DNA from: Thermoplasmata archaeon
GTDB taxonomy: Archaea > Thermoplasmatota > Thermoplasmata > Lutacidiplasmatales > UBA184
Length of the DNA stretch: 64,000 nucleotides
Direction: 5' to 3'
Assembly (NCBI GenBank): GCA_028864975.1
Contig: JAGWLG010000011.1
Span: forward strand, 1-64,000
Positions 1 to 64,000 of the stretch are shown here, piece after piece. The notes below the pieces were generated by a model. It made no database searches and was not told where the DNA came from. It saw only the letters and a program-made list of their open reading frames with translations. Position 1 is the first letter of the stretch. Each line of letters opens with the position of its first letter. A program made the position numbers and the translations under genes.

Positions 1-1131
1 GCGCTTCTCGCGCTCCGCCTTCGGGATGGACTGATGGGTCATGAGCGCCGGTGCCTCGACCAAGGACTCGACCCCGCCCAGGCTCTCGGCGAGGAAGAAG
101 TAGCGGAGGCGGGAGAGGAAGCGCTTCGCCGCCTCCAGTCCGTCCTTGAGCTCCGCGGAGACCATTCCCCCATGGCCGCTCATCTGTTGCCGAGCGAGGT
201 CGTGCTGCGGGTGGGAGGGGAGCCCCGGATAGAGGACGCGAGCGACCTTCGGATGTTCCTCCAGCGCACGCGCAACGGCCAAGGCGTTCTGGGCGTGGGC
301 CCTCATGCGGAGTCCCAGGGTCCGTATGCCTCGGATCACCAGGTAGCAGTCCAAGGGGCCGGGGACAGCCCCGGCCGCGTTCTGGAGCCAGCGCATCCGC
401 TCCAACCGCTCAGGGTCCTTGAACACGAGAGCGCCGCCCACGACGTCGCTGTGACCCCCTAGGTACTTGGTCGTCGAGTGGAGGACGATGTCCGCCCCAA
501 GCTCCAGTGGGCGCTGGAAGTAGGGGGTGGCGAAGGTGTTGTCGACCACCGAGGTCGCCCCCACCTCCGACGCCGCCTCGGTGACGGCATCGATGTCGAC
601 CAGGCGGAGGAGCGGATTGGTCGGCGTTTCCAGATAGACCATCGACATGCCCCCTTTTCTCAGGCGAGCCACGACACGGGTCGCGTCGGTCATGTCCAGG
701 TACTCGGTCTCAAGCCCCCACGTCCGCCGAGCGTGCTCCAGCAGCCGGTAGGTCCCGCCATAGAGGTCGTCGCAGGCGAGGACCCGGGAGCCCTTGGGCA
801 GGGACCAGAGCAAGGTCGTGAGCGCGCCGAGCCCCGAGGAGAAGGCGAGCGCGCCCGCTCCACCCTCGAGGGCGGCCAGGGAGCTCTCAAGGACGTCCCG
901 CGTCGGGTGCTTCGTTCGCGCGTAGTCGTACCCCCCCTTCGTCACCCCGGGAGCGGTCTGGGCGTACGTGCTCGTCAGATAGACCGGGACGTTGACCGCC
1001 CCGGTCTGGGGATCCGGTCCCTGTCCCCCGTGGATCGCGAGGGTGTCGAAACGCATCGTCGCGAGCTCGTGGCCGCGTCCGGGTGTGGCGGGGCGCTCGG
1101 CGCGGTGGGGCCTGGACTTCTTAGAGGGCAT
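1..1131 (-). CDS. Cystathionine gamma-lyase / gamma-synthase family PLP enzyme (3' end runs off the window)
   Basis: Not in the ORF track because it has no stop in the window. Manual translation from ATG at 1131 gives MPSKKS...FDTLAIHGGQGPDPQTGAVNVPVYLTSTY...YLETPTNPLL...VDNTFATP...HSTTKYLGGHSD (PLP lysine)...LAESLGGVESLVEAPALMTH. Start overlaps the CBS stop. Confidence 0.93.
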   Translation of the reverse strand, partial: MPSKKSRPHRAERPATPGRGHELATMRFDTLAIHGGQGPDPQTGAVNVPVYLTSTYAQTAPGVTKGGYDYARTKHPTRDVLESSLAALEGGAGALAFSSGLGALTTLLWSLPKGSRVLACDDLYGGTYRLLEHARRTWGLETEYLDMTDATRVVARLRKGGMSMVYLETPTNPLLRLVDIDAVTEAASEVGATSVVDNTFATPYFQRPLELGADIVLHSTTKYLGGHSDVVGGALVFKDPERLERMRWLQNAAGAVPGPLDCYLVIRGIRTLGLRMRAHAQNALAVARALEEHPKVARVLYPGLPSHPQHDLARQQMSGHGGMVSAELKDGLEAAKRFLSRLRYFFLAESLGGVESLVEAPALMTHQSIPKAEREKR

Positions 1132-2521
1132 GGTGGTCGCCTCGCTCCGAGAGGAAGCTCAGAAGGTCGTGGCGGGTGAGGAGCCCTTGGAACCCCGGGG
1201 TCCCTTCGGCCCGCACGAGCAAGACGCGGACCTCCTTCAGCCGCTTTACCAGGTCGCCGAGCGGCTCGTCCCGCCCCACCTCCGGCCACGGGGGACCCAT
1301 GACCGCGGTCACCGTTCGGTCGAGCAGGCTCTGGTCCGCGAGCACGGCCCGGAGCACCTCCTCCTCCACCAGACTGCCCACGTTCTCCCGCCCCGCGACC
1401 ACGGGGATCTGAGAGACATCGTGCTTGTGGAACACCTCGAGCGCGCTCCGTACGGTAGTCGTGGGGTCCACGGCGACGAGGAGCGGCTGGAAGTCCTTCG
1501 CGTCGAGGAGGGCCCCCGCGGTCGCCGCCTCGTCCAGGAACCGGTTCTCCCGCATCCACTCGTCGGAATAGAACTTCGAGAGGTAACGGTCCCCGGAGTC
1601 CGGGAGGATCGCCACCACGTTCGCCCCCGGCCGAGGCGGCGAGGAGATCGCCCACCGGAGGGCTCCCGCGACAGCGGAGCCGCTCGACCCGCCGACGAAC
1701 AGGCCCTCCTCCCGGGAGAGACGGCGTGCCATGAGGAACGACTCCTTGTCCCCCACGGTCACGAACTCATCGATTACGGAGAAGTCCACGGTCTTCGGGA
1801 CCATGTCCTCGCCGATCCCCTCGACCTTGTAGGGCGTGGCGCGGATGATCTCCTTGGTCTTCGCGTAGTGCGCGAGGATCGAGCCTAGCGGGTCCACCGC
1901 GACAATGCGGGTCGAGGGCTTCTTCTCCTTGAAGAAGCGGCCGATGCCGCTCACGGTGCCGCCCGTGCCGATGGTCGCGACGACCGCGTCGACGTTCCCG
2001 TCCAGCGCCTCGAGGATCTCCGGTCCCGTTGTCCGATAATGGGCTTCGGGGTTGGCGGGATTCTCGTACTGATTGGGATAGTAGGCGTTGGGGATCTCCT
2101 TCGCCAGCCGCCGCGCGACGGAGTAGTGGCTCATCGGGTGGTCCGGGGGGACCTGGCTGGGGGTGATCACGACCCGCGCACCGTAGGCGCGAAGGAGTCG
2201 GATCTTCTCCGCGCTCATCTTGTCCGGGACCACGAAGACCGACTTGTACCCCTTGACCGCCGCGCACAGGGCGAGCCCGACCCCCGTGTTCCCGCTCGTC
2301 GCCTCGACCAGGGTCCCTCCCGGCTTGAGCAGACCCGCTCGCTCGGCCGCTTCGACCATCGAAGGGCCGATGCGGTCCTTGACCGAGCCCCCCGGGTTGA
2401 GGTACTCGACCTTGGCGTAGAGCGTGAACGGGAGCCCCTTAGCGACGTGCGAGAGGGCCACCAAGGGGGTGTGGCCCATCAGCTCCAGGATGTTCGAAAC
2501 GACCGCGAGCTTCTCCCCCAT
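1121..2521 (-). CDS. cbs: Cystathionine beta-synthase with C-terminal CBS-domain pair
   Basis: KVEYLNPGGSVKDRIG (PLP Lys), EATSGNTG, GTGGT and GGSSG motifs, then tandem CBS domains (HDVSQIPVV). Start trimmed to MGEKL at 2521; the longer track ORF is the antisense of the neighbouring gene. Confidence 0.93.
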   Translation of the reverse strand: MGEKLAVVSNILELMGHTPLVALSHVAKGLPFTLYAKVEYLNPGGSVKDRIGPSMVEAAERAGLLKPGGTLVEATSGNTGVGLALCAAVKGYKSVFVVPDKMSAEKIRLLRAYGARVVITPSQVPPDHPMSHYSVARRLAKEIPNAYYPNQYENPANPEAHYRTTGPEILEALDGNVDAVVATIGTGGTVSGIGRFFKEKKPSTRIVAVDPLGSILAHYAKTKEIIRATPYKVEGIGEDMVPKTVDFSVIDEFVTVGDKESFLMARRLSREEGLFVGGSSGSAVAGALRWAISSPPRPGANVVAILPDSGDRYLSKFYSDEWMRENRFLDEAATAGALLDAKDFQPLLVAVDPTTTVRSALEVFHKHDVSQIPVVAGRENVGSLVEEEVLRAVLADQSLLDRTVTAVMGPPWPEVGRDEPLGDLVKRLKEVRVLLVRAEGTPGFQGLLTRHDLLSFLSERGDHHAL

Positions 2522-2648
2522 GGGCGCCGGCCCCAAGGGCCGACCTCCTTCAACGTTTCCCGACCCGACCTGGGGCCGCGCCCCTCCTTCCTTCGGGTTT
2601 ATCGGCGGGACCCCTTGGGATGCAAGCGACAGGGTCTTCGGGTCACTG

Positions 2649-3497
2649 ATGGGAGAAGCTCGCGCGGGGTCCACCACCTGGCCCACCCTCCAGTTCGCGA
2701 CCCTCGTCTTGTGTGCGAGCGTGCTGCTCGGGGGCGGGAGCGGCACGGCCACCGCGTTGAGGGCAGGGGCACCGCCGCCCGTCCCCACGAACTTCGGCGG
2801 GGCTTTCCTCTCGTTCGTCGCGCCCAGCCTGGACCCCGGCAGTTCCGGAAGCCTCTCGGTCACCGTGACCGACCCCACGACCGTCGCGAACTGGAGCGCG
2901 GCCATCTCGGGGGGTTCTTTGGAGCTCCAGATCTACCGGTTCTCCTACGAAGGCAGCGCGCAGAACCTCTCCGCGGGGGACGCCTGGGCGGCATCCTTCG
3001 GCTCGAGCCAGTTCATCAACGAAACGATCCCAGCCCTCGGGCCGGGAGCCACGACGAGCTTCTCCGTGAACGTCGCCGTACCCTCTTCTGCGAGCACGGG
3101 CTCCTTCTTCGTCCGCGACCAGGCGACCCTCTCCGCGGGGGGGACCACCTACGAGCTCCGCTCTCGCGGATACTTCTCCGATGCCCTATGGTCCCAGGCG
3201 ACCCTCTCCAGCTGTGGGCCCAACGACAACTGCACGCCGACGCTGAACCTCTCGCTGCTCGGGGTGAGCGGGGTCCTGCCCGAGACCGGGATCTCGGTGG
3301 TCAATCCCTGGGTCCCGTGGGTCCTTGGCGGGGTCCTCGCCGCGTCGCTCCTGCTCGCTGGGGCGGCGGGCTACGTCGCGTTCCGTCCCAAGCGTAGGGA
3401 CGCCGAGCGAGGCTCAAGCTCTGGCGCCAACTCTCCGCCGCGCCGTAGAAGGGCGGCGAGGGCCTTGGGGAAGAGCCGGAGTAAGGACGGCGACTGA
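2649..3497 (+). CDS. Hypothetical secreted / membrane-anchored protein
   Basis: N-terminal hydrophobic signal-like segment, Ser/Thr/Gly-rich beta-type body, C-terminal TM helix (PWVPWVLGGVLAASLLLAG) and a basic tail. Start is inferred. Confidence 0.65.
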   Translation: MGEARAGSTTWPTLQFATLVLCASVLLGGGSGTATALRAGAPPPVPTNFGGAFLSFVAPSLDPGSSGSLSVTVTDPTTVANWSAAISGGSLELQIYRFSYEGSAQNLSAGDAWAASFGSSQFINETIPALGPGATTSFSVNVAVPSSASTGSFFVRDQATLSAGGTTYELRSRGYFSDALWSQATLSSCGPNDNCTPTLNLSLLGVSGVLPETGISVVNPWVPWVLGGVLAASLLLAGAAGYVAFRPKRRDAERGSSSGANSPPRRRRAARALGKSRSKDGD

Positions 3498-4654
3498 GCG
3501 AGGAGCTTCCTCGCGGCGATCGTGGGGAAGTCGATGTCCCCGAAGGCCACCAGGCTCCCGAGGAGCTCTCGCTCGCTCAGGACCTCCAGGAGCTTCTCGA
3601 GCTCACGGTCCGTGAGACGAAGGAAGAGGCGGCGCAGGTAGAGCGCCTTGTCGAACTCCTCTCCAAGTTCGGCGCGCCAGGCCCGGTCGTACGCGGCGAG
3701 GCGGGCGGCGCTCAGGTCGTTGGCGATCAGGGCCTCATGCGCGGCTTCGGCCGCGATCTCGGCGCAACGCATCCCCGTGAAGATGCCACCCCCCGAGATC
3801 GGTTTCACTTGGGCGGCGGCGTCCCCCACGAGGAGCACGTGGTCCCCGGAGGTCCGGGGCACCGAGCCGATCGGGATCCCCGCGACCACGATCTCCACGG
3901 GGGCAGGGAGGGGCCGATGGTATCGGCGCTCGATCTGCCGGCCCAGCGCTTCATAGTACTCCCGAGCCGTCTTTCCGGTCCCCGAACGGACCCCGACCCC
4001 CACTCGAGCATTCCCATGGCCATCCGGGACCCACCAACCGAAGAGCCCTGGAGAGAGGTGGTTCCCCAGGTAGATCTCGACCTGCTCGGGGTCGCCGCCC
4101 GGGAAGGGCATTTCCGCCTCAAAAGCGGGAAGGATCTCGATGGGACGCCGAAGCCGGAAGCCCCGCGCGACGTGGCTCGCGACGCCGTCCGCACCGATGA
4201 CCAGCCTGGCTCGGACCTCGCGCTCCTCCCCTTCTGGACCCTGGAGGTGCGCGGAGACCGCGGAACTCGACTTGAGCTCAGACCGCTCGGCTCCCACGAA
4301 CTTCGTACCGGTCTCGAAGCGAGCCCCTGCCCTCGCGGCCTTCTCTGCGAGAAGGAAGTCCAGCTGAGAGCGGGAAAGCACGTAGGCCCGGGTCTCGGGG
4401 GCCTTGAAGGAGAGCGGGCGAAGCGAGGGGCTCCACACCGTCGCGCCCCGAACCTCGTGGAGGACCATCTTGCGGGTCCCCACCATGTCAAGCACGCGCT
4501 GGGAGACCAGTCCCGCACACTGGACCGGGTGCCCCACCCGCCGATGCTCTTCGACGACCAGAACGGAGTGGCCGCGCCGAGCGAGCTCAAAGGCCGCGGT
4601 GCTCCCCGCAGGGCCCGCCCCGACCACCAGGGCATCGACCTCCAGGGCTCCCAC
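3371..4654 (-). CDS. Geranylgeranyl reductase family FAD-dependent oxidoreductase (DGGGPL reductase-like)
   Basis: VVGAGPAGS FAD motif, QCAGLVS, IGADG and LVGDAAAQVKPISGGGI, all typical of the GGR family. Confidence 0.88.
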   Translation of the reverse strand: MGALEVDALVVGAGPAGSTAAFELARRGHSVLVVEEHRRVGHPVQCAGLVSQRVLDMVGTRKMVLHEVRGATVWSPSLRPLSFKAPETRAYVLSRSQLDFLLAEKAARAGARFETGTKFVGAERSELKSSSAVSAHLQGPEGEEREVRARLVIGADGVASHVARGFRLRRPIEILPAFEAEMPFPGGDPEQVEIYLGNHLSPGLFGWWVPDGHGNARVGVGVRSGTGKTAREYYEALGRQIERRYHRPLPAPVEIVVAGIPIGSVPRTSGDHVLLVGDAAAQVKPISGGGIFTGMRCAEIAAEAAHEALIANDLSAARLAAYDRAWRAELGEEFDKALYLRRLFLRLTDRELEKLLEVLSERELLGSLVAFGDIDFPTIAARKLLAQSPSLLRLFPKALAALLRRGGELAPELEPRSASLRLGRNAT

Positions 4655-4748
4655 GCGGGTCTCGACCCTTGGGGCGTATTTGAGAGAACTCCGAGAAGAG
4701 GGTCCCCATCCCCCGAAGGGTTAAGGACGGACGGACCTCGGTCACGTC

Positions 4749-5768
4749 GTGGCGAAACGCCGTCCGGTCCGTCCTCAGGGGGCGGCCGAGGTCGAAGAGA
4801 AGGAGATCGCCGAGAGCCCCGAGGAGCGCAGGGCACGTCGGCAACGAGAGCGGCGGGCGCGACAGAAGCAGGCGACCCGGCACGGCGGAGGGATCCTCGC
4901 GACCTGGCCGCTGTGGAAGTCCATCGGGGTCTTCGGTGGCACGGCCGGGGCCGTGATCGCGGCGGTTGCGGTCATCGTGCTCTTCCTCCCTCACCCGTGC
5001 CTGGGGATCAGCGCGCCCCCTTCCGGCTCGGGGGTGCCCGACGAGAGCGCCCCCTCCTGGTGCGTCAACAACAGTGTCTCCTTGGACGAACGGATGGCGG
5101 TGAGCATCACAATCGTGCTCGGCGGGATTCACGTCGGGATCCCTGGGGGCATCGGGGAGATCAACCAGCATAAATGGGGGTGGACCTGCACCATGCCGGT
5201 CTTCACGGACAATTCGAGCGGGTCGGGTAGCGGGGACTCCGGAGGGGTCGTCCAGATCGCCTCGCCTTGGAACTTCACCTACACGCTCGGCGACTTCTTC
5301 AACATGTGGAAGGAGTCCTACGGCACGGTGTCGATCAACGGCAACTCTGAGACCGTCGACTACACGAACACCCAGCTCTTCAACTACACGAGCAACGCGA
5401 ACCAGGTCGTTCGGCTCTGGGTCGATGGACAGGTTTCGGACCAGGGACCGGGACTGGTGCTCAATTACCTCGCCGACGACTACCAGACCTCCAGCGAAGT
5501 GCCCCAGTGCTTCGTGCAGCAGTACCACAGCGGGCACACCATCTTCCTCACGTGGGGCTGGGTGGGCGCCGGCATGGGCGTGGGTGGACCGACGCTCTTC
5601 CAAACGGCGGGCGCGACGATGTCGGGCCCGATCGTAGGAGGGGAGGACCTGCCGTTGTCCCACGAAGCTGCTCTGGTGAACGCTGCGCCTGTGGGGGTGC
5701 TCGCCTTCTCAGCTTCGACCGCGGCCTTCGTGGTCCTCGCGAGACCCAGGGACCCTAGGCCTCGCTGA
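4749..5768 (+). CDS. Hypothetical membrane-anchored protein
   Basis: Basic N-terminus, one TM helix, extracellular domain with Cys residues and a FTYTLGDFFNMW motif, C-terminal hydrophobic segment. TATA-like GTTAAG lies about 25 nt upstream. Confidence 0.65.
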   Translation: MAKRRPVRPQGAAEVEEKEIAESPEERRARRQRERRARQKQATRHGGGILATWPLWKSIGVFGGTAGAVIAAVAVIVLFLPHPCLGISAPPSGSGVPDESAPSWCVNNSVSLDERMAVSITIVLGGIHVGIPGGIGEINQHKWGWTCTMPVFTDNSSGSGSGDSGGVVQIASPWNFTYTLGDFFNMWKESYGTVSINGNSETVDYTNTQLFNYTSNANQVVRLWVDGQVSDQGPGLVLNYLADDYQTSSEVPQCFVQQYHSGHTIFLTWGWVGAGMGVGGPTLFQTAGATMSGPIVGGEDLPLSHEAALVNAAPVGVLAFSASTAAFVVLARPRDPRPR

Positions 5769-6765
5769 TGTGCTCCCGGAGACGGAGCCGCCAAGTGGCC
5801 TCCACCTGGTCCGTCCTCTGACGGGGGAGCACCTCGGACCCCTCGACCGGGACGCTGATCCCCCTCTCCCGCGCCAGCAGGCCTGTCCAGGCGATCATCC
5901 CTCCGTTGTCCACGCAGAGCGCGGGGGGAGGGGCGTACACCCTCACCCCTCTCGCGTGGGCCATCTGTTCGACCATTCTGCGCAGGCGCTCGTTGCAGGC
6001 GACCCCGCCCCCGAGGACGAGCTCGCGTGCACCGAGATGGGCGAGCGCCCGCTCGGCGACCTCGCAGAGCATCGCGTAAGCGTGGGACTCAACGCTGAGC
6101 GCGACCTCCTCCTTCGGGACCCCCTTCGTCTGGAGGGCCCTGGCGGCCGTGAGGAGCCCGGAGAAGCTCACGTCCATCCCGTGGACCGAATAGGGGAGCT
6201 CGTGCACCTTCTTCCCCTCCTTCGCCCACCTCTCGATCCAGGGACCTCCGGGGAAGGTCGACCCCATCCCCAGGGCGAGCTTGTCCAGGAAGTTCCCGAC
6301 CCCGATATCGAGGGTCTCGCCCAGGACCCGGTAGCGACCGTGGGCGTAGGCGACGATCTGGGTGTTCCCCCCGGAGGCGTAGAGGAGCACCGGGTCCGAG
6401 AACCCCGAGAGCGCACGGGCGATCTCGAGGTGCGCCACGCAGTGGTTGACCGGCACGAGGGGCCGCTCCCAGCTCAGGGAGAGCATCCGCGCGACCGTCG
6501 CCCCCGCGCGAAGGCAGGGGCCGAGGCCCGGACCCTGGGAGAAGGCGACCGCATCGAGCGTGCCGGGGTCGACCTTGGAGTCGGAGAGGGCTCGCTCCAC
6601 AAGGTCGGGCAGGACCTCGGCGTGGTGGTTCGCCGCCTCGCGGGGGTGGATGCCCCCCTTGCCCGGACGGTACATGTCCGTGGCGGAGGCCAGGACTTGC
6701 GTCCCCTCGTCCACGATCCCGACGGAGGCGGTGTGGGCCGTGGATTCGATGCCCAGGATGCGCAC
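5755..6765 (-). CDS. kae1: tRNA N6-adenosine threonylcarbamoyltransferase Kae1/TsaD (stand-alone)
   Basis: ILGIESTAHT, GGIHPREAANHH, GPGLGPCL, VNHCVAHLE, SGGNTQ, ETLDIGVGN and CVDNGGMIAW motifs. GTG start at 6765. Confidence 0.95.
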   Translation of the reverse strand: MRILGIESTAHTASVGIVDEGTQVLASATDMYRPGKGGIHPREAANHHAEVLPDLVERALSDSKVDPGTLDAVAFSQGPGLGPCLRAGATVARMLSLSWERPLVPVNHCVAHLEIARALSGFSDPVLLYASGGNTQIVAYAHGRYRVLGETLDIGVGNFLDKLALGMGSTFPGGPWIERWAKEGKKVHELPYSVHGMDVSFSGLLTAARALQTKGVPKEEVALSVESHAYAMLCEVAERALAHLGARELVLGGGVACNERLRRMVEQMAHARGVRVYAPPPALCVDNGGMIAWTGLLARERGISVPVEGSEVLPRQRTDQVEATWRLRLREHISEA

Positions 6766-6906
6766 GTCACAGGGACCGGGTCGTCGGCTCAAGACGTTGA
6801 CCGGAGGTACGACAACGTGCGGCCCCCCGAAGGCACCCGAAGTTGAGGGCCCTCTACCCGCCACACGCCCTCGGGCATCGACTACGCAAGGACCGGTCCG
6901 GCGGTC

Positions 6907-8712
6907 TCATCGCCCGGCGCTGCGCCATCGCGTGGGAAGCCGAGGGAACGGTTCGTCGTCCCCCGGAGGGTCCGGCCACGAGACCCTCCAGCAGAACCGT
7001 GCGACGAACTCGATGAGGCGTCGAGGGAGCCCTAGGCTCCCTCCGAGCTCGCGCACATCCTCCTTCGTGAGTTCGCCGATCCCCGCGAGGATGAGCGTGT
7101 AGAGCACGACCCCGGCGAGGATCGTGATCGCAAGGACCCAGGAGATCTGGACCGGAATGGCCAGGTCCGGGTCGCCAAGGAGCGAGCCCAGGGCCTTCGA
7201 GAAGGTCGTCGAGAAGAGGAGGAAGGTGACCGCGGCGGCCCCGATGATCTTGAGGTACGGCCAGGGGGACGGGTTCGCCTTGACGTAACGGTGGAGGAAC
7301 CAGAAGTTCGCGAGCGAGCCCGCGGACATCGAGAAGAGCACCGCGAGCGCGGCTCCGGTGATCCCGAGGAACCGCAACGGGCTCGTGGGCCAGAGGACGA
7401 CCAGGGAGGCGGCGACCAGGACCACGAGCTGCGTCGCGGAGAGGTAGAGCTCGCGCTTCTGTTGCCCTACCCCGTCAAGCACCGAGCCGGTGATCCGGAA
7501 GAGCGCCTGGGGGATCGAAGAAGCGGCCAGGATCGCGAGCGCGAGCTCGGCATCCCACGGCCCTGAGGTGATGGCCCCGGTATAGAGGTCGTTCAGCAGC
7601 ACCTTTCGGAAGACGATCGACGCGAGGACCGCAGGAGCGAGGATCAGGACCGTCCACCGCATCGACTTCCGGGTCCGTCGCCGCAGCTCCCGGTTCTCCC
7701 CCCTGACGAAGAGGGACGCCATGTCCGGGAAGAGCGGGACCGTGATCGCGTTCGGCAGGAACATCAAGAGCAAGAGGAACGCGTTCGCGCTCGCGAACCC
7801 CTGAACGTACTTGGTCGCGTTCGGACCCGTGAACGCGGCGGCCACGACGAACGGAGGCAGAGAACTCACGGCGTAGGTGAGGAACATCGCGCCGACGAGC
7901 GGGGCTGCGAAGATCGACATGGTTCGCAGCTCTCCGCGCATCCCGTCGAACGAGAGGCCCCGGAAGAGACCTCTCGCGGAGACGCGTGAGTGGACGATGA
8001 TCGAGATGCACGCAACGGCCGCGGCAACCACATAGACCTCGGCGATGTCCTGCACCAGCCCCGGACCGACCAGCTGGATGGTCGTACGGAACCCCAGGAG
8101 GTCCACCGAATGCCCGGCGACCGTGGGGTCGAAGGTCCAGATGAACGCCACGTAGACCAGCCCCGCGGTGCGGAGGACGTTCTCCACGACGAAGGGCCAG
8201 ATCCCGTCCGCCGCCCTGGCCTGGGCGGACGTGAGGTACGCGTAGACGAACGACGGGGTCTCGAGCAGCGGCAGGAACAGGAAGAGGTCCAACGGCAGCA
8301 GGTCCTTGGGGAGCGAGAGCCCTAGCCAGGGGGCGATGACCGGGGCGAGCAGGGCGAACCCCCCCGCGAGGAGCGCCAACGCGGCGATACGGAACAGGAG
8401 GTAGGCGGCCGTGAGGTTCCCGGCCCGGCCCCCCCGGGCGACGAAGAAGACGTAGGCGCTGCCGATCCTGAGGTCCCCGATGGTCGAGATCATGGACGCG
8501 ATCAGCGTGTAGAGGGTCGCGAGCCCGAGGAAGGCGAGGCCCGCGTTCTCACCCGGAGAGGGGGCGACGTGAAGGAAGAGCTCCTTGGTGGCGACCCAGC
8601 CCAGCACCTGGCCGCCGACCGAGTTCAGGAAGATCACCAGGGTATGGAAGGCGAAGCGCGGGGTGACCGCGGAAGGGGTCCCGGCCGGGGCGGTCGACGA
8701 CCCTGGGCTCAA
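6907..8712 (-). CDS. Oligosaccharide flippase / polysaccharide-biosynthesis (MOP/MATE-like) membrane protein
   Basis: About 14 hydrophobic helices, with a LPNAITVPLFPDMASLF...RRRTRKSMRW pattern typical of Wzx-like flippases. Confidence 0.75.
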   Translation of the reverse strand: MSPGSSTAPAGTPSAVTPRFAFHTLVIFLNSVGGQVLGWVATKELFLHVAPSPGENAGLAFLGLATLYTLIASMISTIGDLRIGSAYVFFVARGGRAGNLTAAYLLFRIAALALLAGGFALLAPVIAPWLGLSLPKDLLPLDLFLFLPLLETPSFVYAYLTSAQARAADGIWPFVVENVLRTAGLVYVAFIWTFDPTVAGHSVDLLGFRTTIQLVGPGLVQDIAEVYVVAAAVACISIIVHSRVSARGLFRGLSFDGMRGELRTMSIFAAPLVGAMFLTYAVSSLPPFVVAAAFTGPNATKYVQGFASANAFLLLLMFLPNAITVPLFPDMASLFVRGENRELRRRTRKSMRWTVLILAPAVLASIVFRKVLLNDLYTGAITSGPWDAELALAILAASSIPQALFRITGSVLDGVGQQKRELYLSATQLVVLVAASLVVLWPTSPLRFLGITGAALAVLFSMSAGSLANFWFLHRYVKANPSPWPYLKIIGAAAVTFLLFSTTFSKALGSLLGDPDLAIPVQISWVLAITILAGVVLYTLILAGIGELTKEDVRELGGSLGLPRRLIEFVARFCWRVSWPDPPGDDEPFPRLPTRWRSAGR

Positions 8713-8790
8713 CCGAACGACCCCTCGTGCACCGGGGGTTCTCTGACTATAAACAAATGTACGGGGCTCGGAGGTGAGCCCGCGCGCAGC

Positions 8791-9018
8791 TCAATCCGGG
8801 ACGGTCTCGATACGGAAGAACACGTTCGACCCGCGGAGCGCGGCCTGGATGCGGTCGGCGAACCAGAGCGAGTCCTTCACCGTCGCATGCTTGTCCCACT
8901 CGTAGACGAAGTCGTACTCCCCGGTGATGGGCTCGAACCCCAGGTCCTCCAAGGTCTCGGCGACCTTGGAGAAGTTGGACCCCTCCGAGTTCATCTGGAG
9001 CAGGACGTAGGTCTTCAT
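8791..9018 (-). CDS. Small hypothetical protein (75 aa)
   Basis: MKTYVLLQMNSEGSNFSKVAETLEDLGF...; natural composition and an alpha/beta pattern; fills the gap between the flippase and tgtA. Confidence 0.7.
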   Translation of the reverse strand: MKTYVLLQMNSEGSNFSKVAETLEDLGFEPITGEYDFVYEWDKHATVKDSLWFADRIQAALRGSNVFFRIETVPD

Positions 9019-9052
9019 GGACCGGCCGCACGAGACCGATGCGGTATTTGAG

Positions 9053-11026
9053 TCATTGCGGAGCCTCGCTGGTGGGGCCCTCCCCCTCGGAAAACCCGCG
9101 TTCCCCGCCTTTGGCATGGGAGCTCACACGCACGGCCACCCCGCGACGGAAACGCCCCATCTCTCCCCCCGCGAGGAGCGCCGAGCCCACCGCCAGCAGC
9201 TCGTCGGCGGCGTCGACCACGAGAACGGGTCCGAACGGGACGATCTCCGTGTCGGCGTTCACGACGTGGCGTGAGAATAGGCTGCGCCCCTCGCGGACGA
9301 ACGGGACCGCGTCCGAGTGTGCGACCACCCGTGCCCGGGGAACGGGAAGAGACTCCTTGAGCAGCAGCCCTCCACGGAACGTGGGTCGGGGCAGTCCGTC
9401 ATTCCCGACGATGAAGAGCACGTCTGACTCCCGCCGTATCTCCCGCAGACGCCCGGTCGAACGGGAATGTCGGGCCCGCAGCGGTCCCGCTCGCTCGAGC
9501 TTCTCGACGGCCTCCCACCCCCAAGCGTAGGCAAGGATGGACGCGACATGGCGGTCGACCCACCCTTCGCTTGTCGCTTCGCGGTCTTTCACACCCGTCG
9601 CCGAAGGGGGCGACATCACCTCGCTTGCCTGGCTCGGCGGAGCCATGGGCTTCGGAGGCCGATGCTCCCATGGCCGGAACTCCTCTGGGGCGACGAGGGG
9701 TCCGACCGGATAGATCTCGGTGAGCTCGAGCGGGACCAGCCCCATCGGGGTCGGGACGTCCCAGGAAGCCCAGCGTGGGGTCCCTGCCGCGCCGAGCGGT
9801 GGGGCGTTCCGAAGGGAGGACGGGGACAGGGGGCGGCGCTCGGCCGCTCCTAGCGATGCGGTCCCCCGCCGCCACTTGGAAAGCTCCCGATGGAACCGAG
9901 CGACAGCAGGTCTTTCCAGGCTTCCGGGGAGGACGACGCGGAAGCTCCTGCGGCTTGGAGGCTCGGTGGGCAGGAAGACCTCGGGGTGCGAGCGGAGCTC
10001 CGCCTGCGCGGCCGCGAGGGCGGGGTGCCCAGTGCTGCGTCGTTCGGCGAGCTCCCAGATCTCCCCATCGCGGATCGCCTGGCGCACCCGGGAGATCTCG
10101 AGCGAGCACTGGAGCAGGTTGTGGCGCGCCACGTGCGTCTCGCGCTCGAGGGCAGGGAGGTCCTTGAGCTGGGTCAGCGGGATCTTCCCGCAGAGCGAGC
10201 ACCCGCAGACCTCTTCCTGCACTTCCTCGAGCGCGAGCGACCCTTCGGGGAAGAGGAGCGTCCCCCGCTTCGCGAACTTGTGGTAGGAGGAGGAATCGAA
10301 GAGGTCCCCACCCAGCAAGGCTCCCAGCGCGAACACCATCGGATGGCCGAGCCCGAAGAGGTGGACCGGGTGCTCCGGGGCGAGGTGAGGCCGCGCGAAG
10401 CATAGGACCCGCGCGAGGTCCGCGAAGCGGTAGTGCTCCATCAGCGGGACGATCCCTCCGATGGCGAGCACGTCGCCCAGTTCTGAAGCCGCGGACGCGG
10501 AGCGCGCCCGGAGCTCCGGGTAGAGTCCTCCCTGGACCGGCACCGCGAGGAGCTTCCCCGGCCGTTGGACGCGCGCCTCGCGCGCGCGCGCCACGGTCGT
10601 CTCGACCCCGCTCTCGGCCTCCTCGCGCGTGGCCTCGGGCTCGACGAACTCGTCGAGCAGCGTTGCGATGTCGCTGCCGATCTCTCCCTGGAAGGCCAGG
10701 ATCTCCTGGGGAGAGACCTCGACCTGCCCCCAGGCGTGCTGCTGGAACGCCCCGGAGTCGGTCATGATCACCCCGGGGAAGCCGAGGTAGCGGTGCAATC
10801 CCTCCTTGCGGGCCCGCTCCCGCAGGACGGGCTGACGGTGGAGGATGTAACTGGACGTGATCACTCCACCGAAACCGAAGGTCTCCCTCAGCTCCTTCGG
10901 CGGCACGGTCTGCCGGCCCGGGTCTGGGTGGACCACCGGGAGGAGGGCAGGGGTCTCTAGGACCCCGTGGGGGGTCTCGATACGCCCCCGTCGCGCGAGG
11001 CCATCCCGGTCGATGAGCTCGAACAC
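9053..11026 (-). CDS. tgtA: Archaeosine tRNA-guanine(15) transglycosylase with C-terminal PUA domain
   Basis: IMTDSGAFQ catalytic Asp motif, VPVQGG, HLFGLGHP, DLFDSSSY, Zn site CGCSLC...H, and a PUA domain (GRSLFSRHV...AVGSALL). Confidence 0.95.
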   Translation of the reverse strand: MFELIDRDGLARRGRIETPHGVLETPALLPVVHPDPGRQTVPPKELRETFGFGGVITSSYILHRQPVLRERARKEGLHRYLGFPGVIMTDSGAFQQHAWGQVEVSPQEILAFQGEIGSDIATLLDEFVEPEATREEAESGVETTVARAREARVQRPGKLLAVPVQGGLYPELRARSASAASELGDVLAIGGIVPLMEHYRFADLARVLCFARPHLAPEHPVHLFGLGHPMVFALGALLGGDLFDSSSYHKFAKRGTLLFPEGSLALEEVQEEVCGCSLCGKIPLTQLKDLPALERETHVARHNLLQCSLEISRVRQAIRDGEIWELAERRSTGHPALAAAQAELRSHPEVFLPTEPPSRRSFRVVLPGSLERPAVARFHRELSKWRRGTASLGAAERRPLSPSSLRNAPPLGAAGTPRWASWDVPTPMGLVPLELTEIYPVGPLVAPEEFRPWEHRPPKPMAPPSQASEVMSPPSATGVKDREATSEGWVDRHVASILAYAWGWEAVEKLERAGPLRARHSRSTGRLREIRRESDVLFIVGNDGLPRPTFRGGLLLKESLPVPRARVVAHSDAVPFVREGRSLFSRHVVNADTEIVPFGPVLVVDAADELLAVGSALLAGGEMGRFRRGVAVRVSSHAKGGERGFSEGEGPTSEAPQ

Positions 11027-11065
11027 GACCCCGTCGCAGCCTGTGGGCGGATAACGGTTGGTGCG

Positions 11066-11746
11066 CTACACGAGGTCGCGCCGCACCTTCGCGAGGAGCT
11101 GGTCCATCATCCGGGCCGAGAAGAGACCGGTCTGCACGTTGCGGGGAGAGGGATGGTAGCTCGCCCAGAGTATCGGGGCGTTCTCGGGAAGCTCGACCCG
11201 CAGACCGTGGCGGAACGGCTCCCGAGGTCGCGGGACGTCGTAGACCTCGGCCGAGGCGCGCCGCACCTGGTCCCAGGCGCCTCCCCCGAGAGCCAGAACG
11301 ACCCTGGCGCGGGGGAGGAGCCCAAGCTCCTGCACCAGGTACGGTCGGCAGCGCTGGAACTCCGAGGGCGAAGGACGATTGTCCGGAGGGACGCAACGTA
11401 CCGCCGCGGTCATGTACGCGTCAACCAGTTCCAGACCGTCGTCGCGGCGGAGGGAAGTGGGTTGGTTCGCGAACCCGTTGCGGTGGAGCGCGGCCATCAG
11501 GAACGCTGCGGACCGGTCCCCGGTGAAGACCCGTCCCGTCCGGTTCCCACCCTGGGCGGCGGGCGCGAGACCGACGAGGATGAGCCGGGCGGTGGGGTCC
11601 CCGAACCCCGTGATGGGCCGCGCCCAGTAGCGTTCCCCCCGGCGAGCCTGCCCTTCCCGCGAAACCTTCTCCCGGAAGGCGACGAGGCGAGGGCACTTGC
11701 GGCACCGCTCGATCGCACGGTCGAGGGTCTCGAGGTCCGCGGCCAG
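11066..11746 (-). CDS. Uracil-DNA glycosylase family 5 (UdgB-like, Fe-S)
   Basis: CRKCPRL Fe-S motif, GLAPAAQGGNRTGRVFTGD, VRCVPPDN and YHPSPRN. Start codon uncertain (CTG at 11746 assumed). Confidence 0.88.
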   Translation of the reverse strand: MAADLETLDRAIERCRKCPRLVAFREKVSREGQARRGERYWARPITGFGDPTARLILVGLAPAAQGGNRTGRVFTGDRSAAFLMAALHRNGFANQPTSLRRDDGLELVDAYMTAAVRCVPPDNRPSPSEFQRCRPYLVQELGLLPRARVVLALGGGAWDQVRRASAEVYDVPRPREPFRHGLRVELPENAPILWASYHPSPRNVQTGLFSARMMDQLLAKVRRDLV

Positions 11747-11775
11747 GGGGGCCGCTCGCAGAGGGACGGCCCTGC

Positions 11776-12162
11776 CTACCCGCTGGTCATGAGCGGGCGC
11801 TGGCACTGCTTGCAATGGGTGAGCCAGGGATCGTTGTACGCGCCACAGCTCGGGCACTGCACCGGCCCGTGGGCACCACCCCCGCCCCCGCTGCCTTGGT
11901 AGTAGCTCATGCTCCCACCCCGCTCGTTCGGGTTGTAGTACTGGGGTTGAGAGGGCGGGGGACGGTAGGCGGCGCTCGCCCCCGGCGATCCACCGCCGTA
12001 CTGGGGGGATTGAGGGGCCTGCTGCTGAGGAGCCGCGGGAGCGGCACCGGCTTGGGGCCCGCCGGGTCGGAGCGGGCGGCCGCAGTAGGCGCAGAAGTAT
12101 CCGTCGGCGAGCGTTCCCCACTGGCAGCTCGGGCATCGAACGAAGCGGGCTTGGGCGGCCAT
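11776..12162 (-). CDS. Zinc-ribbon protein with two Cys4 modules joined by a Pro/Gln/Gly/Tyr linker
   Basis: CPSC...CAYC at the N-terminus and CPSC...CKQC at the C-terminus. Confidence 0.8.
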   Translation of the reverse strand: MAAQARFVRCPSCQWGTLADGYFCAYCGRPLRPGGPQAGAAPAAPQQQAPQSPQYGGGSPGASAAYRPPPSQPQYYNPNERGGSMSYYQGSGGGGGAHGPVQCPSCGAYNDPWLTHCKQCQRPLMTSG

Positions 12163-12261
12163 GTGGCACGAGGAAGCGCGGTCCCCCCCATAAAGGGGTC
12201 GACTCGGCGGAAGGTCCGACCTGAGCGACGTTCCGGAGCGTTCCCGGAGGACCCTGAGGGT

Positions 12262-12699
12262 TCACCCGCCGTAAGGTCCGTTCGCGTTCCCGCGCCAGAC
12301 CAGAGGGGTGCGGCAGAACTGGCACTGCGTCTCTCCCACCTGCACGAGCTTCTTGCAGCGGTAGCACGGGACGATCGCGGGTTCGGCCGGCCGCGTGGGG
12401 GCGCGCGCGACCTCCTTGGGGATGGCCGGCCGCAGGGTCTTCCGATACTGCTCGGCGGACGAGAGGAGCTGGTCCAGGGTCCAGCGGTTCTGTGTCGCCC
12501 CTTGCTCGAAGGGGGAGAGCTGTCCGCCGCTCGAGGTGATGCCCATCAGGACCGCCTTGAGCTGGATGACCTTGGCGACCGGGATGCCCGGCTGGCCCTC
12601 GTAGATCTTGACGATGCGCGCGACGGCCTCGGCTTGCTGTTGCCGGACCTTCGCGGCGGCCATGTTATCGAGCGCGGTCTGGTCGATCCCCTTCGCCAT
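12262..12699 (-). CDS. Hypothetical protein with C-terminal zinc ribbon
   Basis: Helical N-terminal domain followed by CYRCKK...CQFC. Start at MAKGIDQ (12699). Confidence 0.75.
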   Translation of the reverse strand: MAKGIDQTALDNMAAAKVRQQQAEAVARIVKIYEGQPGIPVAKVIQLKAVLMGITSSGGQLSPFEQGATQNRWTLDQLLSSAEQYRKTLRPAIPKEVARAPTRPAEPAIVPCYRCKKLVQVGETQCQFCRTPLVWRGNANGPYGG

Positions 12700-12724
12700 C
12701 GCCCGGTCCGAGGAGGGCGCAAAG

Positions 12725-13978
12725 ATGACCCTTACGGGCAGGCCCCCGCTCCCGTCGAGCGAGAGGCACGACGGCAAGCCTCATTACGCCCCCGCCGCGA
12801 GAAGGGTCGTGGCCAGCGCGTCCGCCCGACCCCTCGAGCCCCCGGACCTCTCGGGACTCCAGCGACTCCCCATGTCGTCGACCTTCCGAGGTTCCCTCGC
12901 GGTGGGGTGCGAACAGTGCCTCGAGGGGAGGAAGATGGTCCTGTTCGTTACGGGCCGCTGCCGCTTCCGCTGCTTCTACTGCCCGGTTTCCGAGCGGCGC
13001 AACCAGATCGATGTGACCTACGCCAACGAGCGTCTCGTCGAGCGAGACGAGGATGTCCTCGAGGAGGCCCGGTCCATCGGAGCCGCGGGAACCGGGATCA
13101 CGGGAGGGGACCCTCTCGGGGTCATCGACCGGACCGTGCACTACGTCGAGCTCCTCAAGCGAGAGTTCGGACCCGAGCACCACATCCACCTCTATACCCA
13201 CGAACCCAACCCGGAGAAGTTGGCGCGGCTCGCCCGTGCGGGGCTGGACGAGTTCCGCTTGCACGTTCCCTCCTTCCTGTGGGGCGACCTCGCCGGAGCG
13301 GGCTCCGCTTATCGCCGCGTCCTCGAGGAGGCCCCTTCCTGGGGCGTGCGGCGCGGCGTCGAGGTCCCGGTGCTGCCAGGGAAGGTCCCGGAGCTCCGCC
13401 GGTTGCTCCTGGCGCTCGGGCGGATCGGGGTCGACTTCGTGAACCTGAACGAGCTCGAGTTCTCTCCCACCAACGAGCGGAAGATGTGGGAGCGGGGCTA
13501 CCGGCAGGAGCCCAAGGGGGGCTGGGGGGTCGTCGGGAGCCAGGCGGCCGCCCGGGAGCTCGTCCGCAGGTTCTCGGGCTCGCTTCCGGTGCACTTCTGT
13601 TCCTCCGGTTTCAAGGATGGAGTGCAGTTGCGTCGCAGGCTCCAGCGCCGGGCCGAGCGGACCGCCCTGCCCTTCCATCGCATCACGCCGGACGGGACCC
13701 TGGTCAAGGGCATCGTGGAGGTCCCCGGACCCAGCGCGACCCTGGAAGAGGTCCGCCAGCGATTGGACCGCTCTCGCCGGGTCCCGCCCGACCGCTACCG
13801 CGTCGACGAGCGACGCCGACGGGTCGAGGTCGACCCGGTGCTGCTCCGCCGGGTCGCCCGCACGCTCCCCTTCCCTTGCTTTGAAGTGGAGGAGTACCCC
13901 ACCGCGGACGCTCTCGAGGTCGAGCGGACGCCGCTCAACCGCGCGGCCTTCCCCTCGCGAAGGCCGACCGGCGGTTGA
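12725..13978 (+). CDS. Radical SAM protein (conserved archaeal family, PFL-activating-enzyme related)
   Basis: CRFRCFYC (CxxxCxxC), upstream GCEQCLEG and a TGGDP motif. Start is 12725 or 12872. Confidence 0.85.
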   Translation: MTLTGRPPLPSSERHDGKPHYAPAARRVVASASARPLEPPDLSGLQRLPMSSTFRGSLAVGCEQCLEGRKMVLFVTGRCRFRCFYCPVSERRNQIDVTYANERLVERDEDVLEEARSIGAAGTGITGGDPLGVIDRTVHYVELLKREFGPEHHIHLYTHEPNPEKLARLARAGLDEFRLHVPSFLWGDLAGAGSAYRRVLEEAPSWGVRRGVEVPVLPGKVPELRRLLLALGRIGVDFVNLNELEFSPTNERKMWERGYRQEPKGGWGVVGSQAAARELVRRFSGSLPVHFCSSGFKDGVQLRRRLQRRAERTALPFHRITPDGTLVKGIVEVPGPSATLEEVRQRLDRSRRVPPDRYRVDERRRRVEVDPVLLRRVARTLPFPCFEVEEYPTADALEVERTPLNRAAFPSRRPTGG

Positions 13979-14286
13979 TAGCCCTCGTCGCACGAGTGGC
14001 CCCCGAACGTGATGAACCGCACATCGCCCCGCTGGTGCTTGATCGAGCAAGGGCCCCATCCGCGGTCCTCCTCTCCGTACCAGAGCGGACAGTCCCGGCA
14101 GTGGAGCGGGGCGAGCGGAAGGTCGGAGCCCCAGGGGACCGTCGTCGCCTCGGTCGCGGCCTTGGTCCTTCCGTGATGACCGGCGGCGGAGTCCGCCGTG
14201 GTCGAGGTCTCCGGATGGGCCTCGGGGGGTACCCCCTCGAACGCATCCTCCCCGTTCACAGCTCCAGGACGGTCGGCGTCGGGCAT
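13795..14286 (-). CDS. Small Cys/His-rich hypothetical protein translationally coupled to folD
   Basis: ATG overlaps the folD TGA (TGATG at 14288-14284). Contains HCRDCPLW...GPCSIKH...GHSC. The tail overlaps the radical SAM gene convergently by about 180 nt. Confidence 0.55.
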   Translation of the reverse strand: MPDADRPGAVNGEDAFEGVPPEAHPETSTTADSAAGHHGRTKAATEATTVPWGSDLPLAPLHCRDCPLWYGEEDRGWGPCSIKHQRGDVRFITFGGHSCDEGYQPPVGLREGKAARLSGVRSTSRASAVGYSSTSKQGKGSVRATRRSSTGSTSTRRRRSSTR

Positions 14287-15200
14287 CAAGAGGTCCCCGC
14301 CAGGAGCTCGTACCCCCGGGCACAGTTCGCCATCAGGTTCGCGACGGTCACCGGACCGACCCCGCCGGGCACCGGGGTGAGCGCGGAGGCCCAACCCTGA
14401 AGGCTGGAGGCGTTCGCGTCCCCTTGCATGAGCACGCCGGTGGGTCGAGAGGGGTCCGAGGTCGTCGTGAGTCCCACGTCCACGACGTAGGCGCGTTGCG
14501 CGACGTTGGCCCGCGTGAGCAGCCCGGGTCGCCCTACGCACGAGATGATGATCTCGCCGGTCCGCAGGACCGAGTCGAGGTCCTTCGACCGGGAGTGGGC
14601 GATGGTCACTGTCGCGTCGCCCTCGTTGCCTCGAAGGAGGAAGAGCAGGGCCGTGGGGACCCCCACCGTCTCGGAACGTCCGACGACGACGACCGTCCGC
14701 CCCTCAGGGCGCACGCCGTAGTGGAGAAGCAGGTCGCGGGAAGCGAGCGCGACGGCCGGGACCTGCACGGGCCGATGGGCCGCCAGGCGTCCCAGGTTCT
14801 CGCTCCCGACGCCGTCGACGTCCTTCTCTGGCCTCAACAAGGAGACGGCACGGAGGAAGTCCAGTCCGTGCGGGAGCGGATGCTGGAGGATGACCCCGCA
14901 GACCGTCGGGTCCTGGTCCAGGGCGCGGACTTTCTCCTCGAGCTCGCGCTGCCCCACGGTGGCGGGGAGGACCGAGGGAAGGAATGCGATGTGCGCCTTG
15001 GCGGCCATCTTCGCCTGCTGCCGCTGGTAGACATTGAAGGGCCCTCCCTCGCCCACGGCGATGCTTGCCAATCGGGGTGGGGCGCGGCCTGGGGCGAGCG
15101 CCCTATCGATGCGTGCGGTGGTCCGTTCGTAGATCTCCTCGGCGAGCTTCTTGCCCTCCCATCGCGCGGTGGGAGACTGGGCCGCTGGGTTCGCGACCAT
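14286..15200 (-). CDS. folD: Bifunctional 5,10-methylene-THF dehydrogenase / methenyl-THF cyclohydrolase
   Basis: GVILQHPLP, KDVDG, VVGRSETVGVP, TVTIAHS, VVDVG and TPVPGGVGPVTVA motifs. Start trimmed to MVANP (15200). Confidence 0.93.
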   Translation of the reverse strand: MVANPAAQSPTARWEGKKLAEEIYERTTARIDRALAPGRAPPRLASIAVGEGGPFNVYQRQQAKMAAKAHIAFLPSVLPATVGQRELEEKVRALDQDPTVCGVILQHPLPHGLDFLRAVSLLRPEKDVDGVGSENLGRLAAHRPVQVPAVALASRDLLLHYGVRPEGRTVVVVGRSETVGVPTALLFLLRGNEGDATVTIAHSRSKDLDSVLRTGEIIISCVGRPGLLTRANVAQRAYVVDVGLTTTSDPSRPTGVLMQGDANASSLQGWASALTPVPGGVGPVTVANLMANCARGYELLAGTS

Positions 15201-15407
15201 CGCGTTCCGCTCCGGAGGGGACCTCCGAGAGAGCACGGAGGACCGACCGGGGAGTCCCACGACGGCGGTCCCTTATGATGACTCGCTGCCCGACCGTCGA
15301 GTGCTCGGCAGCAAGGGTTTATCGTGGGCAGCGGTGCTATTTGAAGTGAGAAGACCCGGTTTGAGGACGACATCGCATACCCCGACCTGGTCGACCTCGA
15401 GGGGGAG

Positions 15408-17429
15408 ATGAGCGGGCCATCGACACGCGGGACCGAGCCGCCCCCCGCCGCTCCGGGCGACGTCGACACCTGGATCCGCGGCCAGCCTTTCACCACCACG
15501 CAGGATGTGGAGGTCCCTGCCCGCCTCTTGGACCAGGTCATCGGCCAGGACGACGCCGTGGAGGTGGCGAAGAAGGCCGCGACCCAGAAGCGCCACATGA
15601 TCCTGATCGGCGAGCCCGGCACCGGGAAGAGCATGCTCGCCCGGTCGATGATCGACTTCATGCCGAAGGAGCCGCTCCAGGACATCCTCGCCTACCCCAA
15701 CGCCGAAGACCCGAACGAGCCCAAGGTCCGGGTGGTCCCCGCGGCGAAGGGCAAGGAGATCGTTGCGGCCCAGAAGCTCGCGGCGGCGCAGAAGAAGGAG
15801 AACCGCGCGCTGGGCTTCCTTGCCCTGGGCGTCCTCCTGATCGCGCTCGACGTCTACGTGTTCCTTCTCGACCGATCGGTGATCGACCTGATCCTGATCG
15901 GGCTCTTCTCGCTCTTCATCTTCATGATGCTCCTCGTCTTCGTCCGCGTTGCCTCCGCGAAGCCGGACTCTTCCGAGGTGGTGGCGAAGCTCTTGATCGG
16001 GCATGCCACCGACGAGAAGCCCCCGTTCGTGGATGCGACCGGGGCCCATGCCGGGGCCTTGCTCGGCGACGTGAAGCATGACCCCTACCAGTCCGGGGGC
16101 CTCGAGACCCCGCCGCACGATCGGGTCGAGGTGGGGGCCATCCACAAGGCCCACGGTGGCGTCCTGTTCGTCGACGAGATCCATCTGCTCAAGCCCGAGA
16201 GCCAGCACGCGCTCCTGACCGCCCTCCAGGAGAGGAAGTTCCCGATCGTGGGCCAATCCGAGCGCTCGGCGGGAGCGATGGTCAAGACCGAGCCTGTACC
16301 CTGCGACTTCATCCTCGTCGCCGCGGGGAACCTGGATTCCGTCCAGGAGATGCACCCCGCGCTCCGCAGCCGCATCCGGGGCTACGGGTACGAGGTGTAC
16401 GTCAAGTCGACGATGCCTGACACCGTCGCGAACCGCCAGAAGCTCGTCCGCTTCGTGGCGCAGGAGGTCCTGAAGGACAAGAAGATCCCTCACTTCCACC
16501 GCGGCGCTGTCGCGGAGATCCTCCGGGAAGCCCAACGCCGCGCAGGAAGGGCCGGGCAGCTCACGCTCCGCCTGCGTGAGCTGGGCGGGCTCATCCGGGT
16601 CGCCGGGGACATCGCCAACTCCGAGGGTGCGAAGATCGTCGAGGCCGACCACGTGCTTCGCGCCAAGAAGGCCTCTCGCTCGCTCGAGCAGCAGATCGCC
16701 GAGCGGGTGATCCAGCGTCGCCAGGACTATCGGATGTTCACGACCGAGGGGTCGGCGGTGGGCGTGGTGAACGGGCTCGCTGCCCTGGTGGGACAAGAAG
16801 GGATGACGGAGTTCTCCGGCATCGTGCTCCCTATCGTGGCCGAGGTCACCCCGGCGCAATCTTCCGGCGGCGGTGTGGTCGTCGCCACGGGTAAGCTTGG
16901 CGAGATCGCCAAGGAGGCGGTCCAGAACGTGAGCGCCCTGATCAAGAAGTACACGGGGGAGGACATCTCGAAGTACGACATCCACATCCAGTTCGTCGGG
17001 ACGCACGAGGGCGTGGAAGGCGACTCGGCCTCCGTCTCGATCGCGACGGCCGTCATCAGTGCGCTCGAAGGGGTCCCGGTCGACCAGCGCGTGGCCATGA
17101 CGGGCTCGCTCTCCATCCGCGGAGCCGTGCTGCCCGTGGGCGGGGTCACGGCGAAGGTCGAGGCCGCGAGCGACGTGGGGATCTCCCGCGTCCTCATCCC
17201 GGAGGACAACATGGCCGACCTGATGCTGGAGCCTCGGTTCAAGGAGAAGGTGGAGGTTCTCCCCGTCCGCACCCTCCGGGACGTGCTGAAGTACGCCCTG
17301 GTGGGGATGGAGGAGAAGAAGGCCTCGCTCCTGGAGCGGCTCGCGGACCGCATGGTCCGCGTTCGGGGAGATCTCCCCCCCGTCGCCCCCGTCGCCGCTC
17401 CCCCGCTCTCCTCGCCCAAGCCGAGCTAG
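15408..17429 (+). CDS. lonB: Archaeal membrane-anchored ATP-dependent Lon protease (LonB)
   Basis: Walker [11 protein letters not shown] insert, Walker B LFVDEI, catalytic Ser (EGDSASVS) and Lys ([10 protein letters not shown]). Confidence 0.96.
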
Positions 17430-17453
17430 ACGATCCGCGGGGAGGGTTCGATC

Positions 17454-17708
17454 ATGCCCCCGGCGGCCGGGCGCAAGGGACCCACGATCCCCAGCCACTT
17501 TGCCCCCTCGGCGGGCGCCTTCTCGACGGAGGAAGAGGGGGAGGAGGAATCCCCTCGCACGGGAAGGCCCTGCTATGTGTTCAACCCGATCCTCAAGAGG
17601 AACCTCGACGACACGGCCTGCGAGCACTGCCGCTTCTACCTCACGTCCCGCTGCCCTCACCTCGAGGAGTTCATGGAAGACCTCGAGGAGATGAGCCCCG
17701 AAGGCTGA
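17454..17708 (+). CDS. Small Cys4 protein with acidic tail
   Basis: CYVFNP...CEHC...CPH motif followed by LEEFMEDLEEM; starts 25 nt after lonB. Confidence 0.65.
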   Translation: MPPAAGRKGPTIPSHFAPSAGAFSTEEEGEEESPRTGRPCYVFNPILKRNLDDTACEHCRFYLTSRCPHLEEFMEDLEEMSPEG

Positions 17709-17842
17709 GCGTCCGCACCGTGCCCGCGCCCTCGCGGAACCGCTGCGGTCTCTCGAGGAGGCTTTGGAGAAAGCTCTCCGGAGACCGCGCGGGCCCGTTC
17801 CCCCAGCGACGCCTATAGCACGTCGCGGGTAGCGCGATTCAC

Positions 17843-18805
17843 ATGCTCACCAAGGAGCTCCGACGGTTCCTACTCAGGGGGACCGACCCTTCCGTCCGCT
17901 ACTTCACGCTGAGGGATCTTCTCGACCGACCGGAGAGCGACCCTGCCGTCCGCAGGGCAAGGAGCGAGATCGGGCGAGAGGGCTGGGCCGCTCGCATCCT
18001 GGGGGGGCAGCAGAAGGGGGGCTTCTGGGAGCGGTTCAACGGGGATGGCGACGAGCTCTACGGCCCGAAGTACATCGCGACGAACTGGCGCCTGATCGTG
18101 CTCTCGGACCTGGGAATGACCCGACGCGACCCCCGGGTCCGCAAGGCGGCCGAGCTCCTGCTCAAGACCTGGGACCAGCCGCGTGGCGGGGTCTTCGGCG
18201 GAAAGTACAGCGAGGTCTGCGTTACCGGGAACTGTGTGCGGATGATGACGAGGTTCGGCTACCGCGAGGATGAGCGCGTCCAACGGGCGATCGACTGGCT
18301 CGTCAAGGTCCAGAAGAAGGACGGAGGATGGCACTGCTTTCCCTCGCGCACGGGCACCCTCGATGGTTGGGAGCCGATGGCCGCCTTCGCGGCGGTCCCC
18401 CCTCAGGAACGTTCCGCGGGGGTGCGCCGTGCGATCGAGCGGGGAGCCGAGTTCTACCTGGGCCGACGGCTCCTACGTGATCCGGACGGCGTGCGGTACC
18501 GTCCCTGGGAGCGACTGCACTACCCGAACCACTACTACTACGACCTGCTGGTCGGGCTCGACTTCCTTACCGCCGTCGGCTATGGCTCCGACCCGAGAAT
18601 GCGGAGGGCGCTCGACCTTCTCGGTTCGAAGCGACGGCGCGACGGAGCCTGGGCCCTGGAGGGGATCCACCCCGACCTGGAACCCGACAGCCCCTATCGT
18701 CCGAAGACCCCCGTCTACCCCATGATGCTGGAGTACCCCGGTCAGCCCAGCCGATGGGCGACGATGCTGGCCCTTCGGGTGCAGCGTCGTGCGGGTCGGC
18801 TCTGA
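17843..18805 (+). CDS. Prenyltransferase/squalene-cyclase-repeat (alpha-alpha barrel) protein of unknown function, paralog 1
   Basis: QW-like repeats (WLVKVQKKDGGWHC, KRRRDGAW), YGPKYIATNWRL and HYPNHYYYDLLVGL. TATA-like CTATAG lies about 25 nt upstream. Confidence 0.75.
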   Translation: MLTKELRRFLLRGTDPSVRYFTLRDLLDRPESDPAVRRARSEIGREGWAARILGGQQKGGFWERFNGDGDELYGPKYIATNWRLIVLSDLGMTRRDPRVRKAAELLLKTWDQPRGGVFGGKYSEVCVTGNCVRMMTRFGYREDERVQRAIDWLVKVQKKDGGWHCFPSRTGTLDGWEPMAAFAAVPPQERSAGVRRAIERGAEFYLGRRLLRDPDGVRYRPWERLHYPNHYYYDLLVGLDFLTAVGYGSDPRMRRALDLLGSKRRRDGAWALEGIHPDLEPDSPYRPKTPVYPMMLEYPGQPSRWATMLALRVQRRAGRL

Positions 18806-18869
18806 GGGTCTTTTCCGGCCTGCCTCTTCGACCGTCGCATGTAAAATACTAGGGTACGGTCGCTCGGGC

Positions 18870-20687
18870 ATGGACCGAACCGGCCCCACCGCTCGAAAAC
18901 TGCTCCTCGGATCCGTCTGGCTCCTGGTCGCGCTACTGCTGCCCTCCGCCCTCGGCGCGGCCCCGAGCTCGTCCCACCCTGGGGCCGTCACGAACTTCAA
19001 CCTCACCAGCGCGAACGCGAACATTTCTCTGGCGGTCGAAGGGACCGGCGGCACGTTCTGGGAAGGCTCGTACTACCCGAGCGCGGGGGGCGACGGCGCC
19101 CTAACGTTCGGCAGCGGGTCCCCCTGGGGCTCGGACGCACTCTCGGTCAACGACAGCGCGACCCCCGGCGCCATCCTCTGGGGGAACGACGGCACGCTGG
19201 GGGCTCACGTGGTGAGCTCCGGCACGACCTCCTCCACCACGGGTTACGTCCTCTGGGTCACCCCGAACCTCCGGATCAATGAGACCTACACCATCCTGCC
19301 GGTCCCGGGCCACCCGGGAGAGGGCTTTGTGGAGTACAACGCCTCGGTCACGAACTCAGGGCCGACGGCGGACATCCGCCTCCGTTTCTACTTCGACACC
19401 CAGCTCAACAGCAACGACGGAGCTCCCTTCTTCGTCCCCGGGATCGGTGAAGTGCAGAACGAGACCACGATCACCGCGGCTTGGCCTTACATCGAGGACT
19501 ACGACAACTACAACACCCCGACGATCGTCGGGCTATTCTCCCCCCTTCCGGGGAGCCCCAGCCCTTACCTCACGCAGCTCACGGCCTGGCCGCTCAGTAG
19601 CGGATCGAACTGGAGTTACACGACCAACCCGACTCAAACGGTCACCAGCGACTCCGCCGCCCAGTTCTTCTACGACCTGGGTACGATGTCCTCTGGGACC
19701 ACGAGCTACGCTGGGATCGAGTACGGCCTTGGCCAGATCGGTTCCGGTGGCGGCGGCACCCAGGGGAGCGCGCGGATCAACGCGGTATCCGCGGACCGGA
19801 GCCAGTACAACCCGGGCCAGTCGTTCTCCGATGAAGTAACGATCGGTAGCACACGCACCCAGTCCACCAGTTCTACGGTGAATCTCGCCGTCTGGGGACC
19901 GGGCGACACCTCTCCCTCTGTCACCCAGAACCAGGACGTGACCCTTCGAGCCTCCTCCTCGGTCTACTCGGTCGCGTTCTCCTACGCGAACTTCACCGGT
20001 TCGATGCCGACCCCTACGGGGCTCTATCAGGTGGTCGCTACGCTCACCATCAACGGATACAACGTCTCGACCGGATCGACCACGGTCTCCGTGATCCCGT
20101 TCACGATCGGTGCGACCCACTCCCCCGCGACACCCTACTCGAACCAGTCGATCGGTTTCACCGTGCAGGTGAACCTCGCCTCGGCGACCTACACGACGCT
20201 CTACATCGATGGGAGCGCTGTGTCGACCTGGGCCGCGGGCGGCGGGACGTTCAACTTCGTGAGCACGCCGCTCACCGCGGGGCACCACACCTACAATGCG
20301 ACGTCCCACAACGCGGGGACGCTCGTCTCGACGTCCGTCTACAGCTTCAACGTCGTGACCTGGACCGCACAGAACCCGCACCAGGGCGGCACGACCTCCT
20401 CCAGCCCGCTCTCGGGGATCCTGCTCCCAGTGATTGTCGCGGTGGTGGCCATCTTGGCGGCCGTGCTTCTCCTCTTCCTGTTCTTGCGCCGCCGCAAGCG
20501 TGCGCCTCTGCCCCCGGCGGCGGCTCCCCCTGCGGCACCCCCACCGGCTCCTGTCGCGTACGCCCCGCCTCCGACGGCCCCTCCGGCGTACGCCCCGCCG
20601 CCCTCGGTGCCACCTTCTCCGCCACCCTACGCACCGTCTCCTCCACCGTACGCTCCTCCGCCCCCTCCCCCACCTCCGATGGGGTGA
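18870..20687 (+). CDS. Secreted surface protein with C-terminal TM anchor and Pro/Tyr-rich tail
   Basis: Signal peptide, Ser/Thr/Gly-rich beta domains, TM helix (ILLPVIVAVVAILAAVLLLFLFL-RRRKR) and a poly-Pro tail. Confidence 0.85.
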   Translation: MDRTGPTARKLLLGSVWLLVALLLPSALGAAPSSSHPGAVTNFNLTSANANISLAVEGTGGTFWEGSYYPSAGGDGALTFGSGSPWGSDALSVNDSATPGAILWGNDGTLGAHVVSSGTTSSTTGYVLWVTPNLRINETYTILPVPGHPGEGFVEYNASVTNSGPTADIRLRFYFDTQLNSNDGAPFFVPGIGEVQNETTITAAWPYIEDYDNYNTPTIVGLFSPLPGSPSPYLTQLTAWPLSSGSNWSYTTNPTQTVTSDSAAQFFYDLGTMSSGTTSYAGIEYGLGQIGSGGGGTQGSARINAVSADRSQYNPGQSFSDEVTIGSTRTQSTSSTVNLAVWGPGDTSPSVTQNQDVTLRASSSVYSVAFSYANFTGSMPTPTGLYQVVATLTINGYNVSTGSTTVSVIPFTIGATHSPATPYSNQSIGFTVQVNLASATYTTLYIDGSAVSTWAAGGGTFNFVSTPLTAGHHTYNATSHNAGTLVSTSVYSFNVVTWTAQNPHQGGTTSSSPLSGILLPVIVAVVAILAAVLLLFLFLRRRKRAPLPPAAAPPAAPPPAPVAYAPPPTAPPAYAPPPSVPPSPPPYAPSPPPYAPPPPPPPPMG

Positions 20688-20790
20688 GGGGGGCCGCGCA
20701 CGGTGCCCCTGCAGGGATCTTTCGCGGGACCTCCCTGCTTGAGCGAGGCTTCATCCTCTCCTTGGGGCATCCCCCGGACAACGCGGTCCG

Positions 20791-21390
20791 ATGCGGGGGC
20801 TCTACATCGGGAGGTTCCAACCCTTCCACAACGGGCATCTCGAGCTCGTCCACCACATCCTGGGGACCTTCCACCCCCAGGAGCTCTTGATCGGCATCGG
20901 GAGCGCTCAGGTCTCGCACACCCCGCACAACCCCTTCACCGCGGGGGAACGCTTCGAGATGGTCCGCAGGGCCCTCTTCGCGGAGCACCTCGAGGACTTC
21001 TGGCCCCTCCCCATCCCCGATGTCGATCGCCACGCGATATGGGTCGCCCATGTCGTGTCCCTTGTGCCCTCCTTCGACCAGGTCTACTCCAACGACCCCC
21101 TGACCGTCCACTTGTTCCGGGAGGAGGGGTACGAGGTCCCCCGCCTACCGTTCTTCAACCGAGGACAGTACGAGGGGAGCGAGATCCGTCGGAGAATGGC
21201 CGCGGGGCAATCCTGGCAGGAGCTCGTCCCGGCCGCGGTCCGGGTCTACCTCGAAGAGATTAAGGGGGAGGAGCGGGTGCGACTGCTCTCCGGGTCGCCG
21301 GAAGCGGCCCGGCTAGCGCAGGGCAACCATGGGACAGGGCGAGACCCCCTCCCCCGCGCGCCCTCCATCCACCGCGAAGAAGGCCGGTGA
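20791..21390 (+). CDS. nadM: Nicotinamide-nucleotide adenylyltransferase (archaeal NMNAT)
   Basis: GRFQPFHNGH, IGSAQ, HTPHNPFTAGER and GSEIR motifs. Confidence 0.93.
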   Translation: MRGLYIGRFQPFHNGHLELVHHILGTFHPQELLIGIGSAQVSHTPHNPFTAGERFEMVRRALFAEHLEDFWPLPIPDVDRHAIWVAHVVSLVPSFDQVYSNDPLTVHLFREEGYEVPRLPFFNRGQYEGSEIRRRMAAGQSWQELVPAAVRVYLEEIKGEERVRLLSGSPEAARLAQGNHGTGRDPLPRAPSIHREEGR

Positions 21391-22564
21391 CGTCGAGGGC
21401 CCGACCTGGGCGTTCGACACGATCGCGGTCCACGGCGCGCACGAACCGGACCTGAACGCGGGCTCGGTGCTGCCCCCGATCTATCAGACCTCGACCTACC
21501 ACTACCCTGCGCCCTTCTCGGAGGCCCGAGAGCCCGGGCGGGTCCACCTGTACACCCGAGTGGACAATCCCAACCAGGAGCAGGCGGGCGAGGTGATTCG
21601 CCGGCTCGAGGGGGCGGAAGCGGGGCGGGTCTTCTCCTCGGGCATGGCGGCGCTCTCGGCGGCCCTTCTCGGCCTCCTCAAGCAGGGAGAGGAGGTCGTG
21701 GCCTTGGAGGACCTCTACGGGAACACCGTGACGCTCCTTCGCGACGACTTCCCACGCTTCGGTCTCAAGGTCCGATGGGTCCCGTCCGACCGGTCCTCCG
21801 ACGTCCGCAGCTTCCTCTCGCCCCAGACACGGCTCCTTCTGCTGGAGAGCCCCACGAACCCCACGCTCCGCGTACACGACATCGGGCTTTGGGCGCGCGT
21901 CGCGCACGACGCGGGGGCGCTCCTGCTGGTCGACAACACCTTCGCGAGCCCGGTGAACCAGAACCCGGTGGCGCTCGGGGCGGACCTCGTGATGCACTCG
22001 GCGACGAAGTCGCTGGGGGGCCACTCGGACATCATCGCGGGGGCCCTGGCGGGGCGCACCTCGCTCCTCGAGCGGATGGACGGTTTCGCCCACACCCTGG
22101 GAGGCTCGCTCGACCCTCTGGCGGCGTTCCTGCTGGTCCGGGGGATCAAGACCCTCCCCCTTCGCGTGAGGCGTCAGAACGAGAACGGGCGGGCGGTGGT
22201 CGAGGGGCTTCAGGGCCACCCCAAGGTCGAGCGGCTTCACTTCCCCGGCAGCGCCTCCGACCCGGAAGAGAAGCTCTGCCAGCGTCAGATGCGTGGACGA
22301 ACGGGGATGGTCTCGGTCGTCGTCCGCGGCGGGCGAGAAGGGGCGCGGAGGTTCATGGGAGCGTTGCGGCTCATCCATCCCGCGAGCTCGCTCGGAGGGG
22401 TCGAGAGCCTGGCGAGCATGCCCGTCGAGACCTCGCACAGGCAGCTCTCTCTCGAGGAGCTCCACCGACGGGGCATCGCGGAGGGGATGGTGCGCCTCTC
22501 CCTGGGTGTCGAGGACCCGGGGGACCTCCTTGCGGACCTCAAGAGAGCGCTGGATCAGGTCTGA
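21329..22564 (+). CDS. Cys/Met metabolism PLP enzyme (cystathionine gamma-synthase / methionine gamma-lyase family)
   Basis: YTRVDNP, FSSGMAA, LESPTNP, VDNTFASP, HSATKSLGGHSD and ASSLGGVESL motifs. Confidence 0.9.
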   Translation: MGQGETPSPARPPSTAKKAGDVEGPTWAFDTIAVHGAHEPDLNAGSVLPPIYQTSTYHYPAPFSEAREPGRVHLYTRVDNPNQEQAGEVIRRLEGAEAGRVFSSGMAALSAALLGLLKQGEEVVALEDLYGNTVTLLRDDFPRFGLKVRWVPSDRSSDVRSFLSPQTRLLLLESPTNPTLRVHDIGLWARVAHDAGALLLVDNTFASPVNQNPVALGADLVMHSATKSLGGHSDIIAGALAGRTSLLERMDGFAHTLGGSLDPLAAFLLVRGIKTLPLRVRRQNENGRAVVEGLQGHPKVERLHFPGSASDPEEKLCQRQMRGRTGMVSVVVRGGREGARRFMGALRLIHPASSLGGVESLASMPVETSHRQLSLEELHRRGIAEGMVRLSLGVEDPGDLLADLKRALDQV

Positions 22565-23552
22565 CCGGGGTCCCGGCCCGTCTCCCTCCGTGTGAGGTGA
22601 GGGCCTTCTGGACCCGCACCGACTCCGCGAGGAGCCACTCCGCGAGCCGATCGGCCCGTTCCGGCTCGATCGAGGCGAGCGCAAGACCGTCCCTCCAGCG
22701 GGTGCGGACGAGGGCCTCGGTCCTGGGATCTCGGACCTCCGATCCTGAGCGAGCCTTGACCTCCCCGATGCGCCGGGCGAGGTCCAGCCGATGCAGGATC
22801 CCCCGCTGCAATTGGAGGTCGACGCGCTGGACCTCGAGCCGAAGAAGATCGAGCTCGGTCGTCCGACGGGACGGTGGAGGTCTCGCGGCAGCGGCTTGGG
22901 GGGGGAGCGAAGGGGAGCGACGGAGCAGAAGGAACCGGGTCACGTTGGGCGTGCGGTCGGCGAGGCCGACGCGGAGCACGCTCAATCGGTGGAGACGAGC
23001 GGCCTCCGCGCTCGCGAGGGCCGCGACACTTCGTTCCCCCTGTTCCACCACTTCTCGAGCGCTTCCTGCCGTGTCCTCGGCCGTCTCGAGCTTGAGCCCC
23101 ATTCGAGCGAGGTTCCCCTTGCACTGGGCAAGGGCGTGCGGATGAGATCGGACGGACCGGAGCTCGGAGATACGGACGCCGGGAAGAGCGAGAAGGGCGT
23201 GGTCGATGGGCAGATGGAGGCCTCCCACCACAGCGAGCCCTCCGCGAAGGAGCTCTCGCCGGGTCTCCGGGATGGTCCCCATGGTGGAGTTCTCGATGGG
23301 GGCGATAGCCTGGTCGACCCGGCCCTCCCGGAGGCGAGCGAACAACGAGCGGAAGGTCGGGACCCCGAGGGCGGGCACCCCGGGCCCCAGCAGCTTGCGC
23401 AGCGCGATCTCGCTGTGCGCCCCTGGCTCACCTTGGTATGCCACGACGGGAAACTCCGGCGACGCGCTCCACGCTCTGAGCCCAAGGCCCGGCGTGCGGG
23501 GGAGATGCTCGCCCCGGAGATCCCGGGGCCGGGTAGAGTGTCCTCTGGACAT
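22539..23552 (-). CDS. pheA: Prephenate dehydratase fused to a C-terminal AroQ chorismate mutase (no ACT domain)
   Basis: PDT motifs AYQGEPGAHSE, PIENSTMG, SHPHALAQC and NVTRF, then a linker and the AroQ-like segment LDLLRLEVQRVD...RIGEVK...VRDPRTE...ESVRVQ. Confidence 0.85.
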   Translation of the reverse strand: MSRGHSTRPRDLRGEHLPRTPGLGLRAWSASPEFPVVAYQGEPGAHSEIALRKLLGPGVPALGVPTFRSLFARLREGRVDQAIAPIENSTMGTIPETRRELLRGGLAVVGGLHLPIDHALLALPGVRISELRSVRSHPHALAQCKGNLARMGLKLETAEDTAGSAREVVEQGERSVAALASAEAARLHRLSVLRVGLADRTPNVTRFLLLRRSPSLPPQAAAARPPPSRRTTELDLLRLEVQRVDLQLQRGILHRLDLARRIGEVKARSGSEVRDPRTEALVRTRWRDGLALASIEPERADRLAEWLLAESVRVQKALTSHGGRRAGTPVRPDPALS

Positions 23553-23677
23553 CGACGTTGAGCGGTCGCCCGATCTTCGGGCGCCGCGGTCAGAAATACG
23601 GGAAGAACGCGGCGGGCGGCGTGGACGATCTCTGGGAGCGCGCCATGTTCGCGGGCGTCCATCCCATCGGACTATTT

Positions 23678-24661
23678 CTACGCTAGCTGAGGGGGATCCT
23701 CGGTCCGAGGGTTTGCCCTCACCCAGAAGACCGCTTCAGTCCCTTCGACTACATGGAACCCGAGCGAGGAGTAGAGGTGGAAGGCCGCGAGGTTCTCGCG
23801 GAGGACGTTGAGCTCGAGCTCGGAGTGACCGGCGTGGTCCACCGCCTCGAGGGTCGCGGCGAGCAGTGCCCGACCGATCCCTCGTCCCTGGACCGCGGGG
23901 TCCACCATGATCTCGAGGAGGAGGGGGCAGCGGCGCGGAGGCACCGTGACCAGCGTGGCACCGAGGAGACCTCTCTCCTCGCGATAAGCCAGCGAGGCCT
24001 CTCCCAGCCACGGACCCCACACTTCTCCGAGAAGCCCCTCCCAGACCCCATCGAAGTCTCGCCCCAGGTCGCCGTCGTCGACCCAGCCCCGGTCGAGGCT
24101 CGCGCCGAAAGCCTTCACGTAGAGGGCCTTCAGGCCTTGGCGGTCCTCATCGCAGATGGGGGAGGGTGGCCGGCCGCCCGGCCGGCGCCCTTCGAGAGGG
24201 GCGGGCGCGGAGTCGGAAGTTCGGACCGTGCGTCGCATGGCCGTCCGCCTCTGCCTTGCGAATCCCCGTGACCGCAGGACGAGCCCCACATCCTCTGACG
24301 ATATCCCCGGCACCTCCTCGGGGACCGCGACGAGGGGCGCGTCGGCCTCTCGTCGCTGGAGGAGGTCCAGGAACCGCGCGAGGGTAGTGGGGTGTCGGTA
24401 CCCATCGGCCAGGAAGACGTGCGAGATGCGTCGACCGAGACGGGGGACCTCCTTCCAAGTGGCGATCCCGATTGCGTCCTCCTTCGGACCGACCCATATC
24501 GCCCCCGTCGCCCGTCCTTCCCGGATCTCCTCCCGTAGCGGCGGGAGGGCGAGGGCGAGCCAAGCTTGCTGCGAGGGAGCGGCGGCGGCCTCGTAGTCCG
24601 TGAGCAGGCGCAGGGCCTCCTCCGGGGCGTCCCGAAGAGCGAGCAACTCCAGCGCGGCCAA
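23678..24661 (-). CDS. GNAT family N-acetyltransferase (tandem GNAT-like domains)
   Basis: Acetyl-CoA motif VDPAVQGRGIGRALL and NLAAFHLYSSLGF. The track start (24727) overlaps the tRNA, so TTG at 24661 is assumed. Confidence 0.8.
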   Translation of the reverse strand: MAALELLALRDAPEEALRLLTDYEAAAAPSQQAWLALALPPLREEIREGRATGAIWVGPKEDAIGIATWKEVPRLGRRISHVFLADGYRHPTTLARFLDLLQRREADAPLVAVPEEVPGISSEDVGLVLRSRGFARQRRTAMRRTVRTSDSAPAPLEGRRPGGRPPSPICDEDRQGLKALYVKAFGASLDRGWVDDGDLGRDFDGVWEGLLGEVWGPWLGEASLAYREERGLLGATLVTVPPRRCPLLLEIMVDPAVQGRGIGRALLAATLEAVDHAGHSELELNVLRENLAAFHLYSSLGFHVVEGTEAVFWVRANPRTEDPPQLA

Positions 24662-24690
24662 GGGCTCCGGCTGAGCCCACGGCCGTTCGA

Positions 24691-24696
24691 TATATA
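24691..24696 (+). promoter_or_regulatory. Putative TATA box of tRNA-Thr
   Basis: TATATA about 27-32 nt upstream of the mature tRNA 5' end, in an otherwise GC-rich context. Confidence 0.5.
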
Positions 24697-24722
24697 CGGG
24701 ATGGATGTCGCCGGCCCACGAC

Positions 24723-24795
24723 GCCACCGTAGCTCAGTTGGCGGAGCGGCTGATTCGTAATCAGCAGGTCGGGGGTTCAAATCCCTCCGGTGGCT
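24723..24795 (+). tRNA. tRNA-Thr (anticodon CGT), intronless, CCA not encoded
   Basis: Acceptor stem GCCACCG/CGGTGGC, D-arm AGCTCAGTTGG, anticodon arm GCTGA-TTCGTAA-TCAGC, T-loop GGTTCAAATCC. Confidence 0.96.
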
Positions 24796-24987
24796 CTCGC
24801 CCCAGGCCTTGGGCTCCGACGGCACCGGTGCTTCCGCTCGCGGCCTATTGATAGGGCCCCGGAGATGCAGGGAGGCATGTCCCCTCGGGATGCGCGTGGG
24901 ATGACGGTGCCGGCGCGTACAAGAACGTCCCACGCGACAGGCCTGTTTCCGGACTCCCCGACCGCGGGGGACGGGCAACGGTGACCC

Positions 24988-25308
24988 ATGCCCCAAGAGT
25001 CGGAACCTTCAACCCCAGAGGCGTCCCCGCTGGAGCTTCTCCGAGCTCTGCGCGACAGGTCGGAGCAAGTGAACGCACGGCTGCTCGAGCTCGGCGAGCA
25101 AGCGTCACGTGTGGGGCCGGAGGACCGCAAGCAGTTCATCGCGTCGCTCCAGCAGATGGCCGCGCAGCAGGCCGAAATGTTCCGCACGCTCGCCTCGATG
25201 ATGGAACGGTTGGTCGCCTTGCAGACAACGCTCACCTCCCCGGTGAAACCCCAGGCGCCTTCGACCGCCGGGCCGAAGACGGGCCCGGACGTCCCGATGT
25301 ACGGCTGA
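24988..25308 (+). CDS. Small coiled-coil hypothetical protein
   Basis: Helical heptad-like sequence (LLRALRDRSEQVNARLLELGEQ...); fills the gap between the tRNA and the response regulator. Confidence 0.65.
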   Translation: MPQESEPSTPEASPLELLRALRDRSEQVNARLLELGEQASRVGPEDRKQFIASLQQMAAQQAEMFRTLASMMERLVALQTTLTSPVKPQAPSTAGPKTGPDVPMYG

Positions 25309-25356
25309 GCGACGCACGTTGGATAGCCAAGCCGAGCGGGCGCCCTCCGGGGCGCC

Positions 25357-26106
25357 TCACCGGCTCGGAACCGGCAGTTCCGAAGCTTGGCGCGGCGGGG
25401 GCGGCGACCCGTCCTCGTTGCGCAGGGTGAGGTGGACGAGGAACTTCCCCGCCGCGTACCGGACCTCAGAATCGCTCGCGAGCTCCCTGTCCCGGGCCTC
25501 GGAGATGACCGCGTTGAGGTCGATCGGGGAGTCGAAGGTCAGGGTGAGCGTGATCTCGGCGAGCCCGGGCGGGACCTCTCCCAGGCGTTTCTTGAGGTCC
25601 GCAAGCAGCTGGATCCCGGTGTCCGAGCCGTCGGCCCCAAGGCCCGCGCCCACACGGAGGGGGTCCCGGCGGTAGACCACCTCCTGGAGCACGGCGACCA
25701 GGGTCTTCGGGTGGAACGGCTTCTCGAGGTAGGTATGGACCCCCGAACCTCGGAAAGCCTCCAGCGCGAGCCCTTCGGTGGAGTGGGCGGTGATGAGGAC
25801 GCGGAGGACATGTGGGTGCTTCTTTCGGAACTCCTTGAGGAGCTCGAGCCCGTTCATCCCCGGCATCTGGTAGTCCGTGATGACCACATCGAAGGGGTCC
25901 CCCTCGGCCTTCGAGAGCGCGGTCTTCGGGTCGTTCGCCACGTACACCTCGGAAGCGAAGCCCGTCGCATGGCGGAGCGCGCTCCCGATCAGCAGGAGCA
26001 TGTCGGCGTCGTCGTCGACGACGAGGATACGATAGCTGCGAGGCGTCCTGGAAGGGGGTGCCAGGGAGGTGCCGGAGGGGGTCTTCGGGGGGTCCGCCGT
26101 CGACAT
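25357..26106 (-). CDS. CheY-like response regulator with unrecognised C-terminal domain
   Basis: ILVVDDD, DVVITDYQMPGMNG (phospho-Asp), LITAH and EKPF receiver motifs. Confidence 0.88.
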   Translation of the reverse strand: MSTADPPKTPSGTSLAPPSRTPRSYRILVVDDDADMLLLIGSALRHATGFASEVYVANDPKTALSKAEGDPFDVVITDYQMPGMNGLELLKEFRKKHPHVLRVLITAHSTEGLALEAFRGSGVHTYLEKPFHPKTLVAVLQEVVYRRDPLRVGAGLGADGSDTGIQLLADLKKRLGEVPPGLAEITLTLTFDSPIDLNAVISEARDRELASDSEVRYAAGKFLVHLTLRNEDGSPPPPRQASELPVPSR

Positions 26107-26284
26107 GAGGGGCGAAAGATGGGATTTCTAGCCTATCAATCCTTCTTTCCGCGTTAAAGAACCTGTGATTCAAGAAGTTGAAGCTCCCGGCGTGTGCATA
26201 GAAATCGAGGCGCTTGCACCACGACATCCTGGGATCCGCGGCCTACATCGTGCCCCGGAGAGTGAAAGGGGCTCCGCGCGGGGC

Positions 26285-27451
26285 TTAACGACGGCGTGGG
26301 GTGTTCTTGGGTGGGGAGGAGGAGGGCCGGGTCCCTGGCCGAACGGGCCTGCTTGTCGGCTTCGTTGCCCAGAGCAACTGGGACGCGTGCCCCTTGAAGA
26401 CGGGGATGGCCTCGAGCGGGACGCCTGCGACCTTCGCGAACTTCGTGAGGTCCGGGTGCTCGACCTTGATCCCGGTGAACCCCGCATCCTTGGCCAACGC
26501 GGCGAGTTCGCGGTCGCTGTAGTACCGGACCCGGCTCGCGATGGGTTCGGGGTCGGCGGGAGTCCCCCGAAGCGCCTCGGTCGTGGTGTAGACTGCGACC
26601 CTCCCCCCGGGGGCGAGGGTCCGGAACATCTCCCGGAACGTCGCGGGGGCGTCCGGCAGGAAGCCGAGCACCCCGGTCATGACGGCGCGGGTGAACCTTC
26701 CATCGGCGAACGGAATGCGATCGGCCTCCGAGTGCACGAGCTCCAGCCGGTCTTGGGCGATCGCCTCCTGGTTCATCTCCTCGGCCACCCGGAGCAGGTC
26801 CAGGCTGTGGTCGATGGCGGCGGCCCGACAACCGCTCTTCAAGGCATCCTGGAGGAAGGCCCCACCACCGCATCCCACCTCGAGCAGGTCGTCCTGCTTC
26901 GTGAGCGAGAGCCTTTCCAAGATCGCGGCGAAGTTCGGCCGGTGGTAGAGCGGGTCGCGGTAGGTCTCCCGCCCGGCTCGGCCGCTAGGGCGGCGAGCGT
27001 GACGGTCGGTAACCCAGTCTCCGAGGCGAGCGGGGCTTGTCGCACGGAAGAGGGTCGTCGCCACTTCGCTCGCGAACCAACCGACCAGCTCCTCCCCCTC
27101 TTCGCTCAGGAGCCCGTGCCCGAAGCCTCGGTGCTCGATGGTGACCCGGGTCCCTCCTTGTTCCGGTGCGAGGCGGACCTCGACCTCGGTCGGAGCGTTC
27201 TTGGCCCAGGTCGGGGGGTGCCACCGGAAACGGATCCCCTCGCCCGGGTCCCAGGCCAGGATGCGAGCGACTTCGGTAGGACGGCCTTTCTTAGGAGCCT
27301 CCAGAAGTCGCCCTCCCTTCTTCGGCTCCAGCTTGAGCTCCACCCCGCCCAGGGCGAGCGCGAGCTCCTCCACAAGCGAGGAGAAGACCTGGGAAGCGGG
27401 CAGCGGGAAGAACGTCGAGACCGAGAGGTCCATCGTGGGCGCCTCTGCCAT
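26285..27451 (-). CDS. SRPBCC/AHSA1-like ligand-binding domain fused to a class I SAM-dependent methyltransferase
   Basis: N-terminal ILAWDPGEGIRFRW...TEVEVRLAPEQGGTRVTIEHRGF, then LLEVGCGGG, IPFADGRF and RTLAPGG. Confidence 0.8.
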   Translation of the reverse strand: MAEAPTMDLSVSTFFPLPASQVFSSLVEELALALGGVELKLEPKKGGRLLEAPKKGRPTEVARILAWDPGEGIRFRWHPPTWAKNAPTEVEVRLAPEQGGTRVTIEHRGFGHGLLSEEGEELVGWFASEVATTLFRATSPARLGDWVTDRHARRPSGRAGRETYRDPLYHRPNFAAILERLSLTKQDDLLEVGCGGGAFLQDALKSGCRAAAIDHSLDLLRVAEEMNQEAIAQDRLELVHSEADRIPFADGRFTRAVMTGVLGFLPDAPATFREMFRTLAPGGRVAVYTTTEALRGTPADPEPIASRVRYYSDRELAALAKDAGFTGIKVEHPDLTKFAKVAGVPLEAIPVFKGHASQLLWATKPTSRPVRPGTRPSSSPPKNTPRRR

Positions 27452-27546
27452 GCCGAGCGGATTGGAGGAGAGGAAGATAAGGGTGGGTCGTTGGCGGCAG
27501 GAGGCACGGAACGTTCATCTTCGTCCAGCGGCGTCCTTCGTGAGGA

Positions 27547-28293
27547 ATGACCCTCAGCACGCGGCTCGCGGTCCTCGTCCTGACCGTAGGGTTCATGATC
27601 GAGGGCGTCGGGGAGGCGTTCGAGTTCGTCTCGAAGCAGTGGCTCCTCGCCCACCTACCGAACGCCCTGCTCGACATCTACTACATCGGCCCGGCGACCA
27701 CGGTGGTGGGCTTCCTCTTCGCCTTCGCCGGACGCCACGAGTGGTCGGAACTCCACCGCAGGCACGTCCTGCATGGCCACAAGGCCCTGCTCATCGCCAT
27801 CGCCCTCCTGGGGTCCGTCGCGACGGTGGTCGCCCTCCTGGTCTACGAGTTCCCCGGTGCTGCGGTGCCCATCCTCCTCCCATGGGTCATGGGTGTCGCG
27901 GTCGCGGTGGGCCTGGGGAGCTCCTTCCTGAGCTACCTCCTGATCGGGTTCCACATCACCACACAACGGGGGAAGGCCTGCCTGGTCGCTGCCCTGGCCT
28001 GGGGCGTTCTGGTCTCGGTGATCGCCGGGTACGAGGTGGGGGCCAACTTCGTCTCGCTCGTGGCCTCGTTGCGAACGGGGAATCTTTCGGTCGCCAACTC
28101 GTTGAGCTCCCTGCTGGTGGTTACGACCATCCTCTTTGTGAGCTACTTCCTGCTCATGTTCGCCTACCGCGACGCCTACCAACAGCTCCTGCGGGGGATC
28201 CTACCGAAGGGCCACACCCCGGCGAAGCACTACCGAGGACCACCGCAGGGGGTGCCTCCCGCGGCTCCCTCGGTCCCGCCGAGCGGGAACTAG
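27547..28293 (+). CDS. Hypothetical multi-pass membrane protein
   Basis: About 6 hydrophobic helices; TATA-like GATAAG upstream. Confidence 0.7.
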   Translation: MTLSTRLAVLVLTVGFMIEGVGEAFEFVSKQWLLAHLPNALLDIYYIGPATTVVGFLFAFAGRHEWSELHRRHVLHGHKALLIAIALLGSVATVVALLVYEFPGAAVPILLPWVMGVAVAVGLGSSFLSYLLIGFHITTQRGKACLVAALAWGVLVSVIAGYEVGANFVSLVASLRTGNLSVANSLSSLLVVTTILFVSYFLLMFAYRDAYQQLLRGILPKGHTPAKHYRGPPQGVPPAAPSVPPSGN

Positions 28294-28349
28294 GGTGGCG
28301 GTCCCCCGGCCACGCTCGGCTTTCATACGTGGGCTCCTCCTCGAACGTG

Positions 28350-29144
28350 ATGGCCCTCCCGGAGGCGCACGAGCGCATGGTGGACCTCGAAGGTTCTCCG
28401 GTCCACCTGTGGGAAGGCGGCGAGGGGCCTCCGCTGGTCTTCTTCCACGGGGCAGGGAGCATCGGTCAAGGCTGGGTCGGAGCGTTCCCCCTCCTCGCCC
28501 AGCATCATCGGGTGATCCTGCCCGACCTCCCGGGGTTCGGGCTCTCACCCGACAATCCACGCCTGAAGAACTTCCGCGACCTCGGAGCGGCGCTCATCGA
28601 GCTCCTGAGGTCCGAGGGGCGCGGCCGCGTTGACCTGATGGGGAACTCGATGGGGGGCGGTATCGCCGCCGGCATCGCCCTCGAGCACCCCGAGCTCGTC
28701 CGCGGGCTGGTCCTTGCGGCACCTGGGGGATTGCATGAGAACGAGAACATGCACGCGGAGGCGGCGCGCGTCGTCCCGGGGGAGGTCAATCAGTGGCTCT
28801 TCTATCGCCCTGAGAGGGGCAGGGAGAGCTTCCCGACCCTCTCCCCGGAAGAGGTTCGAACGCGCTGGAGGTCGACCCGGCAGGCTCTGGGGCGTTGGGT
28901 GCAGCAGGGCTTCGTGAAACTGGACTACCCGAAGCTCAAGGTCCCGACGTTGATCGTCTGGGGTAGGCAGGACCGCATCCTCCCGAGCCAATGGGCGATC
29001 GAGCTTTCCGAGCGCATCCCCGGTAGTCGTGCTGTGGTCTTGGAGGAGTGTGGGCACATTCCTCAACTGGAGCTTCCCGGGGAGTTCACCCAGATCGTCG
29101 AGGGCTTCCTTTCCACGCTTCCCTCGACGAACGGGCAGAGCTAG
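28350..29144 (+). CDS. Alpha/beta-fold hydrolase
   Basis: HGAGS oxyanion motif, PDLPGFG, nucleophile GNSMGG, GRQD and GHIP. The real start is MALPE at 28350; the long track ORF's N-terminus is a shadow. Confidence 0.88.
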   Translation: MALPEAHERMVDLEGSPVHLWEGGEGPPLVFFHGAGSIGQGWVGAFPLLAQHHRVILPDLPGFGLSPDNPRLKNFRDLGAALIELLRSEGRGRVDLMGNSMGGGIAAGIALEHPELVRGLVLAAPGGLHENENMHAEAARVVPGEVNQWLFYRPERGRESFPTLSPEEVRTRWRSTRQALGRWVQQGFVKLDYPKLKVPTLIVWGRQDRILPSQWAIELSERIPGSRAVVLEECGHIPQLELPGEFTQIVEGFLSTLPSTNGQS

Positions 29145-29178
29145 GCGGCCCACTCGCCGCAGCGCGCAAGGAGGAGGG

Positions 29179-29928
29179 ATGCCAGCGAGAACAGGGGAGG
29201 GCGGGACGGTCCCACGGGCGCCTCCCGACTGGGTTGAGGAGGAGAAGGAACACCTCGAGAGGTTGCGTTCGCTCCCCACCCCCGTCAAGGTGGAACAGGG
29301 CTTGCACCCTCCCGAGCACGCCTGTGCGGCGTGCACGGCCGCGAGGGCCCTACGCGCCCTCTTCGAACGCGAGAAGGTCCCCATCCTTTGGGTCGAGGTC
29401 GCCCACGTCCTTCCCGGACAAGAGGGCGTGGCCGCACCGCCCCCCTGGCTACGCATCCTCCTCCCAGGAGAGGAGACCGGCCCGGTGCGGTTCTTGGGCC
29501 CGCCCCGCGGCGACCTGCTGGAAGGGCTGACGATGGTCCTGCGAAGCATCGTGGTCCCCGAGGACCCTCCCCCGCTTCTTCCAGGGTGGAAGGACCTCGC
29601 CGCCCGGAGCAACCGGCACCACCACCTCCGGGTCTTTGCAGCCGCCCGGAACGCGGACGCACCGCCGGTGATCAGGACGCTCGGGCGCTTCGTCCACCTC
29701 AAGCCGGAACGATGGGCGCTCGACGTCATCGACGTCGAGACGTTCCCCAGGGAGGCGCGCCGAAGGGCGGTCCGCCATCTCCCCACGGTGACCATCGACG
29801 ACTTCGCTCACTTCTACGGACCCCCCGACGAGGAGGAGCTCCTGGAAGCGGTCCGGCACGTGATGCCCTCCGGAGCGCTTCCGTACCTCGGGGTGAAGGG
29901 AGAGAGCCCCTTCGGCGGCGTACCGTAG
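29179..29928 (+). CDS. Protein-disulfide oxidoreductase (PDO)-like double thioredoxin fold with a single CxxC
   Basis: CAAC in domain 1, VRFLGPPRG linker, RHLPTVTID...FYGPPDEEELL cis-Pro region. GAGGAGG SD precedes ATG 29179. Confidence 0.7.
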   Translation: MPARTGEGGTVPRAPPDWVEEEKEHLERLRSLPTPVKVEQGLHPPEHACAACTAARALRALFEREKVPILWVEVAHVLPGQEGVAAPPPWLRILLPGEETGPVRFLGPPRGDLLEGLTMVLRSIVVPEDPPPLLPGWKDLAARSNRHHHLRVFAAARNADAPPVIRTLGRFVHLKPERWALDVIDVETFPREARRRAVRHLPTVTIDDFAHFYGPPDEEELLEAVRHVMPSGALPYLGVKGESPFGGVP

Positions 29929-29949
29929 ATTGAGGGGTGGTTTCCCCCC

Positions 29950-32541
29950 TCACGACCGCGCAACCTCGCCACCGGTCCGCGGCGCGCTGGCTGGGAGCGT
30001 CGCCAACCCCATGCGGGCAGGGGGAAGCGAGCGCCCGCGCCAGGCCTTGACGGGCTCGTACCAGCCGCCAGAGAGCAAGCCTGCCCCGACCCCGATCAGG
30101 AGGTCGCCCGGCGAGAGCGGAACGAAACGGAAGACCCCGGAAACCGCGGGGACGTAGAGGGCCGCGGCCAGCGCCATGACGACGGCGGCGATGGCGGTGC
30201 GGAGGTAGGGATTCCTCCTCCCTTGCAGAGTCCGAAGGCTCTCTGTCCGGGACCGGCTGACCAACATGAGTGCGAGGTTCGAAGAGACCAGGGCCACGAA
30301 GGCTGTCGTGCGCGCCACGTCCTCTGTGCGCCCTGACGCGAGCATCAAGAGGAAGAGGGCGGCGACCCCTGCGAGCGCGCTGAACCCCAAGGTCAGGCTC
30401 CAGCGAAGGGTGCCCCCGCCATAGAGCGAGGCCTTCGGGTCCCGGGGTGGTCGGTCCATCGTGTCCGGTTCCGGGGGCTCGGCCTCAAAGACGACCGTGA
30501 CGGTGGGGTCGATGATGAACTCCAAGAAGAGGATGTGCACCGGAAAGAGGACCAGCGGGAGACCGAGGAGCACCGGAAGGAACGCGATGCCGGCCAACGG
30601 GACGTGGACCGCAAGGAGGTACACGACGGCCTTTCGGAGGTTGTCGTAGATCGTCCGTCCTTCCCGGACAGCCCCGACGATGGCGGGAAAGCTGTCCGAG
30701 AGCAGCACGAGCGAGGCGGCCTCACGAGCCACGTCCGTACCTCGTTCGCCCATGGCGATCCCGACCGTGGAAGCTCGGAGGGCGGGAGCGTCGTTCACTC
30801 CGTCCCCGGTCATGGTGACGACCTCCCCCGCATGCTGGAGCGCTCTGACCACGGAGAGCTTTTGCTCGGGTCGAACCCGGGCACAGACGGACACATGCCC
30901 GAGCCGCGCTCCCAGTTCCTGCTCGCGGAGGAGCGCGATCTGGGGGCCCGTCAGCACCTCTGCGCCCAAGGGCAGCCCTGCTTGGCGTGCTATCGACCGA
31001 GCCGTGGTCGGATGGTCCCCGGTGATCATCAGCACCCGGATGCCCGCTCGGCGCAGCGCTCGGACCGCGCGCGGGACGTCCGGCCTCAGAGGGTCCCGCA
31101 GGCCCACGAGGCCCAGCAACTCGAATCGAAGGCCCTCATCGGACCCTGGGAGGGGTCCCCCGGAGGGAAGCGTTGCCCGCGCGACCGCCAGCACCCGAAG
31201 ACCCTCCCCTCCCATCCGGCCTACCTCGGCGAGGACTCTCTGCGTCTCGCTGTCCGAGAGATGGCAGAGCTCCGAGATCGATTCCGGGGCGCCCTTGGCG
31301 GCCACCAAGAACCCGTCGCCCCCTCCGGTCAGCCAGACATGTGTGACCCAGAGGTGGTCCGAGCGGAGGGGATAGCTGCGTAGATGTCGCGGCTCAGGCG
31401 AGCGTTCGGGAGATCCGAGGTCGCGCTCGGACCTCAACAGGGCTTTCTCCATCGGGTCGACCGGGTCCGGGTCGCACGCCAGCGCCGCGATGCGGACTAC
31501 CCTGGCACCCTCGACATTTCGGACCTGGGGCCCCCAGGCGACGGGAAGTTCTCCGAGGGGCTCGACAACCTCGAGCCGCATGCGGTTCTCGGTCAGGGTC
31601 CCCGTCTTGTCCACGCAGAGGACCGTGGTCGAGCCTAGCCCCTCGATCGCCTCGAAGCGACGGGTGAGGACCCCTGCGCGCGAGATGCGCCACGCTCCCA
31701 GGGCCAGGAAGATCGTCAGCATAATCGGGATCTCCTCGGGGATGAGGGCCATGGCCAGGGTCACACCGGCCAGGAGTCCCTGGACCCAGGAGGAGAATCG
31801 CAGGTCGGAGAGCGCCGCGACCGAGACGATGGTGATGAGGGCCGCCACCCCCAGCCCCCGGACGAGGTGCCGGCTGTCCTGTTGCAGCCGTGTCGGCTCT
31901 GGTCGGAGCGTGCTGAGGCGTTCTCCGATCTTGCCGAACTCGGTCCGAGGTCCTGTGGCCACGACCTCCGCAACTCCGGAGCCTCGGACGACGAGCGTGT
32001 TCGCAAAGAGCTGGGGGCGGGCGCCCCCGCTCATCCCACCGGGTTCCTTCGGGACGGGGATAGATTCCCCGGTGAGCAGGGACTCGTCGGCTTCGAGGTG
32101 GTCACCCTCCACCAGAAGGACATCCGCGGGCACCCGTTCTCCCTCGTTCAGGAGGACTCGGTCCCCCCGCACGACCTCGCGGCAGGGGATGCGACGTCGT
32201 TGGCCTTCCCGGAGCACCTGCGCCCACGGGTCGGCCATGCGACGCAGGCTCTCGAGCGCACGCTCGGTCTTGCGCTCCTGATGGATCGTCACGCCCACAA
32301 TGATCGCGATGGAGGCGAGGAGGACTGCCGCGTCCCGCGGCTCTCCGAGGAACAGGTAGACCATCCCCGCGACCAGGAGAAGGGCGATCATCGGCTCGCT
32401 CACGACCTCCCACGCGAGGGACCACGCCCCGTGGTCGCGAGCCGTCGTGACCTCGTTCGGGCCCTCCTCGGAAAGGCGGCGAGCGGCCTCGGCCTCGGTC
32501 AGGCCAAGGGGCCCCGTCGACCCCGAGCTCGTGCCCGCCAT
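29950..32541 (-). CDS. Cation-transporting P-type ATPase (type II-like)
   Basis: LTGES, IPEEIP, DKTGTLTEN, KGAPE, DPLR, MITGDH and TGDGVNDAPAL motifs. AAGGAG SD precedes ATG 32541. Confidence 0.93.
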   Translation of the reverse strand: MAGTSSGSTGPLGLTEAEAARRLSEEGPNEVTTARDHGAWSLAWEVVSEPMIALLLVAGMVYLFLGEPRDAAVLLASIAIIVGVTIHQERKTERALESLRRMADPWAQVLREGQRRRIPCREVVRGDRVLLNEGERVPADVLLVEGDHLEADESLLTGESIPVPKEPGGMSGGARPQLFANTLVVRGSGVAEVVATGPRTEFGKIGERLSTLRPEPTRLQQDSRHLVRGLGVAALITIVSVAALSDLRFSSWVQGLLAGVTLAMALIPEEIPIMLTIFLALGAWRISRAGVLTRRFEAIEGLGSTTVLCVDKTGTLTENRMRLEVVEPLGELPVAWGPQVRNVEGARVVRIAALACDPDPVDPMEKALLRSERDLGSPERSPEPRHLRSYPLRSDHLWVTHVWLTGGGDGFLVAAKGAPESISELCHLSDSETQRVLAEVGRMGGEGLRVLAVARATLPSGGPLPGSDEGLRFELLGLVGLRDPLRPDVPRAVRALRRAGIRVLMITGDHPTTARSIARQAGLPLGAEVLTGPQIALLREQELGARLGHVSVCARVRPEQKLSVVRALQHAGEVVTMTGDGVNDAPALRASTVGIAMGERGTDVAREAASLVLLSDSFPAIVGAVREGRTIYDNLRKAVVYLLAVHVPLAGIAFLPVLLGLPLVLFPVHILFLEFIIDPTVTVVFEAEPPEPDTMDRPPRDPKASLYGGGTLRWSLTLGFSALAGVAALFLLMLASGRTEDVARTTAFVALVSSNLALMLVSRSRTESLRTLQGRRNPYLRTAIAAVVMALAAALYVPAVSGVFRFVPLSPGDLLIGVGAGLLSGGWYEPVKAWRGRSLPPARMGLATLPASAPRTGGEVARS

Positions 32542-32724
32542 GCTCCTTGCCGGCCGGGCCGGGGATGGCCCATGTCGTCGCGTCTCTCGAGCAGCAGGGG
32601 CCGCCGGTCGAAGCCGGGTATCTCTTCTTGGGTCCATGGGCCGATGAGGTTAGGGTCAATCGAGCTTCACTATGCTGTCGACAGCTCCGTAGGAGGCTTC
32701 GCGTTCTGCCGGAGTTCCCCGACG

Positions 32725-34584
32725 TCAGGCTTCGGGCTTGGTCTTGCGCCGCTGTTGAGAAGAGGCCCCCGCGGGAGGTACCCCTGGCGACGCCTCCACG
32801 GTGGCATCCCCCGAGGAGACCTTGCCATCCGCCGAGAACCTTCGAACGTGGCGGAGCATCGCCGACTCCCGTTTCCGTTCGGCCCGGTGGTACCCCTCGT
32901 CTCGGGTCCCCTGTGTCATCAGGATGACCACGCGCCCGGGGGCGCTCCTCCCCGTCCGCCCCTTCCGCTGGATGGTACGGATCTCGCTCGGAAGGGCTTC
33001 GAAGAAGACCACCAGGTCGACGTTGGGGATGTCGATCCCCTCCTCGGCGACCGAGCTCGCCACCAGGACGGGGAACCTCCCGGAGCGGAAGTCCTCGAGG
33101 ACCCGGGCCTGCTCCCTCTGGTCCATCCCCTTGTCCTCGTCCGACCGGGTGGCCTGCCCCACGAAGCGGCGCGCGACCACCCCTCGCTCGGCGAGCCCCT
33201 CGACGATCGAACGGACCGTGTCGCGGAACTGTGCGAAGACCAGGATCTTGGCGGCGGAGTTCTTTTCGAGCGTCTCCTGGACCACGGAGGCCAGCTCCGG
33301 GAGCTTCGGATGAGAAGCGCGGCCCTCGGGACCCAAGCTCACGCTTGCGGCCTCCCGGGACTTCGCGATCATCGGATGGGCGAGGAAGGCCTTGTCCGCC
33401 TTTCCGAGCTTGTCCTTCGCCGCAACGCGCTCGAAGTAGCCCAGGAGCGGGGCGACCCCCTGCGTCTCGAGAAGCTCTCCGGCGTGGTAGAAGTGCATGG
33501 CGAGCATCAATCGATAGAGGGCGCCGAACTTCCGCCCCATCGGGCCGGGGCGGGCCATGATCATCCCCCGCGTCGCGACGAGGTCCTTCACCCCGGTGAC
33601 CCGGAGGGGCTTGTTCCGCAGGAACCCCATCTTCTGGAGGCTGTGCATCGACTCGTTCGCCGCCTCGCGGAGCCCCTTGCGCAGCTCCTCGAGCTCGGGG
33701 GGGAGCCGAACCCTGACGTGTTCGGTCTCGACAGCCTGGACATAGGCCGCGACGTCCGGGTCCTCGCGCGTCCGTGCCTCCACGCGGGAGATGGCGAGCG
33801 CCCCCAGGACCTCGTCGATCTTCGTCCCCTTCCCACCTGGGGATGCGGTGAGGCCGAGGACTCGACGGTCCTCGGGGCGCTGCGTCCGGTAGATGGCGGC
33901 GATCTTCACGTAGGCGTAGTTCCCGACGGCCCGGTGCGCCTCGTCGAAGACGAGCAACGCGACGTCCCGCAGGGAGTACCGCCCCTCCACCAGATCATTG
34001 ACCACCAGCTGCGGCGTGGCGAAGACCGCCTGCGCAGGCTCCCAGGCCCCCTCCCGTTTCGGCGATCCTACCGTGCCAGTGAAGGTGGCCCGTGGGAGGG
34101 AGCGGAACCACCCCGCGAAGGAGCGGGCGTGCTGCTCCACCAACGGGCGGGTGGGAGCGAGGAACAGCACTTTCCCGCGGCGGCAACGCAGCCGCTCGGC
34201 CGCCGCCATCGCGGCGATCACGGTCTTCCCGAGCCCCGTGGGAAGAACCACCAGGACATCGGTCTCCAGCGCCATCCGTGTGATCGTGAGCTGGAAGGGG
34301 TAGGCCCGAACGCGGGAAGGTCGTAGCAAGGGATGGTCGACGAACTCGCTCGACGACTCTTGGAGGAGCATCCCCTCGGGCAGCGGCGGCTCGGGGGGAG
34401 GAAGGGCCGCGGCGGGCACGCCCACGGAAGGGTGCCCCGAGGGCTGCTCGCCTTCTTCCCCCCCGCCCACCAGAAAGTCGTCGAGGGTTCTCTGGGGCTT
34501 CGGCGCTACAGGGGAGGGAGGTCCGACGGGGGCGTCCGAGGAGGCCGCACCGGCCTTCTTCCCCGGGGCTCGCAGGCGCTCCAC
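32725..34584 (-). CDS. Hef/FANCM-type SF2 helicase, without the ERCC4 nuclease domain
   Basis: LPTGLGKT, LAPTRPLVEQH, FDEAHRAVGNYAY, GLTASPG, SVAEEGIDIP and QRKGRTGR motifs. Confidence 0.9.
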   Translation of the reverse strand: MERLRAPGKKAGAASSDAPVGPPSPVAPKPQRTLDDFLVGGGEEGEQPSGHPSVGVPAAALPPPEPPLPEGMLLQESSSEFVDHPLLRPSRVRAYPFQLTITRMALETDVLVVLPTGLGKTVIAAMAAAERLRCRRGKVLFLAPTRPLVEQHARSFAGWFRSLPRATFTGTVGSPKREGAWEPAQAVFATPQLVVNDLVEGRYSLRDVALLVFDEAHRAVGNYAYVKIAAIYRTQRPEDRRVLGLTASPGGKGTKIDEVLGALAISRVEARTREDPDVAAYVQAVETEHVRVRLPPELEELRKGLREAANESMHSLQKMGFLRNKPLRVTGVKDLVATRGMIMARPGPMGRKFGALYRLMLAMHFYHAGELLETQGVAPLLGYFERVAAKDKLGKADKAFLAHPMIAKSREAASVSLGPEGRASHPKLPELASVVQETLEKNSAAKILVFAQFRDTVRSIVEGLAERGVVARRFVGQATRSDEDKGMDQREQARVLEDFRSGRFPVLVASSVAEEGIDIPNVDLVVFFEALPSEIRTIQRKGRTGRSAPGRVVILMTQGTRDEGYHRAERKRESAMLRHVRRFSADGKVSSGDATVEASPGVPPAGASSQQRRKTKPEA

Positions 34585-34611
34585 CTCATCTGGCAGGAGA
34601 GAGCCTTGGGC

Positions 34612-35940
34612 CTATGAGGCGTCGCCAGTCGCGACCGTTTCGGCCTTCGGGCGGAGGGCAGGGGGCGCGATCCGCTCCACACCCCCCATGTAGGGGCGCA
34701 GGACCTCGGGGACCGTGACGGTCCCGTCCGCGTTCTGATAGTTCTCCAGGATGACCGCCATCGCCCGGGAGGTGGCGACCGCGGTCGAGTTCAGCGTGTG
34801 CGGCACGACCTTGCCGGGCTTCCCTCGCTTGCCCATCCGGATACCGAGCCGCCGGGCCTGGTAGTCCGTGCAGTTGGAACAGCTCACGACCTCGCGGTAC
34901 GCCCCCTGCTTGGCGAAGTACGCTTCGATATCGTACTTCTTCGCGGCCACGGTGCCGATGTCGCCCGTGCAGACGTTGACGACCCGGTAGGGCACGCGGA
35001 GCTTCTGGAAGATGTCCTCGGCGTTCGCGCGCAGCTCCTCGTGGATCCGATCGGAGTCCTCGGGCCGGCAAAAGACGAACTGCTCGACCTTCTGGAACTG
35101 GTGCACGCGGAAGACCCCCTTCTGGTCCACACCATGGCCGCCGATCTCCCTTCGGAAGCACGGGGTGGCGGCGGTGAGGCGGATAGGGAGGTCCTCTTCC
35201 TCGAGGAGGTCCCCCAGGTGCAGGGCCCCCAGGGGGTGCTCGGCCGTGGCGATGAGGTAGAGGTCGTCCCCCTCGATCTTGTACATCACGTTCTCGAAGT
35301 CGGAGAGGTCCGTGACCCCCTCGTAGGGGGCCCTCCTCAACATCAAGGGGGGCGCGACGAGTCGAAACCCCTTGGCCAGGATCAGATCGAGCGCGAAGCG
35401 CTGCAACGCGAGGTCGAGCTGGGCCAGTGCGCCCTCCAGGTAGAAGAAGCCGGCCCCGCTCGCACGCCGGGCACGGTCGAAGTCGGCGATGCCCAGCTTC
35501 TCCGCGAGCTCCCCGTGGGAGAGGAGCGGGAAGGAGGGTTTGGGGACCTCCCCCCAGGTCGCGACCGTCGCGTTGTCCCGGTCGTCCTTGCCGTACGGGA
35601 CGCTCGTCTCGAGCAGGTTCGGCACCCGCATGAGGGTCCGGTCGCGCGTCTCCTGGGAGGTCCTCTCCAGGCGCTCGACCTCGGTCAGCTTGTCGGGAAG
35701 ACCTTGGGCCTCTTCGCTCAGTTCCTTCGCGTCCTCCCCCTTCTTCCGAGCCTCCCCAAGGGCTCGGGAGAGCTCGTTGCGTCGCTTCCGAAGCCGGTCC
35801 CCCTCCTGGTGCAGACGCCGCCACTGGTTGTCGGCCGCCTGGACGGTCGCGAAGAGCTCCAGGTACTGGGGAACCTGCCGACGCCCCAGGTTCTCCTTGA
35901 CCTTCTCGGGCTCCCGGCGGACCAGGTCGAGGTCGATCAC
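34612..35940 (-). CDS. serS: Seryl-tRNA synthetase
   Basis: N-terminal coiled coil, LIATAEHPL, FRREIGGHG...FRVHQFQKVEQ, REVVSCSNCTDYQARR and HTLNST. Confidence 0.97.
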   Translation of the reverse strand: MIDLDLVRREPEKVKENLGRRQVPQYLELFATVQAADNQWRRLHQEGDRLRKRRNELSRALGEARKKGEDAKELSEEAQGLPDKLTEVERLERTSQETRDRTLMRVPNLLETSVPYGKDDRDNATVATWGEVPKPSFPLLSHGELAEKLGIADFDRARRASGAGFFYLEGALAQLDLALQRFALDLILAKGFRLVAPPLMLRRAPYEGVTDLSDFENVMYKIEGDDLYLIATAEHPLGALHLGDLLEEEDLPIRLTAATPCFRREIGGHGVDQKGVFRVHQFQKVEQFVFCRPEDSDRIHEELRANAEDIFQKLRVPYRVVNVCTGDIGTVAAKKYDIEAYFAKQGAYREVVSCSNCTDYQARRLGIRMGKRGKPGKVVPHTLNSTAVATSRAMAVILENYQNADGTVTVPEVLRPYMGGVERIAPPALRPKAETVATGDAS

Positions 35941-36080
35941 GGCGAGGGCTAGTCCGTCCCCCCCAAAGGCATTGCGAGAGACCCCTACGAGGCCCGGAGG
36001 AGTGGTTCGCTTTCCGACCCTCGAGGTTTCACGGAAGCATTTTACCCGACCTTCCCTCGAGGGGGCAGGAGCAGGAAGCC

Positions 36081-37583
36081 ATGGCGCTCGCGAAGACCGT
36101 CCCGAAGGTCGAGGAATACGGACTGTTCATTGACGGCAAGTGGGAGTCCCCCGGGGGGGCCTCGCGGTTCACGACGAGGAACCCTGCGACTGGAGAGGTT
36201 CTTGGGAGCTTCGTCTCGGCCACGGCCAAGGAGGTCGACCGGGCGGTCAGCGCCGCCGCGAAGGCCTTCCCGAAGTGGCGGGAGACGCCGGCCCCCAAGC
36301 GGGGACAGCTCCTCCTGCGGGTCGCCGAGATCTACCGGGAGCGCAAGGACGAGCTGGGCGAGACCGTGACGATGGAGATGGGCAAGATCCTCCCCGAAGG
36401 GAAGGGGGACGTCCAGGAGGCCATCGACTTCATCGAGTACATGAGCGGCGAGGGACGCCGCCTGCTCGGCGAAACGGTCCCCTCGGAGCTTCGCAACAAG
36501 TACTGCATGACCGTCCGACAGCCGAAGGGGGTCGTCGCGGCGATCACCCCGTGGAACTTCCCCACGGCCATCCCCAACTGGAAGATCGCGGCTGCGCTCA
36601 TCAGTGGGAACACCGTCGTTTTCAAGCCGGCATCGAACACCTCGCTCTGCGGCACGAAGGTCGTCAAGGCCTACGAGGATGCGGGGCTCCCTCCCGGGGT
36701 CCTGAACCTCGTGACGGGGGCGGGAGGGATCGTCGGGGACGCGCTCATCCGCGACCCCCGCGTCAAGGCCGTGAGCTTCACCGGCGGAACGGACACGGGG
36801 AAGCAGGTCTATCTCAAGGGCGCGGAGCACCTCAAGTACGTCCACCTCGAGCTGGGGGGCAAGAACCCTCAGATCGTCCTCAACGACGCGAACCTCGACC
36901 TCGCGCTTGACGGGGTCCTCTTCGGGGCCTTCGGCTCGAGCGGGCAACGCTGCACGGCGACGAGCCGTCTCATCATCCAGGAAGGCGTCTACGACAGGTT
37001 CCTCGGCATGCTCTTGGACCGGCTCAAGTCGTTCAAGGTCGGGAACCCGGTGGACAGGGGGGTGGACATGGGCCCGGTTGCCAGTGCGGACCAGGAGAAG
37101 AAGGTCCTCACCTACATCGACGTGGGACAGAAGGAGGGGGCGAAGCTCCGCGCGGGGGGCAAGAAGCTCACGGGAGGGGACTACGACAAGGGGTACTTCG
37201 TCGCGCCCACCGTCCTCGAGGCTAAGCACGGGATGAGGGTCACGAAGGAGGAGATCTTCGGCCCTGTCCTCTCGGTGATGAAGGTGAAGGACTTCGAGGA
37301 GGCGGTCCGGGTCGCGAACGACGTGGACTACGGGCTCTCCTCCTCGATCTACACGAAGGACGTGAACCTCTCGTTCCAGGCGATGGAGCGGCTCGAGGCG
37401 GGCATCACGTACATCAACGCCCCGACCATCGGGGCCGAGGTCCAGCTCCCGTTCGGAGGGATCAAGCAGACCGGCAACGGAGGTCGGGAGGCGGGGACCA
37501 CCGCCATCGACGAGTTCACCGAGATCAAGACGGTCTTCGTCGACTTCTCGAACAAGCTCCAGAAGGCGCAGATCGAGGGCTGA
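36081..37583 (+). CDS. NAD(P)-dependent aldehyde dehydrogenase
   Basis: ITPWNFP, FKPAS, FTGGT, LELGGKNP, GQRCTA (catalytic Cys) and EEIFGP. Confidence 0.95.
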   Translation: MALAKTVPKVEEYGLFIDGKWESPGGASRFTTRNPATGEVLGSFVSATAKEVDRAVSAAAKAFPKWRETPAPKRGQLLLRVAEIYRERKDELGETVTMEMGKILPEGKGDVQEAIDFIEYMSGEGRRLLGETVPSELRNKYCMTVRQPKGVVAAITPWNFPTAIPNWKIAAALISGNTVVFKPASNTSLCGTKVVKAYEDAGLPPGVLNLVTGAGGIVGDALIRDPRVKAVSFTGGTDTGKQVYLKGAEHLKYVHLELGGKNPQIVLNDANLDLALDGVLFGAFGSSGQRCTATSRLIIQEGVYDRFLGMLLDRLKSFKVGNPVDRGVDMGPVASADQEKKVLTYIDVGQKEGAKLRAGGKKLTGGDYDKGYFVAPTVLEAKHGMRVTKEEIFGPVLSVMKVKDFEEAVRVANDVDYGLSSSIYTKDVNLSFQAMERLEAGITYINAPTIGAEVQLPFGGIKQTGNGGREAGTTAIDEFTEIKTVFVDFSNKLQKAQIEG

Positions 37584-37714
37584 CCTCTCGGGCTGCCCGG
37601 GACCTCGACCCCCCCACCGGTGGGGTCATGCCCCGCCGTTCCGGATGTTTTGTGCATGGAGAGATGCAGCCTCCGAGTGAGAAAGGACCCCGGAAAGGAG
37701 CATAAGCAAGGAGA

Positions 37715-40700
37715 GTGCATGGTTTCCCTTCGATGGCACGAACCGCTCCACGGTACCTTCGGGCATTCTGTGTGCTTTCCGTCGCGGCGCTTCTGACGGT
37801 CCCCGGCATCGCCACCGGGCACGCTCCAGCCCCACGACCAAGCTCCTTCCATCCCGCGCTCGAGGAGAAGCCCCCGAGGGCTCCCTCCTCCGCTCACCGG
37901 ATTCCAGCAAGGCTCCCGCACATGCTGGGCCACAACCCAGCCCTTCCGCGCGCTTCCAGCGCCGGTTCTGTGTCGAATACCCTGGTCCTACTGAACAACA
38001 CGATCGTCGGCGGGAACTTCCTGCCCAAGAACGGCGCGAACCCTTGGGACGGGGCCCCGGACCCGGCGGACAACGAACTGTTCGTCACAGACTCCTCTAG
38101 CTCCCAAGTGACGGTCGTCAATTCCGGCACGAGCGCCCTCGCCGGCGCTCTGCCCGTGGGGTCGGGCCCGTCCGGCATCCTCTACGATGCCTCGAACCAC
38201 GAGGTTTACGTGGCCAACTTCGGGTCCGACAATATCACGGTGTTCGATGCCACCACACGTGCGGTGGTAGCGTCCGTCCCCGTCGGCCTCGGCCCCATCG
38301 ATCTTGCCCTGGACACCTCGAACGGATACCTCTACGTGGCGGACTACAGCTCGTACAACTTGACGGTCCTCAATACGGCCACCAACCGCGTCGTGGGGTC
38401 CATCCCCATCGTGTTCACCCCTGCGAACCTCGCCTACAATCCCGTCTCCGGGGATCTCTACGTCGACGGCTTCTTCGGCAGCCAGGTCGCGGTCGTGAAC
38501 CCCACGACCGCCACGGTCGTCTCGACCCTGAACGCCGGGGCGGGGTCCGCGGGAATCGCTGTGGACAACGTCAACGGGGAGACCTACGTCGCGAACGAAT
38601 TCAGCTCCAACCTCACGGTCATCACCTCTTCGAACACGCTCGGTACCCCGGTCGCCATCGTGGGCTCCACGCCCGTCGACGTCGTCTACGACCCGGTGAG
38701 CCTTGACCTCTATGTGGCGGACGCCTTCAACGCCGTTTGGGTCATCACTCCCGCCGGGGGGCTGCTCGGTTCGGTGCCGGTCGGCGGCAGTCCCACGGTG
38801 GCCTGCAATAGCGTCACCGGGACCATTTTCGCGACCAACTACTATTCCGACAACGTGAGCGTCATCGACAGCGCGACGGGCAAGCTGCAAGCGACTGTGC
38901 AGATCGGGACCGGCCCGGACGGGCTCGCCTTCGATCCGACCAACCACGACGTCTACGTCGCGGACCAGGCTATGGACACGGTGGATGTTGTCGACCCAAT
39001 CTCGGGGCGGACCATCGCGTCCGCCCCGGTCGGCCTCCAACCGTATTCGGTGGCCTTCGACAGTACTAACGGCGATCTGTACGTCCCGAATTGGAACTCG
39101 AACAACGTGAGCGTGATCGACACCGCGACGAACCGCGATGTCCTCTCCATCACGCTGCCGGGGTACGACGGGGAGGCGTCGGAGTATGACGGCACGACGA
39201 ACGCCGTGTGGGTCTACGACCTCTGGCTCGGTGGTATCGACATCATCTCGGGAGCGACGAACCGCGTGGTGGGGAGCATCCCTCTGCCGGGTGGAAGCAA
39301 CCTCGGGGACTTTGCGTGGGACCCGCAATCGGGGACCATCTACGCTTCCACCACCGTGAACGGCTACAACAACGTCACGGTGTTCGACCAAGCGACATGG
39401 TCCGTCGTGGCGCAGGTTCCCGTGGGGATCTCCCCGCTCGGGCTGGCCTACGATGCCGCGAAGGGCGAGGTGTTCGTGGCCGACTCCGGGTCCGCGAACG
39501 TCACGATCATCAACACGACGACCTACCGGACGGTGGGATCCATCCCGGTCGGTGGCAGCCCGATGGCCGTCGCGCTCGATCCGCTCAACGGCTACCTCTA
39601 CGTGACCGACACCGTCTCGGGAAGTACGGTGGTCGTCGACACATCCACCGATTCCGTGGTCGGATCGGTCCCGGTAGGCCTGGGCCCTGTCGCCTTGCTT
39701 TTCGACCCGATCACCGGCAACGTTGTGGTGGCGAACCAGTTCTCCGGTTCGCTTTCCTATCTCACACCCGCTTCCGTCACGCCGGTCCTCACGGGGGTCC
39801 AGGCCACCCCGCCCTCCCGGACGATGGCCACCACCACCGTGGCGGACTTCGTCGCCGCGCCGGTCTGCGCGGGCGGGGCCTGCCCCGCCGGGACCACCTA
39901 TAGCTGGTCGCAGACCCACGCACTCGGGACGTTCAACACGACGGTGAGCCGCTGGGTGGCGTTCACGGCAGGATCGACAACCGGGACCGACACCCTCTTC
40001 GTGAACGCCACGCTCAACGGCGTCACCGTCCAGAGCAACCCTGTTGTCGTCACCATCACTGGCCCGATCCTCTCCGCCGTGGGCATCTCGCCTAGCCCGG
40101 CCTCAGTTCCGATCGGCCGAACGGTGTCCTTGTTGGCCTCGCCCAGCTGCTCCGGAGGCAGCTGCCCGAGCGGGACGAGCTACACCTGGACCCTCACGAA
40201 CGCGCTCGGAACGTTGTCCGGGGCCTCCGGCAACACCGTCACCTTCACCGCCGGTACCCAGGCCGGGACGGACACGCTCTTCGTGAACGGGACCCTCAAC
40301 GGTGTGCGGGTGCAGGGTAGCCCTGACGTGATCACGCTCTCTGCGGGCGCCGCCCTCGCGGGAGTAGCCGTGAGCCCCATCGCCCCCTCGGTCCCGCTCG
40401 GAGGAGCGGTCTTCCTCTCGGCCTCTCCCAGCTGTACGGGGGCTCCGTGCCCGACGACCATCACCTATGCGTGGAGCCTAACCAACACCCTCGGGCAGCT
40501 CTCCTCCGCATTAGGCTCGGGCACCACATTCCAGGCGGGGAACCTCGCCGGGCAAGCCACCGTCTTCCTCAACGCCTCGCTGAACGGGACGACCCGTGAG
40601 AGCTCGGCTTTGGTGACCATCTTGACGCCCTCGGTCTCGCTCCTCTCCGTCGCGATCACCCCGAGCTCGACGAGCATCGGCCAGGGTGGGGCCCAGACGT

Positions 40701-41404
40701 TCACGGCGACACCGACGTGCTCGGGGTCCTGCCCTTCCGCGGTCAGCTTCGCCTGGACGCTGAACAGCGCCTTCGGGAGCCTCAACCGAACCTCGGGCAC
40801 CCAGGTGAACTTCGCCGCACCGTCCTCTTCGGGCGACAACCTGCTCTTCGTGGTCGCGTCCCTCAACGGTGTGGAGCACACGGCGTGGGCGAACATCACG
40901 GTCGGGAGCGGGGGAGGGACCCCCACGATCCTCGGGGTCGCGGCACCTCTCGCCTACGGGCTTCTGGTGGTCATCGTGCTTCTCCTGGGCATACTCATTC
41001 TCATGATCGTCGTGGGGCGGCGAAGGCGTAAGCTCCCCTCGACCTCTCCGACCTCCGCGACCGCGGACGCTTCGCCCCCTCCACCACCTCCGCCGGCCCC
41101 CGAGCCCCCCGCGGACGACATCCCGCCTCCCCCTCCTCCGGAGACCTCCGCGGTAGAGGGGGAAGAGAAAGCCACACCGGCAGAGACCGAAGCAGCTCCG
41201 ACTCCGCCGAGCGAGGAGCAAGACGGGGAGACCGCGCAGTCCGGCCCCATCGAGCCCTCGCCGAACACTGGGGTTGAGGTGGAGGAGCCCACATGGACGG
41301 AGGACTCCGAGGAAGGTCCTGCCCCCGATGTCGAAGTGCAGGACGAGCCGGCAGGCGACGCGGGGACGCCCCCCGGCGACCCCTCCCCGCCGCCTTCGGA
41401 GTAG
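37715..41404 (+). CDS. Large surface protein: YncE/YVTN beta-propeller repeats, four Cys-containing Ig-like repeats, TM anchor, acidic Pro-rich tail
   Basis: Many YV(A/T)N-xx-S-x-N-V-S/T-VI repeats with G-x-x-P-x-G/A motifs, four roughly 92-aa repeats, and a TM helix near the C-terminus. Start may be 37734. Confidence 0.9.
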   Translation: MHGFPSMARTAPRYLRAFCVLSVAALLTVPGIATGHAPAPRPSSFHPALEEKPPRAPSSAHRIPARLPHMLGHNPALPRASSAGSVSNTLVLLNNTIVGGNFLPKNGANPWDGAPDPADNELFVTDSSSSQVTVVNSGTSALAGALPVGSGPSGILYDASNHEVYVANFGSDNITVFDATTRAVVASVPVGLGPIDLALDTSNGYLYVADYSSYNLTVLNTATNRVVGSIPIVFTPANLAYNPVSGDLYVDGFFGSQVAVVNPTTATVVSTLNAGAGSAGIAVDNVNGETYVANEFSSNLTVITSSNTLGTPVAIVGSTPVDVVYDPVSLDLYVADAFNAVWVITPAGGLLGSVPVGGSPTVACNSVTGTIFATNYYSDNVSVIDSATGKLQATVQIGTGPDGLAFDPTNHDVYVADQAMDTVDVVDPISGRTIASAPVGLQPYSVAFDSTNGDLYVPNWNSNNVSVIDTATNRDVLSITLPGYDGEASEYDGTTNAVWVYDLWLGGIDIISGATNRVVGSIPLPGGSNLGDFAWDPQSGTIYASTTVNGYNNVTVFDQATWSVVAQVPVGISPLGLAYDAAKGEVFVADSGSANVTIINTTTYRTVGSIPVGGSPMAVALDPLNGYLYVTDTVSGSTVVVDTSTDSVVGSVPVGLGPVALLFDPITGNVVVANQFSGSLSYLTPASVTPVLTGVQATPPSRTMATTTVADFVAAPVCAGGACPAGTTYSWSQTHALGTFNTTVSRWVAFTAGSTTGTDTLFVNATLNGVTVQSNPVVVTITGPILSAVGISPSPASVPIGRTVSLLASPSCSGGSCPSGTSYTWTLTNALGTLSGASGNTVTFTAGTQAGTDTLFVNGTLNGVRVQGSPDVITLSAGAALAGVAVSPIAPSVPLGGAVFLSASPSCTGAPCPTTITYAWSLTNTLGQLSSALGSGTTFQAGNLAGQATVFLNASLNGTTRESSALVTILTPSVSLLSVAITPSSTSIGQGGAQTFTATPTCSGSCPSAVSFAWTLNSAFGSLNRTSGTQVNFAAPSSSGDNLLFVVASLNGVEHTAWANITVGSGGGTPTILGVAAPLAYGLLVVIVLLLGILILMIVVGRRRRKLPSTSPTSATADASPPPPPPPAPEPPADDIPPPPPPETSAVEGEEKATPAETEAAPTPPSEEQDGETAQSGPIEPSPNTGVEVEEPTWTEDSEEGPAPDVEVQDEPAGDAGTPPGDPSPPPSE

Positions 41405-41466
41405 GGGCCCACTCCCCGCTCCGCGGCTTGAAATATCCCCCCTGAGGTGAGGCGGTCGTCCATTCG

Positions 41467-41661
41467 ATGAACGACGAGCAGCTCGCGAGGGAGATCGAGA
41501 CCATCCAGGAGATCGTGCGGGTCCGACTCCGCCGATACAACCGCGAGATGCGCGAGCTGGACCGCGACCTTCGTGAGCTCCGGGCGCTCCAGAGGGCGCG
41601 GCGCACTTCCCAGGTCAGCGTCGCGGAGCGCGAAACCGTCTCCGAGGAATCTTCTCCGTGA
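41467..41661 (+). CDS. Small coiled-coil protein coupled to mfnA
   Basis: MNDEQLAREIETIQEIVRVRLRRYNREMRELD...; its stop overlaps the GTG start of mfnA (GTGA). Confidence 0.6.
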   Translation: MNDEQLAREIETIQEIVRVRLRRYNREMRELDRDLRELRALQRARRTSQVSVAERETVSEESSP

Positions 41662-42881
41662 CCGCGCGCACCCGCGGTGCGCCGAAGAGCCCCCGAGTGC
41701 GCGGAGCGGTGTCTCCGACCCTGACGCTTCCCGACCGACCCATCCCGACAGCGCTGCTCCGGCGGCGCCTCCGGGAGGCCGTGGTCGAGGACTGGGACTT
41801 CTCCAACGGGCGGATCTTCGGGAGCATGTGCACCCAACCCCTCCCCGAGGCCGTGACGGCCTCTCGAGCGTTCCTGACCGCGAACCTCGGGAACCCTGGC
41901 CTGTGCCCTGGGACCGCTCGGCTGGAAGAGGAGGTCGTCTCGATGCTCCTCGATCTCTTCCATGGTCCCCAATTCGGCGCGGGAGGGTGGGTCCTGAGCG
42001 GCGGGACCGAGGCGAACCTTACCGCCCTCTGGATGGCGCGCAACGCTTCTCACCGGAACGAGGTCGTCCTCCCCGAGAGCGCCCACTTCTCCTTCGTGAA
42101 GGCGCTGGACCTCCTTCAGCTCGAGCCCAAGTGGGTCCCGCTGGACGCGGCGGGACGCTCTCGCCCCGAGGAGGTACGTCGGGCGATCTCCTCCCGGACC
42201 GCGGCGGTCGTCGCGGTAGCGGGATCCACGGAGCTAGGCGCGGTAGACCCTGTCCGGGAGATCGGGGAGATCGCCGCCGACCGGGGCGTTCCCCTGCATG
42301 TCGACGCCGCCTTCGGGGGCTTCGTCCTCCCGTGGCTCCCCGGGGCCCCGGGGTTCGACCTTGGGCTCACGGGGGTGACGAGTCTCACCGTAGATCCTCA
42401 CAAGATGGGCCTGGCCCCGGTCCCGGCGGGAGTTCTGCTCGTGCGCCACCGGGAGATGTCGGGGTCGATCTCGGTCGCGTCCCCCTATCTCTCCTCACCT
42501 CAGACGACCGGGCTCCTCGGGACCCGCGCATCTTCCGCGGTCGCGGCCACGTATGCGGCGCTGTTGTCCTTGGGAAGGCAGGGCTATTCGGCCCAGGCCG
42601 CGCGCACACTTCGGCTCACCCGAAAGCTCCTCGAGGGAGGCCGTCGCTGGGGCCTCGAGCCCGTGGTCGAGCCCACCGTCAACATCGTGGCCTTCCACCA
42701 TCCCAACCCCATGGGAGTGCAGACCTGGATGCTGGAGCGGGGATGGGATGTGAGCTCGATCCGCACCCCGTCGGCGTTACGGTTCGTCGTAATGCCCCAC
42801 GCTTCCGACAGAAGTATCAGCGGGCTCCTTCGCTACCTGGGGAGGGCCCTCGAACGCTTCCCCGCATCGCGACGGGGGTAG
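41658..42881 (+). CDS. mfnA: Group II PLP-dependent L-tyrosine/L-aspartate decarboxylase (MfnA family)
   Basis: RIFGSMCT, NLGNPGL, SGGTEAN, SAHFSFVKA, GSTELG, LHVDAAFGG, VDPHKMG (PLP Lys) and GTR. Confidence 0.9.
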   Translation: MTARTRGAPKSPRVRGAVSPTLTLPDRPIPTALLRRRLREAVVEDWDFSNGRIFGSMCTQPLPEAVTASRAFLTANLGNPGLCPGTARLEEEVVSMLLDLFHGPQFGAGGWVLSGGTEANLTALWMARNASHRNEVVLPESAHFSFVKALDLLQLEPKWVPLDAAGRSRPEEVRRAISSRTAAVVAVAGSTELGAVDPVREIGEIAADRGVPLHVDAAFGGFVLPWLPGAPGFDLGLTGVTSLTVDPHKMGLAPVPAGVLLVRHREMSGSISVASPYLSSPQTTGLLGTRASSAVAATYAALLSLGRQGYSAQAARTLRLTRKLLEGGRRWGLEPVVEPTVNIVAFHHPNPMGVQTWMLERGWDVSSIRTPSALRFVVMPHASDRSISGLLRYLGRALERFPASRRG

Positions 42882-42900
42882 GGACCCGAAACGGTCGGTC

Positions 42901-44331
42901 TCACTCTGGTATCGGGGTGAGCCCATCGGGACCGGGACCCGAGGACCGCGGGGCCGACCCCGTGCGGCGCTCCCCTGGGGTCTGGCCGTCGAACCTCCAG
43001 AGGTCGGTCTGCCCGAAGGTCCTCTGGCGGGAGAGGGGACGCAGCGTGGGATCCTCCTCGAGGACGCGAAGGGTCTCGTGGGAGGGAACGGCCGAGGAGA
43101 TGAGCCGGGTCCTTCCGCGACGGCCCCCGGAGTGGATCTCGGTGTGCACCAGGCCCAGCGTCTCGAACTCGGTCACATAGTCGGCGACGGTGCGCGTGCC
43201 CAGGGGCTTGTGGCCCAGCTGGTGGCAGAGCGTCGAATAGCCGTGGTAGACCTCCCCCATCGAGACTCCCTCGCCCCGGCGCTTCTCGGAGAGCGAGATG
43301 ACGACCCAGAGGAGGATCTTGTGCTGGAGCGTGAGCTTCCGAACGCAGTCCGCGATGACGTCCAATTCCAACTTGTTCTTGGCGTGGATGACGTGCTCGC
43401 TCCGGATGGTGTGGGAGCTCAGCTGGTCGGCGACCTCGGCACTCTTGCGGAGGAGGGCCAGGGCCCTTCGGGCGTCCCCGTGGTCCTGGGCCGCGTAGAG
43501 GGCGCAGCGGTCGAGGGCCTCGTTATCGAGGGCCCCTTCGACGAACACTTCCGCCGCCCGTTCCTTCAGGATGTCGCGGAGCTGCGGCTGGGTGTAGGGG
43601 GCGAAGGAGACCTTCTCCTCGGAGAGGCGGCTCTTGACGCGCGCGTCCAAGCGCTGGGCGAACTGGAGGTCGTTCGAGATGCCGATGATGCCGACGCGGG
43701 CCTCCTTGAGGTCGCGGTTGATCTGCGCGAGCGTGTAGAGGATCGACGTTCCGGCGTCGGTCCCGCCGCTCTTGCCGAGGCAGTCGATCTCATCGAGGAC
43801 CAGCAAGAGCACGCCCCCCCGCTTGTCCGAGAGCCGGCAGAGCGCCTGGTAGACCCGGTCCTGCGACCAACCCGTGGGGATCATGTCCTCGTCAGAGAGC
43901 CCCTTCTGGACGATCTGGTTCGCGAGGTTCTGAAGAACGGCGTACTCACCGTTGACATTAGCGCAGTTCAAGTTGAGGAAGGTCACCTTCGCGTCGGCGG
44001 GAAGCCGTTTCGCGAACTCCTTCTGCACCTGCGTGACGACCGCGCTCTTCCCCGTCCCGACCTTCCCGTAGATGAAGAGGTGCGAGGGAAGGTTCCCCCG
44101 GACCGCCGGGGCGAGGACGCGGAGGACGTCCCGGATCTCGGTGTCGCGGTGCAAGAGCCGCGACGGGACGTAGTCCTCTTGGAGGGGCCGCAAGCTTCCC
44201 TTGTAGAGCTGGCTCCCCCGTTTCAGGATCTCGTCGAAGACGTCCCCTGGGGAGGCGGCGGGCGTCTCGGGGGGCCCGCCCGAGCCGCCGGGAGAAGGCT
44301 CACTGAGCTGCTGCTCGCGCGGCTGGTCCAT
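42901..44331 (-). CDS. cdc6: Orc1/Cdc6 replication initiation protein
   Basis: LLHRDTEI, Walker A GKVGTGKS, Walker B LVLDEID, RVKSRL, GDARRAL and a C-terminal winged helix (GRRGRT). Confidence 0.95.
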   Translation of the reverse strand: MDQPREQQLSEPSPGGSGGPPETPAASPGDVFDEILKRGSQLYKGSLRPLQEDYVPSRLLHRDTEIRDVLRVLAPAVRGNLPSHLFIYGKVGTGKSAVVTQVQKEFAKRLPADAKVTFLNLNCANVNGEYAVLQNLANQIVQKGLSDEDMIPTGWSQDRVYQALCRLSDKRGGVLLLVLDEIDCLGKSGGTDAGTSILYTLAQINRDLKEARVGIIGISNDLQFAQRLDARVKSRLSEEKVSFAPYTQPQLRDILKERAAEVFVEGALDNEALDRCALYAAQDHGDARRALALLRKSAEVADQLSSHTIRSEHVIHAKNKLELDVIADCVRKLTLQHKILLWVVISLSEKRRGEGVSMGEVYHGYSTLCHQLGHKPLGTRTVADYVTEFETLGLVHTEIHSGGRRGRTRLISSAVPSHETLRVLEEDPTLRPLSRQRTFGQTDLWRFDGQTPGERRTGSAPRSSGPGPDGLTPIPE

Positions 44332-44544
44332 GGCACCGTGAAGAGGGAGCCGGCCCCGGAGCCCCCTTCAGGTGACCGACTTCGTTGAAGCAATTAAGCA
44401 CATCGGACGCGAAAGAGGAAGTTGCGCCTGGACGCTGTCTTCAACACGGGACCGGGGCGGGCGGGGAAGGGCTGCGCTTGCGCGGGGAGCAAGCGGGCGG
44501 ACGGGCCAAGGGTCCCGTCCCGGGCCGCGGTTCGGAGAGAAGGG

Positions 44545-44550
44545 CTTAAG
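44545..44550 (+). promoter_or_regulatory. Putative TATA box for leaderless mat transcript
   Basis: CTTAAG about 26-31 nt upstream of ATG 44576, with no SD sequence. Confidence 0.45.
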
Positions 44551-44575
44551 TCCGACCTGGCTAGCGCCGCTCCGC

Positions 44576-45781
44576 ATGCCCGCCGTCGAGCGCAACATCA
44601 ACGTGGAGCCGCTGAAGACCCAGTTCATCGAGGAGCAGCCCGTTGAGCTCGTGGAACGAAAGGGCCTGGGACACCCTGACAGCATCTGCGACGGGGTCTC
44701 CGAGGCCGTGAGCCGCGCCCTGTCGAAGATGTATCTCGATGAGTACGGAAGGATCCTCCACCACAACACTGACGAGACCCACGTCGTCGGGGGCCAGGCC
44801 ACGCCCGCCTTCGGTGCGGGGAAGGTCGCCCAGCCGGCCTACGTCTGCTTGGTGGGCCGCGCGACAACCGAGGTCAACGGCGAGAAGCTCCCGTTCCGAC
44901 AGACCGCGATCGATGCGGCCAAGACCTACATCAAGGGCGTCTGCTCCCACCTGGACGCGGAGAAGCAGATCGACTACGACTGCAAGATCGGTCAGGGCTC
45001 CGTCGACCTTCGCGGGGTGTTCGAACAGGAGGGCCACCTTGCCAACGACACCTCCTTCGGGTGCGGCTACGCCCCGCTCTCCGAGACCGAGACGCTCGTG
45101 CTGGAGACGGAGCGCTTCCTGACGCTCAAGCTCAAGAAGAAGGTCCGGTCGCTGGGTGAGGACGTCAAGGTCATGGGGTGCCGCCGGGGCGACGAGATCC
45201 GCCTAACGGTGGCCGCCGCGATGGTCGCGCGGGAGCTCAAGGGCCGGGACGACTACGTCTCGGCGATCCGCGAGATCCACGACGAAGTGGAGAAGAACGC
45301 GGCGAAGTACACTCGCCGCCAGGTGAGCGTCGACATCAACACGGGCGACAACTACGACAAGGGTGTCTACTACCTCACCGTCACCGGCCTCTCCCTCGAG
45401 AACGGGGACGATGGGTCCACCGGCCGCGGGAACCGCGTGAACGGGCTCATCACACCGTACCGGCCGATGAGCATGGAGGCGACGAGCGGCAAGAACCCCG
45501 TCACCCACGTGGGGAAGATCTACAACCTCCTGTCGAAGGAGATCGCGAACGACATCGTGAAGAAGGCGGGGGGCAACGTCAAGGAGGTCCACGTCCGGAT
45601 CCTCTCCCAGATCGGTAAGCCGGTCGACCAGCCGCTCGTGTGCGCCGTGAACGTGCTCACCACGGACTCGGCGAACAAGAACGAGGTCTTCCACACCGCC
45701 CACGAGGTCGCGGACGGCTGGCTCACGAAGGCCCACACCATCCCCCAGCTCCTGCTCACCTCGAAGCTCACCACGTTCTGA
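44576..45781 (+). CDS. mat: S-adenosylmethionine synthetase, archaeal type
   Basis: [47 protein letters not shown] and [12 protein letters not shown]. Confidence 0.96.
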
Positions 45782-45839
45782 ACGGGGGGGCCGGGACCGG
45801 GCGTCGCGAGCCGTCCCGGGGTCGAGCGGAGCGACGCCG

Positions 45840-47150
45840 ATGAGGGTCTACGTCGAGGCCTACGGGTGCGCCCAGAACCTGGGGGAGGCGGAGGCGCTCC
45901 GAGCGCTCGCGACCTCGCAGGGACATCTCCTCGCCGACCGCCCGTCGGAGGCGGATGTCGGGGTCCTCGTGACGTGTGCGGTCATCGGCCACACGGAGGA
46001 CCACATGGTCGAACGGTGGCGAGAGCTCTCAAGCGTGCTGCCGCACACCGTGGTCACGGGTTGCATGGTTCCCCTCCGCCAGGAGCGACTCACCGCTCCC
46101 GGGGCGCGGGGAACGACCCACCTGCTTCCGATCCGGGCGCAGGAGAAGCTCCCGGAGCTTCTGCGGTCCCTGCCCGGTCCCGGGGCGGTCGCGGCCCCCC
46201 CGGTCGGGAACGCCGAACATGGAGGGCTCCTCCAGGTTCGCCCCAAGGTCCCTCCGGCGGAAGCGACGGTCCACCGTGAGCTCGTCCTGGCCCAAGGGTG
46301 CACGAGCCACTGCACGTACTGCTTCTCTCGTCTGGCGAGGGGACCCCTCAAGAGCACCCCGCTCCCGCACTTGCTCGCCCAGGCACGCGCGGCGATCGCG
46401 GGGGGGGCGGTCGAGCTGCGGGTGAGCTCCCTGGACACCTCCTGCTGGGGCGAGGACCTGGGGGAGGGCGGTCCGCGCCTCCCCGAGGCCGTCCGCGAGC
46501 TCTCGGCCCTTCCCGCGCCCAAAGACTTCCGACTGCGCGTGGGCATGATGAGCCCGCAGACCCTTTCGACGATCTCCGAGCCCTACTTCGAGGCCCTCTC
46601 CTCCCTCCCCCGGATGTTCCGGTTCCTCCATCTTCCCGTCCAGTCAGGGTCCGACCGCGTGCTGAGCGCCATGAAGCGGGGCTACGCCGTCGAGACCTTC
46701 CTGAGGCTGGTCGCGAGGGCCCGGGAGCTCGTCCCCGACCTCATGCTGTCGACCGATGTTATCGTCGGCTTCCCCGGCGAAAGGCCCGAGGACCACGAAT
46801 CGACGCTTCGGCTCCTCGAGAGCGTCCGCCCCGAGGTCCTGAATCTCACGAGGTTCTCCCCGCGCCCCATGACCCCTGCCGCACGATGGGAGCCGATCGT
46901 GAGCCGCGTCGTGAAGGAACGCTCCCGGGAGGTCACCGCGCTCAGGCTCCGACTGGCGAGAGGAAGAATGGAACGGTGGGTCGGATGGAAAGGCCGCGGG
47001 GTCGTGACCGAGCATGGGCCCGAGGGGACGTGCGTCGCCCGGATGCCGAACTACCTCCCCGTGGTCCTGCCCGAGCGCCGACCCCTGGGGACCTGGCTCG
47101 ACCTCACGGTCCGCGGAGCGCGCTCGACCTACCTGCTCGGTGAGAGCTAG
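45840..47150 (+). CDS. mtaB: tRNA t6A37 methylthiotransferase (MiaB-like / e-MtaB), radical SAM with TRAM domain
   Basis: YGCAQN, VTCAV and TGCMV (UPF0004 domain), GCTSHCTYC, HLPVQSGSD, TDVIVGFPGE, C-terminal TRAM. Confidence 0.88.
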   Translation: MRVYVEAYGCAQNLGEAEALRALATSQGHLLADRPSEADVGVLVTCAVIGHTEDHMVERWRELSSVLPHTVVTGCMVPLRQERLTAPGARGTTHLLPIRAQEKLPELLRSLPGPGAVAAPPVGNAEHGGLLQVRPKVPPAEATVHRELVLAQGCTSHCTYCFSRLARGPLKSTPLPHLLAQARAAIAGGAVELRVSSLDTSCWGEDLGEGGPRLPEAVRELSALPAPKDFRLRVGMMSPQTLSTISEPYFEALSSLPRMFRFLHLPVQSGSDRVLSAMKRGYAVETFLRLVARARELVPDLMLSTDVIVGFPGERPEDHESTLRLLESVRPEVLNLTRFSPRPMTPAARWEPIVSRVVKERSREVTALRLRLARGRMERWVGWKGRGVVTEHGPEGTCVARMPNYLPVVLPERRPLGTWLDLTVRGARSTYLLGES

Positions 47151-47207
47151 CACGCTATCCGACGAGAGGGCGCGTCTTTATCTCTACGAAAATCGCTATC
47201 CCACGAC

Positions 47208-47708
47208 GTGGACGACATCGACCGTCGCATCCTCCAGCTGCTCAAGGAGGACGGACGGGCCACCAACGCCGAGGTCGGGACGAAGATCGGCCTCTCGGAA
47301 GGGGCGGTGCGCCGGCGTATCGCCCGCATGCGGGCCGAGGGAACGATTCTTCGGTTCACCGTGGTCACCCTCCCCCTGGGACCGGAAGGCCTGGTCCTGA
47401 TCCGGTGCCGGCCCGGGAAGACGGCGACCATCCTCGAGCACGTCCGGCAGAGGGCCACCGAGGTCTTCGAGTCCTCGGGAGAGTACGACCTGGGGGCCAT
47501 CATCGAGTGCGGAACGATGGACGCGCTCAATCGGGAGCTGGATGCGATCCGCGCCCTCGATGGAGTGGACGCCACGTTGACCCTGATCCGTCTCACGCGA
47601 TGGCAGAAGACCCCCCAGGCCGCGCCCGGAGGGGCGGCCCCGGTGGCTCCCTCCCGTGCCGCTCCCGCCCCTCCCCCTCGCCGACCCATGGGGAGCAAGG
47701 GGCGCTGA
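47208..47708 (+). CDS. Lrp/AsnC family transcriptional regulator
   Basis: DDIDRRILQLLKEDGR...IGLSEGAVRRRI HTH and SGEYDL RAM domain. Confidence 0.9.
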   Translation: MDDIDRRILQLLKEDGRATNAEVGTKIGLSEGAVRRRIARMRAEGTILRFTVVTLPLGPEGLVLIRCRPGKTATILEHVRQRATEVFESSGEYDLGAIIECGTMDALNRELDAIRALDGVDATLTLIRLTRWQKTPQAAPGGAAPVAPSRAAPAPPPRRPMGSKGR

Positions 47709-47830
47709 CCGGGGGGCCCGACCTCTCCTTGCGAAGGCGTCCGATGGCCCCGTGTGACGCTCGAGGATCGGCCCGGTGGGAGGTCCACGAGGGACAACCC
47801 GTGGGGACACCTAGAGGGGCCTAGAACCTC

Positions 47831-48952
47831 ATGGCGACAGTCGCGATCGGTCCCATCTTCCTCGGTGTCGGGGTCCTCATCGTCCTCGTGGTCGTCCTGA
47901 TCCTGGTCTGGCGCGTCATCGTGCCGATGTGGGTGAAGCGACGCCAGGCCCAGGTCGCCGAGGGGACCGCCTGGATCGAGGACCGGGCCTGGAACCAGAT
48001 CCAGGCCGCGAAGGCGCTCGCGGACTTCCTCGACCGGGAAGGGACCGACATCCGAGAAGCGGTCGTGCAGATCGAGGTGGCCACGGGAAAGTACGAGATG
48101 AGGCGCTACGTGGAGGCGCAGCGGCTTGCGAAGGAGGTCACCGAGAAGCTCGCGGCTCGCCGCAAGCGCCCCCGCGAAACCCCGGGCGCCTCGACCCCCA
48201 AGCCGGTCGGCAAGCCGATCGTCGAGCCCGAACCCGAGGGCCCCACGCACCGAGACCTTGCCCGAAGGGTGGGCGACCCCGACCCCGAGGAGAGGCCCTC
48301 CCCGACCCGAGGGTCTATCTCCTCCCCTCCGCTCCGGGCCACCGAAGCTGGAGCGGGGGGAGACGTGGAGCACGACGAAGAGGAGGGGAGCGCTCCACCG
48401 GAGGAGATCGAGGACGGGACGATCACCGCCGAGCGCGCGAAGCGACCGAAGGACTTCATGGAGGCACGTTTCATGCTAACTTCGCTCCAGAACGACCTCG
48501 ATGCGGCTCCCGCCGAGCGGAAGCAGGACCCGGCGGTCCGGGAGGCCCGCGACTGGGCCCAGAAGAGCCAGGCTTCCTTCGACCGGAAGGACTACACCGA
48601 GAGCCTGCGTCTTGCCATGCGGGGACGAAGGAGGCTCGGCGGGGCCGGGATCTCGACCATCAGTGTTGGGGCGGGGACCGTCGTCGAGGCTCCCCCGGAG
48701 GAGCTCTCCCCTACGGCGCGCCGCTCCTCGGCTCCACCCCCAACGGCCGCCACCTCCGCGCCCCCTTCCGCCACGGCCCCAACGTCCCCGGCGATGTCGT
48801 GTGGCCGGTGCGGTCGGGTCAACAACTCCGGGGACCGGTTCTGTCGGGGCTGCGGAGCCATGCTGGCTCCTCCCAGCTGTCCCCGGTGCCACCGCCCTGT
48901 GGAAGCGGACGACAGGTTCTGCCACGGCTGCGGAAGCCCGCTCGGGGGCTGA
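47831..48952 (+). CDS. Membrane-anchored protein with C-terminal double zinc ribbon
   Basis: N-terminal TM helix, two helical repeats, then CGRCG...FCRGCG...CPRC...FCHGCG. Confidence 0.8.
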   Translation: MATVAIGPIFLGVGVLIVLVVVLILVWRVIVPMWVKRRQAQVAEGTAWIEDRAWNQIQAAKALADFLDREGTDIREAVVQIEVATGKYEMRRYVEAQRLAKEVTEKLAARRKRPRETPGASTPKPVGKPIVEPEPEGPTHRDLARRVGDPDPEERPSPTRGSISSPPLRATEAGAGGDVEHDEEEGSAPPEEIEDGTITAERAKRPKDFMEARFMLTSLQNDLDAAPAERKQDPAVREARDWAQKSQASFDRKDYTESLRLAMRGRRRLGGAGISTISVGAGTVVEAPPEELSPTARRSSAPPPTAATSAPPSATAPTSPAMSCGRCGRVNNSGDRFCRGCGAMLAPPSCPRCHRPVEADDRFCHGCGSPLGG

Positions 48953-49009
48953 ACGCTCTCGCGAGGCCCCCTGGCGAGGCTGGTCCCGACGCAAGAGGAG
49001 GGACACGTC

Positions 49010-49975
49010 TTGCTCCAGGACCCGACGCTTGCGTGGTTGCTCGAACGCGAGCAGCCCGCCGTGCGCTACCGCGCCCTGACCGAGCTCCTGGGAAGGCCGA
49101 AGAGCGACCCCCAGGTCCGCGAGGCCCGGGCGGAGATCCCTCGGCGGGGGTGGGCCGCGGACCTCCTCGCAAGGCGGGACCCGGGGGGTTGGTGGGTGAG
49201 CCCGAAGAGCCTCTACACGCCGAAGTACCTCAGCACGAACTGGCAGCTGCTGGTCCTCTCCGACCTTGGCCTCACGCGGGCCCATCCCCAGATCCGGCGG
49301 TCCTGCGAGCTCTGGATGAAGGTCTTCGCGCTCGAGGGAGGGGGCGTGGGAAGGAACTCGAAGGGAAAGGGCCACCACTGCGTCGTGGGCAACATGACCC
49401 GGGCGCTGATCCGGTTCGGGTACGTGGACGACCCTCGCATTCGACGGAGCCTCGAGTGGCTGGTCCAAACGGCCCACCCACGCGGGGGATGGTCCTGTTT
49501 CAGCGACTACTGGGCCGGGCGGAACCTCGACTCGTGGGAAGGCCTCTCCGCCTTTACGGTCTACCCGCGGTCGAAGTGGTCCCCGGCGATGAAGGAGTGC
49601 GTCCAGAAGGGGGCCGAGTTCTTTCTGGAACGGGAGCTACATCGCCAGGGTGCGCGCTACGCGCCCTGGTACCGCCTCCACTACCCGGTCCACTACTACT
49701 ACGACCTGCTGGTGGGTCTGGACGTGCTGACCGCCCTGGGCTACGGGTCGGACCCTCGCCTGAGCTTCGTGTTGAAGTGGCTGCGCTCTAAGCGACGCAG
49801 GGATGGGCGGTGGGACCTCGACGCCCAGCATCCGGATGCGGGGGGCGCCTACGGTCGATGGATGCGGGAGCATCCCCGACAACGACCGACCCCGCTCGTC
49901 CTGGAAAGGCCCGGAGAACCGAGCAAGATGGTCACGCTGCGTGCCCTCACGGTGCTCTTGAGGGTGGGGGGCTGA
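49010..49975 (+). CDS. Prenyltransferase/squalene-cyclase-repeat (alpha-alpha barrel) protein of unknown function, paralog 2
   Basis: Collinear with 17843-18805: YTPKYLSTNWQL, GGWSCF, HYPVHYYYDLLVGL and KRRRDGRW. Confidence 0.75.
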   Translation: MLQDPTLAWLLEREQPAVRYRALTELLGRPKSDPQVREARAEIPRRGWAADLLARRDPGGWWVSPKSLYTPKYLSTNWQLLVLSDLGLTRAHPQIRRSCELWMKVFALEGGGVGRNSKGKGHHCVVGNMTRALIRFGYVDDPRIRRSLEWLVQTAHPRGGWSCFSDYWAGRNLDSWEGLSAFTVYPRSKWSPAMKECVQKGAEFFLERELHRQGARYAPWYRLHYPVHYYYDLLVGLDVLTALGYGSDPRLSFVLKWLRSKRRRDGRWDLDAQHPDAGGAYGRWMREHPRQRPTPLVLERPGEPSKMVTLRALTVLLRVGG

Positions 49976-49979
49976 AGAG

Positions 49980-50630
49980 CTGCCAGCCCTCCCTGCCCCC
50001 CGGTCCACAACAGCCGCGGGGCCTCCCGGGTACGAGGGGCGCTTCGACCTCGCAGGCTGGGACCTGATCCATGCCCTCGGGCGGCAGAGCAAGCGCCTCC
50101 CCCGAAGGGAACGTGCTCTGATCGATCTGGGCATGGGCCGCGGACGTGACCTGATCTTCCTCTCGCGCCACGGTTTCCGGGTCCTGGGGGTGGACCGTGA
50201 CCCGATGGCGATCGCGAGGGCCCGGCGGCGGGCGGCAGGTCTCGGGCTGCCTATACGAACGGAGCTCGCGGACCTTCGGACCTACCGGCTCCGGGGCTCC
50301 TACGAGGTCCTCTTCTCCTCCTCGGCCCTGAACCACCTGCCGCCCAGCGGACGGGCACGACGCTTCGCCCACTTCCAGCGTGCGACCGTCCCGGAGGGGA
50401 TCCACGCCATCAACGTGTTCGACGCGAAGGAGTACGCCCGACCGTCGCCGGACATCGATCCCGGAGGACTCCCCTTCCGCCGGGGGGAACTTCGGTCCTA
50501 CTACCGCCGCTGGTCGGTCCTCGAGGACCGCGAACTCGCTCTGGAGTGCAGGTTCGGTGGCCGTCCCCATCGGCACTTCTGGCAGGTGATCGTCGCGCAG
50601 AAGCCCAAGTCAGGGGCCATGACGAGGTAG
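49980..50630 (+). CDS. Class I SAM-dependent methyltransferase (TehB-like)
   Basis: The frame is open upstream of the track ATG; motif I is IDLGMGRGRD, followed by VLGVD, ADL and PEGIHAI. Start uncertain. Confidence 0.72.
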   Translation: MPALPAPRSTTAAGPPGYEGRFDLAGWDLIHALGRQSKRLPRRERALIDLGMGRGRDLIFLSRHGFRVLGVDRDPMAIARARRRAAGLGLPIRTELADLRTYRLRGSYEVLFSSSALNHLPPSGRARRFAHFQRATVPEGIHAINVFDAKEYARPSPDIDPGGLPFRRGELRSYYRRWSVLEDRELALECRFGGRPHRHFWQVIVAQKPKSGAMTR

Positions 50631-50672
50631 CCAGCCCCGCTCCTCCTCGAGGGCGGGTCCGAGCGCGAAACC

Positions 50673-51995
50673 TCAGGCGAACTGCTCGAGCCGCCTCTGG
50701 TGCTTCCAGTCCTTGAGCCAGTGGCTCTGGGTGAGCCATCTTCCCACGGGGATCTCGAAGAACGAGGAGATCCTGCGGACCACGTCTTCGTAGGTCGCCA
50801 GCCGCTCGGGTGGATGGGTCAGCGCGGCGCGGACGTGCTCCCGGACGTTCCAGACCCCGAGGGGCATGACCTGCTCCGGATGGGTCTCCCGCAGGACGAC
50901 AACGCCCGCCTGCCGCTGCAGGCACTCGAGGTGCTCGCTCGTCGCCAGTCGGGCCGCGTAGTAGCACCCCCCCATCCCGGCGTAGGTGGTCCGCCCCTGG
51001 TTCCCCTCCCAGTCCCCCAGCATGACGACCTGCTCCCCGAGGGGGTTCCAGAGCGTGCCAGGGTACCAGGCCTCGATCGATTCGTATCTCCAGGCCCCAG
51101 GAAGCAGGAGCAGGAACCAGCGGTCCCCGAGGGCGTTCAGCGTGTAGAGAAGGAACTCGGAGAGCTCGGGAAGGTCCCGAACCTGCTCCAGGTTCTCCTT
51201 CGAGAGGAGGTCGTCGACCGCCGTGATCGACCAACGCGTGGGGACGAACCTCCGATGGCCACGACGTCCGAGGGTCCCGGCGCTGAAGGCGCGTTGGATC
51301 CGGGAAACGGGTACCTCCTTCTCGTAGAGCTCGGCCACCCCGATCCGGGCCGTCGCGTGAAGGTCATCGGAGGCCTTCTCCAGGCGAGCGTCGACCTTCC
51401 TCACCTCCGAGCGGAAGTCGTCCAGGGGGGCCGACGCTCCGAAGGGCGGAGCTTCGTCGGAGAGCTCCAGGCGGACGCGGGGAGCCCGGTGGAAGTGGGC
51501 CTCGGTCTCCGCGCTGTCTTGGGCGAGCGCCACCAGCTGGACATCTTGGATGAGCCGCGTGCCGCTCTCGGCGTCCGTGACCTTCACGGGGGCGGTCCCA
51601 CGCACCAGGGAGGTACGGTAGTTCACGATCTCCTGGAGGGGCCGTCCGACCCAGCGCTCGGGCGTATCGTAGAGGAGCGTGTCCCCGTGCTCCGGAGAGA
51701 GGAGCGGACCGATGCTCACGTGGGGGTAGCCGATCCTGCCGACGAAGATCCCCGGGGGCGTGCTCCCCTCCCAGTCCTTCTGCCCGAGCATCGGGAGGGT
51801 CCTCCCCAGGCCATTGTAACGAAGGAGGAGCGGACAGACCGGTTTCCCGCAGAGGAGCTGAGCCGAACGGCACCTCAGGCACATCGTCGGGTCCTCTCGG
51901 AGCCCGGGGATGGTCCAGATCAGAGAGGGGTCGGACGAGGCCCCGGGGAGGGGAGAGCTCACCCGACGGCTCTCGGGGAAGATGTCCGTGCTCAT
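50673..51995 (-). CDS. nreA: DNA repair protein NreA (PCNA-interacting)
   Basis: N-terminal CLRC...LCG..CP zinc finger, GSTPPGIFVG, VPTRWSITAVDD, GGCYYAARL and a C-terminal PIP box QRRLEQF. Confidence 0.9.
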   Translation of the reverse strand: MSTDIFPESRRVSSPLPGASSDPSLIWTIPGLREDPTMCLRCRSAQLLCGKPVCPLLLRYNGLGRTLPMLGQKDWEGSTPPGIFVGRIGYPHVSIGPLLSPEHGDTLLYDTPERWVGRPLQEIVNYRTSLVRGTAPVKVTDAESGTRLIQDVQLVALAQDSAETEAHFHRAPRVRLELSDEAPPFGASAPLDDFRSEVRKVDARLEKASDDLHATARIGVAELYEKEVPVSRIQRAFSAGTLGRRGHRRFVPTRWSITAVDDLLSKENLEQVRDLPELSEFLLYTLNALGDRWFLLLLPGAWRYESIEAWYPGTLWNPLGEQVVMLGDWEGNQGRTTYAGMGGCYYAARLATSEHLECLQRQAGVVVLRETHPEQVMPLGVWNVREHVRAALTHPPERLATYEDVVRRISSFFEIPVGRWLTQSHWLKDWKHQRRLEQFA

Positions 51996-52071
51996 CGTTG
52001 GACCGACAAAGTACGGTCGTGGTGCTCAAATAGAGCGACCAGATGGTGAAACGGTCCGCCACGTGCGGCTT

Positions 52072-52146
52072 GGGTCTGTGGGCTAGCTTGGTCTAGACTT
52101 GGGCGTTCGGGACGCTCAGACTCCGGTTCAAATCCGGACAGACCCA
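52072..52146 (+). tRNA. tRNA-Pro (anticodon CGG), intronless
   Basis: Acceptor GGGTCTG/CAGACCC plus discriminator A, anticodon arm GGGCG-TTCGGGA-CGCTC, T-arm TCCGG-TTCAAAT-CCGGA. Confidence 0.94.
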
Positions 52147-52299
52147 TACTCATCAAGGCCGCCCGCTCTCGCCCTCTCTTCTCGACCCCTCCTCGCGGGA
52201 AGGGTCGGTCAAGCCCGAGAGGCCTTCCCTTCCCTTCCCCGCCTCCGTGCGTATGACCGACAGCTCCGGCCGAGGCGAGACGGATCGGCATGCGGGAGC

Positions 52300-53196
52300 T
52301 CAAGCGAGGAGATGGTCGAGATACCCCGAAACCCCATCAAGGTCGCGAACGGGGGGCGGGAAGGACATTCGTTCACCAAGATCCCGGGCGAGCCAGGAGA
52401 AGAGGTCGCGTCCTGACCTCAGCGCGTCCGCGATCGACCCCCGGTCGTATCTTGCGACGGTGCGGGAAAAGTCACGTACGGCGCGCGGATCCGCCCACGT
52501 TTCGAAGAACCTCGCATCATGCCAAACGTCCACGGCACGGTTGCTTCTCGCTAGGGCGTGCCATCGCACCATCTGGACCAGCAGGACTCGCAGGTACCCG
52601 TTGGTGGCACCCAACGATGTGAGGAGCTCGCCTCGCCGGAGCTTCTTGGCGGTCCAGATGAGATGGAACCAGTAGTCGTTCGAGAGATTGGCGAACTCGT
52701 CCGACGTAGGCAGCTTCGGCGGCTCCGCCTTCACCGCCGTGGGCATGACGATCCCGTCCTTGTTCGTCAGGACCCGGAACCCGCGTGCCAGGACCTCGGC
52801 CGCGCCGGGGGTCCGGAGGACCACCTCCTCGGGGTGGCGCATTAGCCGTTTCAGAGCGTAGTAGAGGAAGAGCGAACCCCGCCCCACGAAGGGGAAGACC
52901 GCCAGATCCACATCCTGGCCGTCCTCGAAGAGCACGCGGACCTCCTCCCCCGAGCCCAAGCCGTTCGGCTCGCGATGGACGGTCCAGGGACGGCCCAGCT
53001 TCTCAACCCACGCAAATTCGCGAAGCAGCAGACCGGGCTGACGGACGAAGAGCGCGACGTCAATGTCCGAGAAGGCGTCCGCCGGTCTATTCGTTCGCGC
53101 TTGCGAACCCACGAGGATCGCCAGGCGGACGTTCCCGTCGGCTTCCGACCAGTGTGCAAGGCGGGGGATCCACTCAGCGGCAGGAGGCGCGGGCAT
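52300..53196 (-). CDS. Aminoglycoside 6-adenylyltransferase (AadK/ANT(6))-like nucleotidyltransferase
   Basis: LVGSQAR...DAFSDIDV (GS...DxD), VLFEDGQDVDL, VLTNKDG, FANLSNDYW...KKLRRGEL and FETWAD. Start at MPAPP (53196). Confidence 0.75.
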   Translation of the reverse strand: MPAPPAAEWIPRLAHWSEADGNVRLAILVGSQARTNRPADAFSDIDVALFVRQPGLLLREFAWVEKLGRPWTVHREPNGLGSGEEVRVLFEDGQDVDLAVFPFVGRGSLFLYYALKRLMRHPEEVVLRTPGAAEVLARGFRVLTNKDGIVMPTAVKAEPPKLPTSDEFANLSNDYWFHLIWTAKKLRRGELLTSLGATNGYLRVLLVQMVRWHALARSNRAVDVWHDARFFETWADPRAVRDFSRTVARYDRGSIADALRSGRDLFSWLARDLGERMSFPPPVRDLDGVSGYLDHLLA

Positions 53197-53560
53197 CTTC
53201 ACGGGACCCGTCTCCGGGTTCTTGATGGTGCCGTCGCGGTGGTGGCACCTTTGTTCCTCCTTGAGCCCGGATGGCCCGAGCACCGCCCCCGCACGTCAAT
53301 AGGGGGGGCTCTTCGCGTCTCGCCGGGACCGGATAGTCTCGTGCCGCCCCTCGGTTCAGTCGCGATGCCAGAGCCCCGATGGACGAGGACAGGCGGCGCC
53401 CATCCCTATCCACCCAGGAATCTCCCGTTGTTCTCGTCACCTCTCTACCTTTCCCCTGGTCAAGGCGCCCGTTCGTGATGTCCGGTTCTGACCCGCGTGG
53501 AACCCTGAGGGTCCAGCAGCGCGTGGGACTGACCCTCGGGACACCCGCCCCTCGGGGGAT

Positions 53561-53580
53561 GAATTGGAATCCACCAATTC
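53561..53580. promoter_or_regulatory. Putative transcription-factor operator upstream of the mfnB operon
   Basis: GAATTGG-AATCCA-CCAATTC: perfect 7-bp AT-rich inverted repeat, directly followed by TCTAAG, 78 nt before the mfnB ATG. Confidence 0.55.
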
Positions 53581-53657
53581 TCTAAGACCTCCCAGCCGAG
53601 ATGAGGCTCGAACCGGCCCAACTCCTCGAGGGCGAGGGCGGTCAAGAGCGTGGGACC

Positions 53658-54422
53658 ATGATGTTGATGGTGAGCGTCCAGGACCTCAAGGAGGCCCGAG
53701 AGAGCGTCGCCGGCGGCGCGGACATCGTCGATGTCAAGAACCTCCAGGAGGCGCTGGTCGGTTCCAACTTCCCCCCGGTGGTCCGTGAGGTCCGAAGGGC
53801 GTTCCCGAAGCGCATCCACGTGAGCGTAACCTTGGGGGTCGCGCCCAACCAACCCGGCACGGTGGCCATGGCCGTGTATGGCGCCGCCGCGCTCGAGGCG
53901 ACCTCGGTCAAGGTCGGGTTCGTCCAGACGCACTACGCCACGGCGCTCGACATCCTCAAGGAGAGCCGAAGGGCGCTCGAAGGCTCGCAGACGAAGCTCA
54001 TCGCCGCGACCTTCGCGGACGCTCCCCTTTTCCCCGGTGGCATCGACCCCAAACTGGTGGTCCGACTGGGGAAGGAGAGCCGCAGCGATGGGATCCTCAT
54101 CGACACCCTGACCAAGGATGGCAGGAACCTCTTCGACTTCCTGGACGAGGCCACGCTTCGTTCGCTCGTCACCGAGGGCAAGGAGGCGGGGATGAGCACG
54201 GCCCTCTCCGGTCACCTGAGGATCCCGAACCTGAACGCCCTCGTCCGGATCAACCCGGACATCGTGGGGGTCCGGGGCGCGGTCTGCGCCAACGGGGACC
54301 GGGAGAAAGGCGCGGTCGCCGCCTCGGCCGTAGCGAGGCTCCGCACCGAGCTTGACGCGAGGCTCACCGGCAGGGTCGATGTCTACTCGGAACCTGGCCC
54401 CCCCGACGTGCTGGTGGCCTGA
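53658..54422 (+). CDS. mfnB: (5-formylfuran-3-yl)methyl phosphate (4-HFC-P) synthase
   Basis: MLMVSVQDLKEA...GADIVDVKN..EALVGSNFP..V, VSVTLG, VKVG, LIDTLTKDG..LFDFL, ALSGHL and DIVGVRGAVC..GDR match the MfnB/DUF556 pattern, including both Asp/Lys catalytic sites. Confidence 0.9.
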   Translation: MMLMVSVQDLKEARESVAGGADIVDVKNLQEALVGSNFPPVVREVRRAFPKRIHVSVTLGVAPNQPGTVAMAVYGAAALEATSVKVGFVQTHYATALDILKESRRALEGSQTKLIAATFADAPLFPGGIDPKLVVRLGKESRSDGILIDTLTKDGRNLFDFLDEATLRSLVTEGKEAGMSTALSGHLRIPNLNALVRINPDIVGVRGAVCANGDREKGAVAASAVARLRTELDARLTGRVDVYSEPGPPDVLVA

Positions 54423-54432
54423 GGGAGCGAAC

Positions 54433-54699
54433 ATGCCTCCTGTCGCACTGACCATCGATGGGACGGACCGGACCTGCAAGGGGGTCATCGCGAAGCTCGA
54501 GACCGGCCTCCATGACCTTCCAGTGGGGAGCCTCTTCATGGCGATCGTCGGCGACGTACCGACCCGTGTCGATGTGCGGGCCTGGGCCGACCGGAGGGGG
54601 CACCGCGTGCTCGAGGACCGTACCCGCGATCGAGGAGGCGGCTTCGAGCTCCTACTCGCCAAAGGGCCTTCCATGGACCACGGCGAGATCGGGAGCTGA
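54433..54699 (+). CDS. TusA/SirA-like sulfur carrier protein
   Basis: IDGTDRTCKGV..KL (CPxP-like Cys), DVPTRVDVRAWADRRGHRVL, FELLLAK. SD GAGGGAG, 10 nt after the mfnB stop. Confidence 0.72.
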   Translation: MPPVALTIDGTDRTCKGVIAKLETGLHDLPVGSLFMAIVGDVPTRVDVRAWADRRGHRVLEDRTRDRGGGFELLLAKGPSMDHGEIGS

Positions 54700-54710
54700 G
54701 GGAGGGGGCG

Positions 54711-55742
54711 ATGAGGTACACCCGGAAGGAGGCGAAGTCCTGGGCCCGTGAGAAGATGGTCGGTCAGTGGACGACCATGATGACCCCCTTCTCCACGGAC
54801 GGGGAGCTGGACCTTCGCGGACTCGCCTCCAACATCGAGCGCGTTCTCCAGCTCGGCACGAAGGGGCTGGGCTTCTCCTGGAACATGGGGGAGTTCTGGA
54901 GCCTGACCCACGAGGAGCGGCTTCGTCTCATGGAGGCGGTCCCTCCTCTCGTCCGCGGCCGTGCCTTGACCGCCTTTCAAGTGACCCACACGTCTGAGCG
55001 CGAGGTGGTCGCGCTCGCCCGACGAGCTCAGGAGCTGGGGTACGACCTAGCGATCCTCGCGGCCCCCTACATCATGACGAAGACCGAGGAGCAGGTCCTG
55101 GACTTCGTCTCCCGCGTTGCGAATCAGGTGGACCTGGGCCTGGCGTTCTACAACTCTCCTCAGTTCGGCATCGTCCTCTCGGCCAAGGCCCTTTCCACGA
55201 TGGCGGATCTTCCGACCCTGGTCGCCATCAAGGAAGCGAGCTTCAACCTCTCCCTCTCGATCGACACGCACCTGCAGGCCGGGGCGAAGGCGGTGGTCAG
55301 CGTGCCGGACGAGGAGATCTTCTTCGTCGGGGAGCCGTACGGGATCCACCAGCAGGTGATGTTCGCCAACACCAGCGACTGGCGCTTCGACACCCCCTCC
55401 CGGCATGACTACGTCCGGTTCATCGACCTCGCGACGCGCGGCGACCTCGAGGAGGCGCGGGCCCTCTATCCCAGGATCTGGCCCGTGAAGCGCGTCTCCC
55501 GGAAGTGGTGGGGAAAGCTCGCCGGCAGGACCGGTGGTGCCCTCCCTGTCCAGATGGTGAAGTACTGGGGGGAGCTAGTCGGGATGGTCCATGGGCCGGT
55601 CCGCCCCCCGGTCCTGCCGCTCACCTCGGCGGAGATGACGGAGCTCCGCTCAGACCTGGAGCCCCTCGGGCTCCTCCAGGGAGGACAAGAGAGGTCCAAG
55701 GGGGGAAGGGCATCGTATGGTCCTGCCATCATCGCGCCCTGA
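54711..55742 (+). CDS. Dihydrodipicolinate synthase (DapA)-family class I aldolase, non-DHDPS subfamily
   Basis: TPFSTDGELD, GEFWSLTHEER, FYNSP and AIKEAS (Schiff-base Lys); the GTTGE motif is replaced by WNMGE. Confidence 0.85.
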   Translation: MRYTRKEAKSWAREKMVGQWTTMMTPFSTDGELDLRGLASNIERVLQLGTKGLGFSWNMGEFWSLTHEERLRLMEAVPPLVRGRALTAFQVTHTSEREVVALARRAQELGYDLAILAAPYIMTKTEEQVLDFVSRVANQVDLGLAFYNSPQFGIVLSAKALSTMADLPTLVAIKEASFNLSLSIDTHLQAGAKAVVSVPDEEIFFVGEPYGIHQQVMFANTSDWRFDTPSRHDYVRFIDLATRGDLEEARALYPRIWPVKRVSRKWWGKLAGRTGGALPVQMVKYWGELVGMVHGPVRPPVLPLTSAEMTELRSDLEPLGLLQGGQERSKGGRASYGPAIIAP

Positions 55743-56529
55743 GGACGAGCTCGCTCTCGGGCGGGTCCGTGAGGGCCTTCGGCCGATGCGCCAGACCTTC
55801 ACCGTGGTCGATGGCGGTCGAAGGGTCCGCCTTCGCGTGTCCAGGGTCGGGGTTGGTGCCCTCCTCACCAGGTACGGCCGGTTCTACCAGAGCGAGTTCG
55901 AGGTCTCGGACCGCTGGCGTCGCTACGCGGTCCTCTCTCCGGGAGAGCTCGGCGAGCGGCTCCTTCCGAGGCTCGACCGGGGGAGGGCGCTCCCCCTTCG
56001 GATCGATTCGGGATGCGACACGGGACAGACAGGGGGCGACCTGACCTGCGACTGCCGAGCGCAGCTTGACCGGTCCCTCCAGAGGATGGCGCGGCGCCAC
56101 CGGGGCTTTGTGATCCGCGTCCCGGAGCAAGAGGGGAAGGGGTGGGGTCTCCACCACAAGCTCGCAGCGCATTGGCTGCAGGAGCAGCTTGGCATCAGCA
56201 ACCTGGAAGCGGTGAGCCGACTCGACCCGGGAGCGGAGCTCGACCAGCGGACGTACGGGGGCGTGGCGGCCGTGCTCAGGTCCCTCGGGGTTCCCGTGGG
56301 GGCTCGCCTCCAGCTGATGACGAACAACCCGGAGAAGGTCCGTGGCCTGGAGGCGAACGGCTTCCGCGTGGTCCGGGAGCCTCTGGTCATCCGTCCGACG
56401 CCGTTGACCCGCCTCAACCTCATGGCGAAGCAGCGGGTCCTCCACCACATCGGGCTGGTCCCGGAGGAGAAGGAGGAGCGTCGGAACGCGGCTGGGGACG
56501 CGAGGACCCGAGTTCCGATCACGGCGTGA
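55717..56529 (+). CDS. GTP cyclohydrolase II (RibA)-like protein with divergent active site
   Basis: Zn motif CDTGQTGGDLTCDC (Cx2Gx7CxC), QEGKGWG, DQRTY and LMTNNPEKV. Start overlaps the aldolase stop by 26 nt. Confidence 0.82.
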   Translation: MVLPSSRPEDELALGRVREGLRPMRQTFTVVDGGRRVRLRVSRVGVGALLTRYGRFYQSEFEVSDRWRRYAVLSPGELGERLLPRLDRGRALPLRIDSGCDTGQTGGDLTCDCRAQLDRSLQRMARRHRGFVIRVPEQEGKGWGLHHKLAAHWLQEQLGISNLEAVSRLDPGAELDQRTYGGVAAVLRSLGVPVGARLQLMTNNPEKVRGLEANGFRVVREPLVIRPTPLTRLNLMAKQRVLHHIGLVPEEKEERRNAAGDARTRVPITA

Positions 56530-56641
56530 ACCTCCGCGCGGCTCGGAGCGCGCACGGGTGTGCGTGAACTTGGAGAGACTGACGAGAATAGTACTCTCCG
56601 CGGGAAGTGTTTAGGCTCCGAGCGGAGCGGGAAAGGAAAGC

Positions 56642-57133
56642 ATGCTCGCAAAGAAACCCCACCCGACGACCACGACGACCACCCTGCGGACGACCCCGGC
56701 CCGGGGTTTGTCGAACTACATGGACCAGCTCTTCGAGAACTTCCGGGAAGAAATGATGACGGGGCTCCTCCCCCGGTCGACCCTCTTCGAAGGATGGCCC
56801 AGTGGACGTTGGTTCCCTGCCCTTCTGGATGTGGAGGACAAGGGAAGCACCTACGAGATCCGCACGGACCTCCCCGGTGCCCGGAAGGACGAGATCGAGG
56901 TGAAGGTCTCGGGGCACAGCCTCCAGATCCAGGCTCAACAGACCCACGAGCTCTCCGAGGAGAGGAAGAACTACCTGTGCCACGAAAGGACCTACGGAGG
57001 ATTCGAGAGGACCGTCGATCTCCCGGAGGACGTCGTCCCGGAGAAGATCTCGGCTCAGTACAAGGACGGGGTCCTGATGGTGAGCGTCCCCAAGGCGCAC
57101 CCGGTCCCCGAAAGAAAGATCCCGGTCGGCTGA
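56642..57133 (+). CDS. Small heat-shock protein (Hsp20/alpha-crystallin)
   Basis: DLPGARKDEIEV, ERTYGGFERTVDLP, AQYKDGVLMVSVPK and a C-terminal IPV motif. Confidence 0.93.
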   Translation: MLAKKPHPTTTTTTLRTTPARGLSNYMDQLFENFREEMMTGLLPRSTLFEGWPSGRWFPALLDVEDKGSTYEIRTDLPGARKDEIEVKVSGHSLQIQAQQTHELSEERKNYLCHERTYGGFERTVDLPEDVVPEKISAQYKDGVLMVSVPKAHPVPERKIPVG

Positions 57134-57152
57134 ACCCTCGCCACCCGGGCTG

Positions 57153-57184
57153 CCCGGTCGGAGCTTATCGCCGCTCCGACCGGG
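57153..57184 (+). terminator. Strong hairpin downstream of hsp20 (terminator or processing stem)
   Basis: CCCGGTCGGAGC-TTATCGCC-GCTCCGACCGGG, a perfect 12-bp stem 20 nt after the stop. No U-tract. Confidence 0.45.
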
Positions 57185-57561
57185 GGAGGAAGGTGCAAGA
57201 TTCCCCCGCGCACACGCGACCTCGAACTTCGGGTCCGTCACCTGTCGTCCACGTGCTCACCGACATGAACGGGCCCGTTCATGGCCCCGAACGTGAGTGT
57301 CTTCCCATATGTCGAGCTCGATCGCGCAGCGCTTCTGGGGCCTCTGGCCCAGCCGCGGGACCCATGGGTCGCCGTCGGCCCCCAGTCCCCGGTCCCACCG
57401 GCGGGAAGGTGATGACCTCGAGGTCGCACTTCGTGAGGCCTTGAGAGAACTCTCGAAGGTTCGCACAGGTCCGCGGCAGAGTGTCGCGCCGTGACCTCCA
57501 GGCCACTACGTTAGCTTCGGGATCGCGACCGTTCAATTCCTACCCCCAGCATCCCCCCCGG

Positions 57562-57834
57562 ATGAGGAGCACCACGACCTTTCGCCCCGCCATGCGGTGG
57601 ATGATCGAGGCGGACGGACGGGGGTCCGAGCTCCGTGAAGGACGCTCCTGGCCTCAGACCACCCGAGCGAGTGCGCCACGCGACGTGGAACCGGCCTTCC
57701 GCGAACTGATGCGGGAGATCGAGGGCCTGCAGGACCGGACCCGTTTGAACCTGGAGATGATCCGGCTCGAGATCGGGAACGGAAAGGCCCCGGGTCCGAG
57801 GGACCGGTCGCGGGAGAGACCTCAGCCACGGTAG
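57562..57834 (+). CDS. Small hypothetical protein
   Basis: Helical segment DVEPAFRELMREIEGLQDRTRLNLEMIRLEI; fills the gap before the POR operon. Start uncertain. Confidence 0.4.
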   Translation: MRSTTTFRPAMRWMIEADGRGSELREGRSWPQTTRASAPRDVEPAFRELMREIEGLQDRTRLNLEMIRLEIGNGKAPGPRDRSRERPQPR

Positions 57835-57934
57835 CCGCTCCGGCGGAGCGCCTTCGTCGGGTCGGTGGCCCGGCTCCTCGGTGCCTCACCCGTGCGGTCG
57901 TACCGATTAGCCCCGGCCCCGCGTCGCCTCCTCG

Positions 57935-58537
57935 ATGGAGAGGTCGACGGGAGCTCCCCTTCCGGGAGGGCGGGGACTCTACGAGGTGCGTTTCCACGGT
58001 CGAGGAGGACAAGGCACGGTCATCGCCTCGGTCCTGCTCGCCGAGGCCGCCTTTCATGAGGGAAAGGGGGTCCAGGCGTTCCCTTTCTTCGGCGTCGAGC
58101 GAAGGGGAGCCCCCGTCGTCGCGCACACGCGGATCGCGGACGGACAGATCCGTCTCGCGTGCGATGTCGACCGCCCTGACGCCCTCATCGTCATGGACCC
58201 CTCGCTCATCTCGAGCGTCGCGGGGCCCTCCCTGAAGGCCTTGCGGCCCGGAGGTTTCGCCCTTCTCAATTCCTCAAGGTCGGCGAAGGAACTGGGCCTC
58301 TCGGACGTGGCCGGCCACGTCGTCTGCTTCGATGCCTCGACCATCGCCCGGGAGCACGGGCTCGGCTCCGCCGCGAGCCCCATCGTGAACACGGTCGTGC
58401 TGGGAGCGTTCTCCCGCCTTACCGGGGTCGTCTCCTGGCCCTCCCTGCGAGCTGCGATCGAAAAGAAGGTCCCCACGAAGACCGAGGCGAACATCGCCGC
58501 CGCCCAGAAGGCCTACACGGCCAAGGGGTCCCCGTGA
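57935..58537 (+). CDS. porG: 2-oxoacid:ferredoxin oxidoreductase gamma subunit
   Basis: EVRFHGRGGQG, FGVERRGAPV and NTVVLGA. Confidence 0.92.
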   Translation: MERSTGAPLPGGRGLYEVRFHGRGGQGTVIASVLLAEAAFHEGKGVQAFPFFGVERRGAPVVAHTRIADGQIRLACDVDRPDALIVMDPSLISSVAGPSLKALRPGGFALLNSSRSAKELGLSDVAGHVVCFDASTIAREHGLGSAASPIVNTVVLGAFSRLTGVVSWPSLRAAIEKKVPTKTEANIAAAQKAYTAKGSP

Positions 58538-58806
58538 CGCGTCTCGATTCCCGAGAGATCACCGTCCCCTACGCCTGGCGGTCGACGCGGGAGATCTCCT
58601 CGGCCGCCTCTTGGCGCTCCCAGCGGCCGATCCTGGAGCTCGACAAGTGCACCGGTTGCATGGTCTGCTGGAAGTTCTGTCCCGAGCCGGCGATCATCCC
58701 CGACGGGAAGAAGGTCCGGTTCGACCTCTCCGCCTGCAAGGGGTGCGGCGTCTGCGAGGAGACCTGCGCACCGAGGGCCATCCACATGGAGACGGAGGGG
58801 CTCTGA
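58534..58806 (+). CDS. porD: 2-oxoacid:ferredoxin oxidoreductase delta subunit (2x[4Fe-4S])
   Basis: WRSQRP, CTGCMVCWKFCP and CKGCGVCEETCA; GTGA overlap with the gamma subunit. Confidence 0.92.
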   Translation: MTRLDSREITVPYAWRSTREISSAASWRSQRPILELDKCTGCMVCWKFCPEPAIIPDGKKVRFDLSACKGCGVCEETCAPRAIHMETEGL

Positions 58807-59984
58807 TGGCGGCGGAACTGCTGAGCGGGAACCAGGCCGTGGGGGAGGCCGTCCGCCTCGCCAAGGCCCAGGTCGTCTCCGCCTATCCCATCACGCCGCA
58901 GACCACGATCGTGGAACATCTGGCGGAGCTCATCGGTTCACGCCGTCTCGCTGCGGACTACATCACCGTCGAGAGCGAGCACTCCGCGATGGCCGCGTGC
59001 ATCGGGGCCTCCCTTGCGGGCGCGAGGACCTTCACGGCGACCTCCAGCCAGGGCCTCGCGCTGATGCACGAGATGCTCCACTGGGCGAGCGGGCAGAGGG
59101 CTCCGATCGTCATGGCCAACGTCAACCGGGCGCTGGCGCCCCCATGGAACATCTGGGTCGACCACTCGGACTCGATGTCCCAGCGCGACACCGGATGGAT
59201 CCAGCTCTACGCCGAGACGAACCAGGAGGCCCTCGACACGGTCCTCCAGGCCTTCCGCGTCGCCGAAGACCCGTCGATCATGCTCCCCGCGATGGTGATG
59301 CTGGACGCCTTCGTCCTCTCGCACACCTACATGCCGGTCGAGCTACCCGATGCCCGCGTCGTCGATCGCTTCCTGCCCTCGTTCTCGCCGGTCGAGAAGC
59401 TCACGCCAGGGAGCATGCAGCTCTTCGGCTCCTTCTCCCCGCCGAACCTCTGCTTCATGGAGCTGCGGTCCGCCATGGCGGAGGCCATGGGTCGGGCACG
59501 CGGGCTCCTGCTCCGGGCGAGCAAGGAGTATGCCGAGCTCACCGGTCGGCCTGCGCTCGGGCTCGTCGAGGAGTACCGCACCGAGGGCGCGGACGTGGTC
59601 CTCCTCGCCGCCGGGTCGCTGGCCGCGACGGCCCGGGACGCGGTCGACCTCCTGCAGAACGAGGGAAAGAGGGTCGGGCTCGTCCGGGTCCGGGCCTTCC
59701 GCCCGTTCCCGGAGAAGGAGGTCCGTGCCCTGGGGCGGCGGTTCGGGACCCTGGGCGTGCTCGACCGAGCCTACTCGTATGGCGCCGGGGGTCCGATCGC
59801 TTCCGAGGTACGTGCCGCCCTCTACGGGCTACCGCGTCCACCCAGGGTCGCCTCGTTCATCCTGGGGCTGGGGGGCCGGGATGTGCGACCTGACGACCTG
59901 GTGAAGCTCTATCGCCGTCTGCTCAGAGGGGAGACCCCGAAGGAAGAGTGGGTGGGGCTCCACGCACCCGCGGGAGGGACCTGA
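58806..59984 (+). CDS. porA: 2-oxoacid:ferredoxin oxidoreductase alpha subunit
   Basis: SGNQA, AYPITPQT, ESEHSAM, TSSQGL, VNRALAPP and GLGGRD. ATG overlaps the delta stop (TGATG). Confidence 0.93.
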   Translation: MAAELLSGNQAVGEAVRLAKAQVVSAYPITPQTTIVEHLAELIGSRRLAADYITVESEHSAMAACIGASLAGARTFTATSSQGLALMHEMLHWASGQRAPIVMANVNRALAPPWNIWVDHSDSMSQRDTGWIQLYAETNQEALDTVLQAFRVAEDPSIMLPAMVMLDAFVLSHTYMPVELPDARVVDRFLPSFSPVEKLTPGSMQLFGSFSPPNLCFMELRSAMAEAMGRARGLLLRASKEYAELTGRPALGLVEEYRTEGADVVLLAAGSLAATARDAVDLLQNEGKRVGLVRVRAFRPFPEKEVRALGRRFGTLGVLDRAYSYGAGGPIASEVRAALYGLPRPPRVASFILGLGGRDVRPDDLVKLYRRLLRGETPKEEWVGLHAPAGGT

Positions 59985-59986
59985 CC

Positions 59987-61120
59987 ATGGCGAAGCTCAC
60001 CCTCCCCGAGCGGGAGCTCGTCGAACCCGGTCACCTGGCCTGTCAGGGATGCGGGGCCGCGCTCGCGATGCGCCTCTTCCTGAAGGGGACGGGACCGGAC
60101 ACGGCGCTCGTCATCCCCGCCTGCTGCTGGGCCGTGATCGCGGGACCCATGCCCACGACCTGCCTCAAGGTCCCCACCGCCTTCTCCGCCTTCGAGGCGA
60201 CGGCCTCGGTCGCCTCGGGGATTAAGGCCGGCCTCCGACGGACCGGTCGCGGCGAGACGCTCGTCGCGGGGTTCGCGGGCGACGGAGGGACCGCCGATAT
60301 CGGGATCCAGGCGCTCTCGGGGGCGGCCGAGCGCAACGAGGACATGATCTACGTCTGCTACGACAACGAGGCGTACATGAACACCGGGATCCAGCGGAGC
60401 GGCTCGACGCTCCCGGGGACCTGGACGACGACCACTCCCGCCGGGGTCGGCAAGACCACCCCGAAGAAGGACATGCCCGCCATCATGGCCGCGCACGCCA
60501 TCCCGTACGTGGCCACGCTCAACCCGTCGTTCCCGGAGGACTTCGTCGCGAAGGTGAAGAAAGCCGCCTCGATGCACGGGCTGCGCTACCTGCACGTCCT
60601 GGCCGACTGCCCGACGGGGTGGAAGCACGACCCGTCGCTGATGGTGAAGGTGGGAAGGCTCGCGACCACGAGCCACCTCTGGCCCCTCTACGAGGTCGTC
60701 GAGGGCGCCTACCGCGTGACCTGGGAGCCGTCGAATCCGACCCCGCTCGAGGAGTATCTCAAACTGCAAGGACGCTTCGCGGGGATGAGCCCCGCCGAGG
60801 TGGCATCGTTGAAGAAGATGGTAGAGGAACGGTGGAAGGCGCTGAAAGCACGAACCACGACGGGGACCTTGGCGACGGGGAGCTCTCCGCCCTCGTCGGC
60901 CACCGTGGCACCGGTGCCGTCTGCCCCGAGTCCTCGGGCTCCCGCCCCTGCATCGACCTCCAAGATGGGTCCTCCGGCCATTTCCGCCACCTCGAGGGCG
61001 GAGGCGGCCGAACTGCCGCTCTGCTACAAGACGGCGAAGCGTTGCGATGGGAGCTGTGGGATGCTCCAACCGGGAGGACTATGCTGGGAGCTCTTCGCGT
61101 TGGGGCCCAGGCACTTCTGA
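59987..61120 (+). CDS. porB: 2-oxoacid:ferredoxin oxidoreductase beta subunit with C-terminal Cys4 extension
   Basis: GHLACQGCG, PACC, TPP motif GDGGTADIG...YDNEAYMNTG and DCPTGW, followed by a low-complexity linker and Cx6Cx3Cx8C. Confidence 0.92.
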   Translation: MAKLTLPERELVEPGHLACQGCGAALAMRLFLKGTGPDTALVIPACCWAVIAGPMPTTCLKVPTAFSAFEATASVASGIKAGLRRTGRGETLVAGFAGDGGTADIGIQALSGAAERNEDMIYVCYDNEAYMNTGIQRSGSTLPGTWTTTTPAGVGKTTPKKDMPAIMAAHAIPYVATLNPSFPEDFVAKVKKAASMHGLRYLHVLADCPTGWKHDPSLMVKVGRLATTSHLWPLYEVVEGAYRVTWEPSNPTPLEEYLKLQGRFAGMSPAEVASLKKMVEERWKALKARTTTGTLATGSSPPSSATVAPVPSAPSPRAPAPASTSKMGPPAISATSRAEAAELPLCYKTAKRCDGSCGMLQPGGLCWELFALGPRHF

Positions 61121-61189
61121 CGGCCGTACGGCCTTCCCCACGGGTCTGAACTAGCCCGGAGATGCGGCTGTCCCACGAGAAGCTCTGAG

Positions 61190-61507
61190 CTAGGCCACTT
61201 GGGCCCGAAGGTCATCGAGCTCCCGGACGACATCCACGCGAAGCCCCATTTCGACGACGCGCTGGTCCACGGTCCGGATGTCCGCCTTTAACTCGCTCCG
61301 AAGGGAGTCGATCTTCAGGTCCACCCTAGCGATATCGCTCTTCGTGGTGCCCTCGACGCGCGCCACATCCGAGCGAAGCGCCGCGAGCTCTCCCCGAACG
61401 GCGGTGATCTCCCCCCGAACGCCCGCGAGTTCTCCCTTGATCTCGCTCAGCTTGGGCAGCAGGAGCCGCTCGAGCCACCCCGGGACCTTCTCCACCGCTG
61501 CTCCCAC
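61190..61507 (-). CDS. Small coiled-coil protein
   Basis: VPGWLERLLLPKLSEIKGELAGVRGEI... heptad repeats. GGAG SD precedes the GTG start. Confidence 0.75.
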   Translation of the reverse strand: MGAAVEKVPGWLERLLLPKLSEIKGELAGVRGEITAVRGELAALRSDVARVEGTTKSDIARVDLKIDSLRSELKADIRTVDQRVVEMGLRVDVVRELDDLRAQVA

Positions 61508-61861
61508 CGTCGCTCCTACCAGGCCTCTGCCTCCTCTTCAAGCCGCAGTCTTCGCGCATCACGCCACGAACGGCTCCAAAAGCCGAAGGAGACCTGGGCG
61601 CAGCGTGTAAGGTGCCTCGCCGGCCCGGGGGGAGATGAGAGGATAGCTTCCCCTGCTACCCCGTGACGTGAGTGAGGAATTTCGAGGAGACCTCGGGGAG
61701 AAGTCTGCGGAACTGACACGTCGAGGTTCCAAGTCGACGCGTCGTCCCGAGGCCTGCGGGACGGCACTCTGCGACCCGGACCCGACGGTCCCCCTACATC
61801 TCACTCACGAGGCGAAAACGAGGGACGTGAAGCCCCCGAGGGTTCGGATATCGCGACTCGT

Positions 61862-62278
61862 TTACGGGAGTCCAGGGACCCAGAGAGTTTCTGAGAGCCC
61901 TTCGAAATGGGCATCTCCGGTCGCGACCCGGGTCCCGAAGCGCCGCGCCGTTGCGAGGACAACCCCGTCGCCCAGGCCCGGGAGGGGGGACTTGCGCGAA
62001 CGCGCCCGGGACCGAAGCTCGTCGGCGGCGCGCGCCCCTTCGACAGCAAGGGCAGGGTCGGTCGGGATCACGTAGGTGAAGACCCCCACTTGGGCCAGGT
62101 CCTGGAGCACCTGGGCGTCGGGTCTTCCCTTTCGGCGGCCGAACGCGGCGAGCTCGGCCAGGACGAGGGCCGGGCAGACGCAGAAGTCCGCCTGCTCGAT
62201 CTGCTGACGGACCTTCCGGCCCATCTCCGTGCCCTCCAGCAGCTCGACCCACGCCCATGAGTCAATCGTGAGATTCAA
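61862..62278 (-). CDS. vapC: PIN-domain toxin (VapC family)
   Basis: Acidic PIN tetrad in IDSWAW, LAEL, GDGVVLATA and TGDAHF. Confidence 0.88.
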   Translation of the reverse strand: MNLTIDSWAWVELLEGTEMGRKVRQQIEQADFCVCPALVLAELAAFGRRKGRPDAQVLQDLAQVGVFTYVIPTDPALAVEGARAADELRSRARSRKSPLPGLGDGVVLATARRFGTRVATGDAHFEGLSETLWVPGLP

Positions 62279-62468
62279 GGCGGTCCGCCTCCGTGAAGGG
62301 CCCCACCCTCTTCCAGCTCCCCTGGAGCTTGTCCAGCGCCCTCGACCGACGCTCCTTCAGCAGCCGGCGAATCGTCTCCTCTGCGGTAGTTGTGTGGTAA
62401 ACCTCTCGGAGGTGCTCGAGGTCCCTCAGCGTGGCGCGTGAGACTCGGACGGAAGTCAGGGCTGCCAT
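62262..62468 (-). CDS. vapB: Putative antitoxin (VapB, ribbon-helix-helix-like)
   Basis: TSVRVSRATLRDLEHLR...AEETIRRLL; 68 aa; overlaps the PIN gene start by 17 nt. Confidence 0.75.
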   Translation of the reverse strand: MAALTSVRVSRATLRDLEHLREVYHTTTAEETIRRLLKERRSRALDKLQGSWKRVGPFTEADRLESHD

Positions 62469-62667
62469 GGCGTACGCATGCACGCATGCGTCTCAAGAGT
62501 TGCGCGGGCCGTCCTCGGACAACGATGACATTGTGCCGGGAGTTCCTCGATGTCATGGTCATGGAACCCACCTTTGCAACATCCCGGCTTGGCGGTCGGT
62601 GGTCTGGGGCGCGTATCCTGGTATTCGAACCTGCGAGGCGCCGGTAAGGCACCGGTCCCCCCCTGGG

Positions 62668-64000
<1,333 letters not shown>

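Follow-up and report, generated by a model that had tools for sequence, protein, structure and literature searches.

A conserved MfnB-, TusA- and DHDPS-like gene module joined by a rare GTP cyclohydrolase II variant in a Thermoplasmata archaeon: a candidate pathway to an undescribed small molecule

MfnB is the 4-(hydroxymethyl)-2-furancarboxaldehyde-phosphate (4-HFC-P) synthase of methanofuran biosynthesis, and in the enzyme of M. jannaschii (MJ1099; PF04476; PDB 4RC1/4U9P) the residues Asp25, Lys27, Lys85, Asp151 and Lys155 are taken here to be the catalytic ones. Within the DHDPS/NAL superfamily (PF00701), NahE and PhdJ catalyse aldol condensation or cleavage between pyruvate and aromatic aldehydes. 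A small protein of the sulfur-carrier type and a TIM-barrel that holds a sugar phosphate as a lysine imine are found together in the thiazole synthase ThiS/ThiG and the thiosugar synthase BexX. The late module of the futalosine-type menaquinone route consists of MqnL/UbiD, MqnP/UbiA and MqnM/UbiX. The GTP cyclohydrolase II RibA requires Tyr105 to take its reaction all the way to the deformylated product. The Tyr-less Streptomyces paralogue SCO6655 was reported by Spoonamore and colleagues in 2006 to stop at the formylated one.

Members of the MfnB, TusA, DHDPS/NAL and GTP cyclohydrolase II families are encoded side by side in the window, a stretch of 64,000 nucleotides from an uncultured Thermoplasmata archaeon. 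Its plus strand carries four open reading frames in the order MfnB-like, TusA-like, DHDPS-like and cyclohydrolase II-like, a gene set not described in the literature searched. The features of the locus are as follows.

53561 to 53580, strand not applicable: inverted repeat GAATTGG-N6-CCAATTC, arms 53561-53567 and 53574-53580, 100% complementary
53601 to 54422, plus strand: MfnB-like gene (4-HFC-P synthase family, TIM-barrel Schiff-base enzyme; PF04476, 196 bits)
54433 to 54699, plus strand: gene for a small protein of the TusA/SirA fold (PF01206, 23.9 bits against a cut-off of 28.6)
54711 to 55742, plus strand: gene for a divergent class I aldolase of the DHDPS/NAL superfamily (PF00701, 100 bits)
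55717 to 56529, plus strand: gene of a His-type, Tyr-less GTP cyclohydrolase II subfamily (PF00925, 92 bits)

A preliminary description had reported four co-oriented genes separated by 10 nt and 11 nt and closing with a 26-nt overlap between aldolase and cyclohydrolase, and the open reading frame coordinates bear this out. The Shine-Dalgarno motifs that it had mentioned were found again as G-rich runs (GGGAG, GGGAGGGGG and GGGGGGAAGGG) lying 5-16 nt 5' of the start codons of genes 2-4. Its palindromic operator stands as far as the palindrome is concerned: the 7-nt arms are perfect, they sit in the sole AT-rich patch upstream of the operon, and the complete repeat occurs once in the 3.6-Mb assembly (half-sites genome-wide, 100). 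Its regulatory role is retained as that of a candidate operator or promoter element. As had also been noted, methanofuran, riboflavin and lysine partner genes are missing from the flanks, where no mfn (including mfnA and mfnC-F), rib or lys gene was seen; the 5' neighbours are Nre and a PF04439 nucleotidyltransferase, and the 3' neighbours are HSP20 and porGDAB. The two non-canonical active sites proved correct as well, with SWNMGE for GTTGE in the aldolase and His152 for Tyr105 in the cyclohydrolase. The favoured reading, held at a little short of an even chance, is that the four genes form one operon, lie in a genome region that is variable and accessory, and encode an undescribed small-molecule biosynthetic pathway.

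The first gene product has the fold and family of MfnB. It passes the Pfam gathering score (PF04476, 196.4 bits against 22.4), and in a phmmer alignment to 4RC1/MJ1099 (165 bits) all five residues named above are aligned and identical. Because every catalytic residue of MfnB is kept, a furan-aldehyde activity of the MfnB type would be expected. Unlike MJ1099, the protein occurs in non-methanogen hosts without detected Ftr, has no MfnA or MfnC-F encoded nearby, and does not reach the NCBIfam equivalog cut-offs for (5-formylfuran-3-yl)methyl phosphate synthase (207.8 against 341 and 185.3 against 304). Also in contrast to MfnB of the methanofuran pathway, it always comes with a TusA-like domain, as a neighbour or in a fusion, and is associated with an aldolase of the DHDPS type. 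The gene is present as a single copy in the host genome. Since homologues are 250-254 aa long and the alignment with MJ1099 begins at residue 19, the true start is probably the ATG at 53658 or 53661, not 53601.

The second protein remains below the PF01206 cut-off, homologues at other loci have PF01206 matches, and a profile made from 15 homologues matches the solved TusA-like 1PAV (E 2.9e-6, positions 5-74) with Cys placed on Cys. Cys15, in the motif IDGxxxxCxG, sits where the canonical persulfide-carrying cysteine lies and is present in every one of the 66 archaeal and bacterial copies aligned. The canonical Cys-Pro-x-Pro (CPxP) is absent and replaced by C-(K/A/T)-G, and neither a cysteine desulfurase nor a rhodanese was found near the gene. 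Without exception the TusA-like part comes after the MfnB-like one, and this includes genomes with an unlinked aldolase gene; in four of five such genomes the MfnB-TusA pair is kept elsewhere. With ThiS/ThiG and BexX, the module shares a works-like analogy only, as it has a TusA fold with a cysteine and not a ubiquitin-like C-terminal thiocarboxylate, and MfnB in place of ThiG. Among bacteria with the module, all 11 genomes tested retain ThiG, and the module is therefore not a ThiG substitute; a replacement of PdxS was tested and rejected too.

The aldolase has the class I fold in common with NahE/PhdJ and other non-DapA members of the superfamily, together with the Schiff-base lysine and the neighbouring tyrosine (Lys174 in IKEAS and Tyr147 in FYNSP, both invariant and equivalent to Lys161 and Tyr133 of E. 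coli). Apart from this, it is without close sequence relationship to any characterised PF00701 member. The DapA-defining features are absent: SWNMGE stands instead of GTTGE (Thr44), PYI instead of PYY (no Tyr107), and no Arg follows YNSP (no Arg138). The score with TIGR00674 is 69 against 206, no NCBIfam model gives more than 78 bits where the cut-offs exceed 200, and all best matches lie far below threshold. The GTTGE-type motif, which holds the carboxylate of pyruvate in characterised relatives, has been lost here, and therefore pyruvate may not be the substrate of this aldolase. Many aromatic residues are invariant, and the signature WNMGEFW is accompanied by very strong conservation between bacteria and archaea (48-77% identity). 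At least 838 homologues exist.

Recurrence across distant taxa, for which the preliminary description had called, is strong for these three genes. Among 80 genome loci from a search seeded with the aldolase, the MfnB-like gene was adjacent or fused in 68 and the TusA-like part was present in 66. The trio occurs as adjacent genes in archaea of several phyla, whereas in Chloroflexota and Planctomycetota all three parts are contained in one polypeptide of ~680 aa. This DapA-MfnB-TusA fusion of SAR202/Dehalococcoidia and Planctomycetota is a one-chain version of genes 1-3 of the window; its aldolase part has 48-52% identity with the aldolase of the window, and the invariant cysteine and catalytic residues are the same, although the domain order aldolase-MfnB-TusA differs from the operon order mfnB-tusA-aldolase. 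The bacterial fusion loci are without the His-type cyclohydrolase and have acetyl-CoA synthetase or Mo-hydroxylase genes as neighbours. As judged from linkage and fusion, the MfnB-like, TusA-like and DHDPS-like proteins are thus shown to be a conserved functional unit. In the source lineage the module is accessory, with none of three same-genus and two of 24 same-family genomes carrying it.

The fourth protein (PF00925, 91.6 bits) shares the fold, the Zn-binding Cys triad and the catalytic Arg with RibA and SCO6655; Cys100/111/113 and Arg178 are kept and correspond to Cys54/65/67 and Arg128 of the E. coli enzyme. The loss of the Tyr is common to SCO6655, His152 occupying the position of Tyr105 of E. 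coli RibA. Where SCO6655 has Met at the Tyr site, however, this protein has His; it also carries Lys in place of Arg94, is extended at its N-terminus by ~45 residues and does not reach the cut-off of the RibA equivalog TIGR00505 (89.2 against 205.85). It belongs to a separate Tyr-less subfamily of about 80 clusters at 50% identity. Of 82 representatives, 68 have Leu at the Tyr105 site, and His is restricted to a small branch. The fourth gene is a rare GTP cyclohydrolase II variant and the contribution of this locus itself to a trio known to recur.

Neighbours of the module vary by lineage (Mo-hydroxylase genes, acetyl-CoA synthetase, acyl-CoA ligase, ubiD/ubiA, thiL/thiE) and indicate no single downstream pathway. 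In Marsarchaeota-like archaea the module shares operons either with ubiD, ubiA and ubiX or with thiL and thiE, associations absent from the preliminary description. At three loci (L063, L073 and L074) mfnB-tusA-dapA-ubiD-ubiA are codirectional and overlapping, at another (L061) only dapA-ubiD-ubiA are present, again overlapping, with the MfnB-TusA pair elsewhere, and three of these four have a ubiX-like gene upstream. At seven archaeal loci the aldolase gene has a divergently oriented UbiA gene as its direct neighbour, the module-adjacent UbiD scores best with the menaquinone decarboxylase model, and one His-type cyclohydrolase adjoins a ubiX-like gene. UbiD and UbiX of the Marsarchaeota-like genome concerned are sole copies, and no MqnA/D was found there. 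These arrangements would fit a role in prenylated-quinone (menaquinone-type) biosynthesis, in which the module would make or modify the aromatic head group for prenylation by UbiA and decarboxylation by UbiD/UbiX, and the cyclohydrolase would be loosely connected, for instance through flavin for prFMN.

Such a role is nevertheless rather unlikely. UbiA/UbiD are absent within 8 kb at 66 of the 80 loci, and in the source genome ubiD-ubiA lie on contig C6, ubiX on C22 and the module on another contig. No complementary pattern is seen in its own family, where UbiD occurs in 23 of 24 genomes, UbiX in all 15 searched and MqnA/D in none of 24; because UbiD is present in 23 of 24 while the module is present in two, the module is not needed for the quinone pathway in this family. 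The module was also rejected as a replacement of UbiX and of MqnA/D. In complete Dehalococcoidia genomes, MqnA/D are found together with the fusion.

A catabolic or central-carbon role was considered as well: the substrate would be a sugar acid, a sulfo-sugar or an aldehyde, and a KD(P)G-type aldolase would act together with a triose-phosphate enzyme and with partners that oxidise aldehydes. The KD(P)G aldolases of archaea are members of the same DHDPS superfamily, and the patchy accessory spread is typical of catabolic islands. Three-subunit Mo-hydroxylase genes with secondary matches to glyceraldehyde dehydrogenase subunits lie 3' of the fusion on the same strand at ~9 Dehalococcoidia loci and adjoin it at L064, and an aldehyde dehydrogenase and an acyl-CoA ligase are near the module in a Thermoplasmata group. 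However, the Mo-hydroxylase link comes from a single clade of kin, and the 'AMP-binding' neighbour in bacteria proves to be a true acetyl-CoA synthetase that shares only 29% identity with its archaeal counterpart. No transporter, kinase or dehydrogenase recurs from one lineage to another, the MfnB-like part retains all the catalytic residues of a furan-forming enzyme whose reaction is essentially irreversible, and an invariant cysteine on a carrier-like domain would be unusual in a sugar-acid pathway. This role is accordingly regarded as improbable.

Equally improbable is a chance placement of the fourth gene beside the trio, as a paralogue from the riboflavin pathway with no relation to it, the trio alone being the functional unit. 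The His-type cyclohydrolase is missing from 77 of the 80 module loci and from five other module genomes, whose RibA matches are of canonical level only, and the wider Tyr-less subfamily is found in quite different contexts, with NMT1-type ABC transporters and in fusions to OMP-decarboxylase-like (often) and guanylate-kinase-like domains. Against this, six of six examined His-branch genes directly adjoin the module aldolase gene, in two orientations and in two archaeal phylum-level lineages (the source Thermoplasmata-like lineage and Marsarchaeota-like lineages, the cases of the latter being kin). In the window, the two genes overlap by 26 nt, and a canonical RibA is already present elsewhere in the genome (contig C53). 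What the preliminary description had expected of the fourth gene was thus borne out in part: wherever the His branch was examined it accompanies the module, but only in two archaeal lineages. Given the 77 loci and the five genomes, the cyclohydrolase is no general component of the pathway; the idea of a dedicated undescribed pathway is supported in part, with the recurrent trio and the six adjoining genes in its favour.

Ordinary methanofuran or methylofuran biosynthesis, with 4-HFC-P made for a formyl-carrier coenzyme, would fit the PF04476 match and the conserved catalytic residues but is most improbable, given the scores below the MfnB equivalog cut-offs, the lack of mfnA or mfnC-F nearby, constant TusA-like and DHDPS-like partners without a role in the known pathway, and the lack of Ftr (PF01913), for which a search positive in both methanogen controls found nothing in six module genomes (the source genome, 89.6% complete, and five others including two complete chromosomes). 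A riboflavin role is unlikely as well, because the canonical RibA lies elsewhere in the genome.

For the favoured reading of a dedicated pathway, a sequence of chemical steps can be proposed, each of which we infer from family membership. The preliminary description had likewise proposed an aldol of furan aldehyde and pyruvate joined to a pyrimidine, which would give a cofactor or pigment. From two triose phosphates the MfnB-like enzyme would make 4-HFC-P or a closely similar compound, in either case an aldehyde with a heteroaromatic ring and a CH2-O-phosphate. The aldolase, with its Schiff-base Lys and Tyr and a rebuilt aromatic-rich pocket, may add pyruvate to this furan aldehyde as enzymes of the NahE/PhdJ type do, and the invariant cysteine of the TusA-like protein could serve as a persulfide sulfur donor or as a covalent thiol-adduct carrier of an intermediate. 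The His-type cyclohydrolase, with Zn and Arg kept and no Tyr, would open the GTP imidazole to a (formyl)aminopyrimidine; the few lineages bearing it would have a dedicated supply of the GTP-derived partner, and other lineages may use ordinary RibA. The continuation of Marsarchaeota-like operons into ubiD-ubiA near ubiX suggests prenylation and decarboxylation of a (hetero)aromatic acid in those lineages.

Based on gene content, the four genes together probably make an undescribed small molecule other than methanofuran. A more specific version is possible, if doubtful: module and His-type cyclohydrolase would build an undescribed heteroaromatic metabolite or cofactor from a triose-phosphate furan (a thiophene, if the TusA-like Cys delivers sulfur at ring closure) extended by pyruvate and, in some lineages, either coupled to a pyrimidine derived from GTP or passed to UbiA/UbiD for prenylation and decarboxylation. 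If true, the product would represent a new class of redox lipid or coenzyme based on furan or thiophene and common to aerobic archaea and SAR202 bacteria.

The window lies on contig C29 of a 3.6-Mb assembly (124 contigs, 89.6% complete, 68% G+C) and carries four ORFs on the same strand, listed here together with a repeat found upstream of them:

53601-54422, plus strand, MfnB-like ORF, PF04476 (4-HFC-P synthase), 196 bits
54433-54699, plus strand, TusA-like ORF, PF01206 (TusA), 23.9 bits, slightly below the cut-off
54711-55742, plus strand, DHDPS-like aldolase ORF, PF00701 (DHDPS), 100 bits
55717-56529, plus strand, GTP cyclohydrolase II-like ORF, PF00925, 92 bits
Upstream of the operon, inverted repeat GAATTGG-N6-CCAATTC, single occurrence in the whole assembly

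The ORFs are separated by 10 nt and 11 nt, followed by an overlap of 26 nt, and G-rich runs resembling ribosome-binding sites precede the start codons of the last three. Coordinates, spacing and Pfam matches bear out the four co-oriented, tightly packed genes of the preliminary description, with the MfnB-like gene probably starting at 53658 or 53661 and not at 53601. All four proteins missed the NCBIfam equivalog cut-offs. An identical arrangement is present in two NCBI assemblies that belong to this species. The genes for archaeal Nre and for a SAM synthetase of archaeal type, together with those best matches that carry a name, suggest an uncultured Thermoplasmata-like archaeon as the source.

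On its upstream side the operon has Nre and a PF04439 nucleotidyltransferase, on its downstream side HSP20 and porGDAB. Synteny with two genomes of the same genus ends at Nre; around window 47831-53283 it takes in no more than Nre and a double-zinc-ribbon gene. Up to a distance of about 11-13 kb from Nre, these two genomes showed no SQHop-cyclase-like gene, TehB-like methyltransferase, PF04439 nucleotidyltransferase, four-gene operon, HSP20 or porGDAB, and this region of the window is variable. The module formed by the first three genes is accessory in its own lineage, as it was found in none of three genomes of the same genus (85-89% complete) and in two of 24 of the same family.

Outside this lineage the module recurs widely. 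The aldolase belongs to a large and very strongly conserved family (at least 838 matches, 63-77% identity across archaeal phyla) with the signature GFSWNMGEFWSL. A search seeded with the aldolase, restricted to one genome per species, yielded 80 loci from Thermoplasmata, Marsarchaeota and MAGs labelled 'Micrarchaeota', Thermoprotei, Chloroflexota (SAR202, Dehalococcoidia) and Planctomycetota. An MfnB-like ORF was adjacent to or fused with the aldolase in 68 of the 80 loci, and a TusA-like part was present in 66. Nearly all bacterial loci encode a single ORF of about 680 amino acids in the order aldolase-MfnB-TusA; the archaeal gene order is mfnB-tusA-aldolase, with MfnB and TusA fused in some. 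Three of the 12 loci that lacked an MfnB-like match were truncated by a contig end, and in four of five genomes tested from the remaining ones the same type of MfnB-like gene was located elsewhere, directly followed by a TusA-like gene. Gene fusion, conserved adjacency and co-occurrence at the genome level thus show that the MfnB-like protein, the TusA-like protein and the aldolase are one functional unit. In the literature searched on the MfnB/4-HFC-P/DUF556 family, this set of genes is not described.

The MfnB-like protein aligns over its full length to the solved MJ1099 (165 bits) and keeps all five of Asp25, Lys27, Lys85, Asp151 and Lys155, so that, judged from these residues, synthesis of a furan-aldehyde phosphate or a chemically very close reaction would be the default expectation. 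The TusA-like profile matches the solved Thermoplasma TusA-like protein 1PAV over its whole length (E 2.9e-6). All 66 copies share its cysteine, which is aligned on the canonical one but stands in a C-(K/A/T)-G context, whereas canonical TusA has CPxP. The aldolase retains the Schiff-base Lys174 and Tyr147, and many of its aromatic residues are invariant; however, the GTTGE motif and the equivalents of Tyr107 and Arg138, which define DapA, are all missing. The non-canonical aldolase active site proposed earlier was therefore confirmed, and by its sequence the protein is classed as a Schiff-base enzyme other than DapA.

The fourth gene was likewise suspected to encode an enzyme with a non-canonical active site, and this held: the Zn triad and an equivalent of Arg128 are conserved in the window cyclohydrolase, but His152 takes the position of Tyr105 and Lys141 that of Arg94. 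A canonical RibA is encoded elsewhere in the same genome, and relatives carry only the canonical type, which is about 39% identical to the window protein. An exhaustive search placed the latter in a distinct, uncharacterised subfamily (about 80 clusters when grouped at 50% identity, scores above 110 bits), in which the tyrosine is absent, an N-terminal extension is common to the members and 68 of 82 representatives have Leu at the tyrosine site. Within this subfamily (noted from proteins P0158, P0160, P0169, P0175 and P0197 and loci L016 and L017), fusion to an OMP-decarboxylase/HUMPS-like domain is frequent and fusion to a guanylate-kinase-like domain occasional, and stand-alone members were seen near genes for NMT1-type ABC transporters. 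Histidine at the tyrosine site is restricted to a small branch (P0001, P0157 and P0304-P0309). Every member of this branch with a readable context directly adjoins the module aldolase gene, co-directional and overlapping in the window and convergent in L062, L065, L133, L136 and L137, and the gene was not found in five other module genomes searched. The His-type cyclohydrolase is thus a specific but optional partner of the module. A Streptomyces GTP cyclohydrolase II that lacks the tyrosine reportedly stops at the formylated pyrimidine, and by analogy the window enzyme may do the same.

No neighbour gene is common to all lineages that bear the module, and the most structured link is to quinone genes. 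UbiA is divergent from the aldolase gene and adjoins it in seven loci. In L063, L073 and L074, ubiX and a DUF981 gene on the minus strand stand before mfnB, tusA, aldolase, ubiD and ubiA, and L061 has only aldolase-ubiD-ubiA, with the MfnB-TusA pair elsewhere. The UbiD of the module-linked ubiD-ubiA arrangement is the sole UbiD in its genome. The DUF981 gene, coding for a membrane protein, was observed on the opposite strand just upstream of the module in five archaeal loci (L063:3048-3704, L073, L074, L037 and L047). In the window's own genome, adjacent ubiD and ubiA lie on another contig than the module (locus L119, G000:C6:8022-10450), and this UbiD scores above the cut-off of the MqnL equivalog, a menaquinone-type decarboxylase.

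Several pathways were considered in which the module would take over a known step. Replacement of UbiX, MqnA/MqnD or PdxS, as well as a thiamine route, each predict a distribution complementary to that of the module, and none was seen. A new thiazole or thiamine route was prompted by L062 (1231-4857) and L136 (6026-10016), where thiL and thiE, both exceeding their equivalog cut-offs, are co-directional with mfnB-tusA-aldolase and immediately precede it, the gaps being very short, and the His-type cyclohydrolase gene lies in convergent orientation at the opposite end; a MazG-like gene precedes thiL and thiE in these Marsarchaeota-type loci (read in L136 only). However, all 11 of the bacterial module genomes tested have ThiG, and with or without the module, ThiC and Thi4 were found neither in the 15 genomes of the own family searched nor in that of the window, and ThiE in none of 25 genomes searched, so that no complementary pattern exists. 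Neighbouring families do have ThiC and Thi4. The own lineage seems to be auxotrophic for thiamine or to use undescribed routes. Replacement of MqnA/MqnD was rejected, since these proteins (PF02621) were found in none of the 24 family genomes (relatives G001-G024), with or without the module, and occur together with the fused aldolase-MfnB-TusA gene in Dehalococcoidia. UbiD is present in 23 of these 24 genomes, whereas the module is in two, and UbiX was detected in 15 of 15 family genomes searched; with UbiD and UbiX present, UbiA next to UbiD in the own genome and MqnA/MqnD not found, early steps of the quinone pathway in this family are unexplained. A substitute for UbiX was excluded by its presence in 25 of 25 relatives searched and five of five module genomes, and a PLP-like pyridine route replacing PdxS by PdxS in 25 of 25.

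Other candidates came from the neighbourhood. An AMP-binding gene adjoins the module in both bacteria and archaea, but an acyl-CoA ligase as shared partner was rejected, as the two versions are not orthologous: bacteria have a genuine acetyl-CoA synthetase here (1045 bits) and archaea an MbcS-like protein, with 29% identity between them. In one Dehalococcoidia clade (L092-L105), the fused gene is followed on the same strand by genes for a Mo-hydroxylase made up of an FAD, a 2Fe-2S and a Mo subunit; it matches 4-hydroxybenzoyl-CoA reductase and xanthine dehydrogenase best, though no score reaches the cut-off. A three-subunit set was also noted in L064. Furoyl-CoA (Hmf-like) catabolism by a CoA ligase and this hydroxylase was not supported, because no locus has both types of neighbour and the link to the hydroxylase is limited to one clade. 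Methanofuran synthesis was rejected, as the formylmethanofuran:H4MPT formyltransferase Ftr (PF01913) was found in none of six module genomes (the own and five others, among them near-complete Thermoplasmata genomes and complete chromosomes of Dehalococcoidia), with both methanogen controls positive.

An undescribed biosynthetic module is therefore the best-supported reading. The preliminary description had proposed a dedicated pathway that might, for example, join a furan aldehyde, pyruvate and a purine-derived pyrimidine. The general idea of such a pathway is partly supported by the conserved module, by its recurrence across archaea, Chloroflexota and Planctomycetota (80 loci) and by Ftr not having been found in six module genomes, while the particular reactions stay hypothetical; the cyclohydrolase, however, is a lineage-specific addition, a dedicated partner in a few archaeal lineages and not a core component. 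In the proposed scheme, the MfnB-like enzyme would convert triose phosphates to a heteroaromatic aldehyde phosphate, which the aldolase would extend, probably with pyruvate, and the tethered cysteine domain might serve as sulfur donor or as carrier of an intermediate. In a few archaeal lineages, the dedicated Tyr-less cyclohydrolase would supply a GTP-derived pyrimidine. For Marsarchaeota-like lineages a prenylated aromatic is conceivable as the end product, and for SAR202 a different compound.

Until now, MfnB chemistry has been linked to methanofuran and methylofuran. In this module, the catalytic machinery of MfnB is firmly coupled to a carrier with a cysteine and to an unusually conserved aldolase, in many uncultured archaea and in the SAR202/Dehalococcoidia abundant in ocean and soil, where Ftr was not found. 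In the window, the module and the one dedicated partner known for it, the His-type GTP cyclohydrolase II, stand together in a compact operon of four genes, which is a good construct for heterologous expression. Once identified, the product would establish a new pathway to a metabolite or cofactor, and possibly it might fill a gap in quinone biosynthesis of Marsarchaeota-like archaea.
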